IMG/VR virus record: IMGVR_UViG_3300045136_000892
Strand: one strand, 5' to 3'
Origin: a virus
DNA: 64,000 nt
How positions within the stretch are numbered: the stretch's first letter is position 1; every line of letters begins with the position of its first letter. Below the pieces are notes generated by a model. The model did not search any database and had not been told where the DNA came from. It saw nothing but the letters and a program-made list of their open reading frames with translations. Of the stretch, positions 1 to 64,000 are shown in pieces. A program made the translations under genes and the position numbers.

Positions 1-439
1 CGAGTAGCGCTTCTTTCTCGCGCAAATAGGCCTTGGCAAAAGCCTTATCGTGCTCCACGATGGACCCCGTGTTGTCGATCAGGTCGGCCAGCTTGATCGT
101 AGCGCCGTCCGGCGACGATCGGGCCAGATGTTCCCTATCCAGCCGCTTCCTCACCTCGCGGCTCCCATCCTCAAGCCGGGACACATCGGTCACCTCGATC
201 ACGAGCAGAGTCACCCTTTCGCCGAAGACGTCCTGAAGCTCGGCCGGCGTCACTTCTGTGTCCTCCAGCACGTCGTGCAGAGCGGCGGCAGCGATCACGG
301 CAGGGTAACTGATGTACTCGGCAACGATGGAGGCGACGTTCCGGCAGTGGTTGGCATACGGCTCGCCGGTGTATTTCCGCTTCTGCTGCCGATGGGCACA
401 CTTGGCGAAGCCGAGGGCCAGAGTCGGCAGGTCTGTCAT
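1..439 (-). CDS. HD-domain RelA/SpoT-type hydrolase (small alarmone hydrolase/Mesh1-like), runs off the left edge
   Basis: Not in the ORF track. Manual translation from ATG 439 (ATGA overlap with the rtcB stop): MTDLPTLALGFAKCAHRQQKRKYTGEPYANHC...AAALHDVLEDT...IKLADLIDN. Contains the AHxxQxRK, PY, HDxxED and KLAD motifs. Confidence 0.85.
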   Translation of the reverse strand, partial: MTDLPTLALGFAKCAHRQQKRKYTGEPYANHCRNVASIVAEYISYPAVIAAAALHDVLEDTEVTPAELQDVFGERVTLLVIEVTDVSRLEDGSREVRKRLDREHLARSSPDGATIKLADLIDNTGSIVEHDKAFAKAYLREKEALL

Positions 440-1677
440 CCCTTCACGCATAGCACCTGCTTCAGCTCATAAGCGATTTCCACCAGATCCTGCTGCGCCG
501 CCATGACCGCATCGATCGGCTTGTAGGCCGCCGGGCTCTCGTCCAGGACCCCTTCGTCCTTTCGGCACTCGACACCAGCAGTCGCCTTTGCGTGGTCTTC
601 GAGGCTGACGCGTTTGCTGGCCTCGCCCCGGCTCATCACCCGTCCGGCGCCGTGCGAGCAGCTGCAGAATGATTCCTGGTTGCCCTTGCCCCGCACGATG
701 AACGACCGGGCACCCATCGAGCCGGGGATGATCCCCAGATCGCCTTGGCGGGCACGGACGGCCCCCTTGCGGGTGAGCCAGACGTTCTTGCCATAGTGCT
801 GCTCGCGGGCCACGTAGTTGTGGTGGCAGTTCACCGCAACCTCGTCCGGGCGGCCGACCCGGCCGGGGAAGTGCCGCTCCAGCACCCTGAGCACCGCCCG
901 CATCATCACCTCGCGGTTCGCCCGGGCGAAGTCCTGCGCCCAGGTCAGGGCCTCGACGTAGTCGTCGAAAAGGTCTGACCCTTCCGGAATGTAGGCCAGG
1001 TCGGCGTCCGGCAGGTTGACGAACCAGCGGCGCATCTCCGCCTTGGCCCGCTCGATGAAGTAAATGCCGAACTTGTTCCCGATGCCCCGACTGCCGGAGT
1101 GGAGCATCACCCAGATAGCCCCGTCGGTGTCGAGGCACAGCTCGATGAAGTGGTTTCCGGTGCCGAGCGTGCCGAGGTGGTGCGGAGCGCGTGTTGCGGA
1201 CCGGGCCAGGTCGGGGTGCTTGGCGACGATGGCTTCGAGGCGTTCCTGAAGCGACGGCCCGAAGGCATCACTCTTGAACGCCCACGCGGATTCGTCCGGC
1301 AGATCGCCCCAAGCCCCACGATCGCTCGCCCCGCCGTTGTCGGTGCGACCGTGCGGCACCGCCGCCTCGATGTCGGAGCGGATCTCGAACAGGTTGTCGG
1401 GCAGGTCCTCAGCCCGAAGTCCGGTCCGAACGGCCATCATGCCGCAACCGATATCCACGCCCACAGCCGCCGGAATGATCGCCCCGACTGTGGGGATGAC
1501 CGAGCCGACGGTGGCCCCCATGCCCCAGTGGACGTCAGGCATGACCGCGACATGGTGATGGATGAAGGGCATCCGGGCGACGTTGCGGAGCTGGTCGACG
1601 GCTTTCTGGTCGAGAGGTACGCCTTCGGTCCAGCCGTAGATCGGAACGGCTTCCTTGCCGAGGAACTGCCTACTCAT
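436..1677 (-). CDS. rtcB: RtcB RNA 3'-phosphate/5'-OH ligase
   Basis: Motifs MPDVH, GVDIGCG, GTLGTGNHFIE, HSGSRG, HHN, GSMG, HGAGR, DESPAAYK. Start placed at ATG 1677, which overlaps the upstream stop. Confidence 0.96.
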   Translation of the reverse strand: MSRQFLGKEAVPIYGWTEGVPLDQKAVDQLRNVARMPFIHHHVAVMPDVHWGMGATVGSVIPTVGAIIPAAVGVDIGCGMMAVRTGLRAEDLPDNLFEIRSDIEAAVPHGRTDNGGASDRGAWGDLPDESAWAFKSDAFGPSLQERLEAIVAKHPDLARSATRAPHHLGTLGTGNHFIELCLDTDGAIWVMLHSGSRGIGNKFGIYFIERAKAEMRRWFVNLPDADLAYIPEGSDLFDDYVEALTWAQDFARANREVMMRAVLRVLERHFPGRVGRPDEVAVNCHHNYVAREQHYGKNVWLTRKGAVRARQGDLGIIPGSMGARSFIVRGKGNQESFCSCSHGAGRVMSRGEASKRVSLEDHAKATAGVECRKDEGVLDESPAAYKPIDAVMAAQQDLVEIAYELKQVLCVKG

Positions 1678-2968
1678 TGGCAGATTCAAACTTCACGATG
1701 TAGTCGAGGACCTTGTTCGACCAGCCGTCGATGTGGACCCACTGGCCGTAGCCGACGCCATTCTTGTTGCTCGCGACGTTGATCAGGTAGCCCTTCATCT
1801 GCGGTACCGGGTCGTGGCTCTGCTCGTCGGTGATGACGATCAGCCGATCCCGAGCCGGCAGCGAGCGGACCGCCTTACCCAGTTCCGTCCCGCCGTGCGG
1901 CTGAGCACCAGTGATCGCATCCCGAAGGGCAAACCCACGCCGTCCCGGCACCTCGACCAGGCTGTTGGAGAAGGTGAAGACCCGCAGGTCGGAAAACATC
2001 TCCCGGCCGATCATCGCCAGCGAGCAGGCCACATCCATCCGGTTCAGCTCGGACTTGGAGGACAGCGCGGAGTCCATCGATCCCGACACGTCCACCAGGA
2101 TGATCGTCTTGCCGCCCAGCTTCTCGCGGCCCGCGAAGCACTCGAAGAACTTGGCCTCCAGCTCAGGCTCGAACTGGGGGTTGTGCCGCGCCGAGGCGAT
2201 GAAGTTGATCGGTAGGAGTCGACCGGCCTTCACGTCGCGCAGGCCTTCGCGGATCGCCTGGTCCTCCACGCCCGCCTTCGTCATATTGCGGACGTTGCGG
2301 AGCATGGCGAGTCCGCCAAGCTTGCCCTCGGAGAGTAGACGAGACCACGAGGCCTTCTTGTCACCACCCTTCGACAGCTCGACCTCCCAGGTATCCGGAG
2401 TAGCCAGCTCGCCTTTGACGAGCTTGCGCCAAAGCTCGGCCTGTTCGAGATTGGCCGGCTTGGGGCGGGTGATCCGCAGGGCGTCGCGCAGTTTGACCGC
2501 CTTCTGACCTCCGTTGTACTTGGCTAGCTGGTACTCGTCGAACTTGCGGAAGGAGTCGCCCAGGCCGCGCTTGACCTGCTTGGCCAGCGGTTCGTCCTTG
2601 TTAGCCTTCCAATAGATTGACAGGAACTCGGTGATATCGTCCGGGCGGAGGATGACGCGGGGAAAGAGCCCCTTGGCCTGCGCACGGCCTTCCTTGGTCC
2701 GCATCAGCTCACGGGCGAGCAGGAGCGGGACGTGGCGGAGGCGCATGTCCTCCTTCGCCTGGACGGCGACGCGGGCGACATCCTCGGCAGGCACGAGCTT
2801 CACCAGCTCGGCGATCCGCTGGCCGATGGTCTGGCCGTCCTCGTAGAACTCCGACTCCCAGAGCAGGCAGGACATGACGGAGCGTTCGAGTTGAGCGAGC
2901 GCGTTGATACGGGCAGCCGGAGCGCCTTCGTGGGTGAACTCCTTGCGGATTCGGTTCAGGGTAGCCAT
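1670..2968 (-). CDS. rsr: Ro60/TROVE-domain RNA-binding protein with C-terminal vWA domain
   Basis: N-terminal THEGA, FDEYQLAKY, TWEVELS, AMLRN; vWA MIDAS DVSGSM, GGT and ITDEQ. Lies between rtcB and the Y RNAs. Confidence 0.93.
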   Translation of the reverse strand: MATLNRIRKEFTHEGAPAARINALAQLERSVMSCLLWESEFYEDGQTIGQRIAELVKLVPAEDVARVAVQAKEDMRLRHVPLLLARELMRTKEGRAQAKGLFPRVILRPDDITEFLSIYWKANKDEPLAKQVKRGLGDSFRKFDEYQLAKYNGGQKAVKLRDALRITRPKPANLEQAELWRKLVKGELATPDTWEVELSKGGDKKASWSRLLSEGKLGGLAMLRNVRNMTKAGVEDQAIREGLRDVKAGRLLPINFIASARHNPQFEPELEAKFFECFAGREKLGGKTIILVDVSGSMDSALSSKSELNRMDVACSLAMIGREMFSDLRVFTFSNSLVEVPGRRGFALRDAITGAQPHGGTELGKAVRSLPARDRLIVITDEQSHDPVPQMKGYLINVASNKNGVGYGQWVHIDGWSNKVLDYIVKFESANE

Positions 2969-2989
2969 GACACACCTACTTTCAATTGC

Positions 2990-3116
2990 GGGCGGGGAAG
3001 ATTCGGAGAGGGACGAAACTGAGCTACTGAACCTTGCGGCCCAGGCGGGGATCGAACCCGCGACCTCCGGCGAACCGGCGCTCTATCCAAAGTATCCCTG
3101 TCCTGCACCACCGCCC
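2990..3116 (-). ncRNA. Y RNA unit 4 (closest to rsr); tRNA-like module opened in the D-loop
   Basis: Terminal stem GGGCGGUGGUGCAGGACAGGGAUACUU...UCCCUCUCCGAAUCUUCCCCGCCC. Inside: GAGC, CCGG-UUCG-CCGG, AGGUC, T-arm GCGGG-UUCGAUC-CCCGC, acceptor stem closed by GCAA, UA-GCUC. Confidence 0.85.
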
Positions 3117-3128
3117 TGTTGCGGAAAC

Positions 3129-3258
3129 CGTGCGGGGAAGAAACGACAAAGGTACAAAGCGTCCTAACCATTAGACGACGGCCCCGAAGGACCGGCGGGA
3201 TTCGAACCCGCATCTCTCTCGTGGAAAGAGAAGTAACCCTTGCCTGCACCACCGCACG
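3129..3258 (-). ncRNA. Y RNA unit 3, YrlA-like; permuted tRNA with a UCC anticodon loop
   Basis: Same terminal scaffold. CUC-UUUCCAC-GAGAG, T-arm GCGGG-UUCGAAU-CCCGC, acceptor CGGUCC-UUCG-GGGCCG, D-arm GUCU-AAUGGUUA-GGAC. Confidence 0.88.
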
Positions 3259-3269
3259 ATGGTTCAAGA

Positions 3270-3403
3270 GGAGGGGGAAGAGACGATAAAGGCACGTACG
3301 TGCTCTACCAGCTGAGCTACCGGCAGGTCGATCTGCCGGACGGGACTCGAACCCGCGACCACGCGATTACAAGTCGAAGTAACCCTTATCTGCACCACCC
3401 TCC
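3270..3403 (-). ncRNA. Y RNA unit 2, YrlA-like; permuted tRNA with a UGU anticodon loop
   Basis: Same scaffold. CGA-CUUGUAA-UCGCG, UGGUC, T-arm GCGGG-UUCGAGU-CCCGU, acceptor CCGGCAG-AUCGAC-CUGCCGG, D-arm GCUC-AGCUGGUA-GAGC. Confidence 0.88.
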
Positions 3404-3412
3404 AAAACTTAA

Positions 3413-3474
3413 GAGCCGGGAAGATCGTCGAAGGTTCGCTTTCCAATAAGTAGCCCTCGACTGCACCACGGCCC
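3413..3474 (-). ncRNA. Y RNA unit 1; minimal scaffold with no tRNA module
   Basis: GCCGUGGUGCAGUCGAGGGCUACUU-short loop-CCUUCGACGAUCUUCCCGGC. Shares the GUGGUGCAG, AGGGNUACUU and UCUUCCC motifs with the other three units. Confidence 0.75.
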
Positions 3475-3484
3475 GATGCAAATC

Positions 3485-3513
3485 ACCCTAGTGCAGGTTG
3501 CACGCAAGCGCAA
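3485..3513 (-). promoter_or_regulatory. Putative sigma70 promoter of the Y RNA-rsr-rtcB operon, with a palindrome in the spacer
   Basis: Minus strand TTGCGC-17 nt-TAGGGT; spacer contains GTGCA-ACC-TGCAC (3491-3503). Confidence 0.5.
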
Positions 3514-3625
3514 GCATTATTTTAATCGTCATTCAACCTCTTTGATTCCCGGCTATTGCGGCCTCGCGGGGGCTTGTTAAAATGGGCAATCTCGCGGCTG
3601 ATTCCCGCTACCTGACGAGGTCGCC

Positions 3626-4066
3626 ATGGCCCGCAAGAAGACGGCAGCCCCGAAGCACGTCGAGCCCGAGGAAGAGGGCCCGGAAGGCGAGGAGGGAGGC
3701 GGCCAGGAAGGGCACGGCATCATCTCGAAGGCGGAGGCAATCCGCCGAATGCTGGCCGAGGGTATCGAGAATCCCTCTGTGGCTTCGGCTGAGATCAGGA
3801 CCCGATTCGGCATCGACGTAACGCCGCAGCATTTCAGCGCGACCAAGAGCCAGATGAAGAGCCGAGAGGCCGCCAAGAAGGGCAAGCCAGGCCGGAAACC
3901 GAAGGCAGCCCCTAGCCAAGCCGTCGAGGGCTACCTGGCTCCGCCGCCGAAGCCATCAACGGACGGCGAGCAACCTGACCTGCTGGCGGCCATCGAAGCG
4001 ATGAAGCCGCTGGTGGAGGCGCTGGGTAAGGAGAAGGCCCATCGCATCGTCGATCTGCTGGGGTGA
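3626..4066 (+). CDS. Hypothetical basic protein, possibly DNA-binding
   Basis: RBS GAGG; Lys-rich; SKAEAIRRML helix and GKPGRKPK AT-hook-like segment; divergent from the Y RNA operon. Confidence 0.65.
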   Translation: MARKKTAAPKHVEPEEEGPEGEEGGGQEGHGIISKAEAIRRMLAEGIENPSVASAEIRTRFGIDVTPQHFSATKSQMKSREAAKKGKPGRKPKAAPSQAVEGYLAPPPKPSTDGEQPDLLAAIEAMKPLVEALGKEKAHRIVDLLG

Positions 4067-4159
4067 GCGACGATACAATCTGTGGAAGAGAACATCTGAC
4101 GGCTGATCCGACCGTCATCCTCAGGCTACTCGCAGCTAGGCCGCGGCCGGAGTCTATCG

Positions 4160-4717
4160 ATGCCAGAAGCACCACACGTACCAACCCTGACCGACCTCGC
4201 GCTCCTCCCTCGGTGGGCGAAGGTTCTGTTCCTTTCGAGGTGTGCCGCCAGGGTCATCCCTCTCATCCGTACTCAATGGCCCAGTTTGTCGGCCGGGGAC
4301 TTGATGGTCATCGGGATGGCTGGGGCGAACGCGGATGCGTCGGCGCGGCTCGGACGAGAGGTTCACGTTGGGGCGGACCCGCTACCACGGTTGATGGAAC
4401 TTATCGAGAGTGCCGAGCAGCAGGACAATATGGCTGGCTATGGCTTGGCGGTATGCGCTACAGCAGCTGGGCTGGCACAGGCCGAATCCGCCGAAAAGGC
4501 CACCAACCTTGCTGGTGCAGCACTTGAGCACATGATTCAGTCTTATGCTGTCAGCGGGCTAAACGAGGGCGCCGTTGTCGGGTCTGTATGGCTCGATTAC
4601 AAGGCCCTCCGGGACGCCGCACAAGCGGGCAGTTGGAACAACGAAACCCGGATGACCGACGGCATCCTCGGCGAGCTTTGGCCGCATGGCACCCCTCCGG
4701 GCTGGCCCACCGAATAA
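4160..4717 (+). CDS. Hypothetical protein
   Basis: 185-aa ORF with GGAG RBS and protein-like composition. Confidence 0.55.
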   Translation: MPEAPHVPTLTDLALLPRWAKVLFLSRCAARVIPLIRTQWPSLSAGDLMVIGMAGANADASARLGREVHVGADPLPRLMELIESAEQQDNMAGYGLAVCATAAGLAQAESAEKATNLAGAALEHMIQSYAVSGLNEGAVVGSVWLDYKALRDAAQAGSWNNETRMTDGILGELWPHGTPPGWPTE

Positions 4718-4790
4718 AGCTAAAATCGACCTGGTGTACATCGCGTACGTTTCGCTGGTCATGAGCCTGCGAACGGCGTATCCTCGCCGC

Positions 4791-5426
4791 ATGAAACGCC
4801 TTACCCTCATCCTCCTCATCCTCGCGGTCTGGCCGTTCCCGACCGTCGCCGCCGATTTCGCGGCCTGGGTCATTGGCGTCTCCGACGGCGACACGCTGAC
4901 TGTCCTGACCGCCGAGAAGCGGCAGGTCAAGGTTCGGCTGCACGGCATCGACGCACCGGAGACGGGGCAGGACTTTGGCACGCGCGCGAAGCAGGCGGCT
5001 TCGGAGCTGGCCTTCGGCAAGCAGGTAACCGTCCGGGAGGTGGACAGGGACCGCTATGGGCGCACCGTGGCCGAGGTAATCCTGCCGGATGGCCGTTCGC
5101 TCAATCGCGAGATGGTGCGCGGCGGGATGGCTTGGTGGCACAGGACCTATGCGCCGGCCGACCGCGAGCTGGCCTCGCTGGAAGCCGAGGCTAAGGCCAC
5201 GAAGCGCGGCCTGTGGGCCCAGCCCGGGGCCATCCCGCCGTGGGAATGGAGGAGTAGCAAGGGCGACCCCGTCACGGCGGAGGTCGTGGGGAACCGCCGG
5301 AGCATGATCTACCACGCACTGAACTGCCGGGGCGCAACCGCAATCAGCGAGAAGAACCGGGTGGCGTTCAAGACTGCGGCCGAGGCCGAGGCTGCGGGCT
5401 ACCGGAAGGCGAGGGATTGCAAATAG
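4791..5426 (+). CDS. Secreted thermonuclease (SNase-like) with C-terminal Ada-like metal-binding domain
   Basis: Signal peptide; DGDT, VRLHGIDAPE, DRYGR, LNREMVRGG, GLWA; C-terminal GNRRSMIYHALNC...AEAAGYRKARDC. Confidence 0.9.
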   Translation: MKRLTLILLILAVWPFPTVAADFAAWVIGVSDGDTLTVLTAEKRQVKVRLHGIDAPETGQDFGTRAKQAASELAFGKQVTVREVDRDRYGRTVAEVILPDGRSLNREMVRGGMAWWHRTYAPADRELASLEAEAKATKRGLWAQPGAIPPWEWRSSKGDPVTAEVVGNRRSMIYHALNCRGATAISEKNRVAFKTAAEAEAAGYRKARDCK

Positions 5427-5557
5427 CCGCCTGCTCGCTGGCGTTGCTGGTCGCCCCGCTCCGGCTCAGAATAGGTTGCCAATTTCCATGCGCAACTATT
5501 GCCTTGCGCGTTCCCGGGCCTACAATTCCTGTGGACATCAGTTCACAGGAGGCCGCC

Positions 5558-5824
5558 ATGAAGCCACGCCATGCGAACGTCCTCAAGGATATGGGCTGCA
5601 CCGTTGAGCTCGAAGCTTTCCGTCGCGTGCTGGCGGAGGTGAAGGCCGAATTGTTCCCGGACATGACCGACGAGGAGCTCTGCTACACCCGCGATCAGGC
5701 GTCCGACTACTGCGCGGAGGTCAAGAAGCGGGTCGGTGCCCCCAAGCTCACCCGAGTCTTCATCCTCCGGTCGCTGGTCGGGCTCAGGAAGCAGCGGAAG
5801 CGAGCGGCCGGGGCTCGGGCTTGA
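5558..5824 (+). CDS. Hypothetical protein
   Basis: AGGAGG RBS before ATG 5558; 88 aa. Confidence 0.6.
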   Translation: MKPRHANVLKDMGCTVELEAFRRVLAEVKAELFPDMTDEELCYTRDQASDYCAEVKKRVGAPKLTRVFILRSLVGLRKQRKRAAGARA

Positions 5825-5892
5825 CCGCCATTATGCACCAACCTCACCACCCGCCCGGCTGAATTCCCCGCCCCGCCTGCTACCCTGCCCGC

Positions 5893-6306
5893 ATGGCCGA
5901 TCCGCACGTCATCACCGCCCTCGTGGAGAAGTACAGCCGTACTCTCGGCAGGCTCAGGGACTGCGAGCGGGAGGCGGAGACGCTGCGGGCGGACCTTTCC
6001 CACCTGGAGGCCGCAATCCGGCTGTTTCGGGCCGACTATGATTTCACGGTAATCCTCCCGCGCCGCCGGTACACCCCGCAGGCTAGCCGGACCCTGATCC
6101 GCCGGGCGCTTGACGTGCTGCGGGATGCCGATGAGCCGCTGACTAGCCGAGGGGTGGCGCTGGCCCTGACCGAGGGAGAGCCGGAGGAACTGGCCCTGCG
6201 GAAGCTGGCGAACAACCTGACCGGACGGCTCCGCAGGCAGCAGAAGGCAGGCGTGGTGCGGGCGCTGGAGGGCAGCGGGGCGGTCAGGTGGGAGTTGGTG
6301 CGTTGA
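5893..6306 (+). CDS. Coiled-coil plus winged-HTH passenger protein
   Basis: N-terminal coiled coil; C-terminal DVLRDADEPLTSRGVA...GVVR...VRWEL wHTH-like pattern. Confidence 0.6.
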   Translation: MADPHVITALVEKYSRTLGRLRDCEREAETLRADLSHLEAAIRLFRADYDFTVILPRRRYTPQASRTLIRRALDVLRDADEPLTSRGVALALTEGEPEELALRKLANNLTGRLRRQQKAGVVRALEGSGAVRWELVR

Positions 6307-6514
6307 CGGGGCGGGGTTGCGGCCAAGTGGGCGGGGGCGAGCGGCGGGGGAAGCTGTGCGCGTGGAAGTGGGTGGAGGGGGCGGGGAGAGGTATGGGGTG
6401 GGGAAGTGAAGGGCGGATATTTTTAAAATATTTCAACACCATAGCGAGTTTCTAGCGCTATGCTTAAAAATCAGTTGCTTAACATTCCGAAGACGACTAC
6501 TTTATCCTTAGGCG

Positions 6515-6604
6515 TGCCCGTGATCGGACTCGAACCAACATACCCGCGTGAGCTAAGGTGCCAGGATGACAGCCTGGTGCGTCTACCAATTCCGCCACAC
6601 GGGC
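6515..6604 (-). tRNA. Atypical class II tRNA: Leu-type body with GUC (Asp) anticodon; CCA not encoded
   Basis: GCCCGUG acceptor/CACGGGC-A73; D-arm GGCGGAAUUGGUAGACGC; CCAGG-CU-GUC-AU-CCUGG; ~21-nt variable arm; GUUGG-UUCGAGU-CCGAU. Confidence 0.88.
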
Positions 6605-6707
6605 ACACCTAAGGATAAGTGCGTCCACACCGTAAAGCCGGGCATGGACGCGGTAGTCATCTAACTACGGAGGGGGCATATTCATGTTCCTTTTGTTGGT
6701 TGGACTC

Positions 6708-6753
6708 AGCAGCGGCCCGTTTGTTCATTGGTGATGAGGACGGGCCGTTTGCT
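6708..6753. other. Long hairpin (possible terminator or processing site) between the 134-aa ORF and the tRNA
   Basis: AGCAGCGGCCCGT...ACGGGCCGTTTGCT inverted repeat. Confidence 0.5.
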
Positions 6754-6763
6754 ATTCTGGGTG

Positions 6764-7168
6764 CTACACCAAAGACCAGATTTCGTCCTTGTAGCTAAAT
6801 ACGTCCTTTCGCTTCTGTAAGGCTCCTGAAACCACGTTTCCCGGCTTGGGTCCCGCGATAGCGATGCCCTGCTTCTCGGCAGCAAGCAGTATCTGCTTTG
6901 TGGCGCAGAAGTCGGCTTTCATAAGGTACAAGTACGCGATATTCTGGATTTGTTCTTCGACGGTTCGCGGTGTCGGGTTAGGCAGTCTGCCCTGCTCACC
7001 CCCTGCCGTTGCGCGCTGCGTGTAGAGCTTCACCAGTTCTTGCTCTTTGGATCGGCGCTCGTTGACGAGATGGCGGATTTCGCCCTGCTTTTTCTCGATC
7101 TGGGTGTCAATTCCGTGTATCTCGGCAATCAGTGCTTTTTCGGTGTCGGTGGAGGGGTCGGTAACCAT
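6764..7168 (-). CDS. Coiled-coil plus HARE/winged-HTH-like protein
   Basis: 134 aa; C-terminal KQILLAAEKQGIAIAGPKPGNVVSGALQKRKDVF...IWSL. Confidence 0.65.
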   Translation of the reverse strand: MVTDPSTDTEKALIAEIHGIDTQIEKKQGEIRHLVNERRSKEQELVKLYTQRATAGGEQGRLPNPTPRTVEEQIQNIAYLYLMKADFCATKQILLAAEKQGIAIAGPKPGNVVSGALQKRKDVFSYKDEIWSLV

Positions 7169-7200
7169 AACTCAAGGTGCTTATGTTGATAAGGTGCCTT

Positions 7201-7229
7201 ACCCTACCAATCGGTTGGCAACGTGTCAA
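7201..7229 (-). promoter_or_regulatory. Sigma70 promoter for the 134-aa ORF and possibly the tRNA
   Basis: TTGACA-17 nt-TAGGGT; AAGGTGC(C)TTA direct repeats near the predicted start site. Confidence 0.65.
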
Positions 7230-7304
7230 TCGTCAAGATTATTGAACTGCGTCGGGGACCCCTACCGCACCCACCGCTGGCTATCCCGACGCCTACGACC
7301 GGCG

Positions 7305-7333
7305 TTGACATTTCCCTCTTGTCTCTCTAGCCT
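7305..7333 (+). promoter_or_regulatory. Sigma70 promoter for the structured RNA and small peptide
   Basis: TTGACA-17 nt-TAGCCT. Confidence 0.7.
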
Positions 7334-7361
7334 CCCTCCCCGAGGCGGCATGTGTCGCCTT

Positions 7362-7500
7362 GGGGCTTGATAACCCCTTGGTTAGCGGTTTTGTACAGCC
7401 GTGATTTGTACTCCTCGCTTACGGCGGGGAGGCGTGCGCGCATGTTCAGGCGCGAGCTAAAGGCGCACGCGACCTTCTAACCAAGGTTTATCAACTCCCC
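7362..7500 (+). ncRNA. Structured multibranch RNA or 5' leader
   Basis: Closing stem GGGGCTTGATAACCCCTTGGTTAG/CTAACCAAGGTTTATCAACTCCCC encloses three hairpins: GTACA/TGTAC, CTCCTCGC/GCGGGGAG, GCGTGCGC/GCGCACGC. Confidence 0.65.
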
Positions 7501-7519
7501 GTCACCAGTGGGGATTGTT

Positions 7520-7624
7520 ATGGAAGATAGACACGGTAACCCGGCCATCGTGCTGGGCTTTGCGCTTATGGGCATTTCAGGCGGCCTGGCCGGGCTGCTG
7601 CTCGGATGGATCATCTGGGGGTAG
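7520..7624 (+). CDS. 34-aa single-TM peptide, type I toxin-like
   Basis: MEDRHGNPAIVLGFALMGISGGLAGLLLGWIIWG; GGGGA Shine-Dalgarno upstream. Below the ORF-track length cutoff. Confidence 0.6.
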   Translation: MEDRHGNPAIVLGFALMGISGGLAGLLLGWIIWG

Positions 7625-7631
7625 GTGCCGA

Positions 7632-8588
7632 TCAAGCCACCATCCACCTCTGGCTATACCCCTTCCACTGCCGCGACACAGGCGCAGCCAGGGCGGCGCC
7701 CACCAGCATCAGATACTGCTCGCCATTGCTCACCCGGCGGTTATCCTCGCGCCATGCCATCTCCGCGGCGTACAGGCCGAGATACGGCCCTGCAATGTGG
7801 TGATGCGTGCCGACCTCGGCCCGGCGCAGGCGGCTGAAATAGCTCTCTGCTTGATTGGTGCAGGCTCCGTTCTCGCTATAGGCCCATTTGTGGTTCACCC
7901 GCTTCGTCAGATATTTCGCGTGCAGCGCATCCCAAGCGGGCGCTTCATCGGCGTGGATCACCGAGCCAGCGGCCACATGCTTCTGCACCAGGGGCACGGC
8001 CTCATCCTCCGAGCGGAACACGAAGGGTAGCGTCCGGCCCTTGCGCTCGCGCATGACGACGACGACCTGGCGCTTGCCCGTTTGGTTTGCCGCCAGGCGG
8101 CGGTCCTTGCGGTCTTCCTTGCGGTTCTCCGGCTTCACATGCCCGCCGAAATAGCCGCCGTCCACCTCGACCTCCCCCGATAGCTGACACTCGGCACGCA
8201 TCGCCTCGCGGAGTTTGTGGGAGAGCACGAAGGCAGTCCGGTACTGGACGCCCAGGTCGCGGGATAGCTGCAGGGCGCTAATGCCCTTGGCCGCGTTCGT
8301 GAACAGGGCGATGGCCACCAGGATCTCGCGGATCGCCAGCTTGCGGGAGGCGAAGATCGTCCCCGAGGTCACGCTGAACTGGTGGCTGCATGCCTTGCAC
8401 TTCCAGAGCGCCCGCGTCGTGTAGGTGTAGAGGGCGGCGCAGCGGCAGCGGGGGCAGTAGGGCTTGCCGCCCGTATCGGCCCAGCGGATGGCCTGGAACG
8501 CCTCGGCGGCCTGCTCGTCCGTCATGGCCATGATCGCCCTCAGAGAGAGGGACCGGGCGGCGGAGGAGAGGAGGAAGTGCTGGGTCAT
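7632..8588 (-). CDS. IS1595-family DDE transposase
   Basis: Zn ribbon CPRC...CKAC, FSVTSGTIF, HTH, GEVEVDGGYFGG, IHADE, VNH, TNQAESYF, LYAAEMAWRE. Confidence 0.95.
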   Translation of the reverse strand: MTQHFLLSSAARSLSLRAIMAMTDEQAAEAFQAIRWADTGGKPYCPRCRCAALYTYTTRALWKCKACSHQFSVTSGTIFASRKLAIREILVAIALFTNAAKGISALQLSRDLGVQYRTAFVLSHKLREAMRAECQLSGEVEVDGGYFGGHVKPENRKEDRKDRRLAANQTGKRQVVVVMRERKGRTLPFVFRSEDEAVPLVQKHVAAGSVIHADEAPAWDALHAKYLTKRVNHKWAYSENGACTNQAESYFSRLRRAEVGTHHHIAGPYLGLYAAEMAWREDNRRVSNGEQYLMLVGAALAAPVSRQWKGYSQRWMVA

Positions 8589-8701
8589 GGTTCGCGCTAT
8601 CGGTTACTTGTTGTCATTTATAACAACACAGGCGGCGCGACTTGTCAAAGGAAAAGTTGTCGTTTATGCTAACTGAATCGCATTAGCGGCAAGGAATCGG
8701 C

Positions 8702-8944
8702 ATGGAGAAGGACGAGAAACGGCAGGATTTGGAGGAGCGGCTGGGACGTTACCTCAAGGCGATGCTGAAAGCGGGCGGGCTCACCTACGAGGAACTGGCC
8801 GAAGGGCTGAAGGCCCACGGCTTCCCGGAGGAGACCAAGGCATCCATCGCCAGCAAGCTGGCCCGAGGATCTTTCTCGGCAGCGTTCCTGGTGGCGGCGC
8901 TGCGGGTGGCGAAGCGGGAGGGGATCAGGTTGGAGGATGTGTAG
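8702..8944 (+). CDS. DUF6471-like HTH regulator, divergent from the transposase
   Basis: LKAMLKAGGLTYEELAEGL...ETKASIASKLARGSFSAAFL; GTTGTC(A/G)TTTAT repeats in the intergenic region. Confidence 0.8.
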   Translation: MEKDEKRQDLEERLGRYLKAMLKAGGLTYEELAEGLKAHGFPEETKASIASKLARGSFSAAFLVAALRVAKREGIRLEDV

Positions 8945-9019
8945 TTTTCGCTGTTTAAAGAAGGGTAATGATGGTAGAATAATCCTCGAACATCATAATG
9001 ACTATCGAGAAGCTTCGCT

Positions 9020-9208
9020 ATGAATGAGCGCGACATGTTGATTAGCATATTCTATGCTATCTGCGGACTAGCAGAGAAGCTGACCGGCGAGCAAATGGTC
9101 GTAACTATGACCAGCGAATCCGGCCAGCGTTTCTCTATGCATGGGCAGGGCGTGACTTGGGAACGTACTTCTCGGGAGGCGACTGAAGACCCGCCCTGTC
9201 AGTCGTAG
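9020..9208 (+). CDS. Small hypothetical protein
   Basis: 62-aa ORF overlapping the 3' end of the convergent ORF. Confidence 0.35.
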   Translation: MNERDMLISIFYAICGLAEKLTGEQMVVTMTSESGQRFSMHGQGVTWERTSREATEDPPCQS

Positions 9209-9506
9209 CCAAAGTGGACCAGGCTGATTGCAACTCGTCCTTCGCGGTGTGGACGTTCTTAAGTGCCTGATGAATCTGATCCGCAGTCGGCCAACGGTTT
9301 GCGTCTGGGCTTGGCCGCGAATCCGAGCGAATCATAACAGCTTCGGCTGGCATTATGACGCTGCAATTGCTGAATGAGAATCGTAGCGGCGATTCAAACA
9401 ACATCATCGCCACACCCCGAATCATGCCGATCATTTCGTCGCAGCGGGCGGTAGCTTCTTCGTACTTTACTCTGGCATCCAGATAGCGTCTTACAGGGTC
9501 GGTCAT
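9135..9506 (-). CDS. Hypothetical protein
   Basis: 123 aa with AGGAG RBS. Confidence 0.6.
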   Translation of the reverse strand: MTDPVRRYLDARVKYEEATARCDEMIGMIRGVAMMLFESPLRFSFSNCSVIMPAEAVMIRSDSRPSPDANRWPTADQIHQALKNVHTAKDELQSAWSTLATTDRAGLQSPPEKYVPKSRPAHA

Positions 9507-9556
9507 CAGTATGTACTCCTATGGCGTTTTGCGCAGCCACAGCAGCAGACGACCGC

Positions 9557-9672
9557 TTGACGGAAAGACAGGCAGAATGGTATCATTCGCCTTGTTATTG
9601 CTGATTCCACAAGCGGTCGTCCAAAACTACTGTGGATCTGAATGAAGGCCGGGTTCCTCCCGGCCTTTTTTC
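9557..9672 (+). ncRNA. Putative ~80-nt antisense sRNA with its own promoter and intrinsic terminator
   Basis: TTGACG-18 nt-(TG)TATCAT promoter; terminator AAGGCCGGG-TTCCT-CCCGGCCTT-TTTT; no ORF between them. Confidence 0.5.
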
Positions 9673-9727
9673 ATTTCAGACAAGCGATATGATATAAGTT
9701 TTTCATGCCATTGAATAGATTTAAAAA

Positions 9728-12571
9728 TTAGCTTTCCGTCCGCACGCAATCCCCTGTCACGAACTCCCCCGCGTCCTTTACGCACGGAGGAAGCCCCGGC
9801 CCGACGATGGGCTTCATTGAAGCCTCGCGGTCGGCCAGCTCGCCGTTCAGCTTCAGCAGGAATGCCAGCGGATCGTCCTTCGCCCTCATGCCGTAGGCGG
9901 CACGCACGGCAGCGTCCAGCGCGTCCTGGGCATCCCGCAGCGGGTTCTTGCCCGGCGTCTCCAGCGTGCGGTACAGCTCACGCAGGCTCCAGTTATTCTC
10001 GGCCATGACCTTGCGGCGCAACTGCCGCAGGGCAACGGCGGCCTCGGCCACATTCTTCGCCTGCGGCAGCGTCGGCTTCTGCGGCCAAGGGAAGGTGTCG
10101 AACACCGTGTCGCTCGTGTAACGGAAGTCGCCCTTGAGCGTGGAGCAGCGGGCGACGAACCACGCCCAGTGGATGCCCGATTGCAGGATGCCGAACGAGT
10201 AGTCGTCGGGGAGGGTGAAGAGCTGCAAAGCGTCGTTCGGATGGATGTCTGAAGCGATGAACTCGAAGATGGGGCGCTTCGTCACGCGGGCGCAGGCGAT
10301 GTAGCGGGGTAGCCCGGCCAGGCGTTCCAGCATCTCCGGGCGTCCACGCCAATATTTCCACCAGCGTTGGTAGTGGCTCTGGCGCGGCCCGTTGGGCTTG
10401 CCCGTCTCCTCCCGTTCCTTGTCGGCGTTCGCCTTCATCGTCGGCAGGACATGCGTTTCCACATGCCGGAAGGCCAGCCCATGCCGCTTCGCCGCCAGAA
10501 TGTCGGGGCAGTGGTTCAGGTCAATGGCGTAGCGTGAGGGCTCCCCCGTGGATAGAAGGTCATCCCCGGTGAGATAGGGATGAACGACCGGCTTTGCTGC
10601 CGCGTCCTTCATCATTTCCTGGGCCTCTGCCGGACTCAACAGGAATCCCTCGTGACCGTGCGTCTGCCCCTGGTAGCAGGCCCCGGAGTCCATGTTCGCC
10701 CGCAGGCGCTGCGCCCCCGTCACGTCAAATCCAGCCGAGAGGGCTGGGCCAATCTCATCTACCTCCACAGCCTCCCATGGGCTATGCCGATCATCCCCGA
10801 GCTGGGTGAACAGCTTTTTCTTGCCCGGGGCATCGCCCTTAACCCAGTTGGCGATTGAGACGTGCACCACCGCGTCTCCTGACCAGACCTGGGATGAGAC
10901 CGCCTCAGTGATCGTGCCGCCGTTGCCGACGATGTAATCCAGGCCGCCCTCCCGGCTGTAGTTCTGGCGGATGGTATTCGTGCCGACCAGCCCGGCATGG
11001 CCCCCGGCTGGCAGCTCGTCGTGGGCCTTGCGGAACCAGTACACGCAGTAATCCGCACGCCCCGGCACATCCGGGTAGGCCTCCCGCAGCCGGTTCAGGT
11101 AGGCCGGGCCGTATTCCTGCTGCATCTTGTTCTTGGACTGGAAGGGCGGGTTGCCCACGATGGCGTCCGCCTCGGGCCACTCGCAGAACAGGGCGTCGTC
11201 GGCTTTGATGTTGTCGTCCAGGTTGTCCAGAGGCAGGGCCGCGTCGAACTCGATGGGCAGGTCCAACTGCTCCGCGTCGATCCACGCATGGCTCTCGTCG
11301 ATCGCCAGTTCCTTGGCGATCATCAGCGTGACCTTCGCCAGCTCCACGGCGAACTCTTCCTTGTCGATGCCGAAGAACTGCTTGGTACTGACCAGGGAGC
11401 GTGTGCCAACGGCGGCTTGCGCCCGCCTGCCGAACTCGGCATGGATCTTTGCCATGAGGCTGAGTTCCAGCCGTTTCAGCTCCCGGAAGGCGACATAGAG
11501 GAAATTCCCACTGCCGCAGGCTGGGTCGAGGACCCGGAAGCCCCGCAGTTCTTCCAGCAGGGCGCGGAGGTCCTTTAGCGTCTTGGCCCCCTCGATACGC
11601 TCACGCCAGGGGCGGACGATGGTCGGCAGCACGACCTTCTGGATGTCCGCCTCGGAGGTGAAATGCGCCCCGTAGGCATGTCGCCGCTCCTTGCCCATGC
11701 TGCTCTGGAAGAGCGTGCCGAAGATGGGCGGCTGAACCTTGCTCCAGTTCTCCTCGGCGGCCTTCAGCAGCAGGTCGATCTCCTCCGGCACCAGCTCCAG
11801 CGGGTTGACCGTCTGGAAGATGCCGCCGTTGAAATAGCGCACGCCCTTGAAGCGCCCGCCCTTGGCCGGGGCCTGCGCGTTCATCTGCCGAAACAGCCCG
11901 CCGATTAGGTCGTAGGTGCTTTCGCCCCGCTTGCAATCATCCAGCAACTCGCTGAACAGCCCGCGCGGCAGCAGTTCCGCATCCTCGGAGAACATCGCCA
12001 CCACGCATTGCAGGGCGAACCGCTGGGCCTGCTCCCGGTCCTCGCCCCGCGCCACCAGCGAGTTGAACACACCCGCCACGTTCGCAGCCGCTGCCCGCGT
12101 GACGTCCACGCGGTTGTTGCCGAACTGCGGCTTCTTCTCGACGGGGAAGAGGAAGTTGAAGGCCGTGTACCGATGGGGCAACTCTTCGAGGGCCACCGTG
12201 TCCACAGGATCGTTGAGCTGGGAGTCGAAGTCGTAGATCCAGAATTCGTCGAAGTTGCAGAGCACCACATACTTGGGGCGCTGGGGGACGAGCTGGAGCC
12301 AGTATTCAAACGCCTGGGTATAGTGCTTCTGGAGCTTCTCGCCCCGTTTCTTCATCTCCATGAGCAGGCGGGGCCGCCAGAGGAGGTCGGCGAACTTCGT
12401 GCTCTTGGCTCCCTTCACCCGGAATTCCAGCGTGGCTCCGGCTTCCTTGTAGCCGCCATGCCCGAACGCCTTGAACAGGCGGTCGCAGAAGACCTGAGCC
12501 TCGCCCTTCTCGTCGCCTTTCAGCGTGCGGGCGTAGTCGATAAACTCGCGGATCGGCTCGGCGGGATTCAT
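9728..12571 (-). CDS. Type IIL (MmeI-like) fused restriction endonuclease-N6A methyltransferase
   Basis: N-terminal ADLL...EMK nuclease motif; GAHFTS, DPACGSGNF, GNPPF; C-terminal target-recognition region FGILQSGIHWAW...RYTSDTVFDTFPWP. Confidence 0.93.
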   Translation of the reverse strand: MNPAEPIREFIDYARTLKGDEKGEAQVFCDRLFKAFGHGGYKEAGATLEFRVKGAKSTKFADLLWRPRLLMEMKKRGEKLQKHYTQAFEYWLQLVPQRPKYVVLCNFDEFWIYDFDSQLNDPVDTVALEELPHRYTAFNFLFPVEKKPQFGNNRVDVTRAAAANVAGVFNSLVARGEDREQAQRFALQCVVAMFSEDAELLPRGLFSELLDDCKRGESTYDLIGGLFRQMNAQAPAKGGRFKGVRYFNGGIFQTVNPLELVPEEIDLLLKAAEENWSKVQPPIFGTLFQSSMGKERRHAYGAHFTSEADIQKVVLPTIVRPWRERIEGAKTLKDLRALLEELRGFRVLDPACGSGNFLYVAFRELKRLELSLMAKIHAEFGRRAQAAVGTRSLVSTKQFFGIDKEEFAVELAKVTLMIAKELAIDESHAWIDAEQLDLPIEFDAALPLDNLDDNIKADDALFCEWPEADAIVGNPPFQSKNKMQQEYGPAYLNRLREAYPDVPGRADYCVYWFRKAHDELPAGGHAGLVGTNTIRQNYSREGGLDYIVGNGGTITEAVSSQVWSGDAVVHVSIANWVKGDAPGKKKLFTQLGDDRHSPWEAVEVDEIGPALSAGFDVTGAQRLRANMDSGACYQGQTHGHEGFLLSPAEAQEMMKDAAAKPVVHPYLTGDDLLSTGEPSRYAIDLNHCPDILAAKRHGLAFRHVETHVLPTMKANADKEREETGKPNGPRQSHYQRWWKYWRGRPEMLERLAGLPRYIACARVTKRPIFEFIASDIHPNDALQLFTLPDDYSFGILQSGIHWAWFVARCSTLKGDFRYTSDTVFDTFPWPQKPTLPQAKNVAEAAVALRQLRRKVMAENNWSLRELYRTLETPGKNPLRDAQDALDAAVRAAYGMRAKDDPLAFLLKLNGELADREASMKPIVGPGLPPCVKDAGEFVTGDCVRTES

Positions 12572-12782
12572 TTGCTACCAAGGAGTTATGGCCAGAACAG
12601 CTTAGAGGAACGCGGCGGTTTGGCAAGCGATTCTACCGCCCCGCCATGCCCTCAACCACCCGCTGGTGAGGCTGGTGCATAATGGCGTGAGAATCACGAT
12701 GCCGCGTCTCTCCCCTGGTGATTATGCAAGCCTTGTTTTGGAGTCCGGGCCAGGCGCAGAACGCACTGGAGCTGTAGCCCGG

Positions 12783-13994
12783 TCAGCCCGGCGCGACGGG
12801 TGGGGTCCTCGGCGGGGGATTCTGGGTCCGTTGGCTGGCCGGGCTCGGGCAGAAGTGCTTGAAGTCGCAGGCAACGCAATCCCGCTCCTCGCCGCACGGC
12901 TGCCAGTTGTTAGGGATGTTCCCCGAATTGTGCTCCTGCATGGCCGATAGCTCGATCTGCTCGACCACCTGGTCGATCTGGGCCACTGCGTTCAGCACCT
13001 GGGCATCGGAGACGTCGATGACCCTGATCGCGCGCCGGAGGCGGAAGCCGATCGATAGTTGAGGAGCTGGCACCCCGGGGCCCGGCTGCCATTGGTGCAG
13101 GGCGTAGTAGTCCGCCGAGCCGTTCTGAGGCACCACATCCGTACGGCCGTGCCTGACCTCCTGCTGCAGCTCTTCCAGGTCGGTGCGTGACGGCCGAAGC
13201 TCATTGATGTAGATGAGCAATCCGGCGCCTATAGGCCTCGCCTGCGGCACCTGGCGGCAGAGCCACGCATACGTCTGGACTTGCCACTCCTCGTGCTCCC
13301 AGTGAGACGATGTGGTCGCTCCAGGGACGGGCAGGCGGGGGCGGCGGGCCGCCTTGTAATCCACGATGAGGTCGTAATCCGGCTCGGACACGGTCGCGAT
13401 GCTGTTGACCAGTTGCACGAGGGGATTCGTTGGCTGCGTGCTCATGCCGATGCTCGATATGACGTCGACCACGCCCGACAACTCGTATCGGTCGGCGCCA
13501 CCCCGGGCCGGGTTCCCTCCGCCAGGCAGCGGTGGCATTGCCCGCGTGCCAGAGATCCTGTGTTCGGCGGCAGTGATCAGCGGGAAGAGGTGCGGGGCGA
13601 GGATATTGATGGCCGCCTCGACTCGCGCGTAGGCCGAATCCCTGGCAGCCTGGCTCCGCGGCCGTTTCCCGCTGGCGGCCAACCGTGCCTCCACCATATC
13701 CCCGAGGACGCCGATGTCGTGAGGGGGCCGCGCCGGCGGCGTGGGCGGAGGCGGCCAAGGCGTCTGGTTGCAGGGCCAGGGGAAGGGCGTCTGGTACGCC
13801 AGCCAGTGCCGGTAAGCCTCCTCCAGAACGCTATGGACGAATTCGCCCGTCCACATCTGCACGGGACGCGACGGCGGCAGCGAGCTGCCATTGTAGTAAC
13901 GGTATTGCAGCGCACAGCGCTGAAAGGAAAGGATATCCCCTGTAAGGCTATAATTCGGGACCTGGAACGGCATCCCGCGCGTGCCCAAAGCCAT
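12783..13994 (-). CDS. PD-(D/E)XK RecB/Cas4-like nuclease with 4Fe-4S staple
   Basis: N-terminal FQRC and GEFVH; GVVDVI...IVDYK...QVQTY; C-terminal CVACDFKHFC. Confidence 0.85.
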   Translation of the reverse strand: MALGTRGMPFQVPNYSLTGDILSFQRCALQYRYYNGSSLPPSRPVQMWTGEFVHSVLEEAYRHWLAYQTPFPWPCNQTPWPPPPTPPARPPHDIGVLGDMVEARLAASGKRPRSQAARDSAYARVEAAINILAPHLFPLITAAEHRISGTRAMPPLPGGGNPARGGADRYELSGVVDVISSIGMSTQPTNPLVQLVNSIATVSEPDYDLIVDYKAARRPRLPVPGATTSSHWEHEEWQVQTYAWLCRQVPQARPIGAGLLIYINELRPSRTDLEELQQEVRHGRTDVVPQNGSADYYALHQWQPGPGVPAPQLSIGFRLRRAIRVIDVSDAQVLNAVAQIDQVVEQIELSAMQEHNSGNIPNNWQPCGEERDCVACDFKHFCPSPASQRTQNPPPRTPPVAPG

Positions 13995-14009
13995 GTTCCG
14001 CTCCTCCGG

Positions 14010-16394
14010 TCAGATGAGAGCTACAGTGCCAGCAGGGCAGTTCTGGCTCCATTGGTTCGCCGGCACGAACGTCAGCCCACGCGAGCCGTCGCTCAGGTTG
14101 CCTGCCGAGATGCAGGGTACCGGGCTGACGCGGATCTGCGTGGTGAGGCCGGCGAGGAGCAGTACGTTCTCGGGTCGGCTGTAGGCGACGAAGTAGAGCC
14201 GCCGGATGTCGTCCCAGGCGCGGTCAAGGTCGGACCTCGTGGTCCGGAGCGCCCCGATCGGACAGTATTGCGCCACGTCCGATTCGACAACGTGAACGCT
14301 GTCGCCCTGGTCGGGGCAGCGAGCACGGCGCTGCGTATGGTGGTTCGTCCTGAAATCACTCCCGACATCGACGATGACCAGCGGAAATTCGAGCCCCTTG
14401 GCCTGATGCACCGTCATCAAGGGGAAGTAATTCCTAGGCACATACGGCATGATCTCTTCGTCGACGTCCACGCTCTCCGTTGCGAAGGACTCGAAAACGG
14501 CACGGATAGCCTGCTGCACGGAATTGGCATCGTGCGGCGGATTCCCGTGCAGGATCTGCGCGCTGTAGGAGGACATCTGGCCGACCTCCGAAATCGTCCT
14601 GGCTACGGCCTCCAGATAGACCTGCCCCTCGGGGTTGTCCTGGAATTCGGGGAACCATGTGGTGAGCGTGAACATGAGCTCCAGAAGCGGCCATTCCCGG
14701 GGCCAGTTCGCCGTGCCGGTGCGTGGCGTGCGGGTCCGCCAGTCCTGGACGAACTGGCCAAGGCCGCCCGGCGCGGGATTGGTGGCGATGAAGGCTTGAG
14801 CCGCCGCACGCCAGGCCATCATCCTCGCGCGGACAGCCTGGCTCATCGACGTCGCCGGAATGGCACCGAGGACCGTGGCGTTCGGATCGATGCACTCCAG
14901 CCCCAAGCCGAGCAGCCGTTGCACCGCCGGAATGTCGCTGAGCGCCTGCCCGCGGGGGTTGAACGTGCTGATCCCCCGGGCCTGCAGCGATTGCCGCATC
15001 ATGAGCGGTAGTCGGTCTCGTGGATTGTTGCCGCCTGTCCTCTCCCGGACGGAGTGCGCCAGCAGCACGCTATCCCCGAAGTCGCCGCCCGGCGGTGAGG
15101 TGATGGTGAACGTCGCGTTGGCGCAGGCGACCTGACGACCCGGACCCCGGAAAATATCCCAGAGGAATTGGGTCAGGTCGCCGGCCAGCGTCTGGACGTC
15201 GGTCCTGAACATGCCGAGGATTGGCACGTTCCTGGTTGGATGCGTGGCGTGTGGTGCCGAGGCGACGAGCGGGACCTTCCCCGGCGCGCGAGCGGGCAGG
15301 AAGCCTGTGTCCATCGTGATGAAGTGCTGGCAGAAATTCACCACGCGCTGCGTCGAGCGGTAGTTCCTGAACAGGTCGACGCGGTTGGGCGCCCAGGCCG
15401 GGCCCAGGGCTTGCACGATCCGACTCTGGAAATTGGCAAAAATCTCTACCGTGGCCCCACGGAATCGGTAGATGGACTGGTCATCATCGCCGACGACGGT
15501 CAGGCTCGCGTTGCTGTGACGACACAGCTCCAGATAGATCTGCTCCTGGAGGTAATTGGTGTCCTGAAATTCGTCGATCAGCAAGGCGTCCAACCCGTCG
15601 ACGACGGGGCCAAGTTGGCCAGTCTGCAGTCGCTCAAGCACCAGGTGCTCCAGCCGCCCAAAATCCGCCAGATAATTCGCGCTCAGGTAGTTGAAGTAGT
15701 CGTTGATGGCGTCCACCAGCACCTGACGACCCGAGCCGGCCGCCGCATAGGCGGCCATGTCGATGAGGTCGTGTCGCATGCGATCGGCAAAGCCGGCGAC
15801 CGCCCGCAGCTTGTCAGCCAAGGAATTATTGAAGTTGGACGTCAACGACAGGGCGTTCAGCAGGGCGTCTAGCTGGGGATCGCGGAAGCGGCCTTGGGGG
15901 AATAGGGCGTGACGCCGCATGATGCTCTTCGCCAGAAACCCCTCGATCGTCGCCGGGATGATCTCGCCGGGGGCGCGGCACTCGACAAGGAATTCCTCGG
16001 CCAGCGAGTCCAGCGTGCCCGTCCGCAGCGCGTTGACGTCGATATTCCGGAGCCATGCCTCCCGGGCCACGTCGTGACTCGCCGCCGAATCGGCTACGGC
16101 GCGATTCATCACCGCGTAGCCCCACGACAGGGCCCGCGAGCGCAGTTCGCCCGCCGCTTTCCTCGTAAAGGTCGTGGCGATTATCCGACCCGGGGCAATC
16201 TGGTCCACCAGCATCAGCTTGAGCATTCGCAGAACCAGCACGGTCGTCTTGCCCGCGCCCGGTCCCGCCACAATGAAAGTGGGCGGGGTTGGGGGTGCCT
16301 GGACGGCCTGGTCTTGCTCCGCGTTGAGCCAATTCTGCTGGAATCGCGGGATGACAGCCCGCACGGTCGCTACAAATTCGGGGTAACTGAGCAT
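14010..16394 (-). CDS. UvrD/REP SF1 helicase
   Basis: AGPGAGKT, TFTRKAA, IDEFQD, VGDDDQSIYRFRGA, NYRS, TVHQAKGLEF, RRLYFVAYSR. Confidence 0.93.
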   Translation of the reverse strand: MLSYPEFVATVRAVIPRFQQNWLNAEQDQAVQAPPTPPTFIVAGPGAGKTTVLVLRMLKLMLVDQIAPGRIIATTFTRKAAGELRSRALSWGYAVMNRAVADSAASHDVAREAWLRNIDVNALRTGTLDSLAEEFLVECRAPGEIIPATIEGFLAKSIMRRHALFPQGRFRDPQLDALLNALSLTSNFNNSLADKLRAVAGFADRMRHDLIDMAAYAAAGSGRQVLVDAINDYFNYLSANYLADFGRLEHLVLERLQTGQLGPVVDGLDALLIDEFQDTNYLQEQIYLELCRHSNASLTVVGDDDQSIYRFRGATVEIFANFQSRIVQALGPAWAPNRVDLFRNYRSTQRVVNFCQHFITMDTGFLPARAPGKVPLVASAPHATHPTRNVPILGMFRTDVQTLAGDLTQFLWDIFRGPGRQVACANATFTITSPPGGDFGDSVLLAHSVRERTGGNNPRDRLPLMMRQSLQARGISTFNPRGQALSDIPAVQRLLGLGLECIDPNATVLGAIPATSMSQAVRARMMAWRAAAQAFIATNPAPGGLGQFVQDWRTRTPRTGTANWPREWPLLELMFTLTTWFPEFQDNPEGQVYLEAVARTISEVGQMSSYSAQILHGNPPHDANSVQQAIRAVFESFATESVDVDEEIMPYVPRNYFPLMTVHQAKGLEFPLVIVDVGSDFRTNHHTQRRARCPDQGDSVHVVESDVAQYCPIGALRTTRSDLDRAWDDIRRLYFVAYSRPENVLLLAGLTTQIRVSPVPCISAGNLSDGSRGLTFVPANQWSQNCPAGTVALI

Positions 16395-16402
16395 CGTGGG
16401 CC

Positions 16403-18151
16403 CTAGGGATTCCGGCTGGTAACGCGCTCAAAGAGCCGGAGCGTGTTGTGCGCTCCGCGCCGCTTGTTGCGATTGATGCCTCGAAAGATCAGGACCTCTA
16501 TCCCAAGGTCCTTGCAGACTTTGCAGCGGCAGGCCTTCCACGGCCGCTCCTCCAGCGTCTTCCGGTAGGCGTCGATCAGGCTGTCCCCCAGCAATTCGGC
16601 GCGGGAAAGCAGCCTGTCATAGGCGAGCACGGCCGAGAGGGCGGAATCGATCGACGTTTCCCCTCGGTCGTATGCACGGAGTTGGCGGAGAGCGCTCTTT
16701 TCGAGCCCGCGCAGCTTCGCTTCCGGCACCCCGGACGACTGCAGCCGCTTCAAGGTGCGGGGGTCGCTGAGCGGTGGTACCCTAATCGCTGCGTACCACC
16801 GTCCGTCGACGCCGAGGTAATTCTGGTCGGACCTGAGCCATGCCTTTCGGAAGTAGGTGGCGCTGTCAAAGCTCCCCACCTCGCACTCCCTGAAGTGGCC
16901 CTGAAGTGACGGGCGGAAAACGCCGAGCAAGTGAATCCAGGGCCTGATCCTGGTCTTTGATAGCTTGCCATGAACCGCCTTGACGATCTCAAGCACCTCG
17001 GCGTCGGACCTCGGCACGAGGCCGCCCAGGGCGATGTGGCGATAGCCCATCTCCGAATATAAGCCGACCTGGTTGGCGTAGCTCTCGGCGTCCAGCCCCT
17101 GAATGACGCCGACTGGCGTGAAACTCGCCGCCCGCTCACGATGGGTCTGGATGAACCGTTCGGCGTTGTCCTGGGTGAGCCTCACCCTCGCCGTGCGCTC
17201 GGCCTCGGAAAGCGACCGCTTACCGTTCGGCGTGACGATCTCGGGAATGGGGATGTGGTCGACGCTCGCCCCTAGGTCGAAGTCGTACAGGTCGTAGAGT
17301 GTCACGGCCTGTTCGACAGAGATGGTCGGCGCTTCCTCATTCGCATAGGAGAAGGCCCCGCAGTCACCGAACGCCCACTGGTCGTCATGGAGGTTGTAGA
17401 AGTCCCTGACCGACCGCGGAGCCAGGGAGTCCTCGCTGTCCTTGCCGACCCGCTTCAGCAGGCCCTTGGTGCCCAGATTCTGGGCGAGGCTCACCAGGAC
17501 TCCATCGCACAGGCGCTTCGGCCGCATCAGGCCGATGCTGTGCTGCTGCCGGCGCGACGCGCGCTGGCTGTGGGAAAAGCGGTCGTTCTCGAAGTCGTAG
17601 TCCAGGTCGAGGAAATCATCCCAGTCGGGAAGGAAGTAGAGCGGCCGCCCCAGCCTTGGCAGGTCGGCGACCCGCCGGGGCTTGGTCGGCACGATCTCCC
17701 GGAGCATGCTGCGGAGCCGGCTCAGCTTCATCCCGATCGGCCCATCGACTACCTGGACCGTCGGGCGAGGCGCCCGTAACAGATCGGGGGATATGCCGAG
17801 CAGGTAATCCTGCCCCAGCAGCAGGTCGATCCGGGCATGGGAGCCGGCCCAACCACGAAGCGTGCTGGTGACCGAACCGCCCAGTTCCGCAGCCCGCTCC
17901 GGCGTCATCCGCTGGTCGTAGGTCGAGATGGGGGAGACGCCCCCGATCATCCCGTACTTGGCGGAAAGGACCGCGATCGAGAGGGTAGAGGGCCAGCGGA
18001 ACTCACGCAGGAACGAGCGGAGCACCCGGAATGTCGGGCCGTCATAGAGGCTGACCGCCGGGAGGAGACACTCGGATTTCCGCTTAACTGCTGAGCAGCC
18101 CAGGACGATGAGCCGTTTTGCTCCGGTGGTGGAGGGCGCTGCTGGCGGCAT
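16403..18151 (-). CDS. dpdA: DpdA-like DNA transglycosylase (TGT fold) with N-terminal DUF6884/YaaA-like domain
   Basis: N-terminal ILGCSAVK...SLYDG...VLSAKYG; TGT core YFLPDWDD, DGVLVS, GDCGAFSY, SVDH, VIQG, ALGGLV, HLLG, SFDS; Zn site CRCKVC...RRGAHN. Start reassigned to ATG 18151. Confidence 0.82.
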   Translation of the reverse strand: MPPAAPSTTGAKRLIVLGCSAVKRKSECLLPAVSLYDGPTFRVLRSFLREFRWPSTLSIAVLSAKYGMIGGVSPISTYDQRMTPERAAELGGSVTSTLRGWAGSHARIDLLLGQDYLLGISPDLLRAPRPTVQVVDGPIGMKLSRLRSMLREIVPTKPRRVADLPRLGRPLYFLPDWDDFLDLDYDFENDRFSHSQRASRRQQHSIGLMRPKRLCDGVLVSLAQNLGTKGLLKRVGKDSEDSLAPRSVRDFYNLHDDQWAFGDCGAFSYANEEAPTISVEQAVTLYDLYDFDLGASVDHIPIPEIVTPNGKRSLSEAERTARVRLTQDNAERFIQTHRERAASFTPVGVIQGLDAESYANQVGLYSEMGYRHIALGGLVPRSDAEVLEIVKAVHGKLSKTRIRPWIHLLGVFRPSLQGHFRECEVGSFDSATYFRKAWLRSDQNYLGVDGRWYAAIRVPPLSDPRTLKRLQSSGVPEAKLRGLEKSALRQLRAYDRGETSIDSALSAVLAYDRLLSRAELLGDSLIDAYRKTLEERPWKACRCKVCKDLGIEVLIFRGINRNKRRGAHNTLRLFERVTSRNP

Positions 18152-18696
18152 CTGCACAATCCCCGGGCCTCGCCTCAGTCGCGTGGGGCCAGCCTTCGTA
18201 TAGTCTCTAAACTGCGTGGCGGCATGACAATTTTGCGTCACGGACGAAGCCGCCGCAAGCGAGTAGCTGGAGTACTCCCTGCATGCACGCCGCCCCGTTG
18301 TCGGCCCGAACTTCCCCGTTCCGGTGAGGGCGCGCCACGCCTGCAGCGAGTCCATGCCAGACGCCTCGCCCACACATCCCGCCGAGCACGCCGAGGACTT
18401 TGCGAGACGCTAAACGCAGGAACTGAACGGCCAGACGGGGTTCCAGTTCGCCGAACAATAAGCCCGGGAAGCCGTCGAATCGGTTACGCGAGGCCCAATC
18501 CCACGATAGCCAGCATGGATGGATATCCCGCTTTCCCCGCCTCAACTTCCCGATGGCCGCCTGATCTCTGCACGTGCAGAGAAACGGTCAGGGATGGCTT
18601 GAAATCCTCGAAAAATCTGGGAAAATCTAGAAGCGGTTTGGAGCGGCGATGTGGCATCTAAGTCATTGCGAGTTAAGAATTTACGCTGCGTTCGAT

Positions 18697-18745
18697 CGCA
18701 GCATTCGCAATGCTGAGGTTGAGGGTTCGATCCCCTTCCGCTCCA
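18697..18745 (+). repeat. 3' half of tRNA-Ala(CGC), an att-site duplication
   Basis: CAGCA-TT-CGC-AA-TGCTG, AGGTT, GAGGG-TTCGATC-CCCTT, CCGCTCCA. No D-arm or 5' acceptor strand upstream; integrase starts 87 bp downstream. Confidence 0.8.
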
Positions 18746-18792
18746 CTTTTCCCCGCAAGAACTTAGGGCGAGACGCGAAGTACTCTGGGACG

Positions 18793-18815
18793 TCTGACAG
18801 AGAAATCTGACAGAG
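18793..18815 (+). repeat. Direct repeat TCTGACAGAG x2, a probable integrase arm-type site
   Basis: Exact 10-bp repeats at 18793 and 18806, between att and int. Confidence 0.55.
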
Positions 18816-18831
18816 TTCTCGGGGTGCGACC

Positions 18832-20028
18832 ATGCCCGGACGACGCCGCAGGGAGCCGGCCCCCTTCTGGTGGGCGGCCCGCAATTCCTACTATCTCCAG
18901 GTCGGCGGGAAGCAGATCAAGCTCTCGCCCGACCTCGACGAGGCGAGGCGCCTCGCGCACGGGATCCTGGCCGAACGGTCCACGGAGGAGCTCCCGGCCG
19001 TGATCAGCCCGGCCGGGCCGCTCGTCGTCGAGGTCTGCGACCAGTTCCTCGAGTGGTGCCGGGCCCACAAGGCGCCCCTCACGTACGAGGCCTACCGCAG
19101 GAGGCTCCAGCACCTGGTAGATGACCTCAAGGGGCATGGCGAGTCGCTCCTTTCGGTCGTTGAATTTCGCCCGCGCCACGTCTCGCGCGTCATGACCGCG
19201 CACCCCGGATGGTCGGCCAACACCAAGGCCGACTTCGCTGGGGCGTGCGGCCGCGCGATGAACTGGGCCCTCAAGCAGGGGATCGTCGAGCGGAACCCGA
19301 TCGCCCACGTCGAGAAGCCGGGCCGTAAGACGCGGGACCTGATCGTCTCGCCGAAGGACCTGGAGCTCATCCTCTCGGCCGTGCTCGAGCCGACGCTCCG
19401 CGACCTGGTCGAGCTCGCCTGGGAGACCGGCGCCCGCGTCCAGGAGCTCCGGAAGATCGAGGCCCGCTTCGTCGACCTCGAACGCTCGCGGATCGTCCTC
19501 CCGCCCAAGGAATCCAAGGGCGGGCGGCACCATCGGGTGATCTACCTCGGCACGCCGCGCGCCCGGGGGATCGTCGCCCGCCTCGCGCGTGAGCGGCCCG
19601 AGGGCGCACTCCTCAGGAACGCCGACGGGGAGGCGTGGACCAAGGACGCCATCAACTGCGCCTTCCGCCGGCTCAGGTTCCGGATCGCGGAGCTCCTGAT
19701 GGAGCGGGAGGGGACGGCCCGGCCGCCCCACCCGGCCGGCGGGCTCCTCCCCGGGGCCCGGGCGGCCAGGCGTCTCGCGCTCGAGCGCTGGAAGGAGGAG
19801 CGGGGGCGCGTCGCGCGCGAGCGCGTGCCGAGGTTCCACCTGGGCGCGCTCCGCAAGGGCTTCGCCACCGAGGCCTTGAAGGCCGGGCTCGACACGGTCA
19901 CCGTCGCCCACCTGCTCGGCCACAGGGACGGAACGATGGTCTCCCGGCACTACGGCCACGTGCAGCAGGACCCCGAGCACATGGCGCGGGCGGCCGCCCG
20001 GGCTAGAGGCGGAGGTGGCGCAGGCTGA
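18832..20028 (+). CDS. Tyrosine integrase
   Basis: ETGARVQE, K, LRKGFAT, LLGH, RHYGH catalytic motifs; adjacent to the tRNA att site. Confidence 0.92.
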   Translation: MPGRRRREPAPFWWAARNSYYLQVGGKQIKLSPDLDEARRLAHGILAERSTEELPAVISPAGPLVVEVCDQFLEWCRAHKAPLTYEAYRRRLQHLVDDLKGHGESLLSVVEFRPRHVSRVMTAHPGWSANTKADFAGACGRAMNWALKQGIVERNPIAHVEKPGRKTRDLIVSPKDLELILSAVLEPTLRDLVELAWETGARVQELRKIEARFVDLERSRIVLPPKESKGGRHHRVIYLGTPRARGIVARLARERPEGALLRNADGEAWTKDAINCAFRRLRFRIAELLMEREGTARPPHPAGGLLPGARAARRLALERWKEERGRVARERVPRFHLGALRKGFATEALKAGLDTVTVAHLLGHRDGTMVSRHYGHVQQDPEHMARAAARARGGGGAG

Positions 20029-20242
20029 CCCGGCGACGGGGCGCCGGGGTCGCCTTGCCATCGGACGAGCTCGCGTCGACCGTGACCGCTCGGATGTACT
20101 CCTCGAGCGCGTCCTCGGGGATGCGGATGACGCCGCGCCCCAGGCCGATGCGGCAATGGCGGAGGAGGCCCGCGGCCAGGAGCCGGCGCACGAGCCCCGG
20201 CCTGGCATTGAGCCTCTCAGCCGCCTGCGCCACGGTCAGCAT
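20003..20242 (-). CDS. Excisionase (HTH_17)
   Basis: MLTVAQAAERL...VIRIPEDALEEYI; convergent with the integrase. Confidence 0.85.
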   Translation of the reverse strand: MLTVAQAAERLNARPGLVRRLLAAGLLRHCRIGLGRGVIRIPEDALEEYIRAVTVDASSSDGKATPAPRRRVSLRHLRL

Positions 20243-20325
20243 GCGCGCCCCTCGAGATCGCTCGCCCTCCTTGACGCGTGCTCAACGTCTCATCATCCGC
20301 CCCGGCGACCACCCCGACGGGTCGT

Positions 20326-21582
20326 CTAGCGCCCGCTCCGTGCGAGGATCGCCCCCGGCCACGCCTCGGCGTCGAGCCGGACCGAACCCGAGAGCGACGC
20401 CGACGCCCAGGGCCCCTCGAGCCGCCGGCCGTCGAAGGCGAGCTCGTAGGTCATCTGCTCCGGCGAGATGGCGCCCTCCCACCACTCGACCCGGAGGGTG
20501 AGCCGACGCCCGTCCCCGGAGATCCGTCCCTCGAGGCCCCTTCGGCCGAAGGGGCCGTAGTGCATGACGCCGCTGACCCGGTCGCCCAGGCGCTCGACGA
20601 CCTCGAGCCGCACGGGCGTCGAGAAGCCGTGCGACGGGGTGGAGAGCGTCCCCCGGAAGACCCACCCGGCCTGGAGCGCCGCGGCGCCGGGGCGCGGCGT
20701 GGGCGGGCCCTTAAACGCCGCGTTCACGGCCTCGGCCCGCACTCGCACCACGCGGGTCGGGGCGGGCGAGGGGACGAGGGTGGACGTCTCCCCGGCCGGC
20801 GGAGGGTCCTCGGCCGGGGGCGGCGGGGTTGTGGGGCCCTCGGGCTTCCCGAGCAGCTCCTCCTCGTAGCGCCGGACGACCGCGATGAACTGCCCGAGCG
20901 TGCGGCTGAACGCACGGCCGTCCGCCGCGACCTCGGGCGCTCGGCCCCCGCCCGAGAAGATCGCGAGCGCCGCCTCGGTGTCCCTCAGGCACCGCTCGCT
21001 CTCGGCCAGGTACCTCCTCACCTCCTCGAGCTCCCTGATGAATCGGTCGGTGAGCTCGATCCGCCGCGGCGTGTCGCCGGCGAGCCGGTCGAACTCCCTG
21101 GCGATGGCGAGGTTGATGGCCCTGTGGTCGGGGTCGGCGTAGCCCCGCGCGCGCTCGCGGTAGGAGGCCGCCGACGAGGCGTAGCCCACCTGGACGATCG
21201 GGAGCTGCACGCGGAGGTCGGTCGCCGCCCGGTGGATGGCGTCGCAGTCGCCGCGCGCCGACTCGATGAGCGGGCGCATGCGCTCGGAGACCCGCTTCAG
21301 GTCGCCCTCGATCCGCTCCCGGCCCCGGTAGCCCTCGTCGAGCCTCGTGAGCCGCTCGTGGATCCGGGCGATCGCGGCCGAGATGGCGTCCCCCGTCGAG
21401 GCCGACTCGGCCACCGCCGGGTCGTCCTTCGCGTCCCGCGGCGCGGGCGTCTTGAAGGTCTCGCCCGCGAGCGCCGCCCGGGCCTCCTTCTCCGGTTGGC
21501 AGCCCGTGAGCGTCAGGGCACCGGCGAGCGCGGCCAGCCCCGCGGCGACGCTGGGACCGGCGTTCAAAGCGCGAAGTCGCAT
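20326..21582 (-). CDS. Hypothetical coiled-coil lipoprotein
   Basis: GGAGG RBS at ATG 21582; signal peptide with lipobox LTGC; directly downstream of the coupling protein. Confidence 0.65.
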   Translation of the reverse strand: MRLRALNAGPSVAAGLAALAGALTLTGCQPEKEARAALAGETFKTPAPRDAKDDPAVAESASTGDAISAAIARIHERLTRLDEGYRGRERIEGDLKRVSERMRPLIESARGDCDAIHRAATDLRVQLPIVQVGYASSAASYRERARGYADPDHRAINLAIAREFDRLAGDTPRRIELTDRFIRELEEVRRYLAESERCLRDTEAALAIFSGGGRAPEVAADGRAFSRTLGQFIAVVRRYEEELLGKPEGPTTPPPPAEDPPPAGETSTLVPSPAPTRVVRVRAEAVNAAFKGPPTPRPGAAALQAGWVFRGTLSTPSHGFSTPVRLEVVERLGDRVSGVMHYGPFGRRGLEGRISGDGRRLTLRVEWWEGAISPEQMTYELAFDGRRLEGPWASASLSGSVRLDAEAWPGAILARSGR

Positions 21583-21599
21583 CGAACCTACCTCCCGGA

Positions 21600-23339
21600 T
21601 CACTTGACACCTCCCATCTCGTCCCAGGTCATCTCGATCGCGGCGATGAGTTCCGGGGTCGCCTCGAGCTTCAAGCGGCCCACGTCCTCGAGCCTCCACG
21701 GCATGAGCCGCTGGGCGGAGTCGGGCCGGAGCGGCATCGCGTCGACGGGCGGATCGGGCAGGTCGCGGAAGTGGGAGACGAACGGCGACTCGAAGTAGAA
21801 GGCGCCCGTCTCGGGATTGAACGCGTAGCCGTGGATTCGATCCGACACCGGGTCGGCGTAGGGCAGGTTCGTGAGCTCGCTCGGCAGCACCGCGTCGCGC
21901 ACGGTGAGCTGGAAGCTCTCGGCGTACGTCGAGCTGTGCGAGGTGGTCACCGAGTGCGACGAGCCGTGGCCCCGCGTGGAGCTGAAGCCGGGGCCCCACG
22001 AGGAGGTGTCGCTCGTGCCGCGCGTCTCGCTCGTGGCCGAGGTGAACGAGAGCGAGTAGCTTTTGAGCAGCCCCTCCACCTTGCCCACCGCCTTGCTGAA
22101 GGCCTCGGCCGTGTCGGGCCCCGCGGTGAGCGCCACCCAGGTCGAGACCAGGTCCACGAGCTCGTCGACCCGCGCCTTGCCCCACTTGTTGACGAGCCCC
22201 GGCGTGCCCTGGGCCGCGAAGATCGCCCCGAAGCCCGCCCCGCGCCCGCGGGCCGCGAGGTCCTCGAGCCCGGCCAGGTCGGCGAGGTAGCGGCCCTCGT
22301 CGAGCCAGAGCACGGTGTGGTCGAAGGGGTCGTCGCGCGCCGTGCCGACCAGCACGAGGATGTGCGTCAGGGCGTTGGCGATGCCGGCCAGGGACGGGAT
22401 CAGGACGGGCGTGTAGGCGAAGTGGAGCACCTGGCGGGCGTCCAGGAAGTCCCGGAGCGAGAAGGTGGCCTCGGCCCTCTGCCAGAGCGCGGCGGCGATG
22501 GCCATCGAGTTGGTGATGGAGCTCGCCGTCGAGATGATGTCGCGGCCGAGCCGGCCCACGAGCTCGTGCCTCGCGAGCCCGCGGGTGGTGATGCCCTGCT
22601 CGAGGAGCGGCTTCAGGAACTGGGGGTACTTGATCGGGATGATCAGGTCGTGGAACTCCCACGCCGAGCCCTTCTCGAGGAAGACGTCCACGACGCCCTC
22701 GGTCACCTCGCGGGCCTTGGTGTTCCAGAACGGGTCGCCGGCCTTCCTGGCCAGGGAGTCCGGGAAGAGCCCGGCCTGGAGCGCCCGGTTGAGCCCGGCG
22801 CTCGTGATGTCGTCGCGGATGGCCCAGCGCCTGCCGCCCGCGTCCATCGGCGTCGCCCGGACGATCGGGACGTCCGAGGGGACGACCTGGTAGAGAAGCC
22901 GGAAGTAGGCGTCGGTGGGGTCGACGACCAGCCAGCGCATCTTCCCTTCGCCCGGGTAGAGCCCCGCCCTCGACTGCTCGGGGAGGACGTGGAAGAGCCC
23001 GGCCACCGACTGCATCATCATCCGCATCATCGCGGTCTTGCCGGAGTCCGGCTTGCCGGTGATGAGCGTCAACTTGTTCAAGAATCGGCGCGCGGGCCAC
23101 AGCACGCCGGCGAGGAGGTAGAGCGGGCCGGGGTCGGCCGCGAGGTACCTCGCCGCGAGCTCCTGGGTCGTGCACACGGCGCCCCGGTGGCGGGTGAAGA
23201 GGTGGTGGTCGACGTGCGGGGGGCGCGTCGGCACCAAAGGTTTCGCGGCGGGGGCCGGGCACTTCGACTCGCGGGTCGCGCGCCGGAGCGCCCGGCGTGC
23301 GACCAGGAGGGCCGCGGCCAGGGTCAGGATCTCGAGCAT
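21600..23339 (-). CDS. VirD4/TrwB-like type IV coupling protein
   Basis: N-terminal TM; Walker A GKPDSGKT, VVDP, DPFW, Walker B LWLDE, ARGRGAG, AAQG. Confidence 0.85.
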   Translation of the reverse strand: MLEILTLAAALLVARRALRRATRESKCPAPAAKPLVPTRPPHVDHHLFTRHRGAVCTTQELAARYLAADPGPLYLLAGVLWPARRFLNKLTLITGKPDSGKTAMMRMMMQSVAGLFHVLPEQSRAGLYPGEGKMRWLVVDPTDAYFRLLYQVVPSDVPIVRATPMDAGGRRWAIRDDITSAGLNRALQAGLFPDSLARKAGDPFWNTKAREVTEGVVDVFLEKGSAWEFHDLIIPIKYPQFLKPLLEQGITTRGLARHELVGRLGRDIISTASSITNSMAIAAALWQRAEATFSLRDFLDARQVLHFAYTPVLIPSLAGIANALTHILVLVGTARDDPFDHTVLWLDEGRYLADLAGLEDLAARGRGAGFGAIFAAQGTPGLVNKWGKARVDELVDLVSTWVALTAGPDTAEAFSKAVGKVEGLLKSYSLSFTSATSETRGTSDTSSWGPGFSSTRGHGSSHSVTTSHSSTYAESFQLTVRDAVLPSELTNLPYADPVSDRIHGYAFNPETGAFYFESPFVSHFRDLPDPPVDAMPLRPDSAQRLMPWRLEDVGRLKLEATPELIAAIEMTWDEMGGVK

Positions 23340-23367
23340 CGTCAACTCCTCTCTGGTTGGTGGGTCT

Positions 23368-25014
23368 TTAGAGCTCGCGCGTGTGCCACCGCTGGTGGGA
23401 CTGCTGCTGGAGGTGCTGGAGCCGGTCGCATTCGGAGAGGACGACGGAGGCCCCGTCGCGCTTTGCGACCTTCGCGAGCAGGCGCAAGTCCCGGGGCGAG
23501 GCGAGCCCGCCCCGGGAGACGACCACGACCGAGTTCTTCGGGAGGCGCTCGTGCGAGCGGAGCGACTCGAAGACCCCCTCGGCGTGGGCGGCGCGATCGT
23601 GGGGATTGCCGCGTGCCCTGGCGATCCCCGCCCAGAGGGCCTTCCCGTGCGCCAGGAGGTACGGCGTCGGTCGCAGCCGGTCGACCAGCTCGGGGAGCCG
23701 CCCGGCATCCACCCGGATCGCCCGCGGCGGCGGGTTCACCGCCTCGGCCAGGCGCTCGACGACAGCCGTCGCCTTCCTGGCCGTCTGGACCAGCACCGCG
23801 GCCCCGAGCCCCCGGGCCGCCGCCTTCACCTCCTCCCAGGCCTCCTTCGTGTCGGCCCGGTAGGTGCGGGCGTTCTCCCTCGAGACCTTCGCCGACCCGC
23901 CCGCGACGTACCGGACGCTCCCGTCGGGCATCGTGCGCCCCTTGACGCCCGCGATCGAGCGGTCCCGCAGGACGGAGCGGCCCATGGCGTCGAGCGAGTC
24001 GAGCGTCGTGGGCCTGCCGATCCCGAGCGTGTAGAGCCGCTCGTAGAACTGCTCCGTCGTGAAGGCCCCGTGCCTCCTCGCGCAGGACTTCACGGCCTCC
24101 TTCGCCACGTGGAAGGCCGCGGCCATCTCGGTCGCGGGGTCACGCGGGGCGGCCTTGCCCCTGGTGAGCGAGTCGAGCGTCACGCCGTACCGTGCGGCAA
24201 CCTCCTTGCAGTCACGGTGGCACTCCTCGGGGGTCTTGTGGACGCGCGCCCCGAGCTCGCGTCGCGCCTCGCGGGCGTAGAAGTCGAGTGCCCGGGCCCC
24301 GCTGAACCCCTTCGCCTCGCGGGCCGCCTCGATGGCGCGTCTCGAGGGCGAGAGCTCCTCGATGAGCTCGCGCGGGACGCCGGCGAGCTCGACCTTCTTG
24401 CCGACCCGCACCGTCTCGATGCCGCGCGCCCGGAGCTCGTCGTCGAGGCCCTTCTGGACCCGGGCCCTCAAGACACCCTGGGCCTGAAACAGCTCGCGCG
24501 CGTTGGCGATCGAGCCGACCTTCCGGTCGGGGGTGGCCGACAGGTTGAAGACCGCGTAGTGGACGTGCGCCTGCGGCTGGCCGCGGAAGCCCTCCCTGTG
24601 GGGGAACGCCGCGGCGAGCCCGAAGCTTGCGAGCTTCTGCTTGCCCTGCGGACCAGAATTGATCCTCTGGCTCGAGAGGAGCTTCTCGACCTCCGGGGTC
24701 GCGATCCGCGTGAAGGTCTCGGTCCAGGCCTTCTGCGCCTTCGGCGGCGTGAGCCCGTAGGCCAGGAGCGACACCGACTTGCTGAACGAGAAGGTCAGGT
24801 CGAAGCAGCCGACCCGGTTGGCCTGCACATGCTTCAGGTACGCCCGCCCGTTCGAGAGCGCCTGGACCGCCTGCGGGTTGGGCTCCGCGCCGAGGCCCAG
24901 GATGGCCGGCGCCGGGCCCACCCAGAACGGCAGCACGCCCGCGTCTCTGGCCTCGGTCCACACGCGCTCGAAGTCGAAGAAGTAGCGACCGCTGCCCTTA
25001 CTCACCGCGGCCAT
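23368..25014 (-). CDS. MOBF (TrwC-like) relaxase with degenerate helicase remnant
   Basis: N-terminal Tyr (GRYF), FDLTFSFSKSVSLL, HUH motif FPH...PQAHVH, ELAGVPRELIEELSPSRRAI. Confidence 0.87.
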   Translation of the reverse strand: MAAVSKGSGRYFFDFERVWTEARDAGVLPFWVGPAPAILGLGAEPNPQAVQALSNGRAYLKHVQANRVGCFDLTFSFSKSVSLLAYGLTPPKAQKAWTETFTRIATPEVEKLLSSQRINSGPQGKQKLASFGLAAAFPHREGFRGQPQAHVHYAVFNLSATPDRKVGSIANARELFQAQGVLRARVQKGLDDELRARGIETVRVGKKVELAGVPRELIEELSPSRRAIEAAREAKGFSGARALDFYAREARRELGARVHKTPEECHRDCKEVAARYGVTLDSLTRGKAAPRDPATEMAAAFHVAKEAVKSCARRHGAFTTEQFYERLYTLGIGRPTTLDSLDAMGRSVLRDRSIAGVKGRTMPDGSVRYVAGGSAKVSRENARTYRADTKEAWEEVKAAARGLGAAVLVQTARKATAVVERLAEAVNPPPRAIRVDAGRLPELVDRLRPTPYLLAHGKALWAGIARARGNPHDRAAHAEGVFESLRSHERLPKNSVVVVSRGGLASPRDLRLLAKVAKRDGASVVLSECDRLQHLQQQSHQRWHTREL

Positions 25015-25273
25015 CGGCCACCTCCTTTCGGCCGTGCGTGACGTGGTCGTCGAAGAGATCGAGCGCCTCCTCGAAGGTGATCTCCTGGGAGAGGCAGGCG
25101 ACGACAAACGAACTCGCGCGCCGCAGCATGTCGCCGGGGGAGCGCGCCTCGACGGACTCGACGAGGGCTCGCCGCGCGAAGCTCGCGAGCTCCTCGCCGG
25201 CGGGCTTGGCCCGGGTGAGCGACTCGAACTCCTCGTCGCTCAGGCGGAGCATGACCGAATGACGTCGTTTCAT
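24998..25273 (-). CDS. MobC-like ribbon-helix-helix relaxosome protein
   Basis: KRRHSVMLRLSDEEFESL...LASFARRAL; overlaps the relaxase start. Confidence 0.75.
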   Translation of the reverse strand: MKRRHSVMLRLSDEEFESLTRAKPAGEELASFARRALVESVEARSPGDMLRRASSFVVACLSQEITFEEALDLFDDHVTHGRKEVADGRGE

Positions 25274-26354
25274 CGAAGAGCTCCCGGAAGAGTGGGGGAC
25301 CGACGGGCCGGCTCGGGGCCGGCGGGGGCGGCTTGGGGGCCGCGTAGGCCTCCCAGGCGAACTTCAACGCGTACGCGAGGACGACGACCAGGACGAAGAA
25401 GACAGAGACCGGGTCGAGGCGCCTGAGCCACCGCGGCGTCCTGCGACGTCGCCGGGGACGCTCCTTTCGCCCGAGGGCCTCGAGCCACATCTCGATCGCC
25501 CGGCACCAATCGTGCGCCGAGGGACGCAGGGTCGAGACGAATGCCGCGTGGAACAGCTGGTCGACCTCGGACGGCGGGTCGACCGGGTCGTAGGTCGGGG
25601 GATCGAACTCGGGGTGCTGGACGAAGCGGGGACAGATGCCCCGGCGGACGGCGTCGTCGGGCTCGAGGCTGACCGCGGCGGGGCACGGCCTGACGTCGTG
25701 GGGGGCGCGGCCGAAGAGGAGCTCGAAGAGGAGCACCGCCAGGGCGTACCGGTCGCTGGCCTCGCTCGGGATGACCCCGGGGTTCTCGAGCACCTCCTTG
25801 GGCACGTAGCCCGGGGTCGTGAGGGTCGAGACCGCGTCGCGGACGTCCCCGCCGGCGTCGCGGTACCCGAACAGGCTCACCGCGGCGGCGTCGACGAAGG
25901 TGGCGTTCTCGCCGTCGATGACGACGTTGCCGGACTTCAGCACGTCGCCGAGGACGAGCCTCGGCCCCCGGTGCGCGTGGGCCGACGCCACGGCGCCGGC
26001 GATCCGAAACGCGAGGAGCACCTTCGTCTCGAGCGGGATCGAGCGGGTGGCCCGGGCGTCGAGCAGGGACTCGAGCGTCTCGCCGGGGGCGAAGGGCATC
26101 AGGAAGCCCACGTCCTCGCCGGTCGAAGGGTCGCTCACGACCTCGGTCGGCCAGGTGAAGCCCGGGAGCTTCCTCGAGAGCGCGATGAGCGAGGCCAGGC
26201 GCGCCGCGTCTCCGGCGCCGGGCGCGTGGTCCAGCACCTTCACGCACTCGCTTTCGCCGAGGCGGAACACCTTCCCCTCGCTCCCCCGGCCCAGGAGGGC
26301 CGCGGGGTCGAGGGGGATGCGACGCCCGGTCTTCTTGCCGACGACCCGGTTCAT
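25002..26354 (-). CDS. Membrane-anchored YegI-like protein kinase; true 3' end uncertain
   Basis: LGRGSEGKVF, VK, WP, GFLMP, GDVLKSGNVVI, FVD, TPGYVPKE, DRYALAVLLFELL; TM helix near the C-terminus. Confidence 0.8.
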   Translation of the reverse strand: MNRVVGKKTGRRIPLDPAALLGRGSEGKVFRLGESECVKVLDHAPGAGDAARLASLIALSRKLPGFTWPTEVVSDPSTGEDVGFLMPFAPGETLESLLDARATRSIPLETKVLLAFRIAGAVASAHAHRGPRLVLGDVLKSGNVVIDGENATFVDAAAVSLFGYRDAGGDVRDAVSTLTTPGYVPKEVLENPGVIPSEASDRYALAVLLFELLFGRAPHDVRPCPAAVSLEPDDAVRRGICPRFVQHPEFDPPTYDPVDPPSEVDQLFHAAFVSTLRPSAHDWCRAIEMWLEALGRKERPRRRRRTPRWLRRLDPVSVFFVLVVVLAYALKFAWEAYAAPKPPPPAPSRPVGPPLFRELFDETTSFGHAPPERRGVRVAHPGQARRRGARELRAASPRRVRRGALPRRHAAAREFVCRRLPLPGDHLRGGARSLRRPRHARPKGGGRWPR

Positions 26355-26373
26355 CGCCCGCGGCTCCTCCGGG

Positions 26374-27084
26374 TCAGCGGATGCGGATCGCGGGGTTCGA
26401 GCCGCCGAGCGCGGGCCGGCTCGCCGAGAGCAGGCTGTCGAAGGTGATGTCGAGCACCGCCTTCGGGTCGGAGTCCAGGTACTTGACGCCGCGGCCCGAG
26501 ACGTCCAGGCGGCGCGCGAGGTCCTGGTTCATCGCCTCGTGGGCCGGGCCCACGAGCGTCACCTTCGCCTTGTACTTCGCCACGAGCGAGAGGAACTCCT
26601 CGACGCCCGCTTCGGTCTCCTCCTTCGACTCCCCGGTCGGCTGGAGGTCCGAGACGATCAGGAGCTCGAAGTTGCGTGTGGTCACCTCCTGCGGAAATAC
26701 CTTGGTTTGGAGGAACTCCTCGCACTTCGCAGCCACGACCTTGAACCCCCGGCCCAGGGGCGTCTGGCCGTCCGCCGTGAACTCCGGGTCGGCCGCGGCC
26801 TTCAGCGGCACGAACTCGGTGGCCATCACGCCGCCCGACACGACGACGTAGAGGATGTAGACGAGGTCACCGACCTTCGCCCCGCCGACCTCCATCAGGT
26901 GCGCGGCGACGGCCGGGATGAACTCTCCCTGGCGCTGCCGCCACCGCGCCATCGAGCCCGACTCGTCGCGGACGACGACGAAGACGACGATACGGCCCGG
27001 GAGGCGATCGGCGGAGCGAGCGAGGCCGCGCACACCGACGGCCGCCTCCTCGGCCTTGCGGGTGATCCTTCGCGAAACTGGCAT
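26374..27084 (-). CDS. TerY-like vWA domain protein
   Basis: AGGAG RBS at ATG 27084; MIDAS DESGSM, ADGQTPLG, LLIVSD. Confidence 0.8.
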   Translation of the reverse strand: MPVSRRITRKAEEAAVGVRGLARSADRLPGRIVVFVVVRDESGSMARWRQRQGEFIPAVAAHLMEVGGAKVGDLVYILYVVVSGGVMATEFVPLKAAADPEFTADGQTPLGRGFKVVAAKCEEFLQTKVFPQEVTTRNFELLIVSDLQPTGESKEETEAGVEEFLSLVAKYKAKVTLVGPAHEAMNQDLARRLDVSGRGVKYLDSDPKAVLDITFDSLLSASRPALGGSNPAIRIR

Positions 27085-27475
27085 GTCCTGCTCCTTGGTG
27101 GTCACGAGTGTGATCTCTGGGAGTGCAGGGAGTTGCGAGCGCGCCTCCCAGGTGCCTGGAATCCGCCGTCGGCCACTTCCGGTAAGTGGCAATCCTTGGC
27201 TTCGTTGCACGAGACGCTGGATTCGTAGCCGCTGTGGCCGGTGATCATCGGGCCGTCCTGATCGGTCATGCGGGCGTCTCAGGTGATCGCATTGGGGCCG
27301 TACGGTCCGGGGAGGGTGCCGGCGCGAATGGCACGGGCGCGCACCTTCCCCGCTCGGCCGATCGCGAGGCGACGCGTCCGGCACGGTCGATTTCCTCGGG
27401 GGCCGACCCGTGGGGACGGGACGGCGGGGTTGGATTAGGTGGGGACCCTTCCCGGGGATTACCCGGCTGGGCTGC

Positions 27476-27892
27476 TCACTCCTCCTGGACGCGGTGATCA
27501 GCCACGCGCACCGGCATGCGCAGGGCGTAGATCCAGCTCTGACCCAGGAGCCGAGCGAGCCGACGCGTGAATGAGACGAACCGGTCGAACGTCTCCTCCG
27601 TGTCGGGTGCGACGATCTGGAGGGGATGGACCGGGCACAGCGACCAAGCCTCGGCGCTGTACCAGCCCCCGGTCGAAGGCGGGATCAGCCTGTAGCCGGT
27701 CGAGCCGGTCACCTCCACCAGTTCCTCGATCGCCCTTCGGATCCCGGCGACCTCCCAGGCGGCGTTGGGCAGGAAGATCGTGAACATCGCGTGCGCGCCG
27801 TCGTGCATCGAACAGCGACATACCGACGGCTCCTCCGTCCGCTTCCGCGGTTCCTCTCGCATGAAGCAATCTCCTCGATAACTCCGGCACAT
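27476..27892 (-). CDS. Hypothetical protein
   Basis: Protein-like composition; start uncertain. Confidence 0.5.
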   Translation of the reverse strand: MCRSYRGDCFMREEPRKRTEEPSVCRCSMHDGAHAMFTIFLPNAAWEVAGIRRAIEELVEVTGSTGYRLIPPSTGGWYSAEAWSLCPVHPLQIVAPDTEETFDRFVSFTRRLARLLGQSWIYALRMPVRVADHRVQEE

Positions 27893-28141
27893 GCCGGATG
27901 CGGCCAGATTGCCAGCTCCGCGCGGAGCTGCAGGACGGCGAGGCCCCGGGGTACCGGCAGGAGACGGGGCCTGTAGCCCTCATGAGGACTACAAACTTAT
28001 TGTGGTCTCCATGAGGGTCACAATCAGGTGAAATCCCGTCGGAGATTGCGGTGGAGGACCCGCCACTCGGCCGCAGCCGGATTAGACAAGTCCGAGCGAC
28101 TTTAGGCGTTTTATGACATCGCCCACGCTTGCTGCGAGCGA

Positions 28142-29335
28142 TCAGACCGGGATGGCCCGGAGCAAAGGGAACTGCTTCGATCCTGCTTTCGGGACCGGTC
28201 GGCCTCCACGCTTAGCTCGCCGGGGCTGGAAGTAGCCGTCCCCGCGCTTGGCACAGCGGAGCCGAACCGCGATCTCGCCATTGAGCATCAGCTTGACGTC
28301 GTTCTTGGCGGCGAGCTGGTTGATCCACCGGACCGCGGCGTCGTTCAGCTCGAACGAGCCGAGCGTCCCCTGCCGATGGAATTGGTCCAAGATCACCTGG
28401 AAACGATGAGCGAATCGGGCGGGGGGCAGCGACTTCCTCTGGTCCCACAGGCCCGCGAGGCTCTCGATGACGGGATGCCCCTCGCAGGGGAGCGGGGTCG
28501 CGCGCCCGCGCCCCTGATTTGCCGCCGGCTCGACCTCGGCATGGCTGGGGCCCGACGCCGGATCGCCCGCCATCCGGACTTCGACGAGTTTCATCGACGT
28601 GCCTTCGTCTTGGGCGGCCGCGCCGTACAACGGGCGGACGACCTCGGACAGCGCGCCCCCGATCCGGTCCAGCAGCCGACGCAGCCGGCTGACGTCGGGC
28701 ACGGTGAGTTCGCTGATCTCTTCCAGCGCCCCGGCGATCTCTCCCAGCGGGGCGACGATCCGCGCCGGCAGATCGGGGACCCTGAGCTGTCCCGACCAAG
28801 CCTCCTCGGCTCCTGGCCCTTGCCCTTCCGCCCGGGCCGCTTGTTGCTCCTCTCCACGTCCGAGTCCCACCGCCTTCCGCCGCAAGGCGATCACCCGCGC
28901 TTGCTCCTCCTTCCCCGTCGATACGAGCCCAGGGTCGCATACACTCTCAGGCTTTAGCAAACTGGCCGCGACGGAGTGCCAGCCCGCGTCCGTTAGACGC
29001 GACGGATCGGCGGCGAACTCGCCCAGGAGCCGAATCATGCCGTCGACGGGGAAGCCGAGACGATTATCCTCCTCCGCGACCAGCACAATCTCCTTGACCG
29101 GTCCGACCGCGCCACGCAGGGCGCCCTGGTCGATCCGCCCGGACCCGAGGACCTGCTGCCGCACGATCAGGGCGAGCTGCTTGCTCGCGGCGCTGTCGGG
29201 ATCTAGCTCCGCAACGCTCAGACGGCCCCGCCCCGTCAGCACGAGCCGAACCGCCCCCATCGACCGCCCCCGCGCCGCCGGGACACCGGCCGAACTCGCC
29301 ATGCCCGGCGAACTCTTTCGCGACCCCATCGACAC
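28142..29335 (-). CDS. Hypothetical protein
   Basis: 397 aa; co-oriented with the upstream ORF, RBS present. Confidence 0.5.
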   Translation of the reverse strand: MSMGSRKSSPGMASSAGVPAARGRSMGAVRLVLTGRGRLSVAELDPDSAASKQLALIVRQQVLGSGRIDQGALRGAVGPVKEIVLVAEEDNRLGFPVDGMIRLLGEFAADPSRLTDAGWHSVAASLLKPESVCDPGLVSTGKEEQARVIALRRKAVGLGRGEEQQAARAEGQGPGAEEAWSGQLRVPDLPARIVAPLGEIAGALEEISELTVPDVSRLRRLLDRIGGALSEVVRPLYGAAAQDEGTSMKLVEVRMAGDPASGPSHAEVEPAANQGRGRATPLPCEGHPVIESLAGLWDQRKSLPPARFAHRFQVILDQFHRQGTLGSFELNDAAVRWINQLAAKNDVKLMLNGEIAVRLRCAKRGDGYFQPRRAKRGGRPVPKAGSKQFPLLRAIPV

Positions 29336-29344
29336 CCCTTCTCG

Positions 29345-30418
29345 TCACGTCCCGAGGATCCGGGAGAGCACCCGCGCGTGGGCCGAGCGTCCGAACGACC
29401 CGTCACCGAGGTACCCGACACGATCATGCAACACGCCGATGAAGATGACCCGCGAGGTCGTCCGATCGAAGTTGATCGTGAGCTCATCGTAGAGGACGTC
29501 GTCCCGGTTGGTCGCTCCGGGCCGCATGAAGAACCGCTGGGCCTTGAGGATCTGAACGTCCCAGACCCCGACCCCGTCGATGAGTCGCCCCGGCCGGACG
29601 CCGGCAGGGCGGGCGGAAGCCATCCCGACGGGGAGGGCACGCAAGAGGCCGGTGTCCGGGTCCCTCCAGAGGCCGAACATCCTGCCGTCGAGGGCCGGCA
29701 CCAGCCCACGTTTGAGGAACACCTCGTACTCCATCGAGAGCGCCGCCGCTCCCAGCCGCTCTCGATGGACGCCGGTGCCGACGTCCAGGCCCAGGACAAC
29801 CTCCGAGTCCTCCCAATATCGGACGAAACGCGGGTTCCAGGTTGCCATGCCGGCGGGTACGGCCCACCTGAGCCACTGCGGCCGGACTTCCACGTAATTC
29901 CTCGGCCTGACGGTGCCGGCCCAATTCCGCCCCGGGCGTCGCCAGTAGTCGAAACGGAGCCGGACCGGCTCCGTCGGCCCGTACTCCCGGTGGTCGAAGT
30001 TGCTCACCTCGACCTCGCCGCCCAGGTTGATGCGGGTCGTGCAGCGGTCGGTCCAGCACACGCTGTGCGTCCAGAACATGACGGGCAGGGCCGCGGCCGG
30101 CCTGAGGAAATGCTCCAGGATCCGCCCGATCTCGCCCCGGTGCAGCTCCCATTTCAAGGGCTCGCCCAGGCTGGGATTGGCCTGGGCGGTCAGCCCGCCC
30201 ACGACTTCCGGGAGCTTCTCGAGGATCTTCTCGCCCATCGCCAGGCTGTAGGCGGAGGCCGCGTCCTGCTTGATGCCGAGCTGCTCGGCCACCCGGCTTC
30301 CGTCGCTCGTCGGGTCGGCCCAGACTTGGGGCACGCGGCGGTCCGACGCCCAACCGGCCACGTCGAAGATGGCGTGCGGCGACGGGTAGATCGGACTACG
30401 CCTCGAGCGTCCGGCCAC
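29345..30418 (-). CDS. Hypothetical protein
   Basis: GGAGGAGG RBS; Trp/Tyr-rich protein-like composition. Confidence 0.6.
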   Translation of the reverse strand: MAGRSRRSPIYPSPHAIFDVAGWASDRRVPQVWADPTSDGSRVAEQLGIKQDAASAYSLAMGEKILEKLPEVVGGLTAQANPSLGEPLKWELHRGEIGRILEHFLRPAAALPVMFWTHSVCWTDRCTTRINLGGEVEVSNFDHREYGPTEPVRLRFDYWRRPGRNWAGTVRPRNYVEVRPQWLRWAVPAGMATWNPRFVRYWEDSEVVLGLDVGTGVHRERLGAAALSMEYEVFLKRGLVPALDGRMFGLWRDPDTGLLRALPVGMASARPAGVRPGRLIDGVGVWDVQILKAQRFFMRPGATNRDDVLYDELTINFDRTTSRVIFIGVLHDRVGYLGDGSFGRSAHARVLSRILGT

Positions 30419-31304
30419 GGCCCTCCTCCTCCCCGATCCTCCATTGTAACTGGTTACTCCTCGGGAGGATCTGCGGATCCGGACCTCGAGGTGGGTGTGC
30501 GGTTAATGCCAGCGAGGACGACCCGGACACCTTACCGGCGAGGGTTCGATGCGGGGTATCTGGTGCGCTACGGCCGGGACGGGGACGGGTCCATCGACCG
30601 ATCGGAGGCCTTCGAACACCTCGACGTTGCGGTCATGACCCTTTTCCAAGGGCACCGCGGCATGGCGCGCCGGGGTGAGCCCTCAAGATGGCGGGATCGG
30701 GGGATCTCCGACTCCTTGGCACCCAAGTCAGCCAGGATCCCCAGGGATTCGCGACGCTCGCCGTTCGCTCCGACCGCCAGGCGGCCCCCGAAGACGTTGG
30801 GCAGCGAGCGGAGGCCCCGCTACGGTCGCGCCTCGGCGTGACGTGCGTCGAGCGGTACGCGCGGGGCGGTGCTCACCTCGAGGTCACCGATGTCAACCCT
30901 CGCACCCTGCAGCGGAGGTCTCAATACAGAGACGCAGTAAGCGTGCGAAGGAGCCGCCAGCCTGCGCATCGGCGACAGGATCGACTGGGCCAACAACTTG
31001 AGGATTCGCCGCGTCGCCGATCCTCGTTGCCTCTTGGACGCCGTCCCCCAAGGAGGGGATCTGAGTATCTCAGGGCACAAGGCGAGCACCGGGCTCGAAA
31101 ACAAGTACGAGGCGACCGCGATGCTCGATCGCTACGAGTAGGTCGTCACGCTGCCGTTGTCCTCCGGCAGTCGCACGAGCGATTCGAGGACCGCCACGCT
31201 TGCGGGCGAGGAGTCGAAGGCCAGTGCAGGAGTGTGGCACCGGTCACCTAGTGCCGGTTCTGCGAGGGAAGAGGTCGGCCGCACCCCGCGGCCGACCCGC
31301 CCGA

Positions 31305-31783
31305 GAGTTACCCGCCCCCTGCAAGCCTCCCCGCCCCGGCGAAGCTGTACGCCCGGTCGCGGCCCACGATGATGTGGTCGAGGAAGTGAAGCCCCAGAAG
31401 CCTCGCCCCCCGGCGAGCCTCCGCGTCAACTCGACGTTACCCGAGGGGTGGTTGTGGGCCACGACGACGGCGGCACTCGCCGTCTTAAGGGCCACGGCGA
31501 AGACGAGCCGCGTGTCGACGGTGGAGGAGTCGAGCCCTCCCGTGTGGAGCCTCACCCACCCGAGCACGGTGAGCGAGGCGTCGAGGCAGAGCACGACGAA
31601 CTCCTCCCTGAGGTCGATGGTGCCTTGGTCCCAGAGCGTGCGGAGGTACTCCTCGGCCTTCACGGCCGTCGTGAGCACCCACGGCATCTCCGCCTGTCGC
31701 GAGTCCTTCCTCCTCGTTCGCTTGTAGGTCACTTTGAATTCGGCGAGGTGTGGTGTACGTTCGAGCGTCTTGAGCGTAATCAT
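31305..31783 (-). pseudogene. radC: RadC-like JAB domain protein, disrupted
   Basis: REEFVVLCLD...AHNHPSG present but PSxxD is missing. LLGLHFLDHIIVG continues in another frame after about 31410. Confidence 0.75.
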
Positions 31784-31846
31784 GGGTTACCTTCCTGGTT
31801 GCGATATCAAGCGGCCGAGGGGCTCCAACCCCCTCGGCGATGTTTC

Positions 31847-32209
31847 CTAATCCTCGTGCGGCAGCATGATCGTGACGACGGGCTCACCGTCGTCGCCCGG
31901 CCCGCACACCGCGTAGAGCCGCACCGACGGTAACTCGGGTGAATCGTCGCTACGGACTCGCACCGAGAAATCGACCCGGTGCCCGTCCCCGGCCTGGCGT
32001 ATCGCGAGCCTGAGCGTCACGAGCAGGTCCCGGAGCCTCCCGGCCTCGTCCTGCCCGCAGACGCATTCGGCCCAGACGCCGCACGTCACGGCGACCGGGA
32101 AGACGAAACCGGCCTCCCGGGCGGTCTTCGAGATGTCGACGAGCACGCCGTCTGCGATGGCCTGCTCCCGGCTGTAGGCGTGAATCAAGAGTTCTCTGCC
32201 GTGCGTCAT
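31847..32209 (-). CDS. DUF6573-like protein
   Basis: IHAYSREQAIADGVLVDIS..AREAGF.FPVAVT...QDEAGRLRD...CGPGDDGEPVVTIMLPHED. Confidence 0.8.
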   Translation of the reverse strand: MTHGRELLIHAYSREQAIADGVLVDISKTAREAGFVFPVAVTCGVWAECVCGQDEAGRLRDLLVTLRLAIRQAGDGHRVDFSVRVRSDDSPELPSVRLYAVCGPGDDGEPVVTIMLPHED

Positions 32210-32838
32210 ACGTCCTCCTCCCAGGACATCATGATCGTGAGGCCCGCGATGCGGCCCGCCTCGCGGCGGTGGAGGGCCTTGAGATTGAAGACCTGCGGCT
32301 CGCCCTGGCCCCCGACGGCGTAGAGCCACGTGTAGACGTCGCGACCCTCCTTCGCGTAGGCGTCGGCCACGACGCGGAGGACATGGGCGAGGCTTTTCTC
32401 TTCGCTCCCGAAGTCGAACGCCCAGTCGTGTGCGATGAGGTGCTCATAGACGCAGGCCGTGACCGCGACCGGGCAGGTGAATCCTGCTTCCTTGGCGGCC
32501 TCGGACACGTCGAGCGTCCCCCCGGCCAAGAACGCGGTACGCCTCTCTCTATGCTCGTCCTCCCCCGGCTTGGGCCGGCCATCCGGTCTCTCGTAGGTGG
32601 CCGATGTCCGCCAGCCCCCCGAGAGGCCGGCCTTTCGTGCGTCGACGTAGTCGTGCGGCGAGCAACTGACCCCACTGTTGAGCCAATTCGCGAGTTTCAC
32701 GAGGTGCTCGAAGATGTGCCCGTCGCGGGGACGGTTCTCGTAGTCCGTGAGCTCCGCGTCCCAGAGGTACTCGAGGACCTCGGTGATGGCGTCGAACGGG
32801 GCATCGCCGTCGATGACCCAGTGATAGATGGCGACCAT
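32206..32838 (-). CDS. Hypothetical protein with C-terminal DUF6573-like domain
   Basis: AGGAG RBS; LDVSEAAKEAGFTCPVAVT...LTIMMSWEED parallels the neighbouring gene. Confidence 0.65.
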   Translation of the reverse strand: MVAIYHWVIDGDAPFDAITEVLEYLWDAELTDYENRPRDGHIFEHLVKLANWLNSGVSCSPHDYVDARKAGLSGGWRTSATYERPDGRPKPGEDEHRERRTAFLAGGTLDVSEAAKEAGFTCPVAVTACVYEHLIAHDWAFDFGSEEKSLAHVLRVVADAYAKEGRDVYTWLYAVGGQGEPQVFNLKALHRREAGRIAGLTIMMSWEEDV

Positions 32839-33258
32839 GTTGTTTCTCCTTTGTTGCGTGCCGCGGTGGTCCCTCGCGTGCGGCAGTTTCCGTTTCACCC
32901 CGCCACCACCACGCTTTTTCGGCGGGTGGGGGGACCGGGCTTCTTCGCCCTCCTTGAGAAGCCCGGTCCCCCCACCTGACGAAAAACGAGGACTGAGCAC
33001 GGCCGGCAGGCCGTGACGAGAAAGGGCCTCCGTTTCGAGCCGCCTGCGGGGTAGCGGAGCGGTCGCAAGGGCAGTGGCGGAGAGGATCGGAGCGGACCGA
33101 TCGTCAGATCGGCACGCCCTTGCCTCCGCGGAGCGGGCGGGATCGCGTCACCGCTGCAAGAACCTCCAAGAGACCAGGAGGTTTCTGCATTCTCTACCGG
33201 CCTGCTCGAGGCGGACCCGAGGCGATTTGCCTTGAGCCGGCCGGCACATCGTGCGATA

Positions 33259-33292
33259 ATTCCTAGGTACATAGGGATCACTACCTAGGAAT
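33259..33292. promoter_or_regulatory. Inverted-repeat operator upstream of abiEi
   Basis: ATTCCTAGGTA...TACCTAGGAAT, overlapping a TTGAGC-17-GATAAT promoter. Confidence 0.65.
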
Positions 33293-33299
33293 CGTTGCA

Positions 33300-33905
33300 A
33301 TGGAGGACGTCACCAAGTTCGACGCTGCCCTGGAGCTCCTGAGGCGTAGAGGGACGCTCCGTCCACGCGATCTCACCGAGCGAGGCATACCCGCCGACTA
33401 CCTGGACCGCCTCTACCGGCGGGGGCTCGCCGACCGGGTGGCCCGCGGGCTCTACGCCTCGCCCGAGGCCGACGTCGGCGAGCACCACAGCCTGGTCGAG
33501 GCCCAGAAGCTCGTCCCGGTCGGCGTCGTGTGCCTGCTCTCGGCTCTCCGCTTCCACGGGATGACGACCCAGTCCCCGAGGGAGGTGTGGCTTGCGCTCC
33601 CGAACAAGGCCTGGACGCCGAGGGTCAATACGCCGAGGCTCAAGGTGGTGCGTTTCTCGGGGCCCGCCCTCACCGAGCTGGTCCACGTGCACGAGCTCGA
33701 GAACGTGGCGGTGAAGGTGTACTCACCGGCCAAGACCGTCGCCGATGCGTTCAAGTACCGGAACAAGATAGGGCTCGACGTGGCCCTCGAGGCGCTCCGA
33801 GACTGCTGGAAGCAGCGGAAGGCCACGATGGACGAGCTCTGGCACGCCGCGAAGATCTGCCGCATGGAGAACGTCATGCGGCCGTACCTCGAGTCGCTCG
33901 CATGA
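33300..33905 (+). CDS. abiEi: Type IV TA antitoxin AbiEi
   Basis: N-terminal wHTH RVARGLY; CLLSALRFHG.TTQ; YSPAKTVADAFKYRNKIGLDVALEAL. Confidence 0.92.
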   Translation: MEDVTKFDAALELLRRRGTLRPRDLTERGIPADYLDRLYRRGLADRVARGLYASPEADVGEHHSLVEAQKLVPVGVVCLLSALRFHGMTTQSPREVWLALPNKAWTPRVNTPRLKVVRFSGPALTELVHVHELENVAVKVYSPAKTVADAFKYRNKIGLDVALEALRDCWKQRKATMDELWHAAKICRMENVMRPYLESLA

Positions 33906-34831
33906 CGAGGAAGAATGTCGCCGCCTCGGTCAAGGAGCGGCTCCTGAACATGAGCCGGAAGACCGGCGAGGACTTTCAGCGGCTCCTGACCCGCTACGCC
34001 GTCGAGCGGCTGCTGTTCCGGCTGTCGGCGTCCGGGCACCGCGACGCCTTCGTGCTGAAGGGCGCGATGCTATTCGCCCTCTGGACCGGGGAGCTCCACC
34101 GGCCGACGCGTGACCTCGACCTACTCGGCTACGGCGACCCGGGCGGCGAGCGCCTGAGGCGAGTCCTCGCAGAGGTGTGCCGCGTGGAGGTCTCCGATGA
34201 CGGGCTCCGATTCGACGCGGAGTCGGTCACGGTCGATCCCATCCGCGAGGACCAGGAGTACGGCGGGCAGCGGGCGCGGATCGAGGCTAAGCTCGGGCAG
34301 GCGCGCATCGACCTCCAGGTTGACGTTGGCTTCGGGGACGCCGTCACGCCGCCCGCCGAGGAGGTCGACTTCCCGACGATCCTCGACATGGATGCACCGA
34401 GGCTCCGCGCGTATCCCAGGGAGACGGTCGTCGCCGAGAAGCTCGAGGCCTTGGTGAAGCTCGGACTCGCAAACTCCCGTATGAAGGACTTCTACGACCT
34501 CTTCGTCATGGCCAACACGTTCCCGTTCGAGGGGGAGCTCCTCTCACGGGCGATCACGAACACCTTCGAACGACGCTCGACCGCGTTCCCGAAGGGGATG
34601 CCCATAGGCTTGACCGACGCCTTCGCCCGAGAGGAGTCGAAGATGAAGCAGTGGCATGCGTTCATCAACAGGAGCGGGCTCTATGCCGCGGGGGAACTTG
34701 AGGAGGTGCTGAGGAGGCTCTCCGTGTTCCTCCTCCCGCCGCTCGATCACGCATCAAGCGGCGAGCCGTTCACACGCTCTTGGGTGCCTGAGTCGGGGTG
34801 GGGCAAGCAGCTCCCGGGGGAGGGGCGATGA
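33902..34831 (+). CDS. abiEii: Type IV TA nucleotidyltransferase toxin AbiEii
   Basis: FVLKGAM, RPTRDLD, DVGFGD, AEKLEA, NSRMKDFYD; ATGA overlap with abiEi. Confidence 0.92.
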   Translation: MTRKNVAASVKERLLNMSRKTGEDFQRLLTRYAVERLLFRLSASGHRDAFVLKGAMLFALWTGELHRPTRDLDLLGYGDPGGERLRRVLAEVCRVEVSDDGLRFDAESVTVDPIREDQEYGGQRARIEAKLGQARIDLQVDVGFGDAVTPPAEEVDFPTILDMDAPRLRAYPRETVVAEKLEALVKLGLANSRMKDFYDLFVMANTFPFEGELLSRAITNTFERRSTAFPKGMPIGLTDAFAREESKMKQWHAFINRSGLYAAGELEEVLRRLSVFLLPPLDHASSGEPFTRSWVPESGWGKQLPGEGR

Positions 34832-35414
34832 TCGACAGCTTCGAGCGTCACGACCTGGACGGCGAGCACGCGTTCTACTCGGGAGGCTCCCCGCACACCT
34901 CGCCGTGGACGCGGAGGGCTTCGTGCGGCTCTGGTCGCTCCTCCCCGAGGAATACCAGGAGATCACGATGCACGGCCGCCTCGTGAAGCTGCCCCGCTGG
35001 CAGCGGGCCTACGGCCGGGACTACCGCTTCTCGGGGCGCCTGAGCGAGTCACTGCCCGTCCCGCCGCCCCTAGAGCCGCTCCTCGCCTGGGCTAAGGCGT
35101 CGTTCCACGGGCGGCTCAACGGGCTCCTGCTCAACTGGTACGACGGCACGCTCGGCCACTACATCGGCCCGCACAACGACAGCATCAAACGCATGGTCGT
35201 GGGCGCCCCGATCGTCACGGTCTCGCTCGGGCAAACTCGCGTGTTCCGGCTGACGCTCCCTGGTTCGAAGACGCGGCGCGACTTCCCGGCGACGGACGGC
35301 ACCGTCTTCGTCATGCCCTACGACACGAATCTCGCCTGGAAGCACGAGGTGCCGAAGTCGGCGAAGGCTAAGGGACGCCGCATCTCGGTGACCGTGCGGG
35401 CCTTCCAGGATTGA
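34828..35414 (+). pseudogene. AlkB-like 2OG-Fe(II) dioxygenase with an N-terminal frameshift near 34880
   Basis: PRWQRAYG, LLNWY, HND, SLG, WKHEVPK, RISVTVR. The ATG at 34828 is out of frame with the main ORF (34905-35414). Confidence 0.75.
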
Positions 35415-35611
35415 ACGCTGTTTGCGTCGCAGGGACGCGTGAGGCCTGCCGATCGGCCGTGTCACACGCGATGCTTCGACTCGGCGGTCGAACGGATTGT
35501 ACCGTTGGGTCGTGTGCAAACTGCCCGCCGGGCGGGAAGGGTTAGGGCTCGTGCTCGATGCGTTCGAAGTTCCCGGCCGCACGGAGGTGGCCCGACAGGT
35601 CACCTCAAATT

Positions 35612-35640
35612 GTCAAGTTTACGAGCAAAAAAACTTGACT
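35612..35640. promoter_or_regulatory. Inverted-repeat operator overlapping the -35 of the second AbiE pair
   Basis: GTCAAGTTT...AAACTTGAC, including TTGACT. Confidence 0.55.
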
Positions 35641-35670
35641 TCTGGCGAGCCGGAAGCGATCTTAGAGGGT

Positions 35671-36435
35671 ATGGAGAAGCACGCGGAACACCACCAGACG
35701 CTGAGCGCGGCCGACCGGGTCCGCAGGGCGATCGACGGGGGCGGGGAGCGGGTCTGGTCCGTCCAGGACTTCCCGAAGCTGCCGTTTCCGGCCGTAGCCC
35801 AGACGCTCTCGCGCCTCGCCCGGGCGGGCGAGCTCCAGCGAGTCTCGAAGGGGCTCTACTACCGCCCGCGAAAGACTGCATTCGGCATGAGCCGCCCCAA
35901 TCCGGAGCTGCTTAGGGAGAAGGGAGCCAGGACGCGCGCGGTGTTCCCCTCGGGGCTGACCGCGGCGAATCAGCTGGGATTCAGCACGCAGGTGCCCGCC
36001 GTCGAGGAGGTTGCGACGACTCGGGGGAGCTTGCCACGAACGATGGTGGGGCAGAGAGCCCGCGTCCACACCCGTCGGCCCGCTGCGTGGGCGAAGCTCT
36101 CCGAGCGGGAGGGCGCCCTTCTGGACCTGATCAGGAGGCGAGCCCAGACGAGCGAACTTTCGCCGGAGGAGACGATCGCAAGGCTCCTCTCGCTCTTGAG
36201 AGAAGGAGGGATGTTCGAGCGGCTCGTCCGCGTCGCGAAGCACGAGCCCCCGCGGGTGCGTGCCATGCTCGGGGCCCTGGGCGAAGAGCTCGGGAAGGAC
36301 GGGAAGACGCTCGAGAAGCTGAGAACGAGCCTGAACCCGCTCACGAGGTTCGATTTCGGCCTCCTCTCAGCGCTCAAATCGGCTAAGGAATGGCAAGCGA
36401 AGGAGTGCAGGACGGATGAGACTCTTCGAGCATGA
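35671..36435 (+). CDS. DUF6088/AbiEi-like antitoxin
   Basis: TLSRLARAGELQRVSKGLYYRP, SGLTAANQLGFSTQVP. Confidence 0.85.
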   Translation: MEKHAEHHQTLSAADRVRRAIDGGGERVWSVQDFPKLPFPAVAQTLSRLARAGELQRVSKGLYYRPRKTAFGMSRPNPELLREKGARTRAVFPSGLTAANQLGFSTQVPAVEEVATTRGSLPRTMVGQRARVHTRRPAAWAKLSEREGALLDLIRRRAQTSELSPEETIARLLSLLREGGMFERLVRVAKHEPPRVRAMLGALGEELGKDGKTLEKLRTSLNPLTRFDFGLLSALKSAKEWQAKECRTDETLRA

Positions 36436-37372
36436 GGATTTCGAGCAACTGCTCCTAGCGGCCGCGGAACACTTCGGATCGTCGGGGCTCTCGGCGTCCG
36501 CGATCGAGAAGGACTACTACGTCACCGAAGCATTGAGGCTCATCGCCCAGGCGTACGGCCCGAAGGTCATCTTCAAGGGCGGTACGAGCTTGTCCAAAGG
36601 GTGGGGGCTCATCCAACGCTTCTCCGAGGACATCGACATCTTCCTCGACCCCGAGGCGTACACCCCGAAGCTCGGGAAGCGACCGATCGACCGAGAGCTC
36701 GAGAAGCTGCGGGACACGGTCGCCGCCCACCCGGGTCTCCACCTCGTCGTCGAAGACAGCAGGAAGATCGGCGGCATCGGACGCGACGACCACTTCGAAT
36801 ACAGGCAGCTCTTCCCGGGGAGCTTGAGGCCCCGCGTGCTGGTCGAGGCGGGGACCGCGAGCGGCCGGCAGCCGACCGAGGACTTGCAGCTCGATTCGTA
36901 CGCGGCCGCGTTCCTGCGAGAGACCGGAAACTCGGTCGGGGCCGAGGACGAGGCGCCGTTCACGATGCGGCTCCTCCACTTCCGACGGACCTTCGTCGAG
37001 AAGCTCTTCACGATCCACGGAAAGATCGAGCAGTACCTCAAAGGCGGGAAGCCCCTCGGCACCTACGCGAGGCACTACTACGACCTCTACAGGCTCGCCC
37101 AGAGGGACGAGGTGAGGGCGATGCTCAACTCGCGCGAGTACGACGAGCTTCGCATCGACTACGACCGCCTGAGCCGTGCCCACTTCCCGAAGTACTACCT
37201 GCCGCCCGAGGGGATGCGCTTCAACGAGAGCGCCGCCATCTTCCCGAGCGGGGCGCTCAAGGACATGGTCGCTCGCGAGTACAGGGCCCAGTGCGAGCTG
37301 CTCTGCTTCGGGGGGTATCCGGAGTGGGAGGAGGTCGAGCGGTGTCTTGTTGGGCTTCAGAACCTGCTCTAA
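36416..37372 (+). CDS. AbiEii/AbiGii nucleotidyltransferase toxin
   Basis: IEKDYYVT, FKGGTSLSK, RFSEDID, RTFVEK, ARHYYD. Confidence 0.92.
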   Translation: MRLFEHEDFEQLLLAAAEHFGSSGLSASAIEKDYYVTEALRLIAQAYGPKVIFKGGTSLSKGWGLIQRFSEDIDIFLDPEAYTPKLGKRPIDRELEKLRDTVAAHPGLHLVVEDSRKIGGIGRDDHFEYRQLFPGSLRPRVLVEAGTASGRQPTEDLQLDSYAAAFLRETGNSVGAEDEAPFTMRLLHFRRTFVEKLFTIHGKIEQYLKGGKPLGTYARHYYDLYRLAQRDEVRAMLNSREYDELRIDYDRLSRAHFPKYYLPPEGMRFNESAAIFPSGALKDMVAREYRAQCELLCFGGYPEWEEVERCLVGLQNLL

Positions 37373-37466
37373 CCAATCGTGTGAACGGGGACGTGAAAAG
37401 AGGAGCTGACCACCTTGTGGCTCCCATGGGGCGCGAGAACACCATGGAGATACAGGTCGGCAATTC

Positions 37467-37745
37467 TGACCTGTCCCCGCCGATGATGCCAACGACTTTG
37501 TCAGTGCCCCGGCCCGGCCATAGACGCCGCGCCGAGCGGCGCAGCTCCGAGCGCCGTCGTCCACGGCACGATCGCCTCGGGCGCCGGCGGGCGGTACTTC
37601 AGGTTGCTGTGGGGGGAGATGGTGTTGTGCCCGACCTGCCCCCGCTCGGTCAGCACCTTCGCCTCCAGCAGGGTGTCGAGGACCTCGCCGTCCAGGAACT
37701 CGCCGGAGAGCTGGCCGTTGAACGACTCGATGTACCCGTCCGCAA
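37467..37745 (-). mobile_element. IS3-family remnant (transposase C-terminus plus terminal repeat)
   Basis: GYIESFNG...LLEAKVL...HN...PHSNLKYRPPAPEA; TGACCTGTCCCC end at 37467. Confidence 0.75.
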
Positions 37746-37971
37746 CCTCTCCGCGTTCTTTCACGCCTTCCTCAGGCGGCCGATCAGGGGTAAGACACGT
37801 CAAATAGAGAGCTTACGTCGTCCCGCCGGGGATGACTCGTCCTGAAATACAACCACTGGACAAAAAATCAGAAAAATCTGTCCGGCGATAGCTCGATGCG
37901 TCGAGACGACCGAGGATAAGAGATGCCGGCACCGGATTGAAGCTTCAAAAGGTTGAGAGGGCTGGGGTTTC

Positions 37972-38625
37972 ATGGCAGCGACCGACCCCGTCAGTGAGGC
38001 GGATTTGGAATCCGCCTTTCGCGACGATCCCGACTTTGCCATTGAACTCCTCGACGCCGATTATCAGGAGCATATCCTTCGCTATATAAAGCGAGAAACC
38101 TATGGGCTGCTCGATCCTCACGAGCTGTTGGTCGCCTATCAAGAGACCATGCTTGCAATGATCGTGCTGGCCCGGAGGCCGGGGTTTGATCCTCAGCGTC
38201 CCCTGAGGATGGTGCAGTCGATCGCGCGCAATAAGGGGATGGACCTCCTGCGCGAGCACGGTCACAGCGTGAACACCAACGAGGACGCGATTCTCGACGC
38301 GGTAGCCGCAGACCTCAAGAACACCGACCTCGGCTTCGAGTGGCGACTGAACATCGCACCGGCGGAGGCCAAGGAGTTCCGGGTGGTCCTCCTGGAGATC
38401 ATCCAGACCCTTCCCCACCGCCAGCGGATCGTCGCTCGGTGTTTCGTCGACCACTTCGAGGACTTTCGCGAACGCGACACCTATCGCCCCCTGGCGGAGG
38501 CGGTCGGCGCCGTCACCGGCAAGACGGAGAGCGTCGCCGCCGTGAAGAGCGACTGGCGTTTCGCGCGAGAGAAGATCGCCGCGGCCCTCACCAAACGCGG
38601 CTACTCGTTCATCCCCGTGGAGTGA
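37972..38625 (+). CDS. ECF-type sigma factor-like protein
   Basis: Region-2-like YQET...IARNKGMDLLR and region-4-like IQTLPHRQRIV...LAEAVG...SVAAVKSDWRFAREKI. Confidence 0.7.
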   Translation: MAATDPVSEADLESAFRDDPDFAIELLDADYQEHILRYIKRETYGLLDPHELLVAYQETMLAMIVLARRPGFDPQRPLRMVQSIARNKGMDLLREHGHSVNTNEDAILDAVAADLKNTDLGFEWRLNIAPAEAKEFRVVLLEIIQTLPHRQRIVARCFVDHFEDFRERDTYRPLAEAVGAVTGKTESVAAVKSDWRFAREKIAAALTKRGYSFIPVE

Positions 38626-38628
38626 CTC

Positions 38629-39027
38629 ATGAGCGCAGGGGGCAAGCGAGAGCGGGAAGAGCGGGCATTGGACGCTCTGCTCGTCTCGGCACTCCGGCGA
38701 GCTGATAAGGACGACGAGGTGATCGACCCAGATCGACTGCCTCAGCTCACGGACGAGGAGAAGGCGGCGATGAGATCCCTCGGCAGCGATTTCGTCAAAC
38801 GCCTCCTGGCCGGCGAACGCCCGCTGGAGGCGAAACCGGAACAGCGACAACGGGAATCGTGCGATGAGGAGGATGCTCTCGCCCTCGCGGGCAGCGGAGC
38901 GGATTGGGGCCTGAACCGCGCCGAGGAGATCGATGGAGAGACAGCGGAGGAACTCGAGCGGCGCAAACGGGAGATACTCGAGCGCCGGGCCCGTGAACGG
39001 AAGGAAGGAGGCGGTGAGGACGCCTGA
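38629..39027 (+). CDS. Small charged hypothetical protein (candidate anti-sigma or peptidase substrate)
   Basis: Tightly coupled to both the sigma and peptidase genes. Confidence 0.6.
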   Translation: MSAGGKREREERALDALLVSALRRADKDDEVIDPDRLPQLTDEEKAAMRSLGSDFVKRLLAGERPLEAKPEQRQRESCDEEDALALAGSGADWGLNRAEEIDGETAEELERRKREILERRARERKEGGGEDA

Positions 39028-39838
39028 CATCGAGAACTTCGCCAAGTCGACGCTCATCGCGCTCGACATGTGGCGACTACCGGTCAATCCCTTCGCCATC
39101 GTCAAGGAGGAAGGGATTGAGCTTGCCCCCGGCAGGTACGGTCCGAAGTTCGACGCGAGGATCGAGTTCGTCGGCGCGGAGAGGGCCTTCATCCTCTACT
39201 ACCGGACCGCACAGCACGGACGCACCGAGAGCCGGGTCAGATTCTCACTCGCCCATGAGCTCGCGCACTTCTACCTCCCATCCCACCGGGAGTATCTGCT
39301 CAGCGGGCGCAGCCACAACTCGGTTATCGACTTCCGCTCGAGAAACCCTCGCGAGAACGAGGCGGACGAGTTCGCGTCGGCCCTGCTCATGCCGCGAGAG
39401 CTCTTCCTCGCCGAGATGGACAAGAGACGACGAAGCTTCTGGACCCTCTCCGACCTATGCAGACTGGCCGACGAGGAGTTCCAGACATCGGTGACCAGCA
39501 CCGTCAGGCGTTACTGCCAGTTCGACTTCGAGCCGTGCGCCATGGTCGTCAGCGAGGCCAACCGGGTCAACTGGGCCTGGCATTCCGACAGCATGAGGGC
39601 GCTCGGCATGTCCCACGTCCCGGCGGGTAGCCGGGTGCCGGGTACGAGTCGAACCGCCGGGCTTTGGAAGCGGCTCGAGGGCAGCGACTCCCTCGACGCG
39701 GTCGGCGGCTTGGTCCCCGCGCAGGCCTGGTACGAGCGACCGTACCGCGAAGAGTTGTGGGAAGAGGCGATGCCCCTGGGCTACACCGGCCTCGTCCTGA
39801 CCTACCTGACCCTGCAGGATCCAGGGAGCGACGACTGA
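39014..39838 (+). CDS. ImmA/IrrE (CapP-like) Zn metallopeptidase
   Basis: RFSLAHELAH (HExxH), ENEADEFASALLMP, C-terminal GAF-like region; GTG start after GGAGG. Confidence 0.9.
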   Translation: MRTPDIENFAKSTLIALDMWRLPVNPFAIVKEEGIELAPGRYGPKFDARIEFVGAERAFILYYRTAQHGRTESRVRFSLAHELAHFYLPSHREYLLSGRSHNSVIDFRSRNPRENEADEFASALLMPRELFLAEMDKRRRSFWTLSDLCRLADEEFQTSVTSTVRRYCQFDFEPCAMVVSEANRVNWAWHSDSMRALGMSHVPAGSRVPGTSRTAGLWKRLEGSDSLDAVGGLVPAQAWYERPYREELWEEAMPLGYTGLVLTYLTLQDPGSDD

Positions 39839-40017
39839 GCCGGGCCAAGGACAGGGCCCCGAGAGAAAAACCGAAATCCATAGCACGATGCGCGGTCTGC
39901 CCCGAGGTCATGTGTAGAGGACTCGGCTGAGCCAGCCGGCCCGACAACAGGCGTCGCCACTCCCAGCGCGGGAGTGGCACGCACGTCGACCCAATGATGC
40001 TGCCGAGAGGGGTTACC

Positions 40018-40284
40018 ATGACCGCCGTCGCTGCTCAGCTCGCCCGTGAGGACAAGCCCCACGGGCCCATGTTCAACGTCAACATCGAGGGCAAGGAGTA
40101 CGCCTGGGACCGCGAGACCATCACGGTCCCGGAGATCCGCGCCCTCGGCTCGCTGCCCTCGGACACCCCGGTGCTGGAGATCAACCTCCAGGACAACACC
40201 GAGCGGACGCTGGCCGAGAACGAGGTGGTCGAGCTCAAGCCCGGTCACGGCTTCGCCAAGAAGGTCCGCTTCCAGCGGGGGTGA
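40018..40284 (+). CDS. Ubiquitin-like (multiubiquitin-domain) protein ending in Gly
   Basis: VNIEGKEYAW...ITVPEIRALGSLP...VVELKPG; C-terminus KKVRFQRG. Confidence 0.85.
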   Translation: MTAVAAQLAREDKPHGPMFNVNIEGKEYAWDRETITVPEIRALGSLPSDTPVLEINLQDNTERTLAENEVVELKPGHGFAKKVRFQRG

Positions 40285-40289
40285 GGCCG

Positions 40290-40691
40290 ATGACCGAGCG
40301 CATCGCCAGAGAGATGGAGCTCCTCCGCTCGGTGTTCCCGGACGCCGAGTACCACGAGGTCGAAGGCGGCTGGATCCGCATCCCGCGGTATACGGTCCAG
40401 CACGGGGGCTGGGCACCGGGCGTGGTGGAGGTCTGCTTCCAGGTGCCCGCCGGGTACCCGGGAAACGCCCCCTACGCGTTCTGGGTCTCGCCCCCGCTCC
40501 GGCTCGCGGCCGACAACCGCGCCCCCGTCAACAACTACCAGGAGCCTTCGCCCACCCCGCTGCCCGGGACCTGGGCGAAGTTCTCCTGGTCGCACCTCGA
40601 CTCGTGGCAACCCGGGCCGGAGCCGGAGTCCGGAAGCAACTTCCTGAACTTCGTGCTGTCGTTCCGCGACCGCTTCGGGGAGGGGCCCTAA
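40290..40691 (+). CDS. Prokaryotic E2 (family E)
   Basis: WIRIPRY...GW...FQVPAGYPGNAPYAFWV...WAKFSWSH...W.P...NFLNF. Confidence 0.85.
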   Translation: MTERIAREMELLRSVFPDAEYHEVEGGWIRIPRYTVQHGGWAPGVVEVCFQVPAGYPGNAPYAFWVSPPLRLAADNRAPVNNYQEPSPTPLPGTWAKFSWSHLDSWQPGPEPESGSNFLNFVLSFRDRFGEGP

Positions 40692-40692
40692 C

Positions 40693-41232
40693 GTGAAAGT
40701 GACACTCGACCTCGGCGGTGGGCTCAAGAGACGCCTCTGGGCCCACCTGCTTCAGAATGAGTTGGAACAGGCGGCCTTCGTGTTCTCGAAGGTCGACTCC
40801 GGCAACGGGTCGGTCGTGTTCAAGCCCCAGGTCGTCTACCTCGTGCCGCCGCAGGACTTCGACGTCCATACCGGCTACCACATCGAGCTCGCCGACCACG
40901 TTCGGCCGAGAGTCATCAAGCAGGCCTGGGACTCGGGAACCGCGATCGTCGAATTCCACTCGCACCCGACCGAGAGCCGGCAGGCGACGTTCTCCGGCAG
41001 CGACCTGTCCGGCTTCGAGGAGTTCGTGCCTCACTGCCGGTGGCGTCTGCGGGGGAAGCCCTACCTGGCCGTCCTAGTCAACCCGATCAGCGTCGACTCC
41101 ATGGCGTGGGTCGACGACTCGCCGTCGCCGGTGCCCCTGGATGTCATCCGCCTGGGCTGGTTCAGGAAGATGGTCCCGACCGGCCGGACTTTGGACGCGA
41201 TGCGCGCGGAGGGGGTGAAGCGTGGACCTTGA
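40693..41232 (+). CDS. JAB/JAMM peptidase (deubiquitinase-like)
   Basis: E (LEQAAF) and EFHSHP...FSGSD JAMM motif. Confidence 0.85.
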   Translation: MKVTLDLGGGLKRRLWAHLLQNELEQAAFVFSKVDSGNGSVVFKPQVVYLVPPQDFDVHTGYHIELADHVRPRVIKQAWDSGTAIVEFHSHPTESRQATFSGSDLSGFEEFVPHCRWRLRGKPYLAVLVNPISVDSMAWVDDSPSPVPLDVIRLGWFRKMVPTGRTLDAMRAEGVKRGP

Positions 41233-42100
41233 GCGGTTCGACCGGCACCTCATGCTCTTCGGCCGCGAGGGCCAGGAGAGGCTCGCGGCGACCCGGGTCG
41301 CGATCGTCGGTCTGGGCGGGACCGGGTCCCACGTCGCCCAGCAGCTCGCCTACCTCGGCGTGCGGAGCTACGCGCTCATCGACGCCGATCGCGTCTCGAA
41401 GTCGAACCTCAATCGCCTGATCGGGGCCACGGAGCTCGACCTCGGGAAGCCCGAGGCGAAGGTGGACGTGGCGGCCCGAGGGATCCTCTCGGTCGAGCCC
41501 GACGCCGACGTTTCGCCGGTGCCGGACTCATTCGTCTCCGAGGCCGGGGAGGCCGCGTTGGGCGGGAGCCAGGTCATCTTCGGCTGCGTCGACCGCGACG
41601 GCGCGCGGCTGCTGCTCACGGAATTCGCCTGCGCCTACGACCGGCCGTATTTCGACCTGGCGACCGACACCTACAAGGACGAGTCGCACGTCGGCTTCGG
41701 GGGCCGGCTGATGATCCGCAAGTACGCGGGTGGGTGCCCCTATTGCCTCGACCTGCTGGACCCTGAAGCCGTCCAGCGCGACCTAACCTCGCCTGAACGC
41801 CGGGAGGAGGAGGCGGCAATGTATGGGGTCCGCCGGGAGGCTCTCGGCGACGGCGGCCCCTCCGTGGTCTCGCTCAACGGGATCCTGGCCTCGATCGCCG
41901 TCATGGAGTTCATGCTGCTGGTGACCGGGGCGATCAGGGCGCCCAAGCGTCTGCTCCGATACGACGGCATCCGCGGGATCGTGAACGAGTCGAAGGACCA
42001 ACCGCGCGCGGGCTGCCCCTACTGCAGCCAGGCGGGCATGGGAGATGCCCTGGATTGGGCCAGGCACATCCGCGCGGGCCTAGGGCGGTGGGTACGATGA
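41222..42100 (+). CDS. E1/ThiF-family adenylating enzyme
   Basis: RFDRH, GLGGTGS, DADRVSKSNLNR, K, GCVD, two CPYC Zn pairs. Confidence 0.92.
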   Translation: MDLERFDRHLMLFGREGQERLAATRVAIVGLGGTGSHVAQQLAYLGVRSYALIDADRVSKSNLNRLIGATELDLGKPEAKVDVAARGILSVEPDADVSPVPDSFVSEAGEAALGGSQVIFGCVDRDGARLLLTEFACAYDRPYFDLATDTYKDESHVGFGGRLMIRKYAGGCPYCLDLLDPEAVQRDLTSPERREEEAAMYGVRREALGDGGPSVVSLNGILASIAVMEFMLLVTGAIRAPKRLLRYDGIRGIVNESKDQPRAGCPYCSQAGMGDALDWARHIRAGLGRWVR

Positions 42101-42328
42101 TCTAACCGGCTGGGCGGATCGCGAGGATCAACGGAGTGAGGATTCCTCCTCCTCGCTCACCGACGCCTGAAGGGACAGGCACCTTGAGTGAGTAGCAGCC
42201 CGAGCCCCGACAGGACAGTCGGCGGGACGCCAAGGACATGGGCCTGGTGTGCGCGCCCGTCGCCTTCAGGCACACAGGGCCCATCCTCCGCCAGGTCGAG
42301 AGGAAGGCGGAGCTCGTTCTGAAGAGCT

Positions 42329-43285
42329 TTGGCTCGGGCGCCCTGGCCCCGCCTGCGGGGTCGCCCCTTTCTGCTCATAGCAGGACATGTTCTGGACGAC
42401 ATCTTCGGGGAGCTATCCGGGAATGATTGGCTGGTTCTCATGGTGTTTGAAGGGGATCGGCTTCCTGGCTTTATCCGGCGCCAAGAGTTTGGGTATGGGA
42501 TGAATCGAGCCGATCCGCACCATCTGGTCACCGCTGAGGAGGTGGCCGTTCCCCCCGACGCCATCGGCTTCATATCGATCCGGGCCGGGATTAAATTCCG
42601 CGGCCTCGTGAACGTCTCGGGCTTCCACGTGGACCTCGGATTCAAGGGCCAGTTGAAGTTCGCCGTGTACAACGCCGGGAGCCAGACCATCAGGCTGGAT
42701 CAGGGCCAGCCGATCTTCATGATCTGGTTCTGCGACCTGGACGACCCGACCAAGGACCTCTACAGGCCCAGGCCAGCGGCAAGGAATGTCATCACCGCGG
42801 ACGATGTCTCGAAAATCCAGGGCGAGGTCGCTTCTCCCGCTGAGCTGAAGAAGCGGATCGATGAACTGAGGGCGGCATACGATCACAGAATCCTTGCGAT
42901 CGAGAAGGAACAGCTCATCGTCAGAGCACTCCTGGTCGCCGTCATCGTGGCCGGCATCGGAATCCTCGTGAAGTCCCTGGTGGCAGGGGGCGGCAATCCG
43001 TCCCGGCCGGCGGCGAGTGCAGCCGAAGAAAGAGCAGTACCGGAGGGCGGTGGCGCCGGCGCGAGAAGCACCGGCGACGCCCCACGACGCCAGCCGAGGC
43101 AGTTCCTTCCCGACCTCAATGAGATCCGCGACTCTAGGGCCAACGCATCTCTATTCCGGCCTCTTTCCAGGGTTCGGACGAAGTGTCTCGGTTCTCAAAC
43201 GCTCGGAAGTTGGGCCGCCGACCCTGAAGATTCACGGATTTCCCCGAAATTGAGATGCGTTGGCCCTGTCCGTGACCCTGTCTAG
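42329..43285 (+). CDS. dCTP deaminase/dUTPase-fold protein with C-terminal coiled coil and TM helix; N-terminus probably damaged
   Basis: LVTAEEVAVPPDAIGFISIRAGIKFRGLVNVSGFHVDLGFKGQL...YNAG. Sequence before about 42515 does not resemble Dcd. Confidence 0.65.
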   Translation: MARAPWPRLRGRPFLLIAGHVLDDIFGELSGNDWLVLMVFEGDRLPGFIRRQEFGYGMNRADPHHLVTAEEVAVPPDAIGFISIRAGIKFRGLVNVSGFHVDLGFKGQLKFAVYNAGSQTIRLDQGQPIFMIWFCDLDDPTKDLYRPRPAARNVITADDVSKIQGEVASPAELKKRIDELRAAYDHRILAIEKEQLIVRALLVAVIVAGIGILVKSLVAGGGNPSRPAASAAEERAVPEGGGAGARSTGDAPRRQPRQFLPDLNEIRDSRANASLFRPLSRVRTKCLGSQTLGSWAADPEDSRISPKLRCVGPVRDPV

Positions 43286-44109
43286 GGCGGCTGGTTCGTT
43301 CGCACGGTCAGCCCAGCAGCCGCTTGATTCTGCCGTTGACCCATGCGCTCGGCACCGCCGTCGAGGCCGGCAAGTGGATGACGACAAGCCGATGCGTGTC
43401 CGTGACGGCGGGGGCGATATCTGCCCGAGCGTATTCTCCGTGACGACCCCGGCCAGAAGGAGCTACCCGTGGCCCGGGTGGCCCCCGGGCGGATAGGTCA
43501 CCCCGCGCCGCCAGCTCGCCATATCTCCTGTGGTTCGACGGCGTGTAGCCGCGAACGACTCTTACCGGAGGTTGCGACGATGGACGAGCAGAACCGTGCG
43601 AACGACCCGTCCCACGAGCTCCCGCAGCGGAGGCAGAGCGAACTGGTCCTCGAGCGGCTTCGGCTGACGGAGGATCGGCGCGCCGCGATCGACTCACGCC
43701 TCGCCGATCCGAACTACGTCCCCCGCCAGGTCGACTGGCTCGACGCCGGCCCGGACCCCTTCGGCATGGACTGGGACTGGCTCACCGAGCCCCCGGCCGC
43801 CGAAGGGAGCGAGTCGTAGGTCGACCGAGGACGCGCCCCCGCCCGGACCGCCCCGCGCTCCACCGTCGTGGTGTCGCGGGGCGGTCCGACGGCAGGGACG
43901 AGGCAGCTCGGAGGGCTTGCCGAGGTTTCTCCCCTGCAAGGTTTTCAGAGGCTAGTCGTCGAACCACCTCGTGCCTCCTCCGTCCCGTGCGCCGCCAAAT
44001 GGCTCAACGGGCCAAGCCAGAGTGTCAATTCTGCTAGCACGAAAACAAGACCCTCGGCGTGCCGGAAGCGATCGCCGAGGGTATGTAGCGGCACGCGAAA
44101 CCCGCTCAG

Positions 44110-44340
44110 AAGCTGAGCGCGGCCGGGGGGCGACCAGACGCCCGCGGCGGGCGTCTCGGCGGGCCAGGCCGGCGAGGCGGGGCACCTGGCCGCGGTGCTG
44201 GAATCGGTACGGCCGCACGGCGGCGTGCCGGGTCGGCCGAGACGGCTGGCCGACGACGAGGCGTACAGCTCCCGCTCGGTCCGCCGATACCTGCGTGCCG
44301 GCGTCCGGACGGTCATCCTGGTTCCCTCGGTCCTTGCCGA
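44110..44340 (+). pseudogene. IS5-family transposase fragment
   Basis: GRPRRLADDEAYSSRSVRRYL resembles the RPRRLxADKAYSSRxIRxYL motif. Confidence 0.55.
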
Positions 44341-44764
44341 TGGGCATGACGATCTCCGGCACCCGTCCCGAGGGCAGGGCCACGACTTGCCGCCCTTGCG
44401 TTCCCGGAGCAGGCGTCGCATCCCAAGGACCGCTCCCGGTCGCCCGTCTGCATCCCGACGCGGCGTGTGACGCGGAGTTCACGGGGACCCTCGGGGTCGC
44501 TGGCGACGCGGGGGGCGAGTCGACTCAATCCGTCGTCTCACGGCCGCAACCCCTTCCAGGCGGTGGCGGCGAGTGCCTTCACCCGGACGGCGTCGGGCGG
44601 CCGAATTCCCTTCCGCCTTCGAGCGATATTCGATATCGAAATAGCCGGGAACGTGATCGCGACAACGCGCGAGACCCCGACTCGACCCCCGTCCTCCGGC
44701 CACGAGGCGCGGGCGGCGAGTCGCCTCGCCGCGACGCGTCGACGGGGTGAGCTGAAGGAGACTT

Positions 44765-47700
44765 GTGCGAGGAGGACCAGACCGAGGGCGGCCCGAAGAA
44801 GACCGAGGCGACGCTCGACCTGCGGCGGGTCGACCGCCGCCCGCGGTGCGCGATCGCCCGGGGGACCGCGATCCGCGGGACGGGGCGGGCCTGGCCCGGG
44901 GGGAGTCGGCGGGTGCGACTCCGGGACCCGAAGGGTCAGGGGGCGACTCACCGGGCTCGGAGCTCGAGGCCCTCCGGCTCCCTGGTCGGCCGGCCGACGC
45001 CGAACCGACGAATGACTCCGCGGCCCGCGACGGTCCCGGCGCGACCCCCCGGCCGCCGGCCCAACGGGTGTTCTCCTTCGACGGCCCCTCCATCCCCGGC
45101 CCGGCCCCGATGGCGGGGGGACCGGCCGACGGCGGGTCGGGACACGCGACGCACGGCGGGGTCCACGACGGACCGGAGGGCGCGCCGGTCCCGCCGCCGG
45201 CCAACTCCGTCGCCGCGGCCCGCGCGACGGTGGAGGCGATCCGCGTGCTGAAGGGGCTCGAGCGTGACGGCCGCCCCCCCACCGAGGCGGAGCGGAGGAT
45301 CCTCGGGCGGTTCGGCGGGTTCGGGGCCCTGGCCCTCCGCATCTTCCCGGACCCGACGACCGGCCGTTTCAAGAGCCCCTCGTGGCGGGCCCTCGGCGAC
45401 GAACTCCGGCGGCTGCTGACGCCCGAGGAGTACGCGGGCGCCCGACGCACCGTCTTCAACGCCTTCTACACCTCGCCGACGGTCGTTTCGGCCATCTACC
45501 GGGCCTTGAAGCGGCTCGGAGTGCCCGAGGACGCCACGGTCCTGGAGCCCGGCTGCGGCCCGGGCGGTTTTCTGCGTCTCGCCCCCGAGGCGATGCGCTT
45601 CATCGGCGTCGAGCTCGACTCGCTCTCGGGCCGCATCGCCCGGGCCCTCCACCCGCGGCACGACATCCGCATCGAGGACTTCCGCGACACGCGTCTGCTC
45701 GAGGCGGTTGACGCGGTCGTCGGCAACCCGCCCTTCGCCGACCTCAGGCGCGAGCACGCCGGCGAGCGGTTCTCGCTCCACGACTACTTCCTCGCGAAGT
45801 CGCTCGACGCCCTCAGGCCCGGCGGCATCCTGGCGCTCGTCACGACGCACCACACGCTCGACAAGCGCAACGCCCGGGTTCGGGACTACCTCGCGGGGAA
45901 GGCCGACTTCCTGGGGGCGATCCGCCTGCCGTCGGACGCCTTCGCCCGACAGGGGACGCGGGTCGTCGCCGACATCGTCTTCCTGCGACGTCGCGGGGCG
46001 GGGGACGGGGCACGCCACGCCTGCGACGACTGGCTCACGGTCGCCCCGCTCCCCGTCGAGGGCGTGGACGTGCCCGTCAACCGCTACTTCCACGAACACC
46101 CCGAGATGGTGCTCGGGACGTGGAGCCGCTCCGACCGACTCTACGGGGGCGAAGGGGGCTACGGCGTCGCGTCGGCCGGGCCACTCGATGAGGCCCTCCG
46201 GGCCGCCGTGGACCGGCTGCCGCGATTCGAGACCAGTCCGGCCGCGAAGGGCGGCGGGCCGGAGGCCCCGGCCCTCGCGGCCCCGCCCCCGGAGCGGCAC
46301 GTCACCGAGGGGAGCTTTTTCATCGGCGAGGACCGGGTCATCCACCAGGTCGTCGACGGCCGGCCCGAAGCGGTCCTCTACGGCGGCAGGCGGCTCCGGG
46401 CCGACGGCACCATGACCGGTAGGCGCCTCGCGGCCCTCATCCGCCTCCGCGACGAGGCCCGGCGGGTCCTTCGATCCCAGAACGAGGGGTGGCCCGCGGG
46501 CCACCGCGACGCCGCCCGGGCCGCCCTCAACCGCGCCTACGACCTGTTCGTCCTCCGCCACGGGCTCATCAACAAGACGACCTTCAGCGAGTCGAGGGAC
46601 GGGGTCGTCATCCAGCGCATGCCGAACGTCGTGAAGTTCGTCGAGGACCCCGACGCCATGCTCGTCATGGCGCTCGAGGACTGCGACCCGACCACCGGCA
46701 CGGCCGTCAAGGCGGCCGTCATGACGCGGGACGTGGTGGGCAGGACGCCGCCCGTCACGACGGTCCGGAGTGCCGAGGAGGGGCTGCTCGTCTCGCTCGA
46801 CCGAAAGGGCGTGGTCGACGTCCCGTACATCGCCGCCCTCTACGGCAGGGAGGAGGCCCGCGTCGTCGAGGAGCTGGGCGAGCTCGTCTACCGCGACCCC
46901 GAGACCACGACCTGGCGGACGGCGGACGAGTACCTCTCGGGCGACGTCCGAGCGAAGCTCAAAGCGGCCGAGGGGGCGGGGGAGGACTACGCCCGCAATG
47001 TCCTGGCCCTGCGGGCGGTGCAACCCGAGGACGTGCTCCCCGGCGAGATCGACGCCAACCTCGGGGCCCCGTGGATCCCCGCGGGCGACGTCCGAGCCTT
47101 CGCCGCCGGGCTCTTCGGCGTGCCGCCCTCGTCCATCGAGGTGGGGCACTTGAGGAAGGACGCGCTCTGGTCGGTCGAGGGCGACCACGACGCGATGACG
47201 AGCGTCCCGGCGACCACCGACTACGGCACGGCCCGGGCCAACGGCGTCTCCCTCCTCGAGCAGGCGTTGAACCTCAAGGCCCCGGTCGTCTACGACGCCG
47301 TGAATCACGGCGGCCGCGAGGAGCGGGTCGTGAACCGGGACGAGACGCTCGCGGCCCGCGAGAAGCAGCGTCGCATCAAGGACGCCTTCCGCTCGTGGGT
47401 CTTCGCCGACCCCGGGCGGTGCGAGCGGCTGGTCCGGCTCTACAACGACACCTACAACAACCTTCGGCCGCGGGCCTTCGACGGCTCGCACCTCGAGTTC
47501 CCGGGCATGAACACGACGATCTCGCTCCACCCGCACCAGCGGGACGCCGTCTGGCGGGGGATGTGCGGCGGGAACACGCTCCTGGCCCACGTGGTCGGTG
47601 CCGGCAAGACCTTCACGATGGCCGCCATCGGCATGAAGCGCAGGGCCGCGGGCCTGTCGAGGAAGCCGCTCTACGTCGTCCCGAACCACATGCTGGAGCA

Positions 47701-50236
47701 GTTCGCCCGCGAGTTCCAGCAGCTCTACCCGAACGCGAAGCTCCTGGTCGCCACCAAGGACGACCTCGTCCAGCGGCGGCGGAAGCGGCTCACCGCGAAG
47801 GTCGCGAGCTCCGAGTGGGACGGCGTGGTCATCACGCATTCGAGCTTCGAGCGCATCGGGATGTCACGCGAGTACCGGGCCCGGTTCTTGAGAGAGCAGA
47901 TCGCCGAGTACGACCGGCTCCTCGTGGACGGCGAGGAGGGCTCGGGCCGGGCCCACCGGAACGTCATCAAGCAGGTCGAGAAGCAGAAGGCCCGCCACGA
48001 GGAGCGGCTCAAGGACCTCCTCGCCGAGGACAGGAAGGACGACGGCCTGGTCTTCGACGAGCTCGGGGTCGACTACCTCTTCATCGACGAGGCCCACTAC
48101 TTCAAGAACCTCGAGACGCCCACCAAGATGGAGCGGGTGGCCGGCATCCAGACGGGGGGGAGCGAGCGGGCCTTCGACCTCCTCATGAAGGTCAGGTACC
48201 TCGGCGAGCTCCACGAGGGACACGGCGTCACCTTCGCCACCGGGACGCCCATCTCGAACACGATGGTCGAGATGTACACGATGCAGCGGTACCTGGACCC
48301 GAGGGGCCTGAGGGACCGCGGCATCGAGCACTTCGACGCCTGGGCCGCGACCTTCGGCGAGGTCGTCGACGCGATGGAGATCGCCCCGGACGGGGCGAGC
48401 CTGCGCCCCCGCAGCCGGTTCGCGAGGTTCGTGAACCTGCCCGAGCTCCAGCGGATGTTCCGGGCGTTCGCCGACGTGCAGACGGCGGCCATGCTCGACT
48501 TGCCGCGGCTCCGGCTCGCCGGCGGCAAGCCGGCCGTCGTCTCGTGCCCGATGTCCGAGGAGCAGCGGGCCGTCCAGGGGACGCTCGTCGAGCGGTACGA
48601 GCGGATCCGCTCGGAGCGGGTCGACCCGCGCGAGGACAACGCGCTCGCCATCACGACCGAGGGCCGGAAGCTCGCCCTCGACGCCCGGCTCCTCTCGGCC
48701 GCGGCGCCCGCGTCCTCCGAATCGAAGGTAGAGGCGCTCGTCGGCCGCGTGGCCGAAATCTGGCGACGGACCGAAGGGACGAATGGGACGCAGTTGGTCT
48801 TCTGCGACCTGGGCGTCAACCCCACCCCCTGGGGCTACTCGGTCTACGACGAGCTCATCGCGAAGCTCGTCGCCGCCGGCGTCCCGAGGCGGCAGGTCGC
48901 CACCATCGGCGACGCCGACGGCGACGCCCGGAAGCAGGCCCTCTTCGAGCGGGTGCGGCAGGGGACCGTCCGGGTGCTCATCGGCTCGACGCAAAAGATG
49001 GGGACCGGGGCGAACGTCCAGCGCCGGCTCGCGGCCCTGCACCACCTGGACGCCCCGTGGAAGCCGGCCGAGGTCGAGCAGCGGGAGGGCCGCATCCTCC
49101 GGCAGGGGAACGAGAACGAGGTGGTCTCCATCTTCCGCTACGTGACCGAAGGGTCGTTCGACGCCTACATGTGGCAGGCGCTCGAGACCAAGGCCCGGTT
49201 CATCGGCCAGGTGATGACGGGCGAGAGCGGCGTCAGGCGTGCCGAGGACGTCGGCGGCCAGGAGCTGTCCTACGCGGAGGTGAAGGCGATCGCCTCGGGC
49301 AACCCGGCGGTCCTGACGCTCGCGGAGGCGGACGCCGACCTCCAGCGGCTCATGACGCTCCGGAAGCACCACGCGGACGAGCAGTTCCTCGCCCGCAGGA
49401 GCGTCCGGGAGCTGCCCGAGGCCATCGAACGCCTGAGGACGAGGCTCTCCGAGCTATCGGCCGACTCCGAGACCGCCCGTGCCCACGCGGATGACGCGGC
49501 GATCATCGGCGGCATCCCGTGCCCTCGGGACCGGCTCCAGGCCGTCCTCGGGGCCCGGCTCGACGCCCTGCCGGCCGAGGTGGCCCAGACCCGACGCTTC
49601 GTCCTCGGCCGGATGCGTGGGCTCTCGTTCGGCGTCGTCAAGCACCGCTGCGGCGCGCCCGAGGTGTTCGTCGAGGGGCGGGGGGTCCGGGAGAGGCCCC
49701 TCTCGCGAGGGTCGCAGGGGCCGCGGGCCGTCCTGAACGCCCTGGAGCGGCTCTTCGGGAGCTACGGGTCCCGCCGCGAGGAGGTCCGTCGCGAGCTGGC
49801 GCACTTGGAGGCCAAACTCCGCGACTTCGGGGCGAGGCTCGGGGCCGCGTTCCCGCACGAGGCGCACATCGCCGAGCTCTCGGGCCTGCGGGACGAGTTG
49901 AGGCTCGCGTTGTCGGCCCCGCGGGCCGAGGGCATCGAGCCGGAGACGCGGACGGCCGAGGAGTTGCGTCGGCTCATCCTGCATTTGAAGGAATCGCACG
50001 CGGCCGAGGCCGCAGCGCGGCCCGCGCGGGCGCGGCCGGTCACCGCCCGGGTTCGCCGGGACGACGGGCGGCCCCGCGTGGAGGACGCCTGGCCCGAGAC
50101 GGAGGAAGCAGCCGCGGGCGACGACCTCACCCCGAGACCCGACGCCGCCCGTCCCGCGGGGCCGGCTCCGTCCGGGCCGTCCGGGCACCCACCGAGGGAG
50201 GTCCACGGCCGGAAGTACCAGAAGTGGCTGTTCTAA
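44765..50236 (+). CDS. Large N6-adenine methylase-SNF2 helicase fusion (DarB-like); start uncertain
   Basis: NAFYTS, LEPGCGPG, GNPPF, SLHDYF; HVVGAGKT, IDEAH, FATGTP, MGTGANVQ, QREGRILRQGN. Confidence 0.9.
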   Translation: MRGGPDRGRPEEDRGDARPAAGRPPPAVRDRPGDRDPRDGAGLARGESAGATPGPEGSGGDSPGSELEALRLPGRPADAEPTNDSAARDGPGATPRPPAQRVFSFDGPSIPGPAPMAGGPADGGSGHATHGGVHDGPEGAPVPPPANSVAAARATVEAIRVLKGLERDGRPPTEAERRILGRFGGFGALALRIFPDPTTGRFKSPSWRALGDELRRLLTPEEYAGARRTVFNAFYTSPTVVSAIYRALKRLGVPEDATVLEPGCGPGGFLRLAPEAMRFIGVELDSLSGRIARALHPRHDIRIEDFRDTRLLEAVDAVVGNPPFADLRREHAGERFSLHDYFLAKSLDALRPGGILALVTTHHTLDKRNARVRDYLAGKADFLGAIRLPSDAFARQGTRVVADIVFLRRRGAGDGARHACDDWLTVAPLPVEGVDVPVNRYFHEHPEMVLGTWSRSDRLYGGEGGYGVASAGPLDEALRAAVDRLPRFETSPAAKGGGPEAPALAAPPPERHVTEGSFFIGEDRVIHQVVDGRPEAVLYGGRRLRADGTMTGRRLAALIRLRDEARRVLRSQNEGWPAGHRDAARAALNRAYDLFVLRHGLINKTTFSESRDGVVIQRMPNVVKFVEDPDAMLVMALEDCDPTTGTAVKAAVMTRDVVGRTPPVTTVRSAEEGLLVSLDRKGVVDVPYIAALYGREEARVVEELGELVYRDPETTTWRTADEYLSGDVRAKLKAAEGAGEDYARNVLALRAVQPEDVLPGEIDANLGAPWIPAGDVRAFAAGLFGVPPSSIEVGHLRKDALWSVEGDHDAMTSVPATTDYGTARANGVSLLEQALNLKAPVVYDAVNHGGREERVVNRDETLAAREKQRRIKDAFRSWVFADPGRCERLVRLYNDTYNNLRPRAFDGSHLEFPGMNTTISLHPHQRDAVWRGMCGGNTLLAHVVGAGKTFTMAAIGMKRRAAGLSRKPLYVVPNHMLEQFAREFQQLYPNAKLLVATKDDLVQRRRKRLTAKVASSEWDGVVITHSSFERIGMSREYRARFLREQIAEYDRLLVDGEEGSGRAHRNVIKQVEKQKARHEERLKDLLAEDRKDDGLVFDELGVDYLFIDEAHYFKNLETPTKMERVAGIQTGGSERAFDLLMKVRYLGELHEGHGVTFATGTPISNTMVEMYTMQRYLDPRGLRDRGIEHFDAWAATFGEVVDAMEIAPDGASLRPRSRFARFVNLPELQRMFRAFADVQTAAMLDLPRLRLAGGKPAVVSCPMSEEQRAVQGTLVERYERIRSERVDPREDNALAITTEGRKLALDARLLSAAAPASSESKVEALVGRVAEIWRRTEGTNGTQLVFCDLGVNPTPWGYSVYDELIAKLVAAGVPRRQVATIGDADGDARKQALFERVRQGTVRVLIGSTQKMGTGANVQRRLAALHHLDAPWKPAEVEQREGRILRQGNENEVVSIFRYVTEGSFDAYMWQALETKARFIGQVMTGESGVRRAEDVGGQELSYAEVKAIASGNPAVLTLAEADADLQRLMTLRKHHADEQFLARRSVRELPEAIERLRTRLSELSADSETARAHADDAAIIGGIPCPRDRLQAVLGARLDALPAEVAQTRRFVLGRMRGLSFGVVKHRCGAPEVFVEGRGVRERPLSRGSQGPRAVLNALERLFGSYGSRREEVRRELAHLEAKLRDFGARLGAAFPHEAHIAELSGLRDELRLALSAPRAEGIEPETRTAEELRRLILHLKESHAAEAAARPARARPVTARVRRDDGRPRVEDAWPETEEAAAGDDLTPRPDAARPAGPAPSGPSGHPPREVHGRKYQKWLF

Positions 50237-50569
50237 GAACGTCCGGGAATCCCGCAGTTTCTGCTTCTGTTGATATTATTAATAAGATTTATCTTATTAT
50301 TTAATTATCTATATAGCAGGTGGCGTAGCGGTGATGCCGCCGCCCTTCGCCGGCATCTTCGGCGAGGTTTCGCGCGTCCCGGTTCAGCGGCGAAGCAGGG
50401 CACGCGCACCGAGCCCTTGGTCCGAAGGGTCGCCGTTTCACCGCTCCGCCGGGCGCCGGGCAAAGGCAGCGGCGTCACCGTGCGCCTCAGGGCCGGGTGG
50501 GATGAGACGCCTGCCCCGGGTCCTGCAAGGTATCCCGGATAGGGCAGTGCGATGGCCCTGGGGAGCTGG

Positions 50570-50850
50570 GGCGGCCGATCCGGCGGCATCGGTCGGTGGA
50601 GAACGAGCTGCATTGGCCGCTCGACGCGGCCTTCGGCGTGGCCCGCCGCCGAGGCGTGTCGGCGACTGCTGGACATGGTCGCCGCCGGCAAGGCCGCCGC
50701 CGGGAGCTTGGCCCACGCCCACATCCTGCTCAAGGCCGAGGCCGCGGAGGCGCGGGTCCCACTGTCCCGACGGCTTTGCCTTCGAAGCCGTTGGGATGAC
50801 GTCGTCACCGTCGAGCGGGTCCGCCAGCGATCCGTCAAGCTGGACCTCCC
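50570..50850 (+). pseudogene. Fused ISAs1 and IS630 transposase remnants
   Basis: VENELHWPLDAAFG (ISAs1-like) followed by GKAAAGSLAHAHILLKAE...TVERVRQR (IS630 HTH-like). Confidence 0.6.
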
Positions 50851-51060
50851 GGGCGGCGTTGAGCTCGTGGCACTGGATGCTTTCCCCCGCAGACACCCAG
50901 CCGTGACCCGCCCTGGCCCCACCGCCGGATCGGCTTGAGGCGCCGGAACGCGAAGGGGATGCCTTCACGGGCGACCGACTGGTCCAGGGACCCGCGCTTC
51001 ACGCCGGGATCGGGAGCTCGGTTGAGCGACGGGCCATCGCGCGGCCGGGGCCCGGCTCGT

Positions 51061-51297
51061 TCACCCGATCCCCGCCGACTCGAGCAGGTACGCGAGCCTC
51101 ACGCCGTAGACGCGACAGAACTCGGCCAGCTCGACCACGTCGACCCGCCGCTCGCCCGACTCGCACTTCGAGACGTACGACGCGTAGGTCCCGAGCCTCT
51201 CGGCCACGTCGAGCTGGGTCAGCCCCGCATCCTTGCGCGCCCGGCGCAGGGCCACGAGCAGCCGCTCGTACCTGCGGGTGTGCTGGGACTTCTCCAT
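51061..51297 (-). CDS. XRE-family HTH regulator
   Basis: LRRARKDAGLTQLDVAERLG...YVSKCESGERRVDVVE. Confidence 0.9.
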   Translation of the reverse strand: MEKSQHTRRYERLLVALRRARKDAGLTQLDVAERLGTYASYVSKCESGERRVDVVELAEFCRVYGVRLAYLLESAGIG

Positions 51298-51348
51298 TGC
51301 GGCCCGCCGTAGGCTTCCCCTTGTCGGAGCCTACGGCCGGACCCTAGA

Positions 51349-51367
51349 ATTTCCCAAGTTGGGAAAT
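51349..51367. promoter_or_regulatory. Perfect palindromic operator between divergent genes
   Basis: ATTTCCCAA-G-TTGGGAAAT. Confidence 0.65.
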
Positions 51368-51668
51368 CTTCCCGACTGTCCCGAAGGCATGGACCGGGCG
51401 AACGACGAGTTGGCCCGGCGACGATGAACCCCATTCAGGAGGGCAGGGCGATGACGAACGGCGGCCATCCCGAGGGTGGCGCCGCGGGGAAGCCCGCTTC
51501 GGAGAAGCCCGCCCCGCCGCCCGAGAAGCAGGAGAAGAAGGAGGGCGGGAAGCCGCCCGCCACGACGTCGACCGCGGACGGTTCGCGGGAGGCTCGGGAA
51601 GCCCACGCCTGAGACGGCATCGTCGGACACGCCCCGGGGCCACCCGGGCCGGGGTTGCGACGCCCGCT

Positions 51669-52481
51669 TTGCCAAATGACTCAGCCCGTGTAGAGTCCCG
51701 GCTCGTGCGGGAACTCAAGCGGGACAATTTCGGGCTCCTGATCGCCTATCTCTTGCCGGGGTCGGTCGCCCTGTGGGGGGCCTCGTATCACGTCGTGGTC
51801 GTCCGCGACTGGCTCACGACCGCCCCGGCGGAGGGCCCCTCGATCGGGGGCTTCCTGCACGCGACGCTCGCGTCGACGGCCCTCGGACTCGTCATCAGCG
51901 CCGTCCGCTGGGCACTGATCGACCGGCTCCTGGCGCGGGCCGGCGTCCGGCAGCCCGCCTGGGATTTCGAGCTCTTCGCCGAGCGGCTCGCCGCCTACGA
52001 GTGGCTCGTCGCGAACCACTACCGCTACTACCAGTTCTACGCGAACATGCTCGTGGCCCTGGCCTGCGCCTACGTGGCGAGGCTCGCCGCCATCGGGGAC
52101 TTCGGACGACGCGAGGGCCCGGTCGCCGCGGGCTTCCTCCTCGTCGAGGTCGTCCTCCTCCTGGGCGCGCGGGACGCGCTTCGCAAGTACTACGCCAGGA
52201 CGCGAGCCCTCCTCGCGCGGAGGAACCGTCGCCGCCGGAAGGATGGAGCACGGCCGGTCGTTGCGCGCACGTCGTCGCGAGGGCCGAAGGCCCGCCGGGC
52301 GACGTCGGATCCCGCCGATCGGACGGAAGCAGCCCCTACATGCCCACCCAGCGGCCAGTCGACCGCCGAGCAGGCTCGCCACGGGGCGGCCCAGTCAGGG
52401 CCGGACGCCGGGGCATCGAGCCGGCGACGCGAACCGGGGGAGGGCGCCGGGGGAGGGGGCTCGACGGGGGGCCGGACTTGA
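51669..52481 (+). CDS. Multi-pass membrane protein
   Basis: Four hydrophobic segments; NFGLLIAYLLPG and NHYRYYQFYAN. Preceded by a short MTNGGHP ORF (51451-51612). Confidence 0.7.
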   Translation: MPNDSARVESRLVRELKRDNFGLLIAYLLPGSVALWGASYHVVVVRDWLTTAPAEGPSIGGFLHATLASTALGLVISAVRWALIDRLLARAGVRQPAWDFELFAERLAAYEWLVANHYRYYQFYANMLVALACAYVARLAAIGDFGRREGPVAAGFLLVEVVLLLGARDALRKYYARTRALLARRNRRRRKDGARPVVARTSSRGPKARRATSDPADRTEAAPTCPPSGQSTAEQARHGAAQSGPDAGASSRRREPGEGAGGGGSTGGRT

Positions 52482-52749
52482 ACCTGGTGTCGACTTCGGA
52501 GCTCGAACCCCGCCAGACCCGCCGGCTCAAGAGGATGGGGACGGGCTCGGTCGCGGGCGTCACGGATCGAGGGGCCCCCGTTGCGGGGCTCGAACCCGTC
52601 GGGACGGCCGGCCACTCGGACGGCCCCGCCGCGGCGCTCACGGCCCGTGGCCTCCTGGCCCGCCTCCCCGGCCAGCCGCTCGCCCGCGGTCGCCCCGAGC
52701 GGCCCATGGCGCTTCCCCATGCCTTCCCCTGCGCAAGCCGCAGGACAGC

Positions 52750-52890
52750 TCAGATGGCGATGTGCCCGATCTCAACTGGCGTGATCTTGTCACTGGTGCG
52801 GTCGTAGAGCTTGGTCGTCTCGGGCGATTCCTGGGTGGCGAACTGCCGGGCCCTCTCTATCGTCCCGCCGGCCTCGACGAGCGGGACGCT
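52750..52890 (-). pseudogene. C-terminal remnant of a tyrosine recombinase
   Basis: GGTIERARQFATQESPETTKLYDRTSDKIT...IAI matches a Xer-like tail with the catalytic His lost. Confidence 0.65.
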
Positions 52891-53612
52891 GGCGGCCTTG
52901 GCGGCCACCCTCAAGTCCGCGTCGAGCGTAGCCTGCGGCAGGCCCCGTCGCATGGGGAGAAAAAAGGTAAGCCGCCTCGTAGGCTGATAGGTTGCGGGCC
53001 CGCGCAAGGGCCATGGTTTCGCCTTCGTGACGGTGGGGGCGCGGAGAGGTGAGCGGCCCACGCCAGAGAGCGTCAATCCTCATCCTGTCGTCGAACACCT
53101 CATGCCCAGGGGTTTGGGCAATGACCGGTTCGGGTGGCCCTGCAGCTCGATGGCCAAGAGGCAAACCGGAGCGGGTGAGTTGCCGTGGTTGCGGTCGACT
53201 CACCTGCGTCCCCGCGGGCCGCACCCGGTTAAGTCTTCCGCGTCAGAACCGTCTCGCCCTGGGCGTAGCAGATCCACTCGTACGACTGACGAGCCACCTC
53301 CTGCAACGAGAGCAGGTCGTCGCGGGCGAACCCCGGAGAACGGTTCGCGTCCCCCGAGTGCCCCACGGTCGCCAGTTCAACGGAATACGACCCGGCCTCC
53401 TCCCGGATGGCCGCTTCGACCCGTCCGACCAGGATCCGATGAACCGCTTGAGTCTCGGACATGGTAACCTCCGAAAAAGCACCCCCGGCAACTCACCGCT
53501 CGTCAGCCACCGGCGGTGGCTCACGAGGGGTTGATCGCTAGGGCGGAGGTCACGCGGCTGAACTGAGGCGGCCCGGGCCTCCGATCGTCATAACCCGGGA
53601 CACCAGCTCGAG

Positions 53613-54536
53613 TCAAATCACCCCGGAGTCCGTGAAAGCGCGCTCGATCTCGGCCTCGAACTCCTCGGCCGTCTTGAAGCGGAGTTCGTCCGTGTCGTCC
53701 AGGCAGGTGTCGACGACGGCGGCGACTTGGGCCGGGACGTCGGGGCGGCGAGCCCGGATCGGCACGACGGGCTGGGTCTCGATGATCGTGAGCCGGTTCC
53801 CCCGTCCGAAGTCCCGCGGGGGCGACTTAGTCAGGAGGAAATAGAGGACGGCCGCAGCCGACCAGACGTCCACCTCCGGCTCGGCTTCGAGGTAGTCGTG
53901 GTACTGCTGGCGACACATGTACTCCGGGGTCCCGCCCACCTGCGACCGGTCCGTGATCCTGCTCCAGCCGGCGGCCCGGAACGCCTTGGCCAGACCGCAG
54001 TCGCTCACCTTGACCAGCCGGGCCGCGACGGTCCCGCCGAACAGGATGTTGGCGGGCTTGAGGTCCCGGTGGACGACGCCCACCTCAGGGCGGGTGCCGC
54101 CGTCTCGGTCGACGGCCGTCACCGGAGCAGTGGCCAGATATCGGAGGGCGGCGAGGACTGGGAGTATGATCGCGCGGGCCTCGGCGAGCGGGAGGGCGGG
54201 GCGGTCCCGCATGTACTCGTTCAGGTCGCCGCCGTCGCAGTACTCCATCGTGAAGTACGGCGCGCCAGCGTGCTCCCCGTGGCCGAAGAACCGGACGACG
54301 TTGGGGTGGTCCAGGGCCTTGAGCGTCTCGATCTCGCGGAGGAACCGGGCGCGGACGAGCGAGTCGCCGGAGTGGAGGGCCTGTTGGCGGATGACCTTCA
54401 ATACCAGGTCGGCCTGTCCCGGGATGGTCGAATGGTAGAGATGGGCCTCGCCCATCGCACCCCCGGAGAACTTACTAACGTAGCGGAACCCAGGAAGGTC
54501 GGGGAGGTGATCGGGGAGCTTGGGGGCGGGAGTCAT
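53613..54536 (-). CDS. Hanks-type Ser/Thr protein kinase
   Basis: GGAMGEA, VLK, RFLREI, HPNVV, MEYCDGG, HRDLKPANIL, DCGLAK, GTPEYM, DVWS; ATGA overlap with the upstream kinase. Confidence 0.92.
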   Translation of the reverse strand: MTPAPKLPDHLPDLPGFRYVSKFSGGAMGEAHLYHSTIPGQADLVLKVIRQQALHSGDSLVRARFLREIETLKALDHPNVVRFFGHGEHAGAPYFTMEYCDGGDLNEYMRDRPALPLAEARAIILPVLAALRYLATAPVTAVDRDGGTRPEVGVVHRDLKPANILFGGTVAARLVKVSDCGLAKAFRAAGWSRITDRSQVGGTPEYMCRQQYHDYLEAEPEVDVWSAAAVLYFLLTKSPPRDFGRGNRLTIIETQPVVPIRARRPDVPAQVAAVVDTCLDDTDELRFKTAEEFEAEIERAFTDSGVI

Positions 54537-56872
54537 ATGGCCTCCGGTGCGCGGACGGGAAGGAGCGGCTCGAGGATGGCTCGGACGCGGCCGACCTCTC
54601 GCGCGAAGGAGGGCTTCGACCGAGGGTCGGGGTCGGTGCCGGCCGCGGCAAGTTCCGCCTGCGCGGCGGCGACGTCCGCCTCGACCTCGCGACTGCTTGC
54701 CCCCGGATCCAACGGTGCGCCACGCGCCCGCGCCCGCACCGCGAGCGCCCGCGCGAGGGTGAGGCGATGCCGGGTCTGTCCTTCGGTGCGAACCAACCGG
54801 GTCAAGATCTCCACCGCACGGGTGACGAGATCGGAGCCGCGGACGGGGTCGCCAGCGTCCATCCACAGGGTTCCCGCGTGCAGGCACGTCGACGCCAACT
54901 CGAACCGGTAGCCCCGGTCGCCGTCGAGCTCGACCAAGTCCCGGTAGACGCCGACCGCCCGCTCGCACGCCTCAGCGGCCTCAACGTCGCGGTCATCAAA
55001 ACCCAGCCGCCGTGCCTGCTCACGGTACGCTCGGGCGAGGTGCGGCCGCCACTCCGTCCGCCCCAGCTCATCTTTGAAACGCTCGAAGATGGCGACGGCC
55101 CGGTCGTCGAACGGGGCGGCGGGCCGCTCATCCCCGTCTTGGATCAGCCGCGAGCGTTCGACCAGGCATTCGGCGAAGTGGGGCTCGTACGTCGCGCCGC
55201 CCTCAGACCCCGTCAGGTCCGAGTAAATATCGGTCGCCTTGTTCAGGTACAGGGCCGCCTGGACCCGATCGTCGGCGTCCTTCCGAATACGGGCGAACAA
55301 GAGGTAGCACGCCGCGAGCTCGTGCCACCGGGCCGGCTTGGCCCCGGCCGGGCACGCCCTCTCGTAGGCGGCGATGGCCGCCCGGCACTCGTTCTGGGCC
55401 TGCTCCGGGCGGGCGGCGAACCGGAGCGCGAGCGCGAAGTTGGCGTGGACCGAGGCCAGCAACCCGGCGTCCACCCGAGCCTCGACTCGGCGGTACAGGG
55501 CCACTGCTTGTGGAAAGAGCTTGAGGGCCCCCTCCACGTCGCCCTGGACGGTCATCGCCCCAGCCTTCGCCTCGAACGCGTCGGCCAGGAGAGTGATGAG
55601 GCGATCGTCGGCCGGGACCGGCGGGAGCGATGTGATGACACGGTCGTAGGCGGCCAGTGCCCCTGGGATGTCGCCGGCCGCCTCGTGCGCGGCCGCGCGT
55701 TGCAGGCGGAGCTTCCCGAGATACAGGAGGCCCTCGTCCGTCGCCGGAGTGACCCGCTCCAGTTCCCGTTCCAGCTCCCCGTAATCGAGCATGTCGCAGA
55801 AGGCGACGGCCCGAGGGGCGGAGTGCCGTGCGGCCGCGCCCCGGTTCGCCGCATCCCTGTTAAGGATGTGGTCAAGCTCCTGCCCGAGCAGCGAGGCAAC
55901 CGGAACTCCGCCGCAGAGCTCGGTGGCCCATTGCGCCGGTGCAATGTAGGTAATCGTCCCGAGCCGGCGAAGCGGACCCCCCTCCCGCCGCCGCAAGGCG
56001 GGCGGTCGGGCCCGGGGGTACTCCACCCCGGTCAGATCCCGGTACGCCGCGACGAGGTTCCCCGCAGCCTCGGCCATGGACGTCCAGCCGGCCCCGCTCG
56101 GTTCGAAGCAACGATCGATGGTCTGCGCCACCCGGGGCGGCACCGCGAGTCGGGTGGGCCGGCGAAGATATCGGCGGAAAGTCGACCGGGCGAAGCGTCC
56201 ATGTATGCACGCCGGCCGACCTGCGAACAGTTCGAAGACGGTGAGCCCCCAACTCCAGAGGTCCGCAAGCGGCGACGGCGGGCCTTCGGGCGGGTGAAAT
56301 GGTGACTCGTACTCCGGTGTCGCGGCGCATGTCGCTACGGCGAGGACGGCCTGCTCCTCGGGCGTCAGCCGGGCGGCGTCCGGGAGGCACGACCCAAAAT
56401 CGACGAGCTTCACCACACCGGCGGGCGTCCGTATCAGGTTCTTCGGCTTGACGTCCAGATGGATCCATCCCAGCTCGTGAACTGCCGCCAAGGCCCACCC
56501 GGCCTGGATGGCCGTGTCCAGCACCTCGACGAGGTCCCGTCCCGCGGCGCACCACTCGCTCACGGGCTCTCCCGTGATCAATTCGCTCGCGATGACCCAC
56601 TCGTCCCCGACCCGGGCGAAGTTGGCACAGCGGGGCAGGTGCGGGTGGTCTCCGAGCTCTAGCAGCCGGGCGAGCTCGTCCTCGATGGCCCGGGGCGACT
56701 GAACGGCACCGCGGCGTGCGCGTTTGACTGCGAACCGGGCATTCAGGGAGGGGCTGAAGGCCTCGTAGACCTCCCCACAACCGCCGAACCCTCGGAGGCC
56801 CTCGATGCGGTAGTCCTCGAAGCACAAGTCGTTGGTGTCCCACCCCTGCGGCGCTGGGAGGTCCTCGGACAT
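54533..56872 (-). CDS. Ser/Thr kinase with C-terminal TPR repeats
   Basis: GFGGCGEVY, AVK, HLDVKPKN, DFG, TPEYESP, DLWSWG; helical TPR-like repeats follow. Confidence 0.88.
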   Translation of the reverse strand: MSEDLPAPQGWDTNDLCFEDYRIEGLRGFGGCGEVYEAFSPSLNARFAVKRARRGAVQSPRAIEDELARLLELGDHPHLPRCANFARVGDEWVIASELITGEPVSEWCAAGRDLVEVLDTAIQAGWALAAVHELGWIHLDVKPKNLIRTPAGVVKLVDFGSCLPDAARLTPEEQAVLAVATCAATPEYESPFHPPEGPPSPLADLWSWGLTVFELFAGRPACIHGRFARSTFRRYLRRPTRLAVPPRVAQTIDRCFEPSGAGWTSMAEAAGNLVAAYRDLTGVEYPRARPPALRRREGGPLRRLGTITYIAPAQWATELCGGVPVASLLGQELDHILNRDAANRGAAARHSAPRAVAFCDMLDYGELERELERVTPATDEGLLYLGKLRLQRAAAHEAAGDIPGALAAYDRVITSLPPVPADDRLITLLADAFEAKAGAMTVQGDVEGALKLFPQAVALYRRVEARVDAGLLASVHANFALALRFAARPEQAQNECRAAIAAYERACPAGAKPARWHELAACYLLFARIRKDADDRVQAALYLNKATDIYSDLTGSEGGATYEPHFAECLVERSRLIQDGDERPAAPFDDRAVAIFERFKDELGRTEWRPHLARAYREQARRLGFDDRDVEAAEACERAVGVYRDLVELDGDRGYRFELASTCLHAGTLWMDAGDPVRGSDLVTRAVEILTRLVRTEGQTRHRLTLARALAVRARARGAPLDPGASSREVEADVAAAQAELAAAGTDPDPRSKPSFAREVGRVRAILEPLLPVRAPEAI

Positions 56873-57439
56873 CGGAGCACTCCGGCTCGGTCGGGCACGG
56901 GTGGCCGCGTCGAACGTGCAGCCGATGCCCTAACCGCGCAGCCGTCGGTTGGCCTTCTGCCGGCAATATCATAACCGAGAGTTGGGTATGAGCGGCAGGC
57001 AGCCTGGGGGGCCCATGGTGCCACGCCCGGCGGCCTCTCTCTTCTTCGCCAACTCGGCCCTGGAGTTCCGCTTCTCCACCGGCGCCGGTCACCCGATGTC
57101 TGGGATGGCGATGGGCCGCCACGAAAGGCTCGGATGGAGGGGTACTCTTCCGGGACGGGCATGTCCCGCGCCCCGCTCACGCGATGCCTCGCACGGACGC
57201 GCCTCCGACCGACGGGGTTTCCGGACCGCGATCGCGTCCGGGGCCGTTCTCCGCCCAGCGACGCGATCCGAGTGGGCGGTCCCTGCGCTACCGGGCTGGC
57301 GCTTGCCATGGCTAGCCGCACCCGTCGGGGAGGCGAAGACCAGGCGGCCTGCGGGCCCCGTCCGCGACCGCCTTGACTTTCTCGAGGCCTGGCCTTACCG
57401 TTATTGAGTCGATAGCAGTGCCACGTCACGTGGCAGAGT

Positions 57440-60400
57440 ATGAAACCCACTATCGACCTCTTCATCGGCTCCCCGATCGAGCTCGATTCGGAGAAGGACT
57501 TCCTAGGGCAACTGTCCGCGGAGCTCCTCGCGCGGGGCCGGCCCGCGCTGGTCTTCGCGAACTTCTTCCCGCTCCGGAATCCCCATCAGATCGACTTCCT
57601 CGTCGTGACGGCAGACTGCGCCTGCCACGTCGAGCTCAAGCGCCTGACGGCCCCCGTCGTCGGTGGGCTCAACGGCCGCTGGTCGTTGCGTCGCCCGGAC
57701 GGCTCGCTCTCGCCGCTCGAGGCGAAGAACCCGTACCGCCAGGCGCTCGACGGGAAGTTGGCGATCAGCGACGAGATGCACGCGTTCGCGCGCGCCAACC
57801 GTTCCGTCCCGGTCCCGTCCCAGGGAGAGAAGTTCTTCAGGTACCTCGAGAGCGTCGTCTGCGTCTTCCCGGAGCTGCTCCCGGGGTCTTCGGTTCCAGA
57901 CGATCACAAGGTTCGCTCTCGAGGGTTCCAGGGGCTGCTTCGGCTCCTCGACGAGCGGAAGACCCATCCGCCGGGGTGGTCGCGAGCGACGTGGGTCGCC
58001 TTCGCCATGCACCTCAACCTCACGCGGGTCGACGAGGCCGATGAGCGATTGCCGCTCGAGGCCAAGGAGGCACGTCGAGCGGTCACGGAGTACGCAGGTC
58101 GGTTCGAGGGCTACTACGCGAAGGGGCTTCCGGCTCTCGTGCCGACGAACATCCGGCAGCCGGACGGCACGGAGGCGCCGTCCTCGGCGATCATCAATCA
58201 GCTCCTCCGCGGGGCGCACACTCAGCTCGTCGGCCCGTCGGGATACGGGAAGACGCTCCACGCGAAGCAGATGGCCCTCGCCGCGCTCCGCGGCGGCCGG
58301 ATCCCGGTTTTCGCGTCGGCGAGGGAGTACGAGGGCAAGCTCTCGACGTTGCTGGATCGGAGCGTCTCTCACCTCCACCCGGACACGGCCCTCCACCTGC
58401 TCGATGCGGCCGACCGGAACGGCAGCCCCGTGAGCCTCGTCATCGATGGCTTCAACGAATGCCCGAAGAAGTGGCAGAAGAACCTCCTGAAGGACTTGCA
58501 GGCGTTCTATCTGCGATGGCGCGTCCCGATCCTCATCACCGCGCAAGAATCGCCGGAGCTGACGGAGCCGCTGGCGGGCGAACGCTATGTCTTCGCACCG
58601 CTCAACTCGGAGCAGCGGTACGCGGTCCTGAATTCGTACGTCGCCGGCGGGGCGTCCGAGGAGATCACCTCGCTCTGCGAGCCGTTCGAGACGCCGTACG
58701 AGCTCAGCCTCGCCGCCGAGTGCCTCTCCGAGATCGGAAGCCTGGCGACGCGTGCATCGCTCTTCGACGCGTACGTGCACAAGCGTTGCCAGGGGACTGA
58801 TTCCCCGGCCGTCGTCCGGAGCATCCTCTGCGGCCTCGCCGACCGTATGCAGAGGAGATTCGTCAGCACGCTGACGATGAACGAGGTCTGGCGCGTCGCC
58901 CAGGGCGTCGTCGCGAGCGAAGGCGGTCGCTCGGTGCTGGTCCCCGAAGTGCTCGCATGCGGCCTGCTCGACGTGAGGCAGAACTGGTGCGCGTTCCGGC
59001 ACGAGATCCTCGAGCGCTTCTTCCAGGCGGAGGCGCTCACGCGAACACACCCGTCCCTGGACGAACTGGCCCGCGCGATCGCCCTGCCGCGACATCGTCA
59101 CCTCGTCGAGTTCGTGCTCGGGTCGGAGGGTGACGAGTCATCAATCCGCGAATGCCTCGTCTCGCTGGCGGATGGACGGGCCCTCGCCGACTGCCTGCGA
59201 GGGAGGCTCGGCGATGTGGCACGCGACGTGGCGAGGTCGGAGTGCATCCGCCTGCTGCATGCCGCCGAATCGTCGCTCGACGGCATGGACGTCGAGCTTG
59301 AGGGATCGGAGTCGATAAGTCTGCTCACCATCCCCCGCGGCCCGCGCTGGTCGCCGTACGATCTTGCGCTGATGAACGCGATCGGCGAGATGCTCGCCGA
59401 AGGTCAGTTCGTCGACGGCTTCCTCCGCCTCCTCCGCCGGACCGAGGGAACGTGCCGGTTGGCCCTCTCGGACAAGGCCGGCTTGAACGGCCGCCTCCGG
59501 CCGGGGGATGCTACCTGGATGTACGCATCCCTGTTCGTCATCCAACGTGGCGGGGACGAATCGTACTTCCCGGTCTCCGTGATCTATCACAAGGCCCGCT
59601 TCTCGCTCGTCTCGCGGGGCGTCGCGAAGATCCCGGAGCCCGTCGTGGCGCTCATGGCGGAGCTCCCGGAGCGTAGTCCCGGCGAGTTGCTCGTCCTCTG
59701 CTGGTATCTCCGCGGCGCGCCGCCGGAGCTCGCACCGTCTGTTCCTTCGCTCGTGCGTGCATGCTGGGAGACACGCATTTACCATCTCCGCCTGGAGGCC
59801 TTGGACCTCGCCGGCGTGGCATCGCGCTCCCTCGAGGGGGCTCCTCGCGAGGAGATGATTGAGCTCCTCGGCTCGCTCTCCACGAGCAACGTCATGCTGA
59901 GTACGTCCATCGTCGACGCGATGATGGGCTACGAGATGCTTGGGCCGATAATCGGCGGCGACCAGGCCGCGGCCGAGATCGCCCAGATCCTCCAGACCCC
60001 GGACGATTCCGAGGCGTTGCAGCGCGCGTACGGAGTCGTGAACAACATCTTTGAGGATGTGTATCAAGGCGTATACTGGGACGTGATTGAGTCGCTCGCC
60101 CGCGAGTCCCGCGTGAAGCTCTTCACGATGGCTGCACTCGGCGCGCCCGTTTACGCGATGTTTACCGACTGGACCCTCCGCCGACTCGTCGAGCTCGGCG
60201 ATCAAGCCGCCCTCCCGGCATTCGAGCGGTGGTGCTCCCCGCCCGCGGCCGGGAGCAGCTGTCCGCAGGATGCGACGGCGTGCTTCGTCGAGGCGATCCT
60301 CGGCCGCGCCGTGTTCGTCGACGCGCCCCCTCCGGGCGGGGCCCTCGAGACGGATGATCACCGAACGTGGTCGATCTACGGGGCAATCCTCCACTGGTCG

Positions 60401-60811
60401 TTCCGCCCCGGGCTCTCGGATGCGGAGAAGGTTGCCCTCTGTGCGCCGCTCTGGGAGGAGCTCCAGAGGGACCTGCCGTTCGAGGCGGTCGACCCGCTCC
60501 ATCGGCTGGCGGCCGTGGCGGACTCGAGGCCCGATCGGCAACGTCCGGTCCTCGAAACATTGTGTACTCTCTTCCCGGATGAGATCCGTCGCATCCTCGA
60601 GTTCGGCGTGAAGCAGCGAGATCGCCTCACGAGCCGCTTCCGCGGGCCTCGCGACGCCGAAGCCCGAGTCAAATTCATGATCCGCTGGCTCGGCTGGATC
60701 GGTAATCCAGATTCCTTGAAGACACTCGAGCCCCTGGTCAACTCTCCTGACCTCGGGCGCGACGCGGTCGCCTCCGTTCGTGCGATCAAGTCGGCGGGGG
60801 GCCGCGGGTAG
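57440..60811 (+). CDS. NERD nuclease-NACHT/STAND NTPase protein
   Basis: SE...ANF...QIDFLVV...VELK...W...NPYRQ; Walker A GPSGYGKT, Walker B LVIDGFNE, FRHEI winged-helix motif; helical C-terminus. Confidence 0.85.
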   Translation: MKPTIDLFIGSPIELDSEKDFLGQLSAELLARGRPALVFANFFPLRNPHQIDFLVVTADCACHVELKRLTAPVVGGLNGRWSLRRPDGSLSPLEAKNPYRQALDGKLAISDEMHAFARANRSVPVPSQGEKFFRYLESVVCVFPELLPGSSVPDDHKVRSRGFQGLLRLLDERKTHPPGWSRATWVAFAMHLNLTRVDEADERLPLEAKEARRAVTEYAGRFEGYYAKGLPALVPTNIRQPDGTEAPSSAIINQLLRGAHTQLVGPSGYGKTLHAKQMALAALRGGRIPVFASAREYEGKLSTLLDRSVSHLHPDTALHLLDAADRNGSPVSLVIDGFNECPKKWQKNLLKDLQAFYLRWRVPILITAQESPELTEPLAGERYVFAPLNSEQRYAVLNSYVAGGASEEITSLCEPFETPYELSLAAECLSEIGSLATRASLFDAYVHKRCQGTDSPAVVRSILCGLADRMQRRFVSTLTMNEVWRVAQGVVASEGGRSVLVPEVLACGLLDVRQNWCAFRHEILERFFQAEALTRTHPSLDELARAIALPRHRHLVEFVLGSEGDESSIRECLVSLADGRALADCLRGRLGDVARDVARSECIRLLHAAESSLDGMDVELEGSESISLLTIPRGPRWSPYDLALMNAIGEMLAEGQFVDGFLRLLRRTEGTCRLALSDKAGLNGRLRPGDATWMYASLFVIQRGGDESYFPVSVIYHKARFSLVSRGVAKIPEPVVALMAELPERSPGELLVLCWYLRGAPPELAPSVPSLVRACWETRIYHLRLEALDLAGVASRSLEGAPREEMIELLGSLSTSNVMLSTSIVDAMMGYEMLGPIIGGDQAAAEIAQILQTPDDSEALQRAYGVVNNIFEDVYQGVYWDVIESLARESRVKLFTMAALGAPVYAMFTDWTLRRLVELGDQAALPAFERWCSPPAAGSSCPQDATACFVEAILGRAVFVDAPPPGGALETDDHRTWSIYGAILHWSFRPGLSDAEKVALCAPLWEELQRDLPFEAVDPLHRLAAVADSRPDRQRPVLETLCTLFPDEIRRILEFGVKQRDRLTSRFRGPRDAEARVKFMIRWLGWIGNPDSLKTLEPLVNSPDLGRDAVASVRAIKSAGGRG

Positions 60812-61432
60812 GGCTGCCCGAGGAACTGGAGGGGGCAGCGGTCCGTCGAGTCGAACGATTGCTCGAAGAGCGGGTGGAGGCGTTCCCCGGCTGCGGTAGA
60901 TGACAGAGCGAGAGCCGACGCCGCCCGCAGGCCGACATCCCGCTCCAGTTGCATCACGCGGCGGTTCAGGTCCGCGAGCTGGTTCTCCTCGGCACCCCAG
61001 ATCTCATGCAGCAGGTTCTCCGCCACGACCTCGAAGTAGCGCATGACCCGCTCCTCGGACGCGGCGATCTTCTCGTAGATCCGCTCGTCCATCACCGGTT
61101 CAAGTTCAGCGGCCGCGAGCTCGCCCGCGTCGCAGAGCCCCTGCGGCGTCACCTCCACCCCGTAGGCCTGCAAGATGGCCCTCCGGTAGGGCCGATCCTC
61201 GTCGTCTGATGCTCATCCGCGGTGCGGGTCGTACCCTCCGGGGTTACGGCGATAATCTCCTCACCGCAGCGCAGTACGCGGCCGAGCTCTGGAACGTCTG
61301 CACCCTTCCGGTCGCTGCCCGTGGCGGATTCGGCCTGTCCGGCCTGCGAGGCAATTCCCAAGGCCACCACCACCTCATCCCTGCGCTTCATCGAGCACGA
61401 CCCCATATCCAGGGCGTGGTACAATGGCCGCT

Positions 61433-61651
61433 ATGGAACCGACAGCCACCCGAGTCACCGAGCCGCACGAGCCCGCGACGAGCCAGGCCAGCCCCACGCT
61501 GGAGGAGCTTCTCGACCTCGAGTTTGAGGCGTTCTGCGCCCGCGAAGCGGCCGAGGATGTGACACTCGACGAGGTGCTCAGGGCCACGGCCAGCATTCCC
61601 GGCAGCATGGCCCGAGCCGTCATCGAGGAAGAGCGGGCGAATAGGTTCTGA
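61433..61651 (+). CDS. Putative VapB-type antitoxin
   Basis: Small acidic ORF (VTLDEVLRATASIPGSMARAVIEER) coupled by TGATG to the PIN gene. Confidence 0.7.
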   Translation: MEPTATRVTEPHEPATSQASPTLEELLDLEFEAFCAREAAEDVTLDEVLRATASIPGSMARAVIEEERANRF

Positions 61652-62101
61652 TGGCCCGCTCCTTCTTTCGATACCAGTGCCCTCGTCAAGAACTACCACT
61701 CCGAGGGCGGCCCCCCGCACGTCCAAGCCATCCTTGGGACCGCCGGCTCGGAGTTCTTCATCTCGCGGCTCTCCGCCGTCGAGATGCTCTCCGGCTTCGC
61801 GGGGAAGGTCAGGGCCGGCGCCCTCTCCAGCACCGACTACGGCACCCTCCGCAAAGGGTTCTTCGCCGACATCCGGCGAAAGACGCTCCGGCCGCTCTGG
61901 GTCTTTAGACACCCGCTACAAGCTCGCGGGCACCTCATCGGCAAGCAGGCCATGACCCGCCAGTTCCGCACGCTCGACGCGATCCCCCTTGCCGTCGCCC
62001 TGCGTTTTCATCGCTCCTTCCCGCTCGACGCGTTCGTCTGCGCCGACCAGCGGCTGAGCGATGTTTCCCGCCCGGAAGGGCTCACGGTCATCCAGCCCTG
62101 A
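61651..62101 (+). pseudogene. vapC: VapC PIN-domain toxin with a frameshift near 61668
   Basis: MARSFF, then DTSALVKNY...VE...LDAI.LA.AL...FVCADQRL in another frame. Confidence 0.78.
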
Positions 62102-62108
62102 CTTGGGC

Positions 62109-63095
62109 CTAAAGACCAACCTTGGCCGCCGCGTTCTCCCGAAACAGCGACCCGTCGCGGATATAGCGCCGCATGACGGCGAGGCTTTTGTGCCCCGACT
62201 GGTCCTGGATCGCCCGCTCGGAGACGCCCGCCATCGCCGCCTGGGTAATGAGGCCCGCTCGTAAGCTATGCGCCGCGTACTTCCGAGCGCTCTTGCCTGC
62301 GGCGATGAGGCTACGCTTCACGACGTCGGCCACGACTTGATCGGTCAGTCTCCGGTCACTCACGTCCCCGTGCTTGTTCACCGAGCGGAAGAGGGGACCC
62401 TCGTCGATGTCGGCCTCCTCGATCCAGGCCTGGACCGCTCGTACGGGGCAGGTCTCGGCGTGCTCACCGAACGGGATGCCGATCTTCCTCCCGACACCCA
62501 CCTGGTCGGTCTTGCTCTTCCGGATAATGACCACGAGGCCCTCCTCGGCAATCGCGAGATCGGTGACGTCGAGGCCCACCAACTCGCTCCGCCGCATGGC
62601 GCCGGCGTAGCCGAGGAGGAGGAGCGCGCGATCCCTCACGCCGAGGAGCGAGTCCGGGAGGTGCTCGACCATCTCGCGGATGTGTTTCGTGAGGGTCGGC
62701 TTCATGTGCGACTGGGCGACGCCTTTCTCGCGGCGGATGCCGGCCCAGACGTAGCGTACCTGGGCGTGCTTCGTGGGCGACTCGAATCCGGCGGCCCGGT
62801 GGGCCTCGGCGATCGTCGAGAGCCGGCGCCGGAGGGTGCTCGTCTTCAGGTCCTGGGATCGGTCGGCCAGGTAGTAGGCCACCGTGTCGGGCGCCGCAGG
62901 CATCGAGGGCCTGCGGTACTTCTCGCACCAGGCGGCGAAGTCGCCCCAATCCGAGCGGTAGCTCTTCTTCGTGTTCTCGGCCTTGGAGTTGTCAATGTAG
63001 GCGGAGGTCAGGGCGCCCAGGCGCTCGAGCTTCTGGGCGGCGGAGGCGGCGCCTCGCGGGCGTGGCAGATCGTCGTTCTGGCGTTGGTTCGTCAT
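62109..63095 (-). CDS. Cre-like tyrosine recombinase/resolvase
   Basis: NTKKSYRSDW SAM-like domain; RDRALLL, MRRSE, KSKTDQ, HSLRAG, SGH, RRYIR. Confidence 0.93.
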   Translation of the reverse strand: MTNQRQNDDLPRPRGAASAAQKLERLGALTSAYIDNSKAENTKKSYRSDWGDFAAWCEKYRRPSMPAAPDTVAYYLADRSQDLKTSTLRRRLSTIAEAHRAAGFESPTKHAQVRYVWAGIRREKGVAQSHMKPTLTKHIREMVEHLPDSLLGVRDRALLLLGYAGAMRRSELVGLDVTDLAIAEEGLVVIIRKSKTDQVGVGRKIGIPFGEHAETCPVRAVQAWIEEADIDEGPLFRSVNKHGDVSDRRLTDQVVADVVKRSLIAAGKSARKYAAHSLRAGLITQAAMAGVSERAIQDQSGHKSLAVMRRYIRDGSLFRENAAAKVGL

Positions 63096-63219
63096 ACCGG
63101 TCGGGCGGGTACTCTACGCCTCGAGCGTACCACCGGGCCGGGAAGAGGGCGAGCGGCGAAGGATGGCCGCGGCCGGGCGGTTCGACGACCCGCGCTGGCC
63201 CGCGAGCAAAGACGCGCGA

Positions 63220-63735
63220 TCACGACCTCGGGAAAGCGGCCGAGGCGGTGGCGATGGGAAGGTAGAGGTGGAGATCCGAGTCGACGAGCGACCGGAACTG
63301 GTACTTCTCGTAGAAGGCCTTGGCCTTCTGGTCGATGGCGTCGACTACCACGGCGTAAATCCCGATCTTCGCCGAGATATCGACGGAGCGCGCGAGCGCG
63401 TCCATCAGGAGCTTCTCGCCGAGGCGTTGCCCCTGGGCGCTTCGGTCCACCGCGAGCCGCGCAATGAGGACGACAGGCACGGGATGCCGCGGGAGCTTCT
63501 TCGCGCCCTCGGTGGGCAGGTTCTCGAAGGCCACGGCGCCGCTGGCGATCGTGTAGTAGCCGAGCACCTTCGGGTCGTGCTCACGAACCGCGACGTAGGT
63601 GCGGCCGAGGTTCCGCTTCTCGTACTGGCTGACGAGCGATCTGAGAAATGTGTCCAGGGACGGCACGCCCGAGTCGAAGGCGTCCCGCGCGTGCGAGCGT
63701 TCGAGCCGCACGATCGAGACATCACTTGCTGCCAT
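63220..63735 (-). CDS. GNAT acetyltransferase toxin (TacT/AtaT-like)
   Basis: FDSG...LDTFL, GYYTI, PVVLIARLAVD..QGQRLG, VVDAID..AKAFYEKYQF. Confidence 0.92.
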   Translation of the reverse strand: MAASDVSIVRLERSHARDAFDSGVPSLDTFLRSLVSQYEKRNLGRTYVAVREHDPKVLGYYTIASGAVAFENLPTEGAKKLPRHPVPVVLIARLAVDRSAQGQRLGEKLLMDALARSVDISAKIGIYAVVVDAIDQKAKAFYEKYQFRSLVDSDLHLYLPIATASAAFPRS

Positions 63736-64000
63736 GGACGTGCCGCGCCGCCGCGCGAAGCAGTGCCGGGCCGGGCTCGGGAGGGTGCTCGAGGGCTTCG
63801 AGGAACCGATCGCGGTCGATGTCGGAGAGGACGAGCGGCGACTCCTCCCGGAACCGGACCTCGTCCTCGGGGACGACGCGAGCCTTCCGCACCCGGAGCT
63901 CGGTGTCGCTCACCTGCTCGATGATGACCGTCGAGTTGGCGAACCCCTTGGGGAGGCTCACCCGGCCCTTGGAATCGGTCGTGCGTGTCTCGGCGTCCAT
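63722..64000 (-). CDS. Antitoxin with AbrB/MraZ-like N-terminus and DUF1778-like C-terminus
   Basis: TTDSKGRVSLPK followed by LVLSDIDRDRFLEALEHPPEP..ALLRAA; overlaps the toxin start. Confidence 0.8.
   Translation of the reverse strand: MDAETRTTDSKGRVSLPKGFANSTVIIEQVSDTELRVRKARVVPEDEVRFREESPLVLSDIDRDRFLEALEHPPEPGPALLRAAARHVHGSK

What the first reader, a model, noticed from the sequence alone, without database searches (positions are those of the whole stretch)
6515..6604. Chimeric tRNA: leucine identity with an aspartate anticodon, inside a transposon
Seen: Leu-type D-arm (GGCGGAAUUGGUAGACGC), long variable arm and A73, but anticodon GUC; all four stems pair. Known: bacterial LeuRS relies on A73 and the D/variable-arm architecture rather than the anticodon, while tRNA-Asp is class I with G73. 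Inference: if matured it would insert Leu at GAC/GAU codons, acting as a mistranslating toxic tRNA (addiction or abortive infection) or as a decoy for Asp-anticodon nucleases.
Basis: partly seen in the sequence, partly recalled or inferred. Interest (0 to 1): 0.85.

Follow-up and report, generated by a model that had tools for sequence, protein, structure and literature searches.

The report
Caged leucine-type tRNA with aspartate anticodon
A prophage carries a well-formed tRNA gene with the body of a leucine tRNA and the anticodon of an aspartate tRNA; it sits in a rare two-gene cassette with a small nucleic-acid-binding protein, and similar mis-wired tRNAs occur on mobile DNA in many bacterial phyla, so it looks selected rather than decayed, though its function is untested.

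Summary
Window 6515-6604 (-) is a 90-nt class II tRNA (Rfam 53.7 bits) with a D-arm identical to real tRNA-Leu, A73 and anticodon GUC. It has no encoded CCA, and leader and trailer extend the acceptor helix by 14 pairs.

GUC is not private decay. A scan of 185,579 species genomes found 25 ARAGORN-called Leu-type/GUC tRNAs, plus about 6 more tRNA-like copies, in at least 10 phyla. Stems covary (93% paired against 63% shuffled). One copy lies inside an IS1595 transposon with 35-nt inverted repeats and an 8-bp target duplication.

The upstream ORF134 (coiled coil plus winged helix) has only four relatives in 5.8 billion proteins. Three of those four are also followed within 120-200 nt by an irregular tRNA. 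The closest keeps the acceptor, T-arm, flanks and caging helix (three compensatory changes) but has anticodon UUA, an ochre suppressor.

My best reading is a mobile-element cassette encoding a deliberately mis-wired tRNA made as a caged precursor, most likely a conditional miscoder (Leu at Asp codons). A decoy role is nearly as likely. "Inside a transposon" is not shown for this copy. Charging and expression are untested. The scan has noted class II/GUC tRNA-like RNAs before, in Bacteroidota.

The parts
6515..6604 (-). Class II, Leu-type tRNA with anticodon GUC (G1 = 6604, A73 = 6515); no encoded CCA
   Evidence: ARAGORN; Rfam tRNA at 53.7 bits; D-arm identical to real tRNA-Leu
6605..6618 (-). 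5' leader strand of the 14-bp extension of the acceptor helix (the 'cage')
   Evidence: Inverted repeat I1, 21 nt at 95%; fold z = -5.1; kept in L142 with 3 compensatory changes
6502..6514 (-). 3' trailer strand of the cage; starts CGCC directly after A73
   Evidence: the trailer CGCC is conserved in L142
6621..6651 (-). Proximal upstream hairpin (7-bp stem GCGUCCA/UGGACGC), conserved in L142
   Evidence: Read from the sequence; pairwise alignment with L142
6713..6747 (-). Distal hairpin just after the ORF134 stop codon (CGGCCCG/CGGGCCG), conserved in L142
6764..7168 (-). ORF134: long N-terminal helix (residues 5-53) plus C-terminal winged-helix domain; cassette partner upstream of the tRNA on the same strand
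   Evidence: No Pfam or PADLOC family. AlphaFold pLDDT 87. Generic winged-helix structural matches only, none significant. Only 4 relatives found, 3 of them with an irregular tRNA downstream
6468..6481 (-). Conserved motif UAAGCAACUGAUUU about 35 nt downstream of the tRNA; marks the end of the homology with L142
6440..6462 (-). Hairpin (CAUAGCG/CGCUAUG) followed by an A/U-rich stretch; possible terminator of the cassette
   Evidence: Read from the sequence. The consensus terminator scan did not call it
7632..8588 (-). IS1595-family transposase (zinc ribbon plus DDE), upstream neighbour of the cassette
   Evidence: Pfam PF12762 at 1.7e-43 and PF12760 at 9e-14; 80 related loci
8702..8944 (+). 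DUF6471 small protein, which travels with this transposase clade and also flanks the cassette in phage locus L143

Best explanation
This is a genuine, selected RNA gene: a non-canonical tRNA with a Leu-type class II body (D-arm, A15/U48, A73) and a non-Leu anticodon (GUC). It is the second gene of a rare mobile-element cassette whose first gene, ORF134, is a coiled-coil plus winged-helix nucleic-acid-binding protein. I infer that the cassette is transcribed as one unit. I also infer that the tRNA is made as a caged precursor, with leader and trailer sealing the acceptor end and no CCA. Once the cage is removed (for example by RNase III or RNase P plus 3' trimming) and CCA is added, LeuRS would charge it, because LeuRS ignores the anticodon. 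It would then insert Leu at GAC/GAU codons. That makes it a conditional miscoding, toxin-like RNA of the prophage (addiction or abortive infection), with ORF134 as its regulator or binding partner. Shown here: the anatomy, the conservation of the cassette and the cage, and the recurrence of Leu-type/GUC tRNAs on mobile DNA. Inferred: co-transcription, maturation, Leu charging, decoding and toxicity.
For: (1) The tRNA is intact, with canonical tertiary nucleotides and a 7-nt loop carrying U33 and A37.
(2) Its D-arm is identical to real tRNA-Leu, and all BLAST hits are tRNA-Leu.
(3) It is not a point-mutated host Leu gene. In three host genomes the GUC tRNAs differ from every resident Leu tRNA in the anticodon arm, variable arm and T-arm. 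In two other genomes the GUC tRNA is the only match to this D-arm.
(4) 25 ARAGORN-called Leu-type/GUC tRNAs, plus about 6 further tRNA-like copies, occur in diverse phyla, against only 4 apparent chance hits. In them, 93.4% of cells are paired against 62.8% in shuffles, and 188 cells show changes on both sides. N73 reads A in 20 of the 26 rows of the anchor-based table, a few of which are mis-registered.
(5) Cassette conservation: four of the five known ORF134-family genes (this one and three of its four relatives) are followed 120-200 nt downstream by a tRNA whose body and anticodon disagree or whose loop is irregular. These are Leu body with GUC here, Leu body with UUA (ochre) in L142, a class I body with CAG and C33 in L143, and a 9-nt loop in L144.
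(6) The cage is kept in L142 through 3 compensatory pair changes.
(7) Mobile context: IS1595 transposase neighbours in 3 of 26 loci, and one copy inside an IS with inverted repeats and a target duplication. In the nearest syntenic relative the same slot holds two unrelated ORFs that I read, from sequence only, as a toxin-antitoxin-like pair.
(8) Established knowledge: E. coli LeuRS identity rests on A73 and D-arm/tertiary elements, not on the anticodon or the variable arm. Natural mistranslating tRNAs exist, namely allo-tRNAs and tRNAProX (PMC5389517, PMC11415595).
Against: The conserved leader-trailer helix and the missing CCA argue that the stable form may never have a free 3' end. Two of the four cassette tRNAs have non-canonical anticodon loops (C33; 9 nt), and roughly a quarter of the wider GUC set have broken acceptor stems. 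Both facts fit a non-decoding role better. No sigma-70-like promoter was found on the minus strand. ORF134 does not avoid Asp codons (6 Asp in 134 residues, from the translation). TyrRS or AspRS could compete for the tRNA. The scan pattern itself fixed YUGUCA, so whether GUC is special relative to other mismatched anticodons was not measured.
Confidence: 0.36

Rival explanations
1. Decoy or bait RNP. The caged, never-charged tRNA, possibly bound on its long stem by the ORF134 dimer, displays an Asp-type anticodon loop on a body that AspRS rejects. It would titrate or sense enzymes that attack or modify tRNA anticodon loops, such as anticodon nucleases or other tRNA-targeting toxins of the host or of rival elements. 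This would complement the Ro60/Y-RNA/RtcB RNA-repair operon on the same prophage.
For: The cage is conserved by covariation and there is no CCA. The 'tRNA on a long stem' architecture parallels the Y RNAs encoded 3 kb away next to Rsr and RtcB. The anticodon differs among cassette relatives (GUC, UUA, CAG), as expected if different enzymes are targeted. Acceptor stems are broken in about a quarter of GUC-family members while the D, anticodon, variable and T arms stay intact. The weak, non-significant structural neighbours of ORF134 include Z-alpha-type winged helices that bind duplex nucleic acid.
Against: No nuclease or toxin partner is conserved next to the GUC tRNAs. A decoy would not need A73 or the exact Leu D-arm, yet most members keep both. 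There is no Rfam YrlA signal on this RNA. No Asp-specific anticodon nuclease was identified in this locus.
Confidence: 0.3
2. Structural or processing element. The tRNA-like fold serves as an RNase P/RNase III processing or stabilising signal at the 3' end of the ORF134 mRNA, in the manner of MALAT1-mascRNA, and the anticodon is free to drift.
For: The position 120-200 nt after the ORF is constant in 4 loci although the tRNA types differ, class I in one case and class II in others. Anticodon loops are irregular in L143 and L144. There are conserved hairpins between the ORF and the tRNA.
Against: This does not explain the 25 or more stand-alone Leu-type/GUC tRNAs that lack an ORF134 neighbour. 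It does not explain retention of U33, A37 and a 7-nt loop here and in L142. It does not explain the recurrence of GUC on other class II scaffolds (PMC5389517).
Confidence: 0.12
3. It is a translating tRNA with another identity. TyrRS (A73, G34, U35, long variable arm) or AspRS (G34 U35 C36, G10) charges it, so the outcome is Tyr at Asp codons or simply an extra, odd tRNA-Asp.
For: GUC and UUA are each one base away from the Tyr anticodon GUA. The loop YUGUCAA of most family members equals the tRNA-Tyr loop with A36 changed to C (E. coli tRNA-Tyr recalled from memory). The anticodon is the main AspRS determinant (established knowledge).
Against: The D-arm is Leu-type, not Tyr-type, and no BLAST hit is a tRNA-Tyr. 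It has A73 and U38 where AspRS prefers G73 and C38. The class II arm is foreign to tRNA-Asp.
Confidence: 0.1
4. It is a non-functional relic: a captured tRNA-Leu copy decaying on a mobile island, or an att-site remnant.
For: There is no CCA and no clear promoter. The T-stem has two G-U pairs where L142 has G-C and C-G. The cassette is extremely rare.
Against: All stems are intact. The cage and cloverleaf are kept by compensatory changes between copies whose partner proteins are only 62% identical. At least 3 base changes separate GUC from the sister's UUA while the stem changes are compensated. The family shows covariation.
Confidence: 0.1

Closest known systems
allo-tRNAs and 'irregular tRNAs' of soil bacteria (Mukai et al. 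2017, PMC5389517)
   Same: Both are class II tRNAs whose anticodon does not match their identity. GUC is one of the three predominant allo-tRNA anticodons. Both are found near transposon-related genes and toxin-antitoxin systems. Some allo-tRNAs are active in translation and some are not.
   Different: allo-tRNAs have 8/4 or 9/3 acceptor/T geometry and mostly Ser identity (G73). This tRNA is a standard 7/5 with a Leu-type D-arm and A73, is caged by a leader-trailer helix, and is coupled to a dedicated winged-helix protein.
tRNAProX/ProRSx mistranslation pairs of Streptomyces and relatives (reviewed in PMC11415595)
   Same: Both are natural bacterial tRNAs with one identity and another amino acid's anticodon, kept alongside the normal set.
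   Different: Those are class I Pro-type tRNAs with a dedicated synthetase. Here there is no synthetase in the cassette, and the partner is a small winged-helix protein.
Canonical bacterial tRNA-Leu
   Same: It shares the identical D-arm, A15/U48, A73, a long variable arm and 7/5 geometry.
   Different: The anticodon loop is CU-GUC-AU instead of YU-NAG-G or YU-YAA-A. The variable arm is 6 nt longer than in the three real tRNA-Leu aligned. There is no CCA, and the ends are paired.
Bacterial Y RNAs (YrlA, RF02553) with Ro60/Rsr
   Same: Both place a tRNA-like module at the tip of a long stem made by the 5' and 3' ends. Three YrlA-like RNAs with Rsr and RtcB lie 3 kb away on the same strand.
   Different: YrlA modules are permuted or partial tRNA mimics with a Ro-binding helix. 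This RNA is an unpermuted full cloverleaf, and no YrlA match was reported for it even at E <= 10.
Class II/GUC tRNA-like family of Bacteroidota and their phages
   Same: Both have a long-armed body with a GUC anticodon and are kept beside the normal tRNA-Asp.
   Different: Those are described as having a pyrimidine at position 37 and G73 (Asp/Ser-type marks). This one has A37 and A73 with an exact Leu D-arm.

Membership tests
Bacterial tRNA-Leu | Class II: long variable arm with a stem | tested here: met
   The variable region is 21 nt with a 4-bp stem
Bacterial tRNA-Leu | Leu-type D-arm (3-bp stem, G18G19 position, A14, A15 with U48) | tested here: met
   U8-C25 is invariant with three real tRNA-Leu and with the Leu genes of three host genomes; U48 is present
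Bacterial tRNA-Leu | Discriminator A73 | tested here: met
   A at window 6515
Bacterial tRNA-Leu | Leu anticodon (NAG or YAA) | tested here: not met
   The anticodon is GUC
Bacterial tRNA-Leu | Charged by LeuRS | not testable with these tools
   Needs an aminoacylation assay
Bacterial tRNA-Asp | Class I body (4-5 nt variable loop) | tested here: not met
   It has a 21-nt variable region
Bacterial tRNA-Asp | AspRS identity set: G34 U35 C36, C38, G73, G10 | tested here: not met
   GUC and G10 are present, but position 38 is U and position 73 is A
allo-tRNA (Mukai 2017) | 12-bp acceptor branch split 8/4 or 9/3 | tested here: not met
   The geometry is 7-bp acceptor plus 5-bp T-stem
allo-tRNA (Mukai 2017) | Non-cognate anticodon on a class II body, in a mobile or toxin-antitoxin context | tested here: met
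   GUC on a Leu body next to IS1595. The same slot in L062 holds a pair of ORFs that I read, from sequence only, as toxin-antitoxin-like
YrlA Y RNA (RF02553) | Match to the covariance model; permuted tRNA-like module plus Ro-binding helix | tested here: not met
   No YrlA hit at E <= 10 on 6400-6720, whereas three hits lie at 3001-3363
Bacterial tRNA-Tyr | Class II, A73, G34 U35 A36, Tyr-type D-arm | tested here: not met
   Class II, A73, G34 and U35 are present, but position 36 is C and the D-arm is Leu-type. No BLAST hit is a tRNA-Tyr
Passenger of an IS1595-family transposon | Lies between terminal inverted repeats flanked by an 8-bp target duplication | tested here: inconclusive
   No enclosing inverted repeats or target duplication were found in the window. 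The feature is met for the relative in L031: inverted repeats 2743-2777 and 5902-5936, target duplication TAACGCAA

The most novel reading that the evidence does not exclude
A new kind of mobile-element cassette in which the toxin is a deliberately mis-wired tRNA (Leu identity with an Asp or stop anticodon). It would be stored as a caged precursor and controlled or bound by a dedicated coiled-coil/winged-helix protein, so that cells are killed or arrested by programmed mistranslation (addiction or abortive infection). The many stand-alone Leu-type/GUC tRNAs in other phyla would be simpler versions of the same weapon.
Probability: 0.28. Interest if true: 0.9.

Novelty: new variant of a known kind. 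Interest (0 to 1): 0.74.

Why it matters
Natural tRNAs that break the link between identity and anticodon are known only from a few families (allo-tRNAs, tRNAProX), and their biology is unresolved. Three things are new here:
- A standard-geometry Leu-type scaffold carries GUC in many phyla, mostly on or near mobile DNA.
- A protein-plus-tRNA cassette has 'mismatch' as its one constant.
- A covarying cage seals the acceptor end.

Together these give a compact, directly testable system for one open question: do mobile elements use programmed mistranslation, or tRNA decoys, as weapons or regulators? The cassette can be cloned as about 750 bp. The tRNAs also mislead automated tRNA annotation, which calls them tRNA-Asp. 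They may be useful as orthogonal-tRNA chassis.

Tried and rejected
- **Private mutation or sequencing error:** rejected. The same sequence occurs in a Logan assembly, and there is a family of 25 or more.
- **Simple anticodon mutant of a host tRNA-Leu:** rejected. In three host genomes the GUC tRNA differs from all resident Leu tRNAs in three arms.
- **A fourth Y RNA of the Rsr operon:** rejected. There is no YrlA model hit and the topology is unpermuted.
- **Inverted repeat I2 (6616-6637 / 9240-9261) as IS ends:** rejected. The left arm is half of a hairpin conserved in L142, and no target duplication is present.
- **A protein neighbour shared by all GUC tRNAs:** none found except IS1595 transposase in 3 loci.
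- **Close homologues by exact DNA patterns:** none in viral contigs or in species genomes.
- **ORF134 family in 401 Planctomycetota genomes:** not found in those searched.
- **ORF134 function:** no Pfam or PADLOC family, and only generic winged-helix structural matches, none significant.
- **Genome of L142:** not held, so it could not be searched.
- **The three viral-contig hits to the GUC pattern (L001-L003):** these are an unrelated interrupted tRNA-Leu-like fragment, not members of the family.

Full report
**1. The observation**

ARAGORN finds a single tRNA in the window, at 6514-6604 on the minus strand, and calls it tRNA-Asp(GTC), 91 nt. Rfam's tRNA model matches 6515-6604 end to end at 53.7 bits, against a gathering score of 29.

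- The cloverleaf has a 7-bp acceptor stem (GCCCGUG/CACGGGC) and a 3-bp D-stem with the loop AAUUGGUAGA.
- It has a 5-bp anticodon stem (CCAGG/CCUGG) with the loop CU-GUC-AU.
- Its variable region is 21 nt with a 4-bp stem.
- Its 5-bp T-stem has two G-U pairs and the loop UUCGAGU, followed by A73.
- CCA is not encoded; the next bases are CGC.
- The stretch from U8 to C25 is invariant with real tRNA-Leu genes of Variovorax, Neisseria and Azospirillum.
- BLAST of the gene against phages and plasmids hits only tRNA-Leu genes.

**2. A feature not in the finding: the cage**

The 14 nt before G1 pair without interruption with A73 and the 13 nt after it. The acceptor helix thus becomes a 21-bp duplex, with further imperfect pairing beyond it (inverted repeat I1). 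The 141-nt region folds at -66.7 kcal/mol, z = -5.1 against shuffles. None of the other 24 scorable Leu-type/GUC tRNAs found later has such an extension.

**3. Surroundings**

I did not test that.

Reading the minus strand downstream from high to low coordinates, the layout is:
- an MmeI-like restriction-modification gene at 9728-12571;
- a DUF6471 gene at 8702-8944 (plus strand);
- an IS1595 transposase at 7632-8588;
- ORF134 at 6764-7168;
- two hairpins, then the tRNA;
- a conserved motif and a terminator-like hairpin;
- a 120-nt C-rich tract.

ORF137 at 5893-6306 (plus strand) follows, then a staphylococcal-type nuclease gene. Further on lies an operon of three YrlA-like Y RNAs, Rsr (TROVE), RtcB and an HD protein at 2-3363. 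The tRNA itself gives no YrlA signal and is not permuted, so it is not a fourth Y RNA.

**4. Is GUC private decay? No**

- An independent assembly (Logan SRR30649429) carries the identical 12-kb region.
- A strict pattern for the D-loop plus this T-arm found nothing in 185,579 species genomes.
- A pattern for a Leu-type D-loop followed at the right distance by YUGUCA found 36 loci.
- ARAGORN of these 36 as 83-97-nt class II 'tRNA-Asp(GTC)'.
- About 6 more are tRNA-like but have damaged acceptor stems or lie at contig ends, and 4 look like chance hits.
- The hosts span Alpha- and Gammaproteobacteria, Acidobacteriota, Gemmatimonadota, Actinomycetota, Bacteroidota, Planctomycetota, Chloroflexota, Patescibacteria, Campylobacterota and others.

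In the alignment of 25 sequences, 93.4% of stem cells are paired against 62.8% after shuffling. There are 188 cells with changes on both sides against 63 in shuffles, and every slid control collapses. N73 reads A in 20 of the 26 rows of the anchor-based table, a few of which are mis-registered. Only 4 members encode CCA.

In three host genomes the GUC tRNA coexists with a normal Leu set. It differs from every Leu gene in the anticodon arm, variable arm and T-arm. In two Acidobacteriota genomes it is the only sequence with this D-arm. So these are not point mutants of resident genes.

One caveat applies. The pattern fixed YUGUCA, so I did not measure whether GUC is commoner than other mismatched anticodons.

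**5. Mobile context**

No protein is shared by all the loci. The one recurrent neighbour is an IS1595 transposase, present in the window, L031 and L042.

In L031 (a Bryobacterales MAG) the tRNA at 5805-5890 lies 12 nt inside the right end of a 3.2-kb IS1595-type element. That element has 35-nt terminal inverted repeats (2743-2777 and 5902-5936, 97% complementary) and an 8-bp target duplication, TAACGCAA. Other neighbours include a phage integrase (L021; the related loci L030 and L041 were not annotated), IrrE/XRE pairs, Mrr/HARE-HTH nucleases and a SMODS-associated NUDIX protein.

In the window itself I found no inverted repeats or target duplication that enclose the tRNA. The nearest related locus is L062, with a transposase 86% identical and the same MmeI-like and DUF6471 neighbours. 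It keeps an ORF137 homologue but carries two unrelated ORFs in the slot where the window has ORF134 plus the tRNA. From their sequence I read these as an antitoxin-like protein and a small membrane protein. The cassette is therefore swappable cargo beside the IS, not demonstrably inside it.

Of 80 loci of this transposase clade, 8 carry other unusual tRNAs near the transposase: ACU anticodons on class I and class II bodies, GCU on a class I body, and a 96-nt tRNA-Leu(CAA).

**6. The cassette**

ORF134 has no Pfam or PADLOC family. A profile search of 1.84 billion representatives and a word-indexed search of 5.8 billion proteins together find only four relatives. None was found in 401 Planctomycetota genomes.

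Three of the four relatives are followed on the same strand, 120-200 nt downstream, by a tRNA gene:

| Locus | ORF identity to ORF134 | Downstream tRNA | Rfam score |
|---|---|---|---|
| L142 | 62% | Leu-type class II, anticodon UUA (ochre reader) | 61.6 bits |
| L143 (a phage with terminase and DUF6471) | 41-43% | class I body, anticodon CAG, C33 | 50.7 bits |
| L144 | 28-35% | tRNA-like gene with a 9-nt anticodon loop | matched only as a tmRNA-like acceptor/T domain |

The fifth member sits on a 1-kb contig on which another ORF follows it.

L142 is a true homologue of the whole module, with DNA similarity over window 7169-6508.
- It has the same acceptor stem, A73 and trailer CGCC.
- Its T-arm differs by two transitions, which turn G-C and C-G pairs into G-U and U-G pairs.
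- It keeps both upstream hairpins and the downstream motif UAAGCAACUGAUUU.
- Its caging helix pairs at 13 of 15 positions and differs from the window's by three compensatory double changes.
- Its anticodon arm differs from the window's in both stem (two compensated pairs) and loop (CU-UUA-AA against CU-GUC-AU).

The constant of the cassette is thus a tRNA whose body and anticodon disagree, not a particular anticodon.

AlphaFold (pLDDT 87) models ORF134 as a 50-residue helix followed by a winged-helix domain. Structural matches are generic winged helices and none is significant. They include HARE-HTH-like, viral DNA-binding and Z-alpha-type domains.

**7. How it most likely works**

Shown here:
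- It is a real tRNA fold with Leu-type identity nucleotides and a non-Leu anticodon.
- A conserved cage seals its ends.
- It has a conserved protein partner.
- It sits in a mobile context.
- Leu-type/GUC tRNAs recur across phyla.

Established knowledge: bacterial LeuRS recognises A73 and the D-arm/tertiary core, not the anticodon or the long arm. AspRS needs G73 and C38 in addition to GUC. Natural mistranslating tRNAs exist, and some are active in E. coli (PMC5389517, PMC11415595).

Inference: the cassette makes an inert, caged precursor. After the cage is removed and CCA is added, the tRNA would be leucylated and would read GAC/GAU as Leu. In the sister cassette it would read UAA as Leu. This would be a conditional miscoding toxin, with ORF134 as regulator or binder. 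I give this reading about 0.36.

The decoy or bait reading is nearly as good, at about 0.30. Several facts suit an RNA that is never charged:
- the covarying cage and the missing CCA;
- irregular anticodon loops in two cassette relatives;
- the loss of acceptor pairing in about a quarter of the wider family;
- the Ro60/Y-RNA/RtcB repair operon on the same prophage.

Three lesser rivals remain: a tRNA-like mRNA-processing element, charging by TyrRS or AspRS, and a relic.

**8. Comparison with the known, and novelty**

The closest described things are the allo-tRNAs and irregular tRNAs of Mukai et al. 2017. Those are class II, have mismatched anticodons with GUC among the predominant ones, and are associated with transposons or toxin-antitoxin systems. 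They differ in having 8/4 or 9/3 geometry and mostly Ser identity.

Five full-text searches found no description of a 7/5 Leu-type GUC tRNA or of a protein-tRNA cassette of this kind. Earlier notes of this scan report class II/GUC tRNA-like RNAs in Bacteroidota and their phages, with pyrimidine 37 and G73. The present lineage, with A37, A73 and an exact Leu D-arm, is a different branch of what may be a wider phenomenon.

I class it as a new variant of a known kind. Charging, expression and phenotype are all untested.

Noticed in passing
window 2-3363 (-): An RNA-repair operon: three tandem YrlA-like Y RNAs (3299-3363, 3161-3214 and 3001-3069; 43, 27 and 20 bits, all below the Rfam gathering score) lie directly upstream of Rsr/TROVE (1670-2968), RtcB (436-1689) and an HD-domain protein (2-451).
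   Followed up: partly
L072-L074, L077, L078, L085, L088, L095 (metagenome loci of the same IS1595 clade): Unusual tRNAs lie 330-400 nt from the transposase: anticodon ACU on a 90-nt class II body with G73 and CCA; ACU on a class I body with an aberrant T-loop; GCU on a class I body; and a 96-nt tRNA-Leu(CAA).
   Followed up: partly
L062 5771-6560: In the nearest syntenic relative, the slot occupied here by ORF134 plus the tRNA holds a 157-aa ORF that I read as antitoxin-like (Panacea/DUF4065-like, by eye only) and an overlapping 113-aa ORF that I read, by eye, as a small hydrophobic or membrane protein. Together they form a toxin-antitoxin-like pair.
   Followed up: no
L031 2743-5936: A complete IS1595-type transposon with 35-nt inverted repeats and target duplication TAACGCAA. 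It carries the transposase, three unannotated ORFs and a Leu-type/GUC tRNA at its right end, and a PD-(D/E)XK nuclease gene lies just outside.
   Followed up: partly
L001 3218-3270, L002, L003 (AT-rich viral contigs): The 5' half of a tRNA-Leu-like gene (acceptor, D-arm, then GACUGUCAAAAUC) runs straight into an ORF. It may be an interrupted or intron-containing tRNA. ARAGORN does not call it.
   Followed up: no
window 9240-9261 (+): A second copy (22 nt, 82%) of the leader motif found upstream of the tRNA (CGGUGUGGACG...CUUA), in opposite orientation, inside ORF 9135-9506. It may be a remnant of another cassette or chance.
   Followed up: no
window 6300-6420: A 120-nt tract, very G-rich on the plus strand and so C-rich and G-poor on the tRNA strand, lies just downstream of the cassette. 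It resembles a Rho-utilisation site.
   Followed up: no
window 7423-7511 (+): A weak match (30 bits, E = 0.056, below gathering) to sRNA-Xcc1, lying between the transposase and ORF134.
   Followed up: no
genome C1:70456-70531 (outside the window): A normal tRNA-Gly(UCC) with encoded CCA is the only ordinary tRNA on the 143-kb record, and a possible integration site. The two other ARAGORN calls on the record, Leu(CAG) at 71 nt and Arg(TCG) at 93 nt, look spurious.
   Followed up: no
L143 4743-4994 and window 8702-8944: A DUF6471 gene accompanies both the IS1595 clade (window, L062 and others) and the ORF134-type cassette in phage locus L143. The link is unexplained.
   Followed up: no

What the first reader, a model, noticed from the sequence alone, without database searches (positions are those of the whole stretch)
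7305..7624. Promoter, cloverleaf-like RNA and hidden 34-aa membrane peptide
Seen: a consensus promoter, a ~140-nt multibranch structure closed by a ~24-bp stem, then MEDRHGNPAIVLGFALMGISGGLAGLLLGWIIWG. The CUCCCC at 7495-7500 can pair either with GGGG at 7362 or with the Shine-Dalgarno GGGGA at 7510-7514, giving mutually exclusive on/off folds. Inference: an undescribed RNA switch or type I toxin module; the peptide gene converges on the transposase 3' end.
Basis: partly seen in the sequence, partly recalled or inferred. Interest (0 to 1): 0.7.

Follow-up and report, generated by a model that had tools for sequence, protein, structure and literature searches.

The report
Xcc1-like leader RNA with membrane peptide
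A promoter-driven, strongly folded RNA leader, a long relative of the little-understood mobile-element RNA sRNA-Xcc1, stands directly before a conserved 34-residue membrane peptide gene and can hide or expose its ribosome-binding site.

Summary
Window 7360-7510 (+) is one copy of a large family of about 150-nt folded RNAs. Its helices P1, P3, P4 and P4a and a probable P2 pseudoknot are backed by heavy covariation: 45 of 49 pairs show compensatory changes across 67 distinct copies.

The family is multicopy in Alphaproteobacteria, found in 26 of 151 sampled genomes. It was found in only 1 of 151 sampled Planctomycetota, so this planctomycete provirus copy, inside an IS1595-type unit, was probably acquired horizontally.

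Rfam matches only the 3' half, weakly, as sRNA-Xcc1 (30 bits, cut-off 53). True Xcc1 loci also carry the unmodelled 5' half.

Each copy has a promoter-like site and is followed by a G-rich Shine-Dalgarno or a terminator, then unrelated, mostly exported or membrane ORFs.

The CUCCCC segment can pair with the 5' GGGG, with GGCGGGGAG of P3, or with the Shine-Dalgarno. The three folds lie within 1.4 kcal/mol. Both partners of the G-rich strand covary with it.

The peptide is real. It belongs to a family of about 33 aa (60 clusters), and 7 of 8 loci examined carry this leader.

It is most likely a two-state cis leader with an unknown trigger. A type I toxin reading is not supported. This scan has met the family before on other DNA.

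The parts
7305..7333 (+). Promoter-like site: -35 TTGACA (7305-7310), 17-nt spacer, -10 TAGCCT (7328-7333). Inferred start near 7340.
   Evidence: Sequence. Not listed by the consensus scan because the -10 matches 3 of 6. Promoter-like hexamers lie at the same position in homologues.
7342..7361 (+). P0, the 5' hairpin. Its sequence varies between copies but a hairpin is always present.
7360..7510 (+). Conserved core of the leader, a full-length match to model R1.
   Evidence: 133.8 bits, E 3.6e-32, the only copy in the window. Covariation.
7362..7385 (+). P1 5' strand, made of G1 = GGGG 7362-7365, UGAUAA 7368-7373, CC 7376-7377 and a variable part 7378-7385.
7386..7411 (+). P2, a probable H-type pseudoknot. 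S1 pairs 7386-7389 with 7398-7401. S2 pairs GUAC 7393-7396 with GUAC 7408-7411.
   Evidence: Both stems carry compensatory changes in A2. S2 is 78-89% paired in the wider set.
7412..7430 (+). P3 hairpin. The C1 strand (7412-7418) pairs with 7424-7430 of the G2 strand, GGCGGGGAG (7423-7431).
7432..7470 (+). P4 (7432-7439 paired with 7463-7470), carrying the GNRA-capped P4a (7449-7451 paired with 7456-7458, loop GCGA).
   Evidence: All 8 P4 pairs and all 3 P4a pairs show double changes.
7477..7500 (+). P1 3' strand, ending in the CCCC (7497-7500) of the C2 segment.
7495..7508 (+). C2 anti-Shine-Dalgarno CUCCCCGUC (7495-7503) and the conserved tail CACCAG (7503-7508). In other copies the tail is the 5' arm of a terminator.
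7423..7511 (+). The stretch that matches Rfam sRNA-Xcc1 below threshold. Its closing stem is the alternative pairing of 7423-7431 with 7495-7503.
   Evidence: 30 bits against a cut-off of 53, E 0.023. Alternative stem 94.4% paired, 7 of 10 pairs with double changes.
7510..7514 (+). Shine-Dalgarno GGGGA, complementary to C2.
7520..7624 (+). Gene for the 34-aa single-pass membrane peptide (stop 7622-7624).

Best explanation
The stretch is one transcription unit: promoter, an RNA leader of about 170 nt, then a gene for a 34-aa membrane peptide. The leader belongs to a large family of structured RNAs. The known sRNA-Xcc1 corresponds to the 3' half of that family.

It most likely acts in cis as a two-state gate on translation.

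In the junction fold (P1, P2, P3, P4), the G-rich strand G2 is held by C1 in P3. The C-rich tail C2 (CUCCCC) is then free to pair with the Shine-Dalgarno GGGGA and block initiation.

When C2 is captured instead, the Shine-Dalgarno is free and the peptide is made. C2 can be captured by the 5' GGGG at the base of P1, or by G2 in the Xcc1-type stem.

Copies elsewhere use the same tail as the 5' arm of a terminator, so the same logic would act on transcription there.

Shown: family membership, the helices, conservation of both competing pairings, the match between Shine-Dalgarno and anti-Shine-Dalgarno, and that the peptide gene is coding. Inferred: that the unit is transcribed, that it really switches, the direction of switching, and the trigger, which is unknown.
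For: Family and fold
- R1 matches the window full length at 133.8 bits.
- 32 close copies are 96.3% paired, with 22 pairs showing double changes and 0 of 500 shuffles as good.
- 67 distinct copies are 94.5% paired, with 45 of 49 pairs showing double changes.
- Frequent G-U pairs and GNRA or UUCG loops show that the + strand RNA is the folded molecule.

Two states
- The alternative G2:C2 stem was not part of the model, yet it is 94.4% paired, with 7 of 10 pairs showing double changes and 0 of 500 shuffles as good.
- G2 positions change together with both partners, for example A-U-A in 35 copies against G-C-G in 5.
- The three window folds score -83.1, -83.8 and -82.4 kcal/mol.

Platform
- In all 24 distinct direct-type copies folded, the tail pairs with the Shine-Dalgarno, at -5 to -16 kcal/mol.
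- GGGAG or GGGGA occurs in 19 of 28 leader-linked Shine-Dalgarno regions against 19 of 88 control ORFs (p = 1.4e-5).
- The pair changes together in L003 (CUCUCCC with GGGAGAG) and L057 (CCUCC with GGAGG).
- Other copies place a terminator on the same tail.
- One peptide-family locus (L105) has the terminator form.

Cis arrangement
- 68 of 71 copies have a same-strand ORF within 200 nt.
Against: - The start site, the RNA ends and the switching itself are all untested.
- The P1-base GGGG:CCCC pairs hardly vary, so covariation is almost silent on them.
- The downstream genes share no function that would point to a ligand.
- The energies ignore the pseudoknot and any tertiary contacts.
- The control set for the Shine-Dalgarno test is made of crude ORF calls.
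- One G2 position (G to A in 8 copies) keeps P3 but breaks the alternative stem.
It found the terminator fold far ahead in energy and priced the 'working switch' reading low.
Confidence: 0.55

Rival explanations
1. The folded RNA is an independent trans-acting small RNA, as sRNA-Xcc1 was first described. It may be released by processing at the start of G2, and the peptide gene merely rides behind it.
For: In Xanthomonas an 88-nt RNA with defined ends, corresponding to the 3' half, was seen by Northern blot and RACE (PMC2996969). Many copies end in a terminator. The family is multicopy, so G2 or C2 of one copy could pair with other copies.
Against: In the window no terminator separates the RNA from the Shine-Dalgarno, which begins 2 nt after the conserved tail. 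In the terminator-type copies read by eye there is too little room for a separate promoter between the terminator and the ORF. The Shine-Dalgarno sequences are tuned to the leader's own tail.
Confidence: 0.15
2. It is a type I toxin-like module. The primary transcript is translationally inert, 5' processing to the Xcc1-like fragment exposes the Shine-Dalgarno, and the membrane peptide is toxic.
For: The peptide is short and hydrophobic. A fragment starting at 7423 folds into the alternative stem with the anti-Shine-Dalgarno sequestered. In Xanthomonas, sRNA-Xcc1 lies upstream of the toxin gene symE (bioRxiv 10.1101/2025.06.18.660453).
Against: The consensus scan found no promoter-like site on the minus strand. 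The same leader precedes lipoproteins, a methyltransferase and soluble ORFans. One homologous peptide sits without the leader inside a phage replication operon. Toxicity is untested.
Confidence: 0.12
3. It is a constitutive structured 5' UTR. It damps translation and protects the mRNA but does not switch.
For: The MFE fold hides the Shine-Dalgarno. No ligand theme emerges from the downstream genes. An earlier check on another copy favoured a single dominant fold.
Against: Both partners of G2 are conserved and covary with it. A static UTR has no need for that. It also does not explain two kinds of expression platform on one conserved core.
Confidence: 0.15
4. The element acts as DNA, as a recombination or single-strand site of mobile elements, and the RNA fold is incidental.
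For: It lies on transposons, plasmids near relaxase genes, integron cassettes and prophages.
Against: GNRA and UUCG tetraloops, a pseudoknot, strand-specific G-U pairs and a promoter at a fixed distance all point to RNA.
Confidence: 0.03

Closest known systems
sRNA-Xcc1 (Rfam RF02221; Xanthomonas campestris integron-cassette RNA, also in Xylella islands and APSE phages)
   Same: The 3' half aligns to the whole 87-position model. That covers a G-rich/C-rich closing stem, an internal GNRA hairpin and a CACC tail. Both lie on mobile elements, upstream of a gene and in the same direction. True Xcc1 loci share the 5' GGGGC..AACC strand and P1.
   Different: The window scores 30 bits against a cut-off of 53. 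This subfamily has a conserved P3 and a P2 pseudoknot, and here a Shine-Dalgarno rather than a U-tract follows. Rfam models only the 88-nt RNA, not the roughly 150-nt junction.
Translational and transcriptional riboswitches (general class)
   Same: A conserved multi-helix core with invariant junction bases, and two kinds of expression platform on one core (Shine-Dalgarno sequestration and terminator).
   Different: No ligand is known, and the gene association is not metabolic. It consists of ORFan exported or membrane proteins and mobile-element genes.
c4 RNA of phages P1/P7 and CI RNA of P4 (from my own knowledge; Rfam RF01695)
   Same: An RNA encoded upstream in the same transcript whose C-rich segment covers the ribosome-binding site of the gene behind it, within mobile-element early regions.
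   Different: No Rfam match to C4 at E up to 10. The fold is different, and processing has not been shown.
5' leaders of type I toxin mRNAs such as tisB, zorO and dinQ (from my own knowledge)
   Same: A long structured leader that hides the Shine-Dalgarno of a small hydrophobic peptide. A 5'-shortened form would expose it.
   Different: No antisense partner was found, and the leader is shared by unrelated genes rather than co-evolving with a single toxin.

Membership tests
sRNA-Xcc1 (Rfam RF02221) | Score at or above the curated gathering score (53 bits) | tested here: not met
   30.0 bits, E 0.023, at 7423-7511. Other family copies score 33-43 bits.
sRNA-Xcc1 (Rfam RF02221) | A closing stem of a G-rich 5' strand with a C-rich 3' strand, enclosing a GNRA-capped hairpin | tested here: met
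   7423-7431 pairs with 7495-7503. The stem is conserved with compensatory changes.
sRNA-Xcc1 (Rfam RF02221) | A discrete RNA of about 88 nt with its own ends | not testable with these tools
   No transcript data could be obtained.
Extended Xcc1-like leader family (model R1, built here) | Full-length match to the covariance model with helices P1, P3, P4 and P4a | tested here: met
   133.8 bits over positions 1-158. The window was one of the 32 sequences the model was built from, so it matches by construction; the 28 copies listed, which were not in the seed, match at 27-92 bits.
Extended Xcc1-like leader family (model R1, built here) | Promoter-like site upstream, and a Shine-Dalgarno or terminator directly on the conserved tail, followed by a same-strand ORF | tested here: met
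Type I toxin-antitoxin | A small hydrophobic toxic peptide | tested here: inconclusive
   The peptide is 34 aa with a single hydrophobic helix. Toxicity was not tested.
Type I toxin-antitoxin | An antisense RNA gene overlapping or pairing with the toxin mRNA | tested here: not met
   The consensus scan lists no promoter-like site on the minus strand in 7150-7750. This is weak evidence, since it is only a consensus scan.
Riboswitch | A conserved aptamer-like core with covariation and alternative expression platforms | tested here: met
Riboswitch | A coherent gene association that points to a ligand, and ligand binding | tested here: not met
   The downstream ORFs are unrelated and mostly lack any Pfam family. 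Ligand binding is not testable here.
C4 antisense RNA (RF01695) | Match to the family model | tested here: not met
   No match at E up to 10 in 5500-9500.

The most novel reading that the evidence does not exclude
The full-length Xcc1-like junction is a true sensor, an orphan riboswitch class or a factor-binding RNA carried by mobile elements. It would read a cellular or infection signal. Through either a Shine-Dalgarno or a terminator platform, it would switch on small envelope proteins such as this 33-34-aa peptide, which might then act in exclusion or membrane control.
Probability: 0.1. Interest if true: 0.85.

Novelty: new variant of a known kind. Interest (0 to 1): 0.55.

Why it matters
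sRNA-Xcc1 is annotated in many proteobacterial genomes, phages and integrons. In the literature I read, it is treated as an 88-nt small RNA of unclear role.

This locus, together with about 70 relatives, shows that the conserved unit is roughly twice as long. It is a junction with two competing, co-varying pairings, and it is wired to the ribosome-binding site or to a terminator of the gene behind it. That makes the family's function directly testable with reporter fusions and compensatory mutants.

The work also defines an unnamed family of membrane peptides of about 33 aa, found on phages and mobile elements, that usually travels with this leader.

Tried and rejected
- Rfam at E up to 10 gave only the weak Xcc1 hit and the tRNA. 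There was no C4 or riboswitch match.
- The viral-contig pattern scan found nothing.
- My first peptide look-up used a frame shifted by one base and failed. The corrected look-up is.
I used the representative library instead.
- The Chen et al. 2011 paper is not held in the library.
- Pfam and NCBIfam give nothing for the peptide.
- I considered an integron attC-like or single-strand DNA promoter reading, because of the relaxase-proximal copies. I rejected it on RNA-specific features.
- I considered a small upstream ORF starting at the conserved AUG in P4. I dropped it because P4a length varies out of frame and Xcc1-type copies lack the AUG.
- The C-run at 7335-7341 could pair with GGGG in the first fold. 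It lies largely before the inferred transcription start (only 7340-7341 might be transcribed) and is not seen in the homologues read, so I set it aside.
- A second R1 hit at 53454-53608 (10 bits, E 0.63) looks like noise.

Full report
**Observation.** TTGACA lies at 7305-7310, followed by a 17-nt spacer and TAGCCT at 7328-7333. A structured region follows. CUCCCC is at 7495-7500, GGGGA at 7510-7514 and the ATG at 7520. The 34-aa hydrophobic ORF ends at 7624.

The -10 hexamer matches only 3 of 6 positions, and the consensus scan did not list this promoter. So 'consensus promoter' holds for the -35 only. The region folds better than shuffles, with z = -3.77.

**A large RNA family.**
- A blastn search of plasmids found the central 155 nt at about 71% identity on Shinella plasmids and on the Singulisphaera plasmid pSINAC03.
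- A pattern taken from the most conserved 3' block found 17 genome loci and 20 metagenome loci. The viral-contig collection gave none.
- Thirty-two distinct close copies align over 173 columns.

The shared fold has these parts:
- P1, a long closing helix made of GGGG:CCCC, UGAUAA:UUAUCA and CC:GG plus nine variable pairs.
- P2, in which two short stems interlock as an H-type pseudoknot.
- P3.
- P4, carrying a GNRA-capped P4a.

On these 32 copies, 96.3% of cells pair. Twenty-two pairs show changes on both sides, and no shuffle or slid control comes close.

A covariance model (R1) then found more divergent copies. On 67 distinct sequences, 94.5% of cells pair and 45 of 49 pairs carry compensatory changes. 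That alignment is fitted to the model, which favours it. The A2 result and the slid controls do not depend on that fitting.

Frequent G-U pairs, together with GAAA, GCAA, GCGA and UUCG loops, show that the + strand RNA is the folded molecule.

**Distribution.** R1 hits 26 of 151 sampled alphaproteobacterial genomes, with up to 7 copies each. One of those genomes, G044, is unpublished. Only this tally rests on it, and none of its sequence was used; its locus L073 was left out of the alignment.

In 151 sampled Planctomycetota, only the seed genome has a copy. It holds a single copy. That copy lies between 24-nt inverted repeats at 5826-5849 and 12664-12687, which also enclose the IS1595 transposase and an MmeI-type enzyme. 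Horizontal acquisition is therefore the simplest reading.

**Relation to sRNA-Xcc1.** Rfam's only match is sRNA-Xcc1 over 7423-7511, at 30 bits against a cut-off of 53. Other family members score 33-43 bits, always with their 3' half.

True RF02221 hits are common in Pseudomonadota: 24 of 151 genomes score above the cut-off. Their loci also carry the 5' strand GGGGC..AACC and P1. R1 aligns full length to two of them, and the sequences can be inspected.

The literature places Xcc1 upstream of symE in Xanthomonas cassettes and upstream of an ORF6N gene in APSE phages. It offers no mechanism. The 88-nt RNA was mapped in Xanthomonas campestris. The window element is thus a long, sub-threshold relative of Xcc1 and not a formal member.

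**Expression platform and the two states.** The G-rich strand G2 (7423-7431) pairs with C1 in P3. It can pair equally well with C2, CUCCCCGUC at 7495-7503, and that pairing is the closing stem of Xcc1.

This alternative stem was not in my model. It is nevertheless 94.4% paired, with 7 of 10 pairs showing double changes. G2 positions also change in step with both partners. Both pairings are therefore under selection, although they cannot coexist with P1.

C2 has two further partners: the 5' GGGG at the base of P1, and the Shine-Dalgarno. In all 24 distinct direct-type copies folded, the tail forms a 5-8-bp hairpin with the Shine-Dalgarno. Leader-linked Shine-Dalgarno regions are enriched for GGGAG or GGGGA, at 19 of 28 against 19 of 88 control ORFs (p = 1.4e-5; the control set is crude). 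Two copies change both sides together.

For the window RNA, the three folds score as follows (the pseudoknot is ignored):

| Fold | Energy (kcal/mol) |
|---|---|
| P1 base formed | -83.1 |
| Shine-Dalgarno sequestered (the MFE fold) | -83.8 |
| Alternative G2:C2 stem | -82.4 |

In many divergent copies the same tail is the 5' arm of a terminator that precedes the ORF. One core therefore serves two kinds of platform.

**The peptide.** A profile of the window peptide and two Micavibrio homologues found 60 clusters (at 50% identity) in the representative library. Most are 31-40 aa long. They have an acidic N-terminus, one hydrophobic helix and a GW..WG end.

Third codon positions vary most and second positions least. 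GC3 ranges from 0.39 to 0.81 while the peptide stays conserved. The ORF is therefore coding, and gene callers do call it. No Pfam or NCBIfam family matches.

Seven of the eight distinct peptide loci with DNA carry this leader just upstream. The exception sits inside a phage replication operon. The contexts include phage early regions.

Across the whole RNA family, the downstream ORFs are unrelated. About 59% have a hydrophobic N-terminus or a lipobox.

**Reading.**
- *Most likely (0.55):* a cis-acting two-state leader that hides or frees the Shine-Dalgarno of the peptide gene, with an unknown trigger.
- *Independent small RNA (0.15):* argued against by the absence of a terminator here and by the tuned Shine-Dalgarno.
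- *Constitutive damping UTR (0.15):* does not explain conservation of both G2 partners.
- *Type I toxin module with activating 5' processing (0.12):* lacks an antisense partner, and the shared leader argues against it.
- *DNA-level site (0.03).*

**Earlier work in this scan and limits.** Earlier reports of this scan reached the same family on other genomes. One later check priced the 'working switch' claim low for a terminator-type copy. I list these as leads; the numbers given above are my own.

No transcript data could be obtained. Transcription, RNA ends and switching therefore remain inferred.

Noticed in passing
window 6515-6604 (-): A tRNA with a class II, Leu-like body and long variable arm but a GUC (Asp) anticodon. 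It scores 53.7 bits to the Rfam tRNA model, and its acceptor stem is extended by 21-nt inverted repeats at 6502-6522 and 6598-6618. Other readers of this scan have already flagged it.
   Followed up: partly
window 5826-5849 and 12664-12687: 24-nt inverted repeats, 96% complementary. They enclose the IS1595 transposase (7632-8588, -), the leader-peptide unit, the odd tRNA, a DUF6471 gene and an MmeI-type enzyme (9728-12571, -).
   Followed up: partly
L004 637-649 and about 2449 onward (Shinella sumterensis plasmid): A group II intron of about 1.8 kb, with ltrA at 1129-2367, is inserted in the 5' strand of P1 of a leader copy. The leader would be whole again only after splicing.
   Followed up: partly
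L087, L090, L097, L098 (true RF02221 loci): In beta/gamma-type Xcc1 loci, the 5' half ends in a terminator-like hairpin with a U-run. A conserved TTGAAT then lies about 35-40 nt before the mapped-type Xcc1 start. This suggests two RNAs whose P1 strands could pair in trans.
   Followed up: no
L107 2005-2106: A homologue of the peptide lies without any leader inside a phage replication operon (DEAD helicase, VRR_NUC, VapE-like), and its start overlaps the upstream stop codon.
   Followed up: partly
L005 / L042 1322-2160: In Rhizomicrobium the leader precedes a BamE-like lipoprotein followed by an Imm_superinfect (PF14373) gene. The cassette is inserted next to housekeeping genes (rlpA-like, PBP5, tmk).
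   Followed up: no
window 7434-7470 and family columns of P4: The conserved internal loop UAUG...CUAAAG in P4 resembles the 11-nt GNRA tetraloop receptor. This rests on my memory of the motif and was not tested.
   Followed up: no
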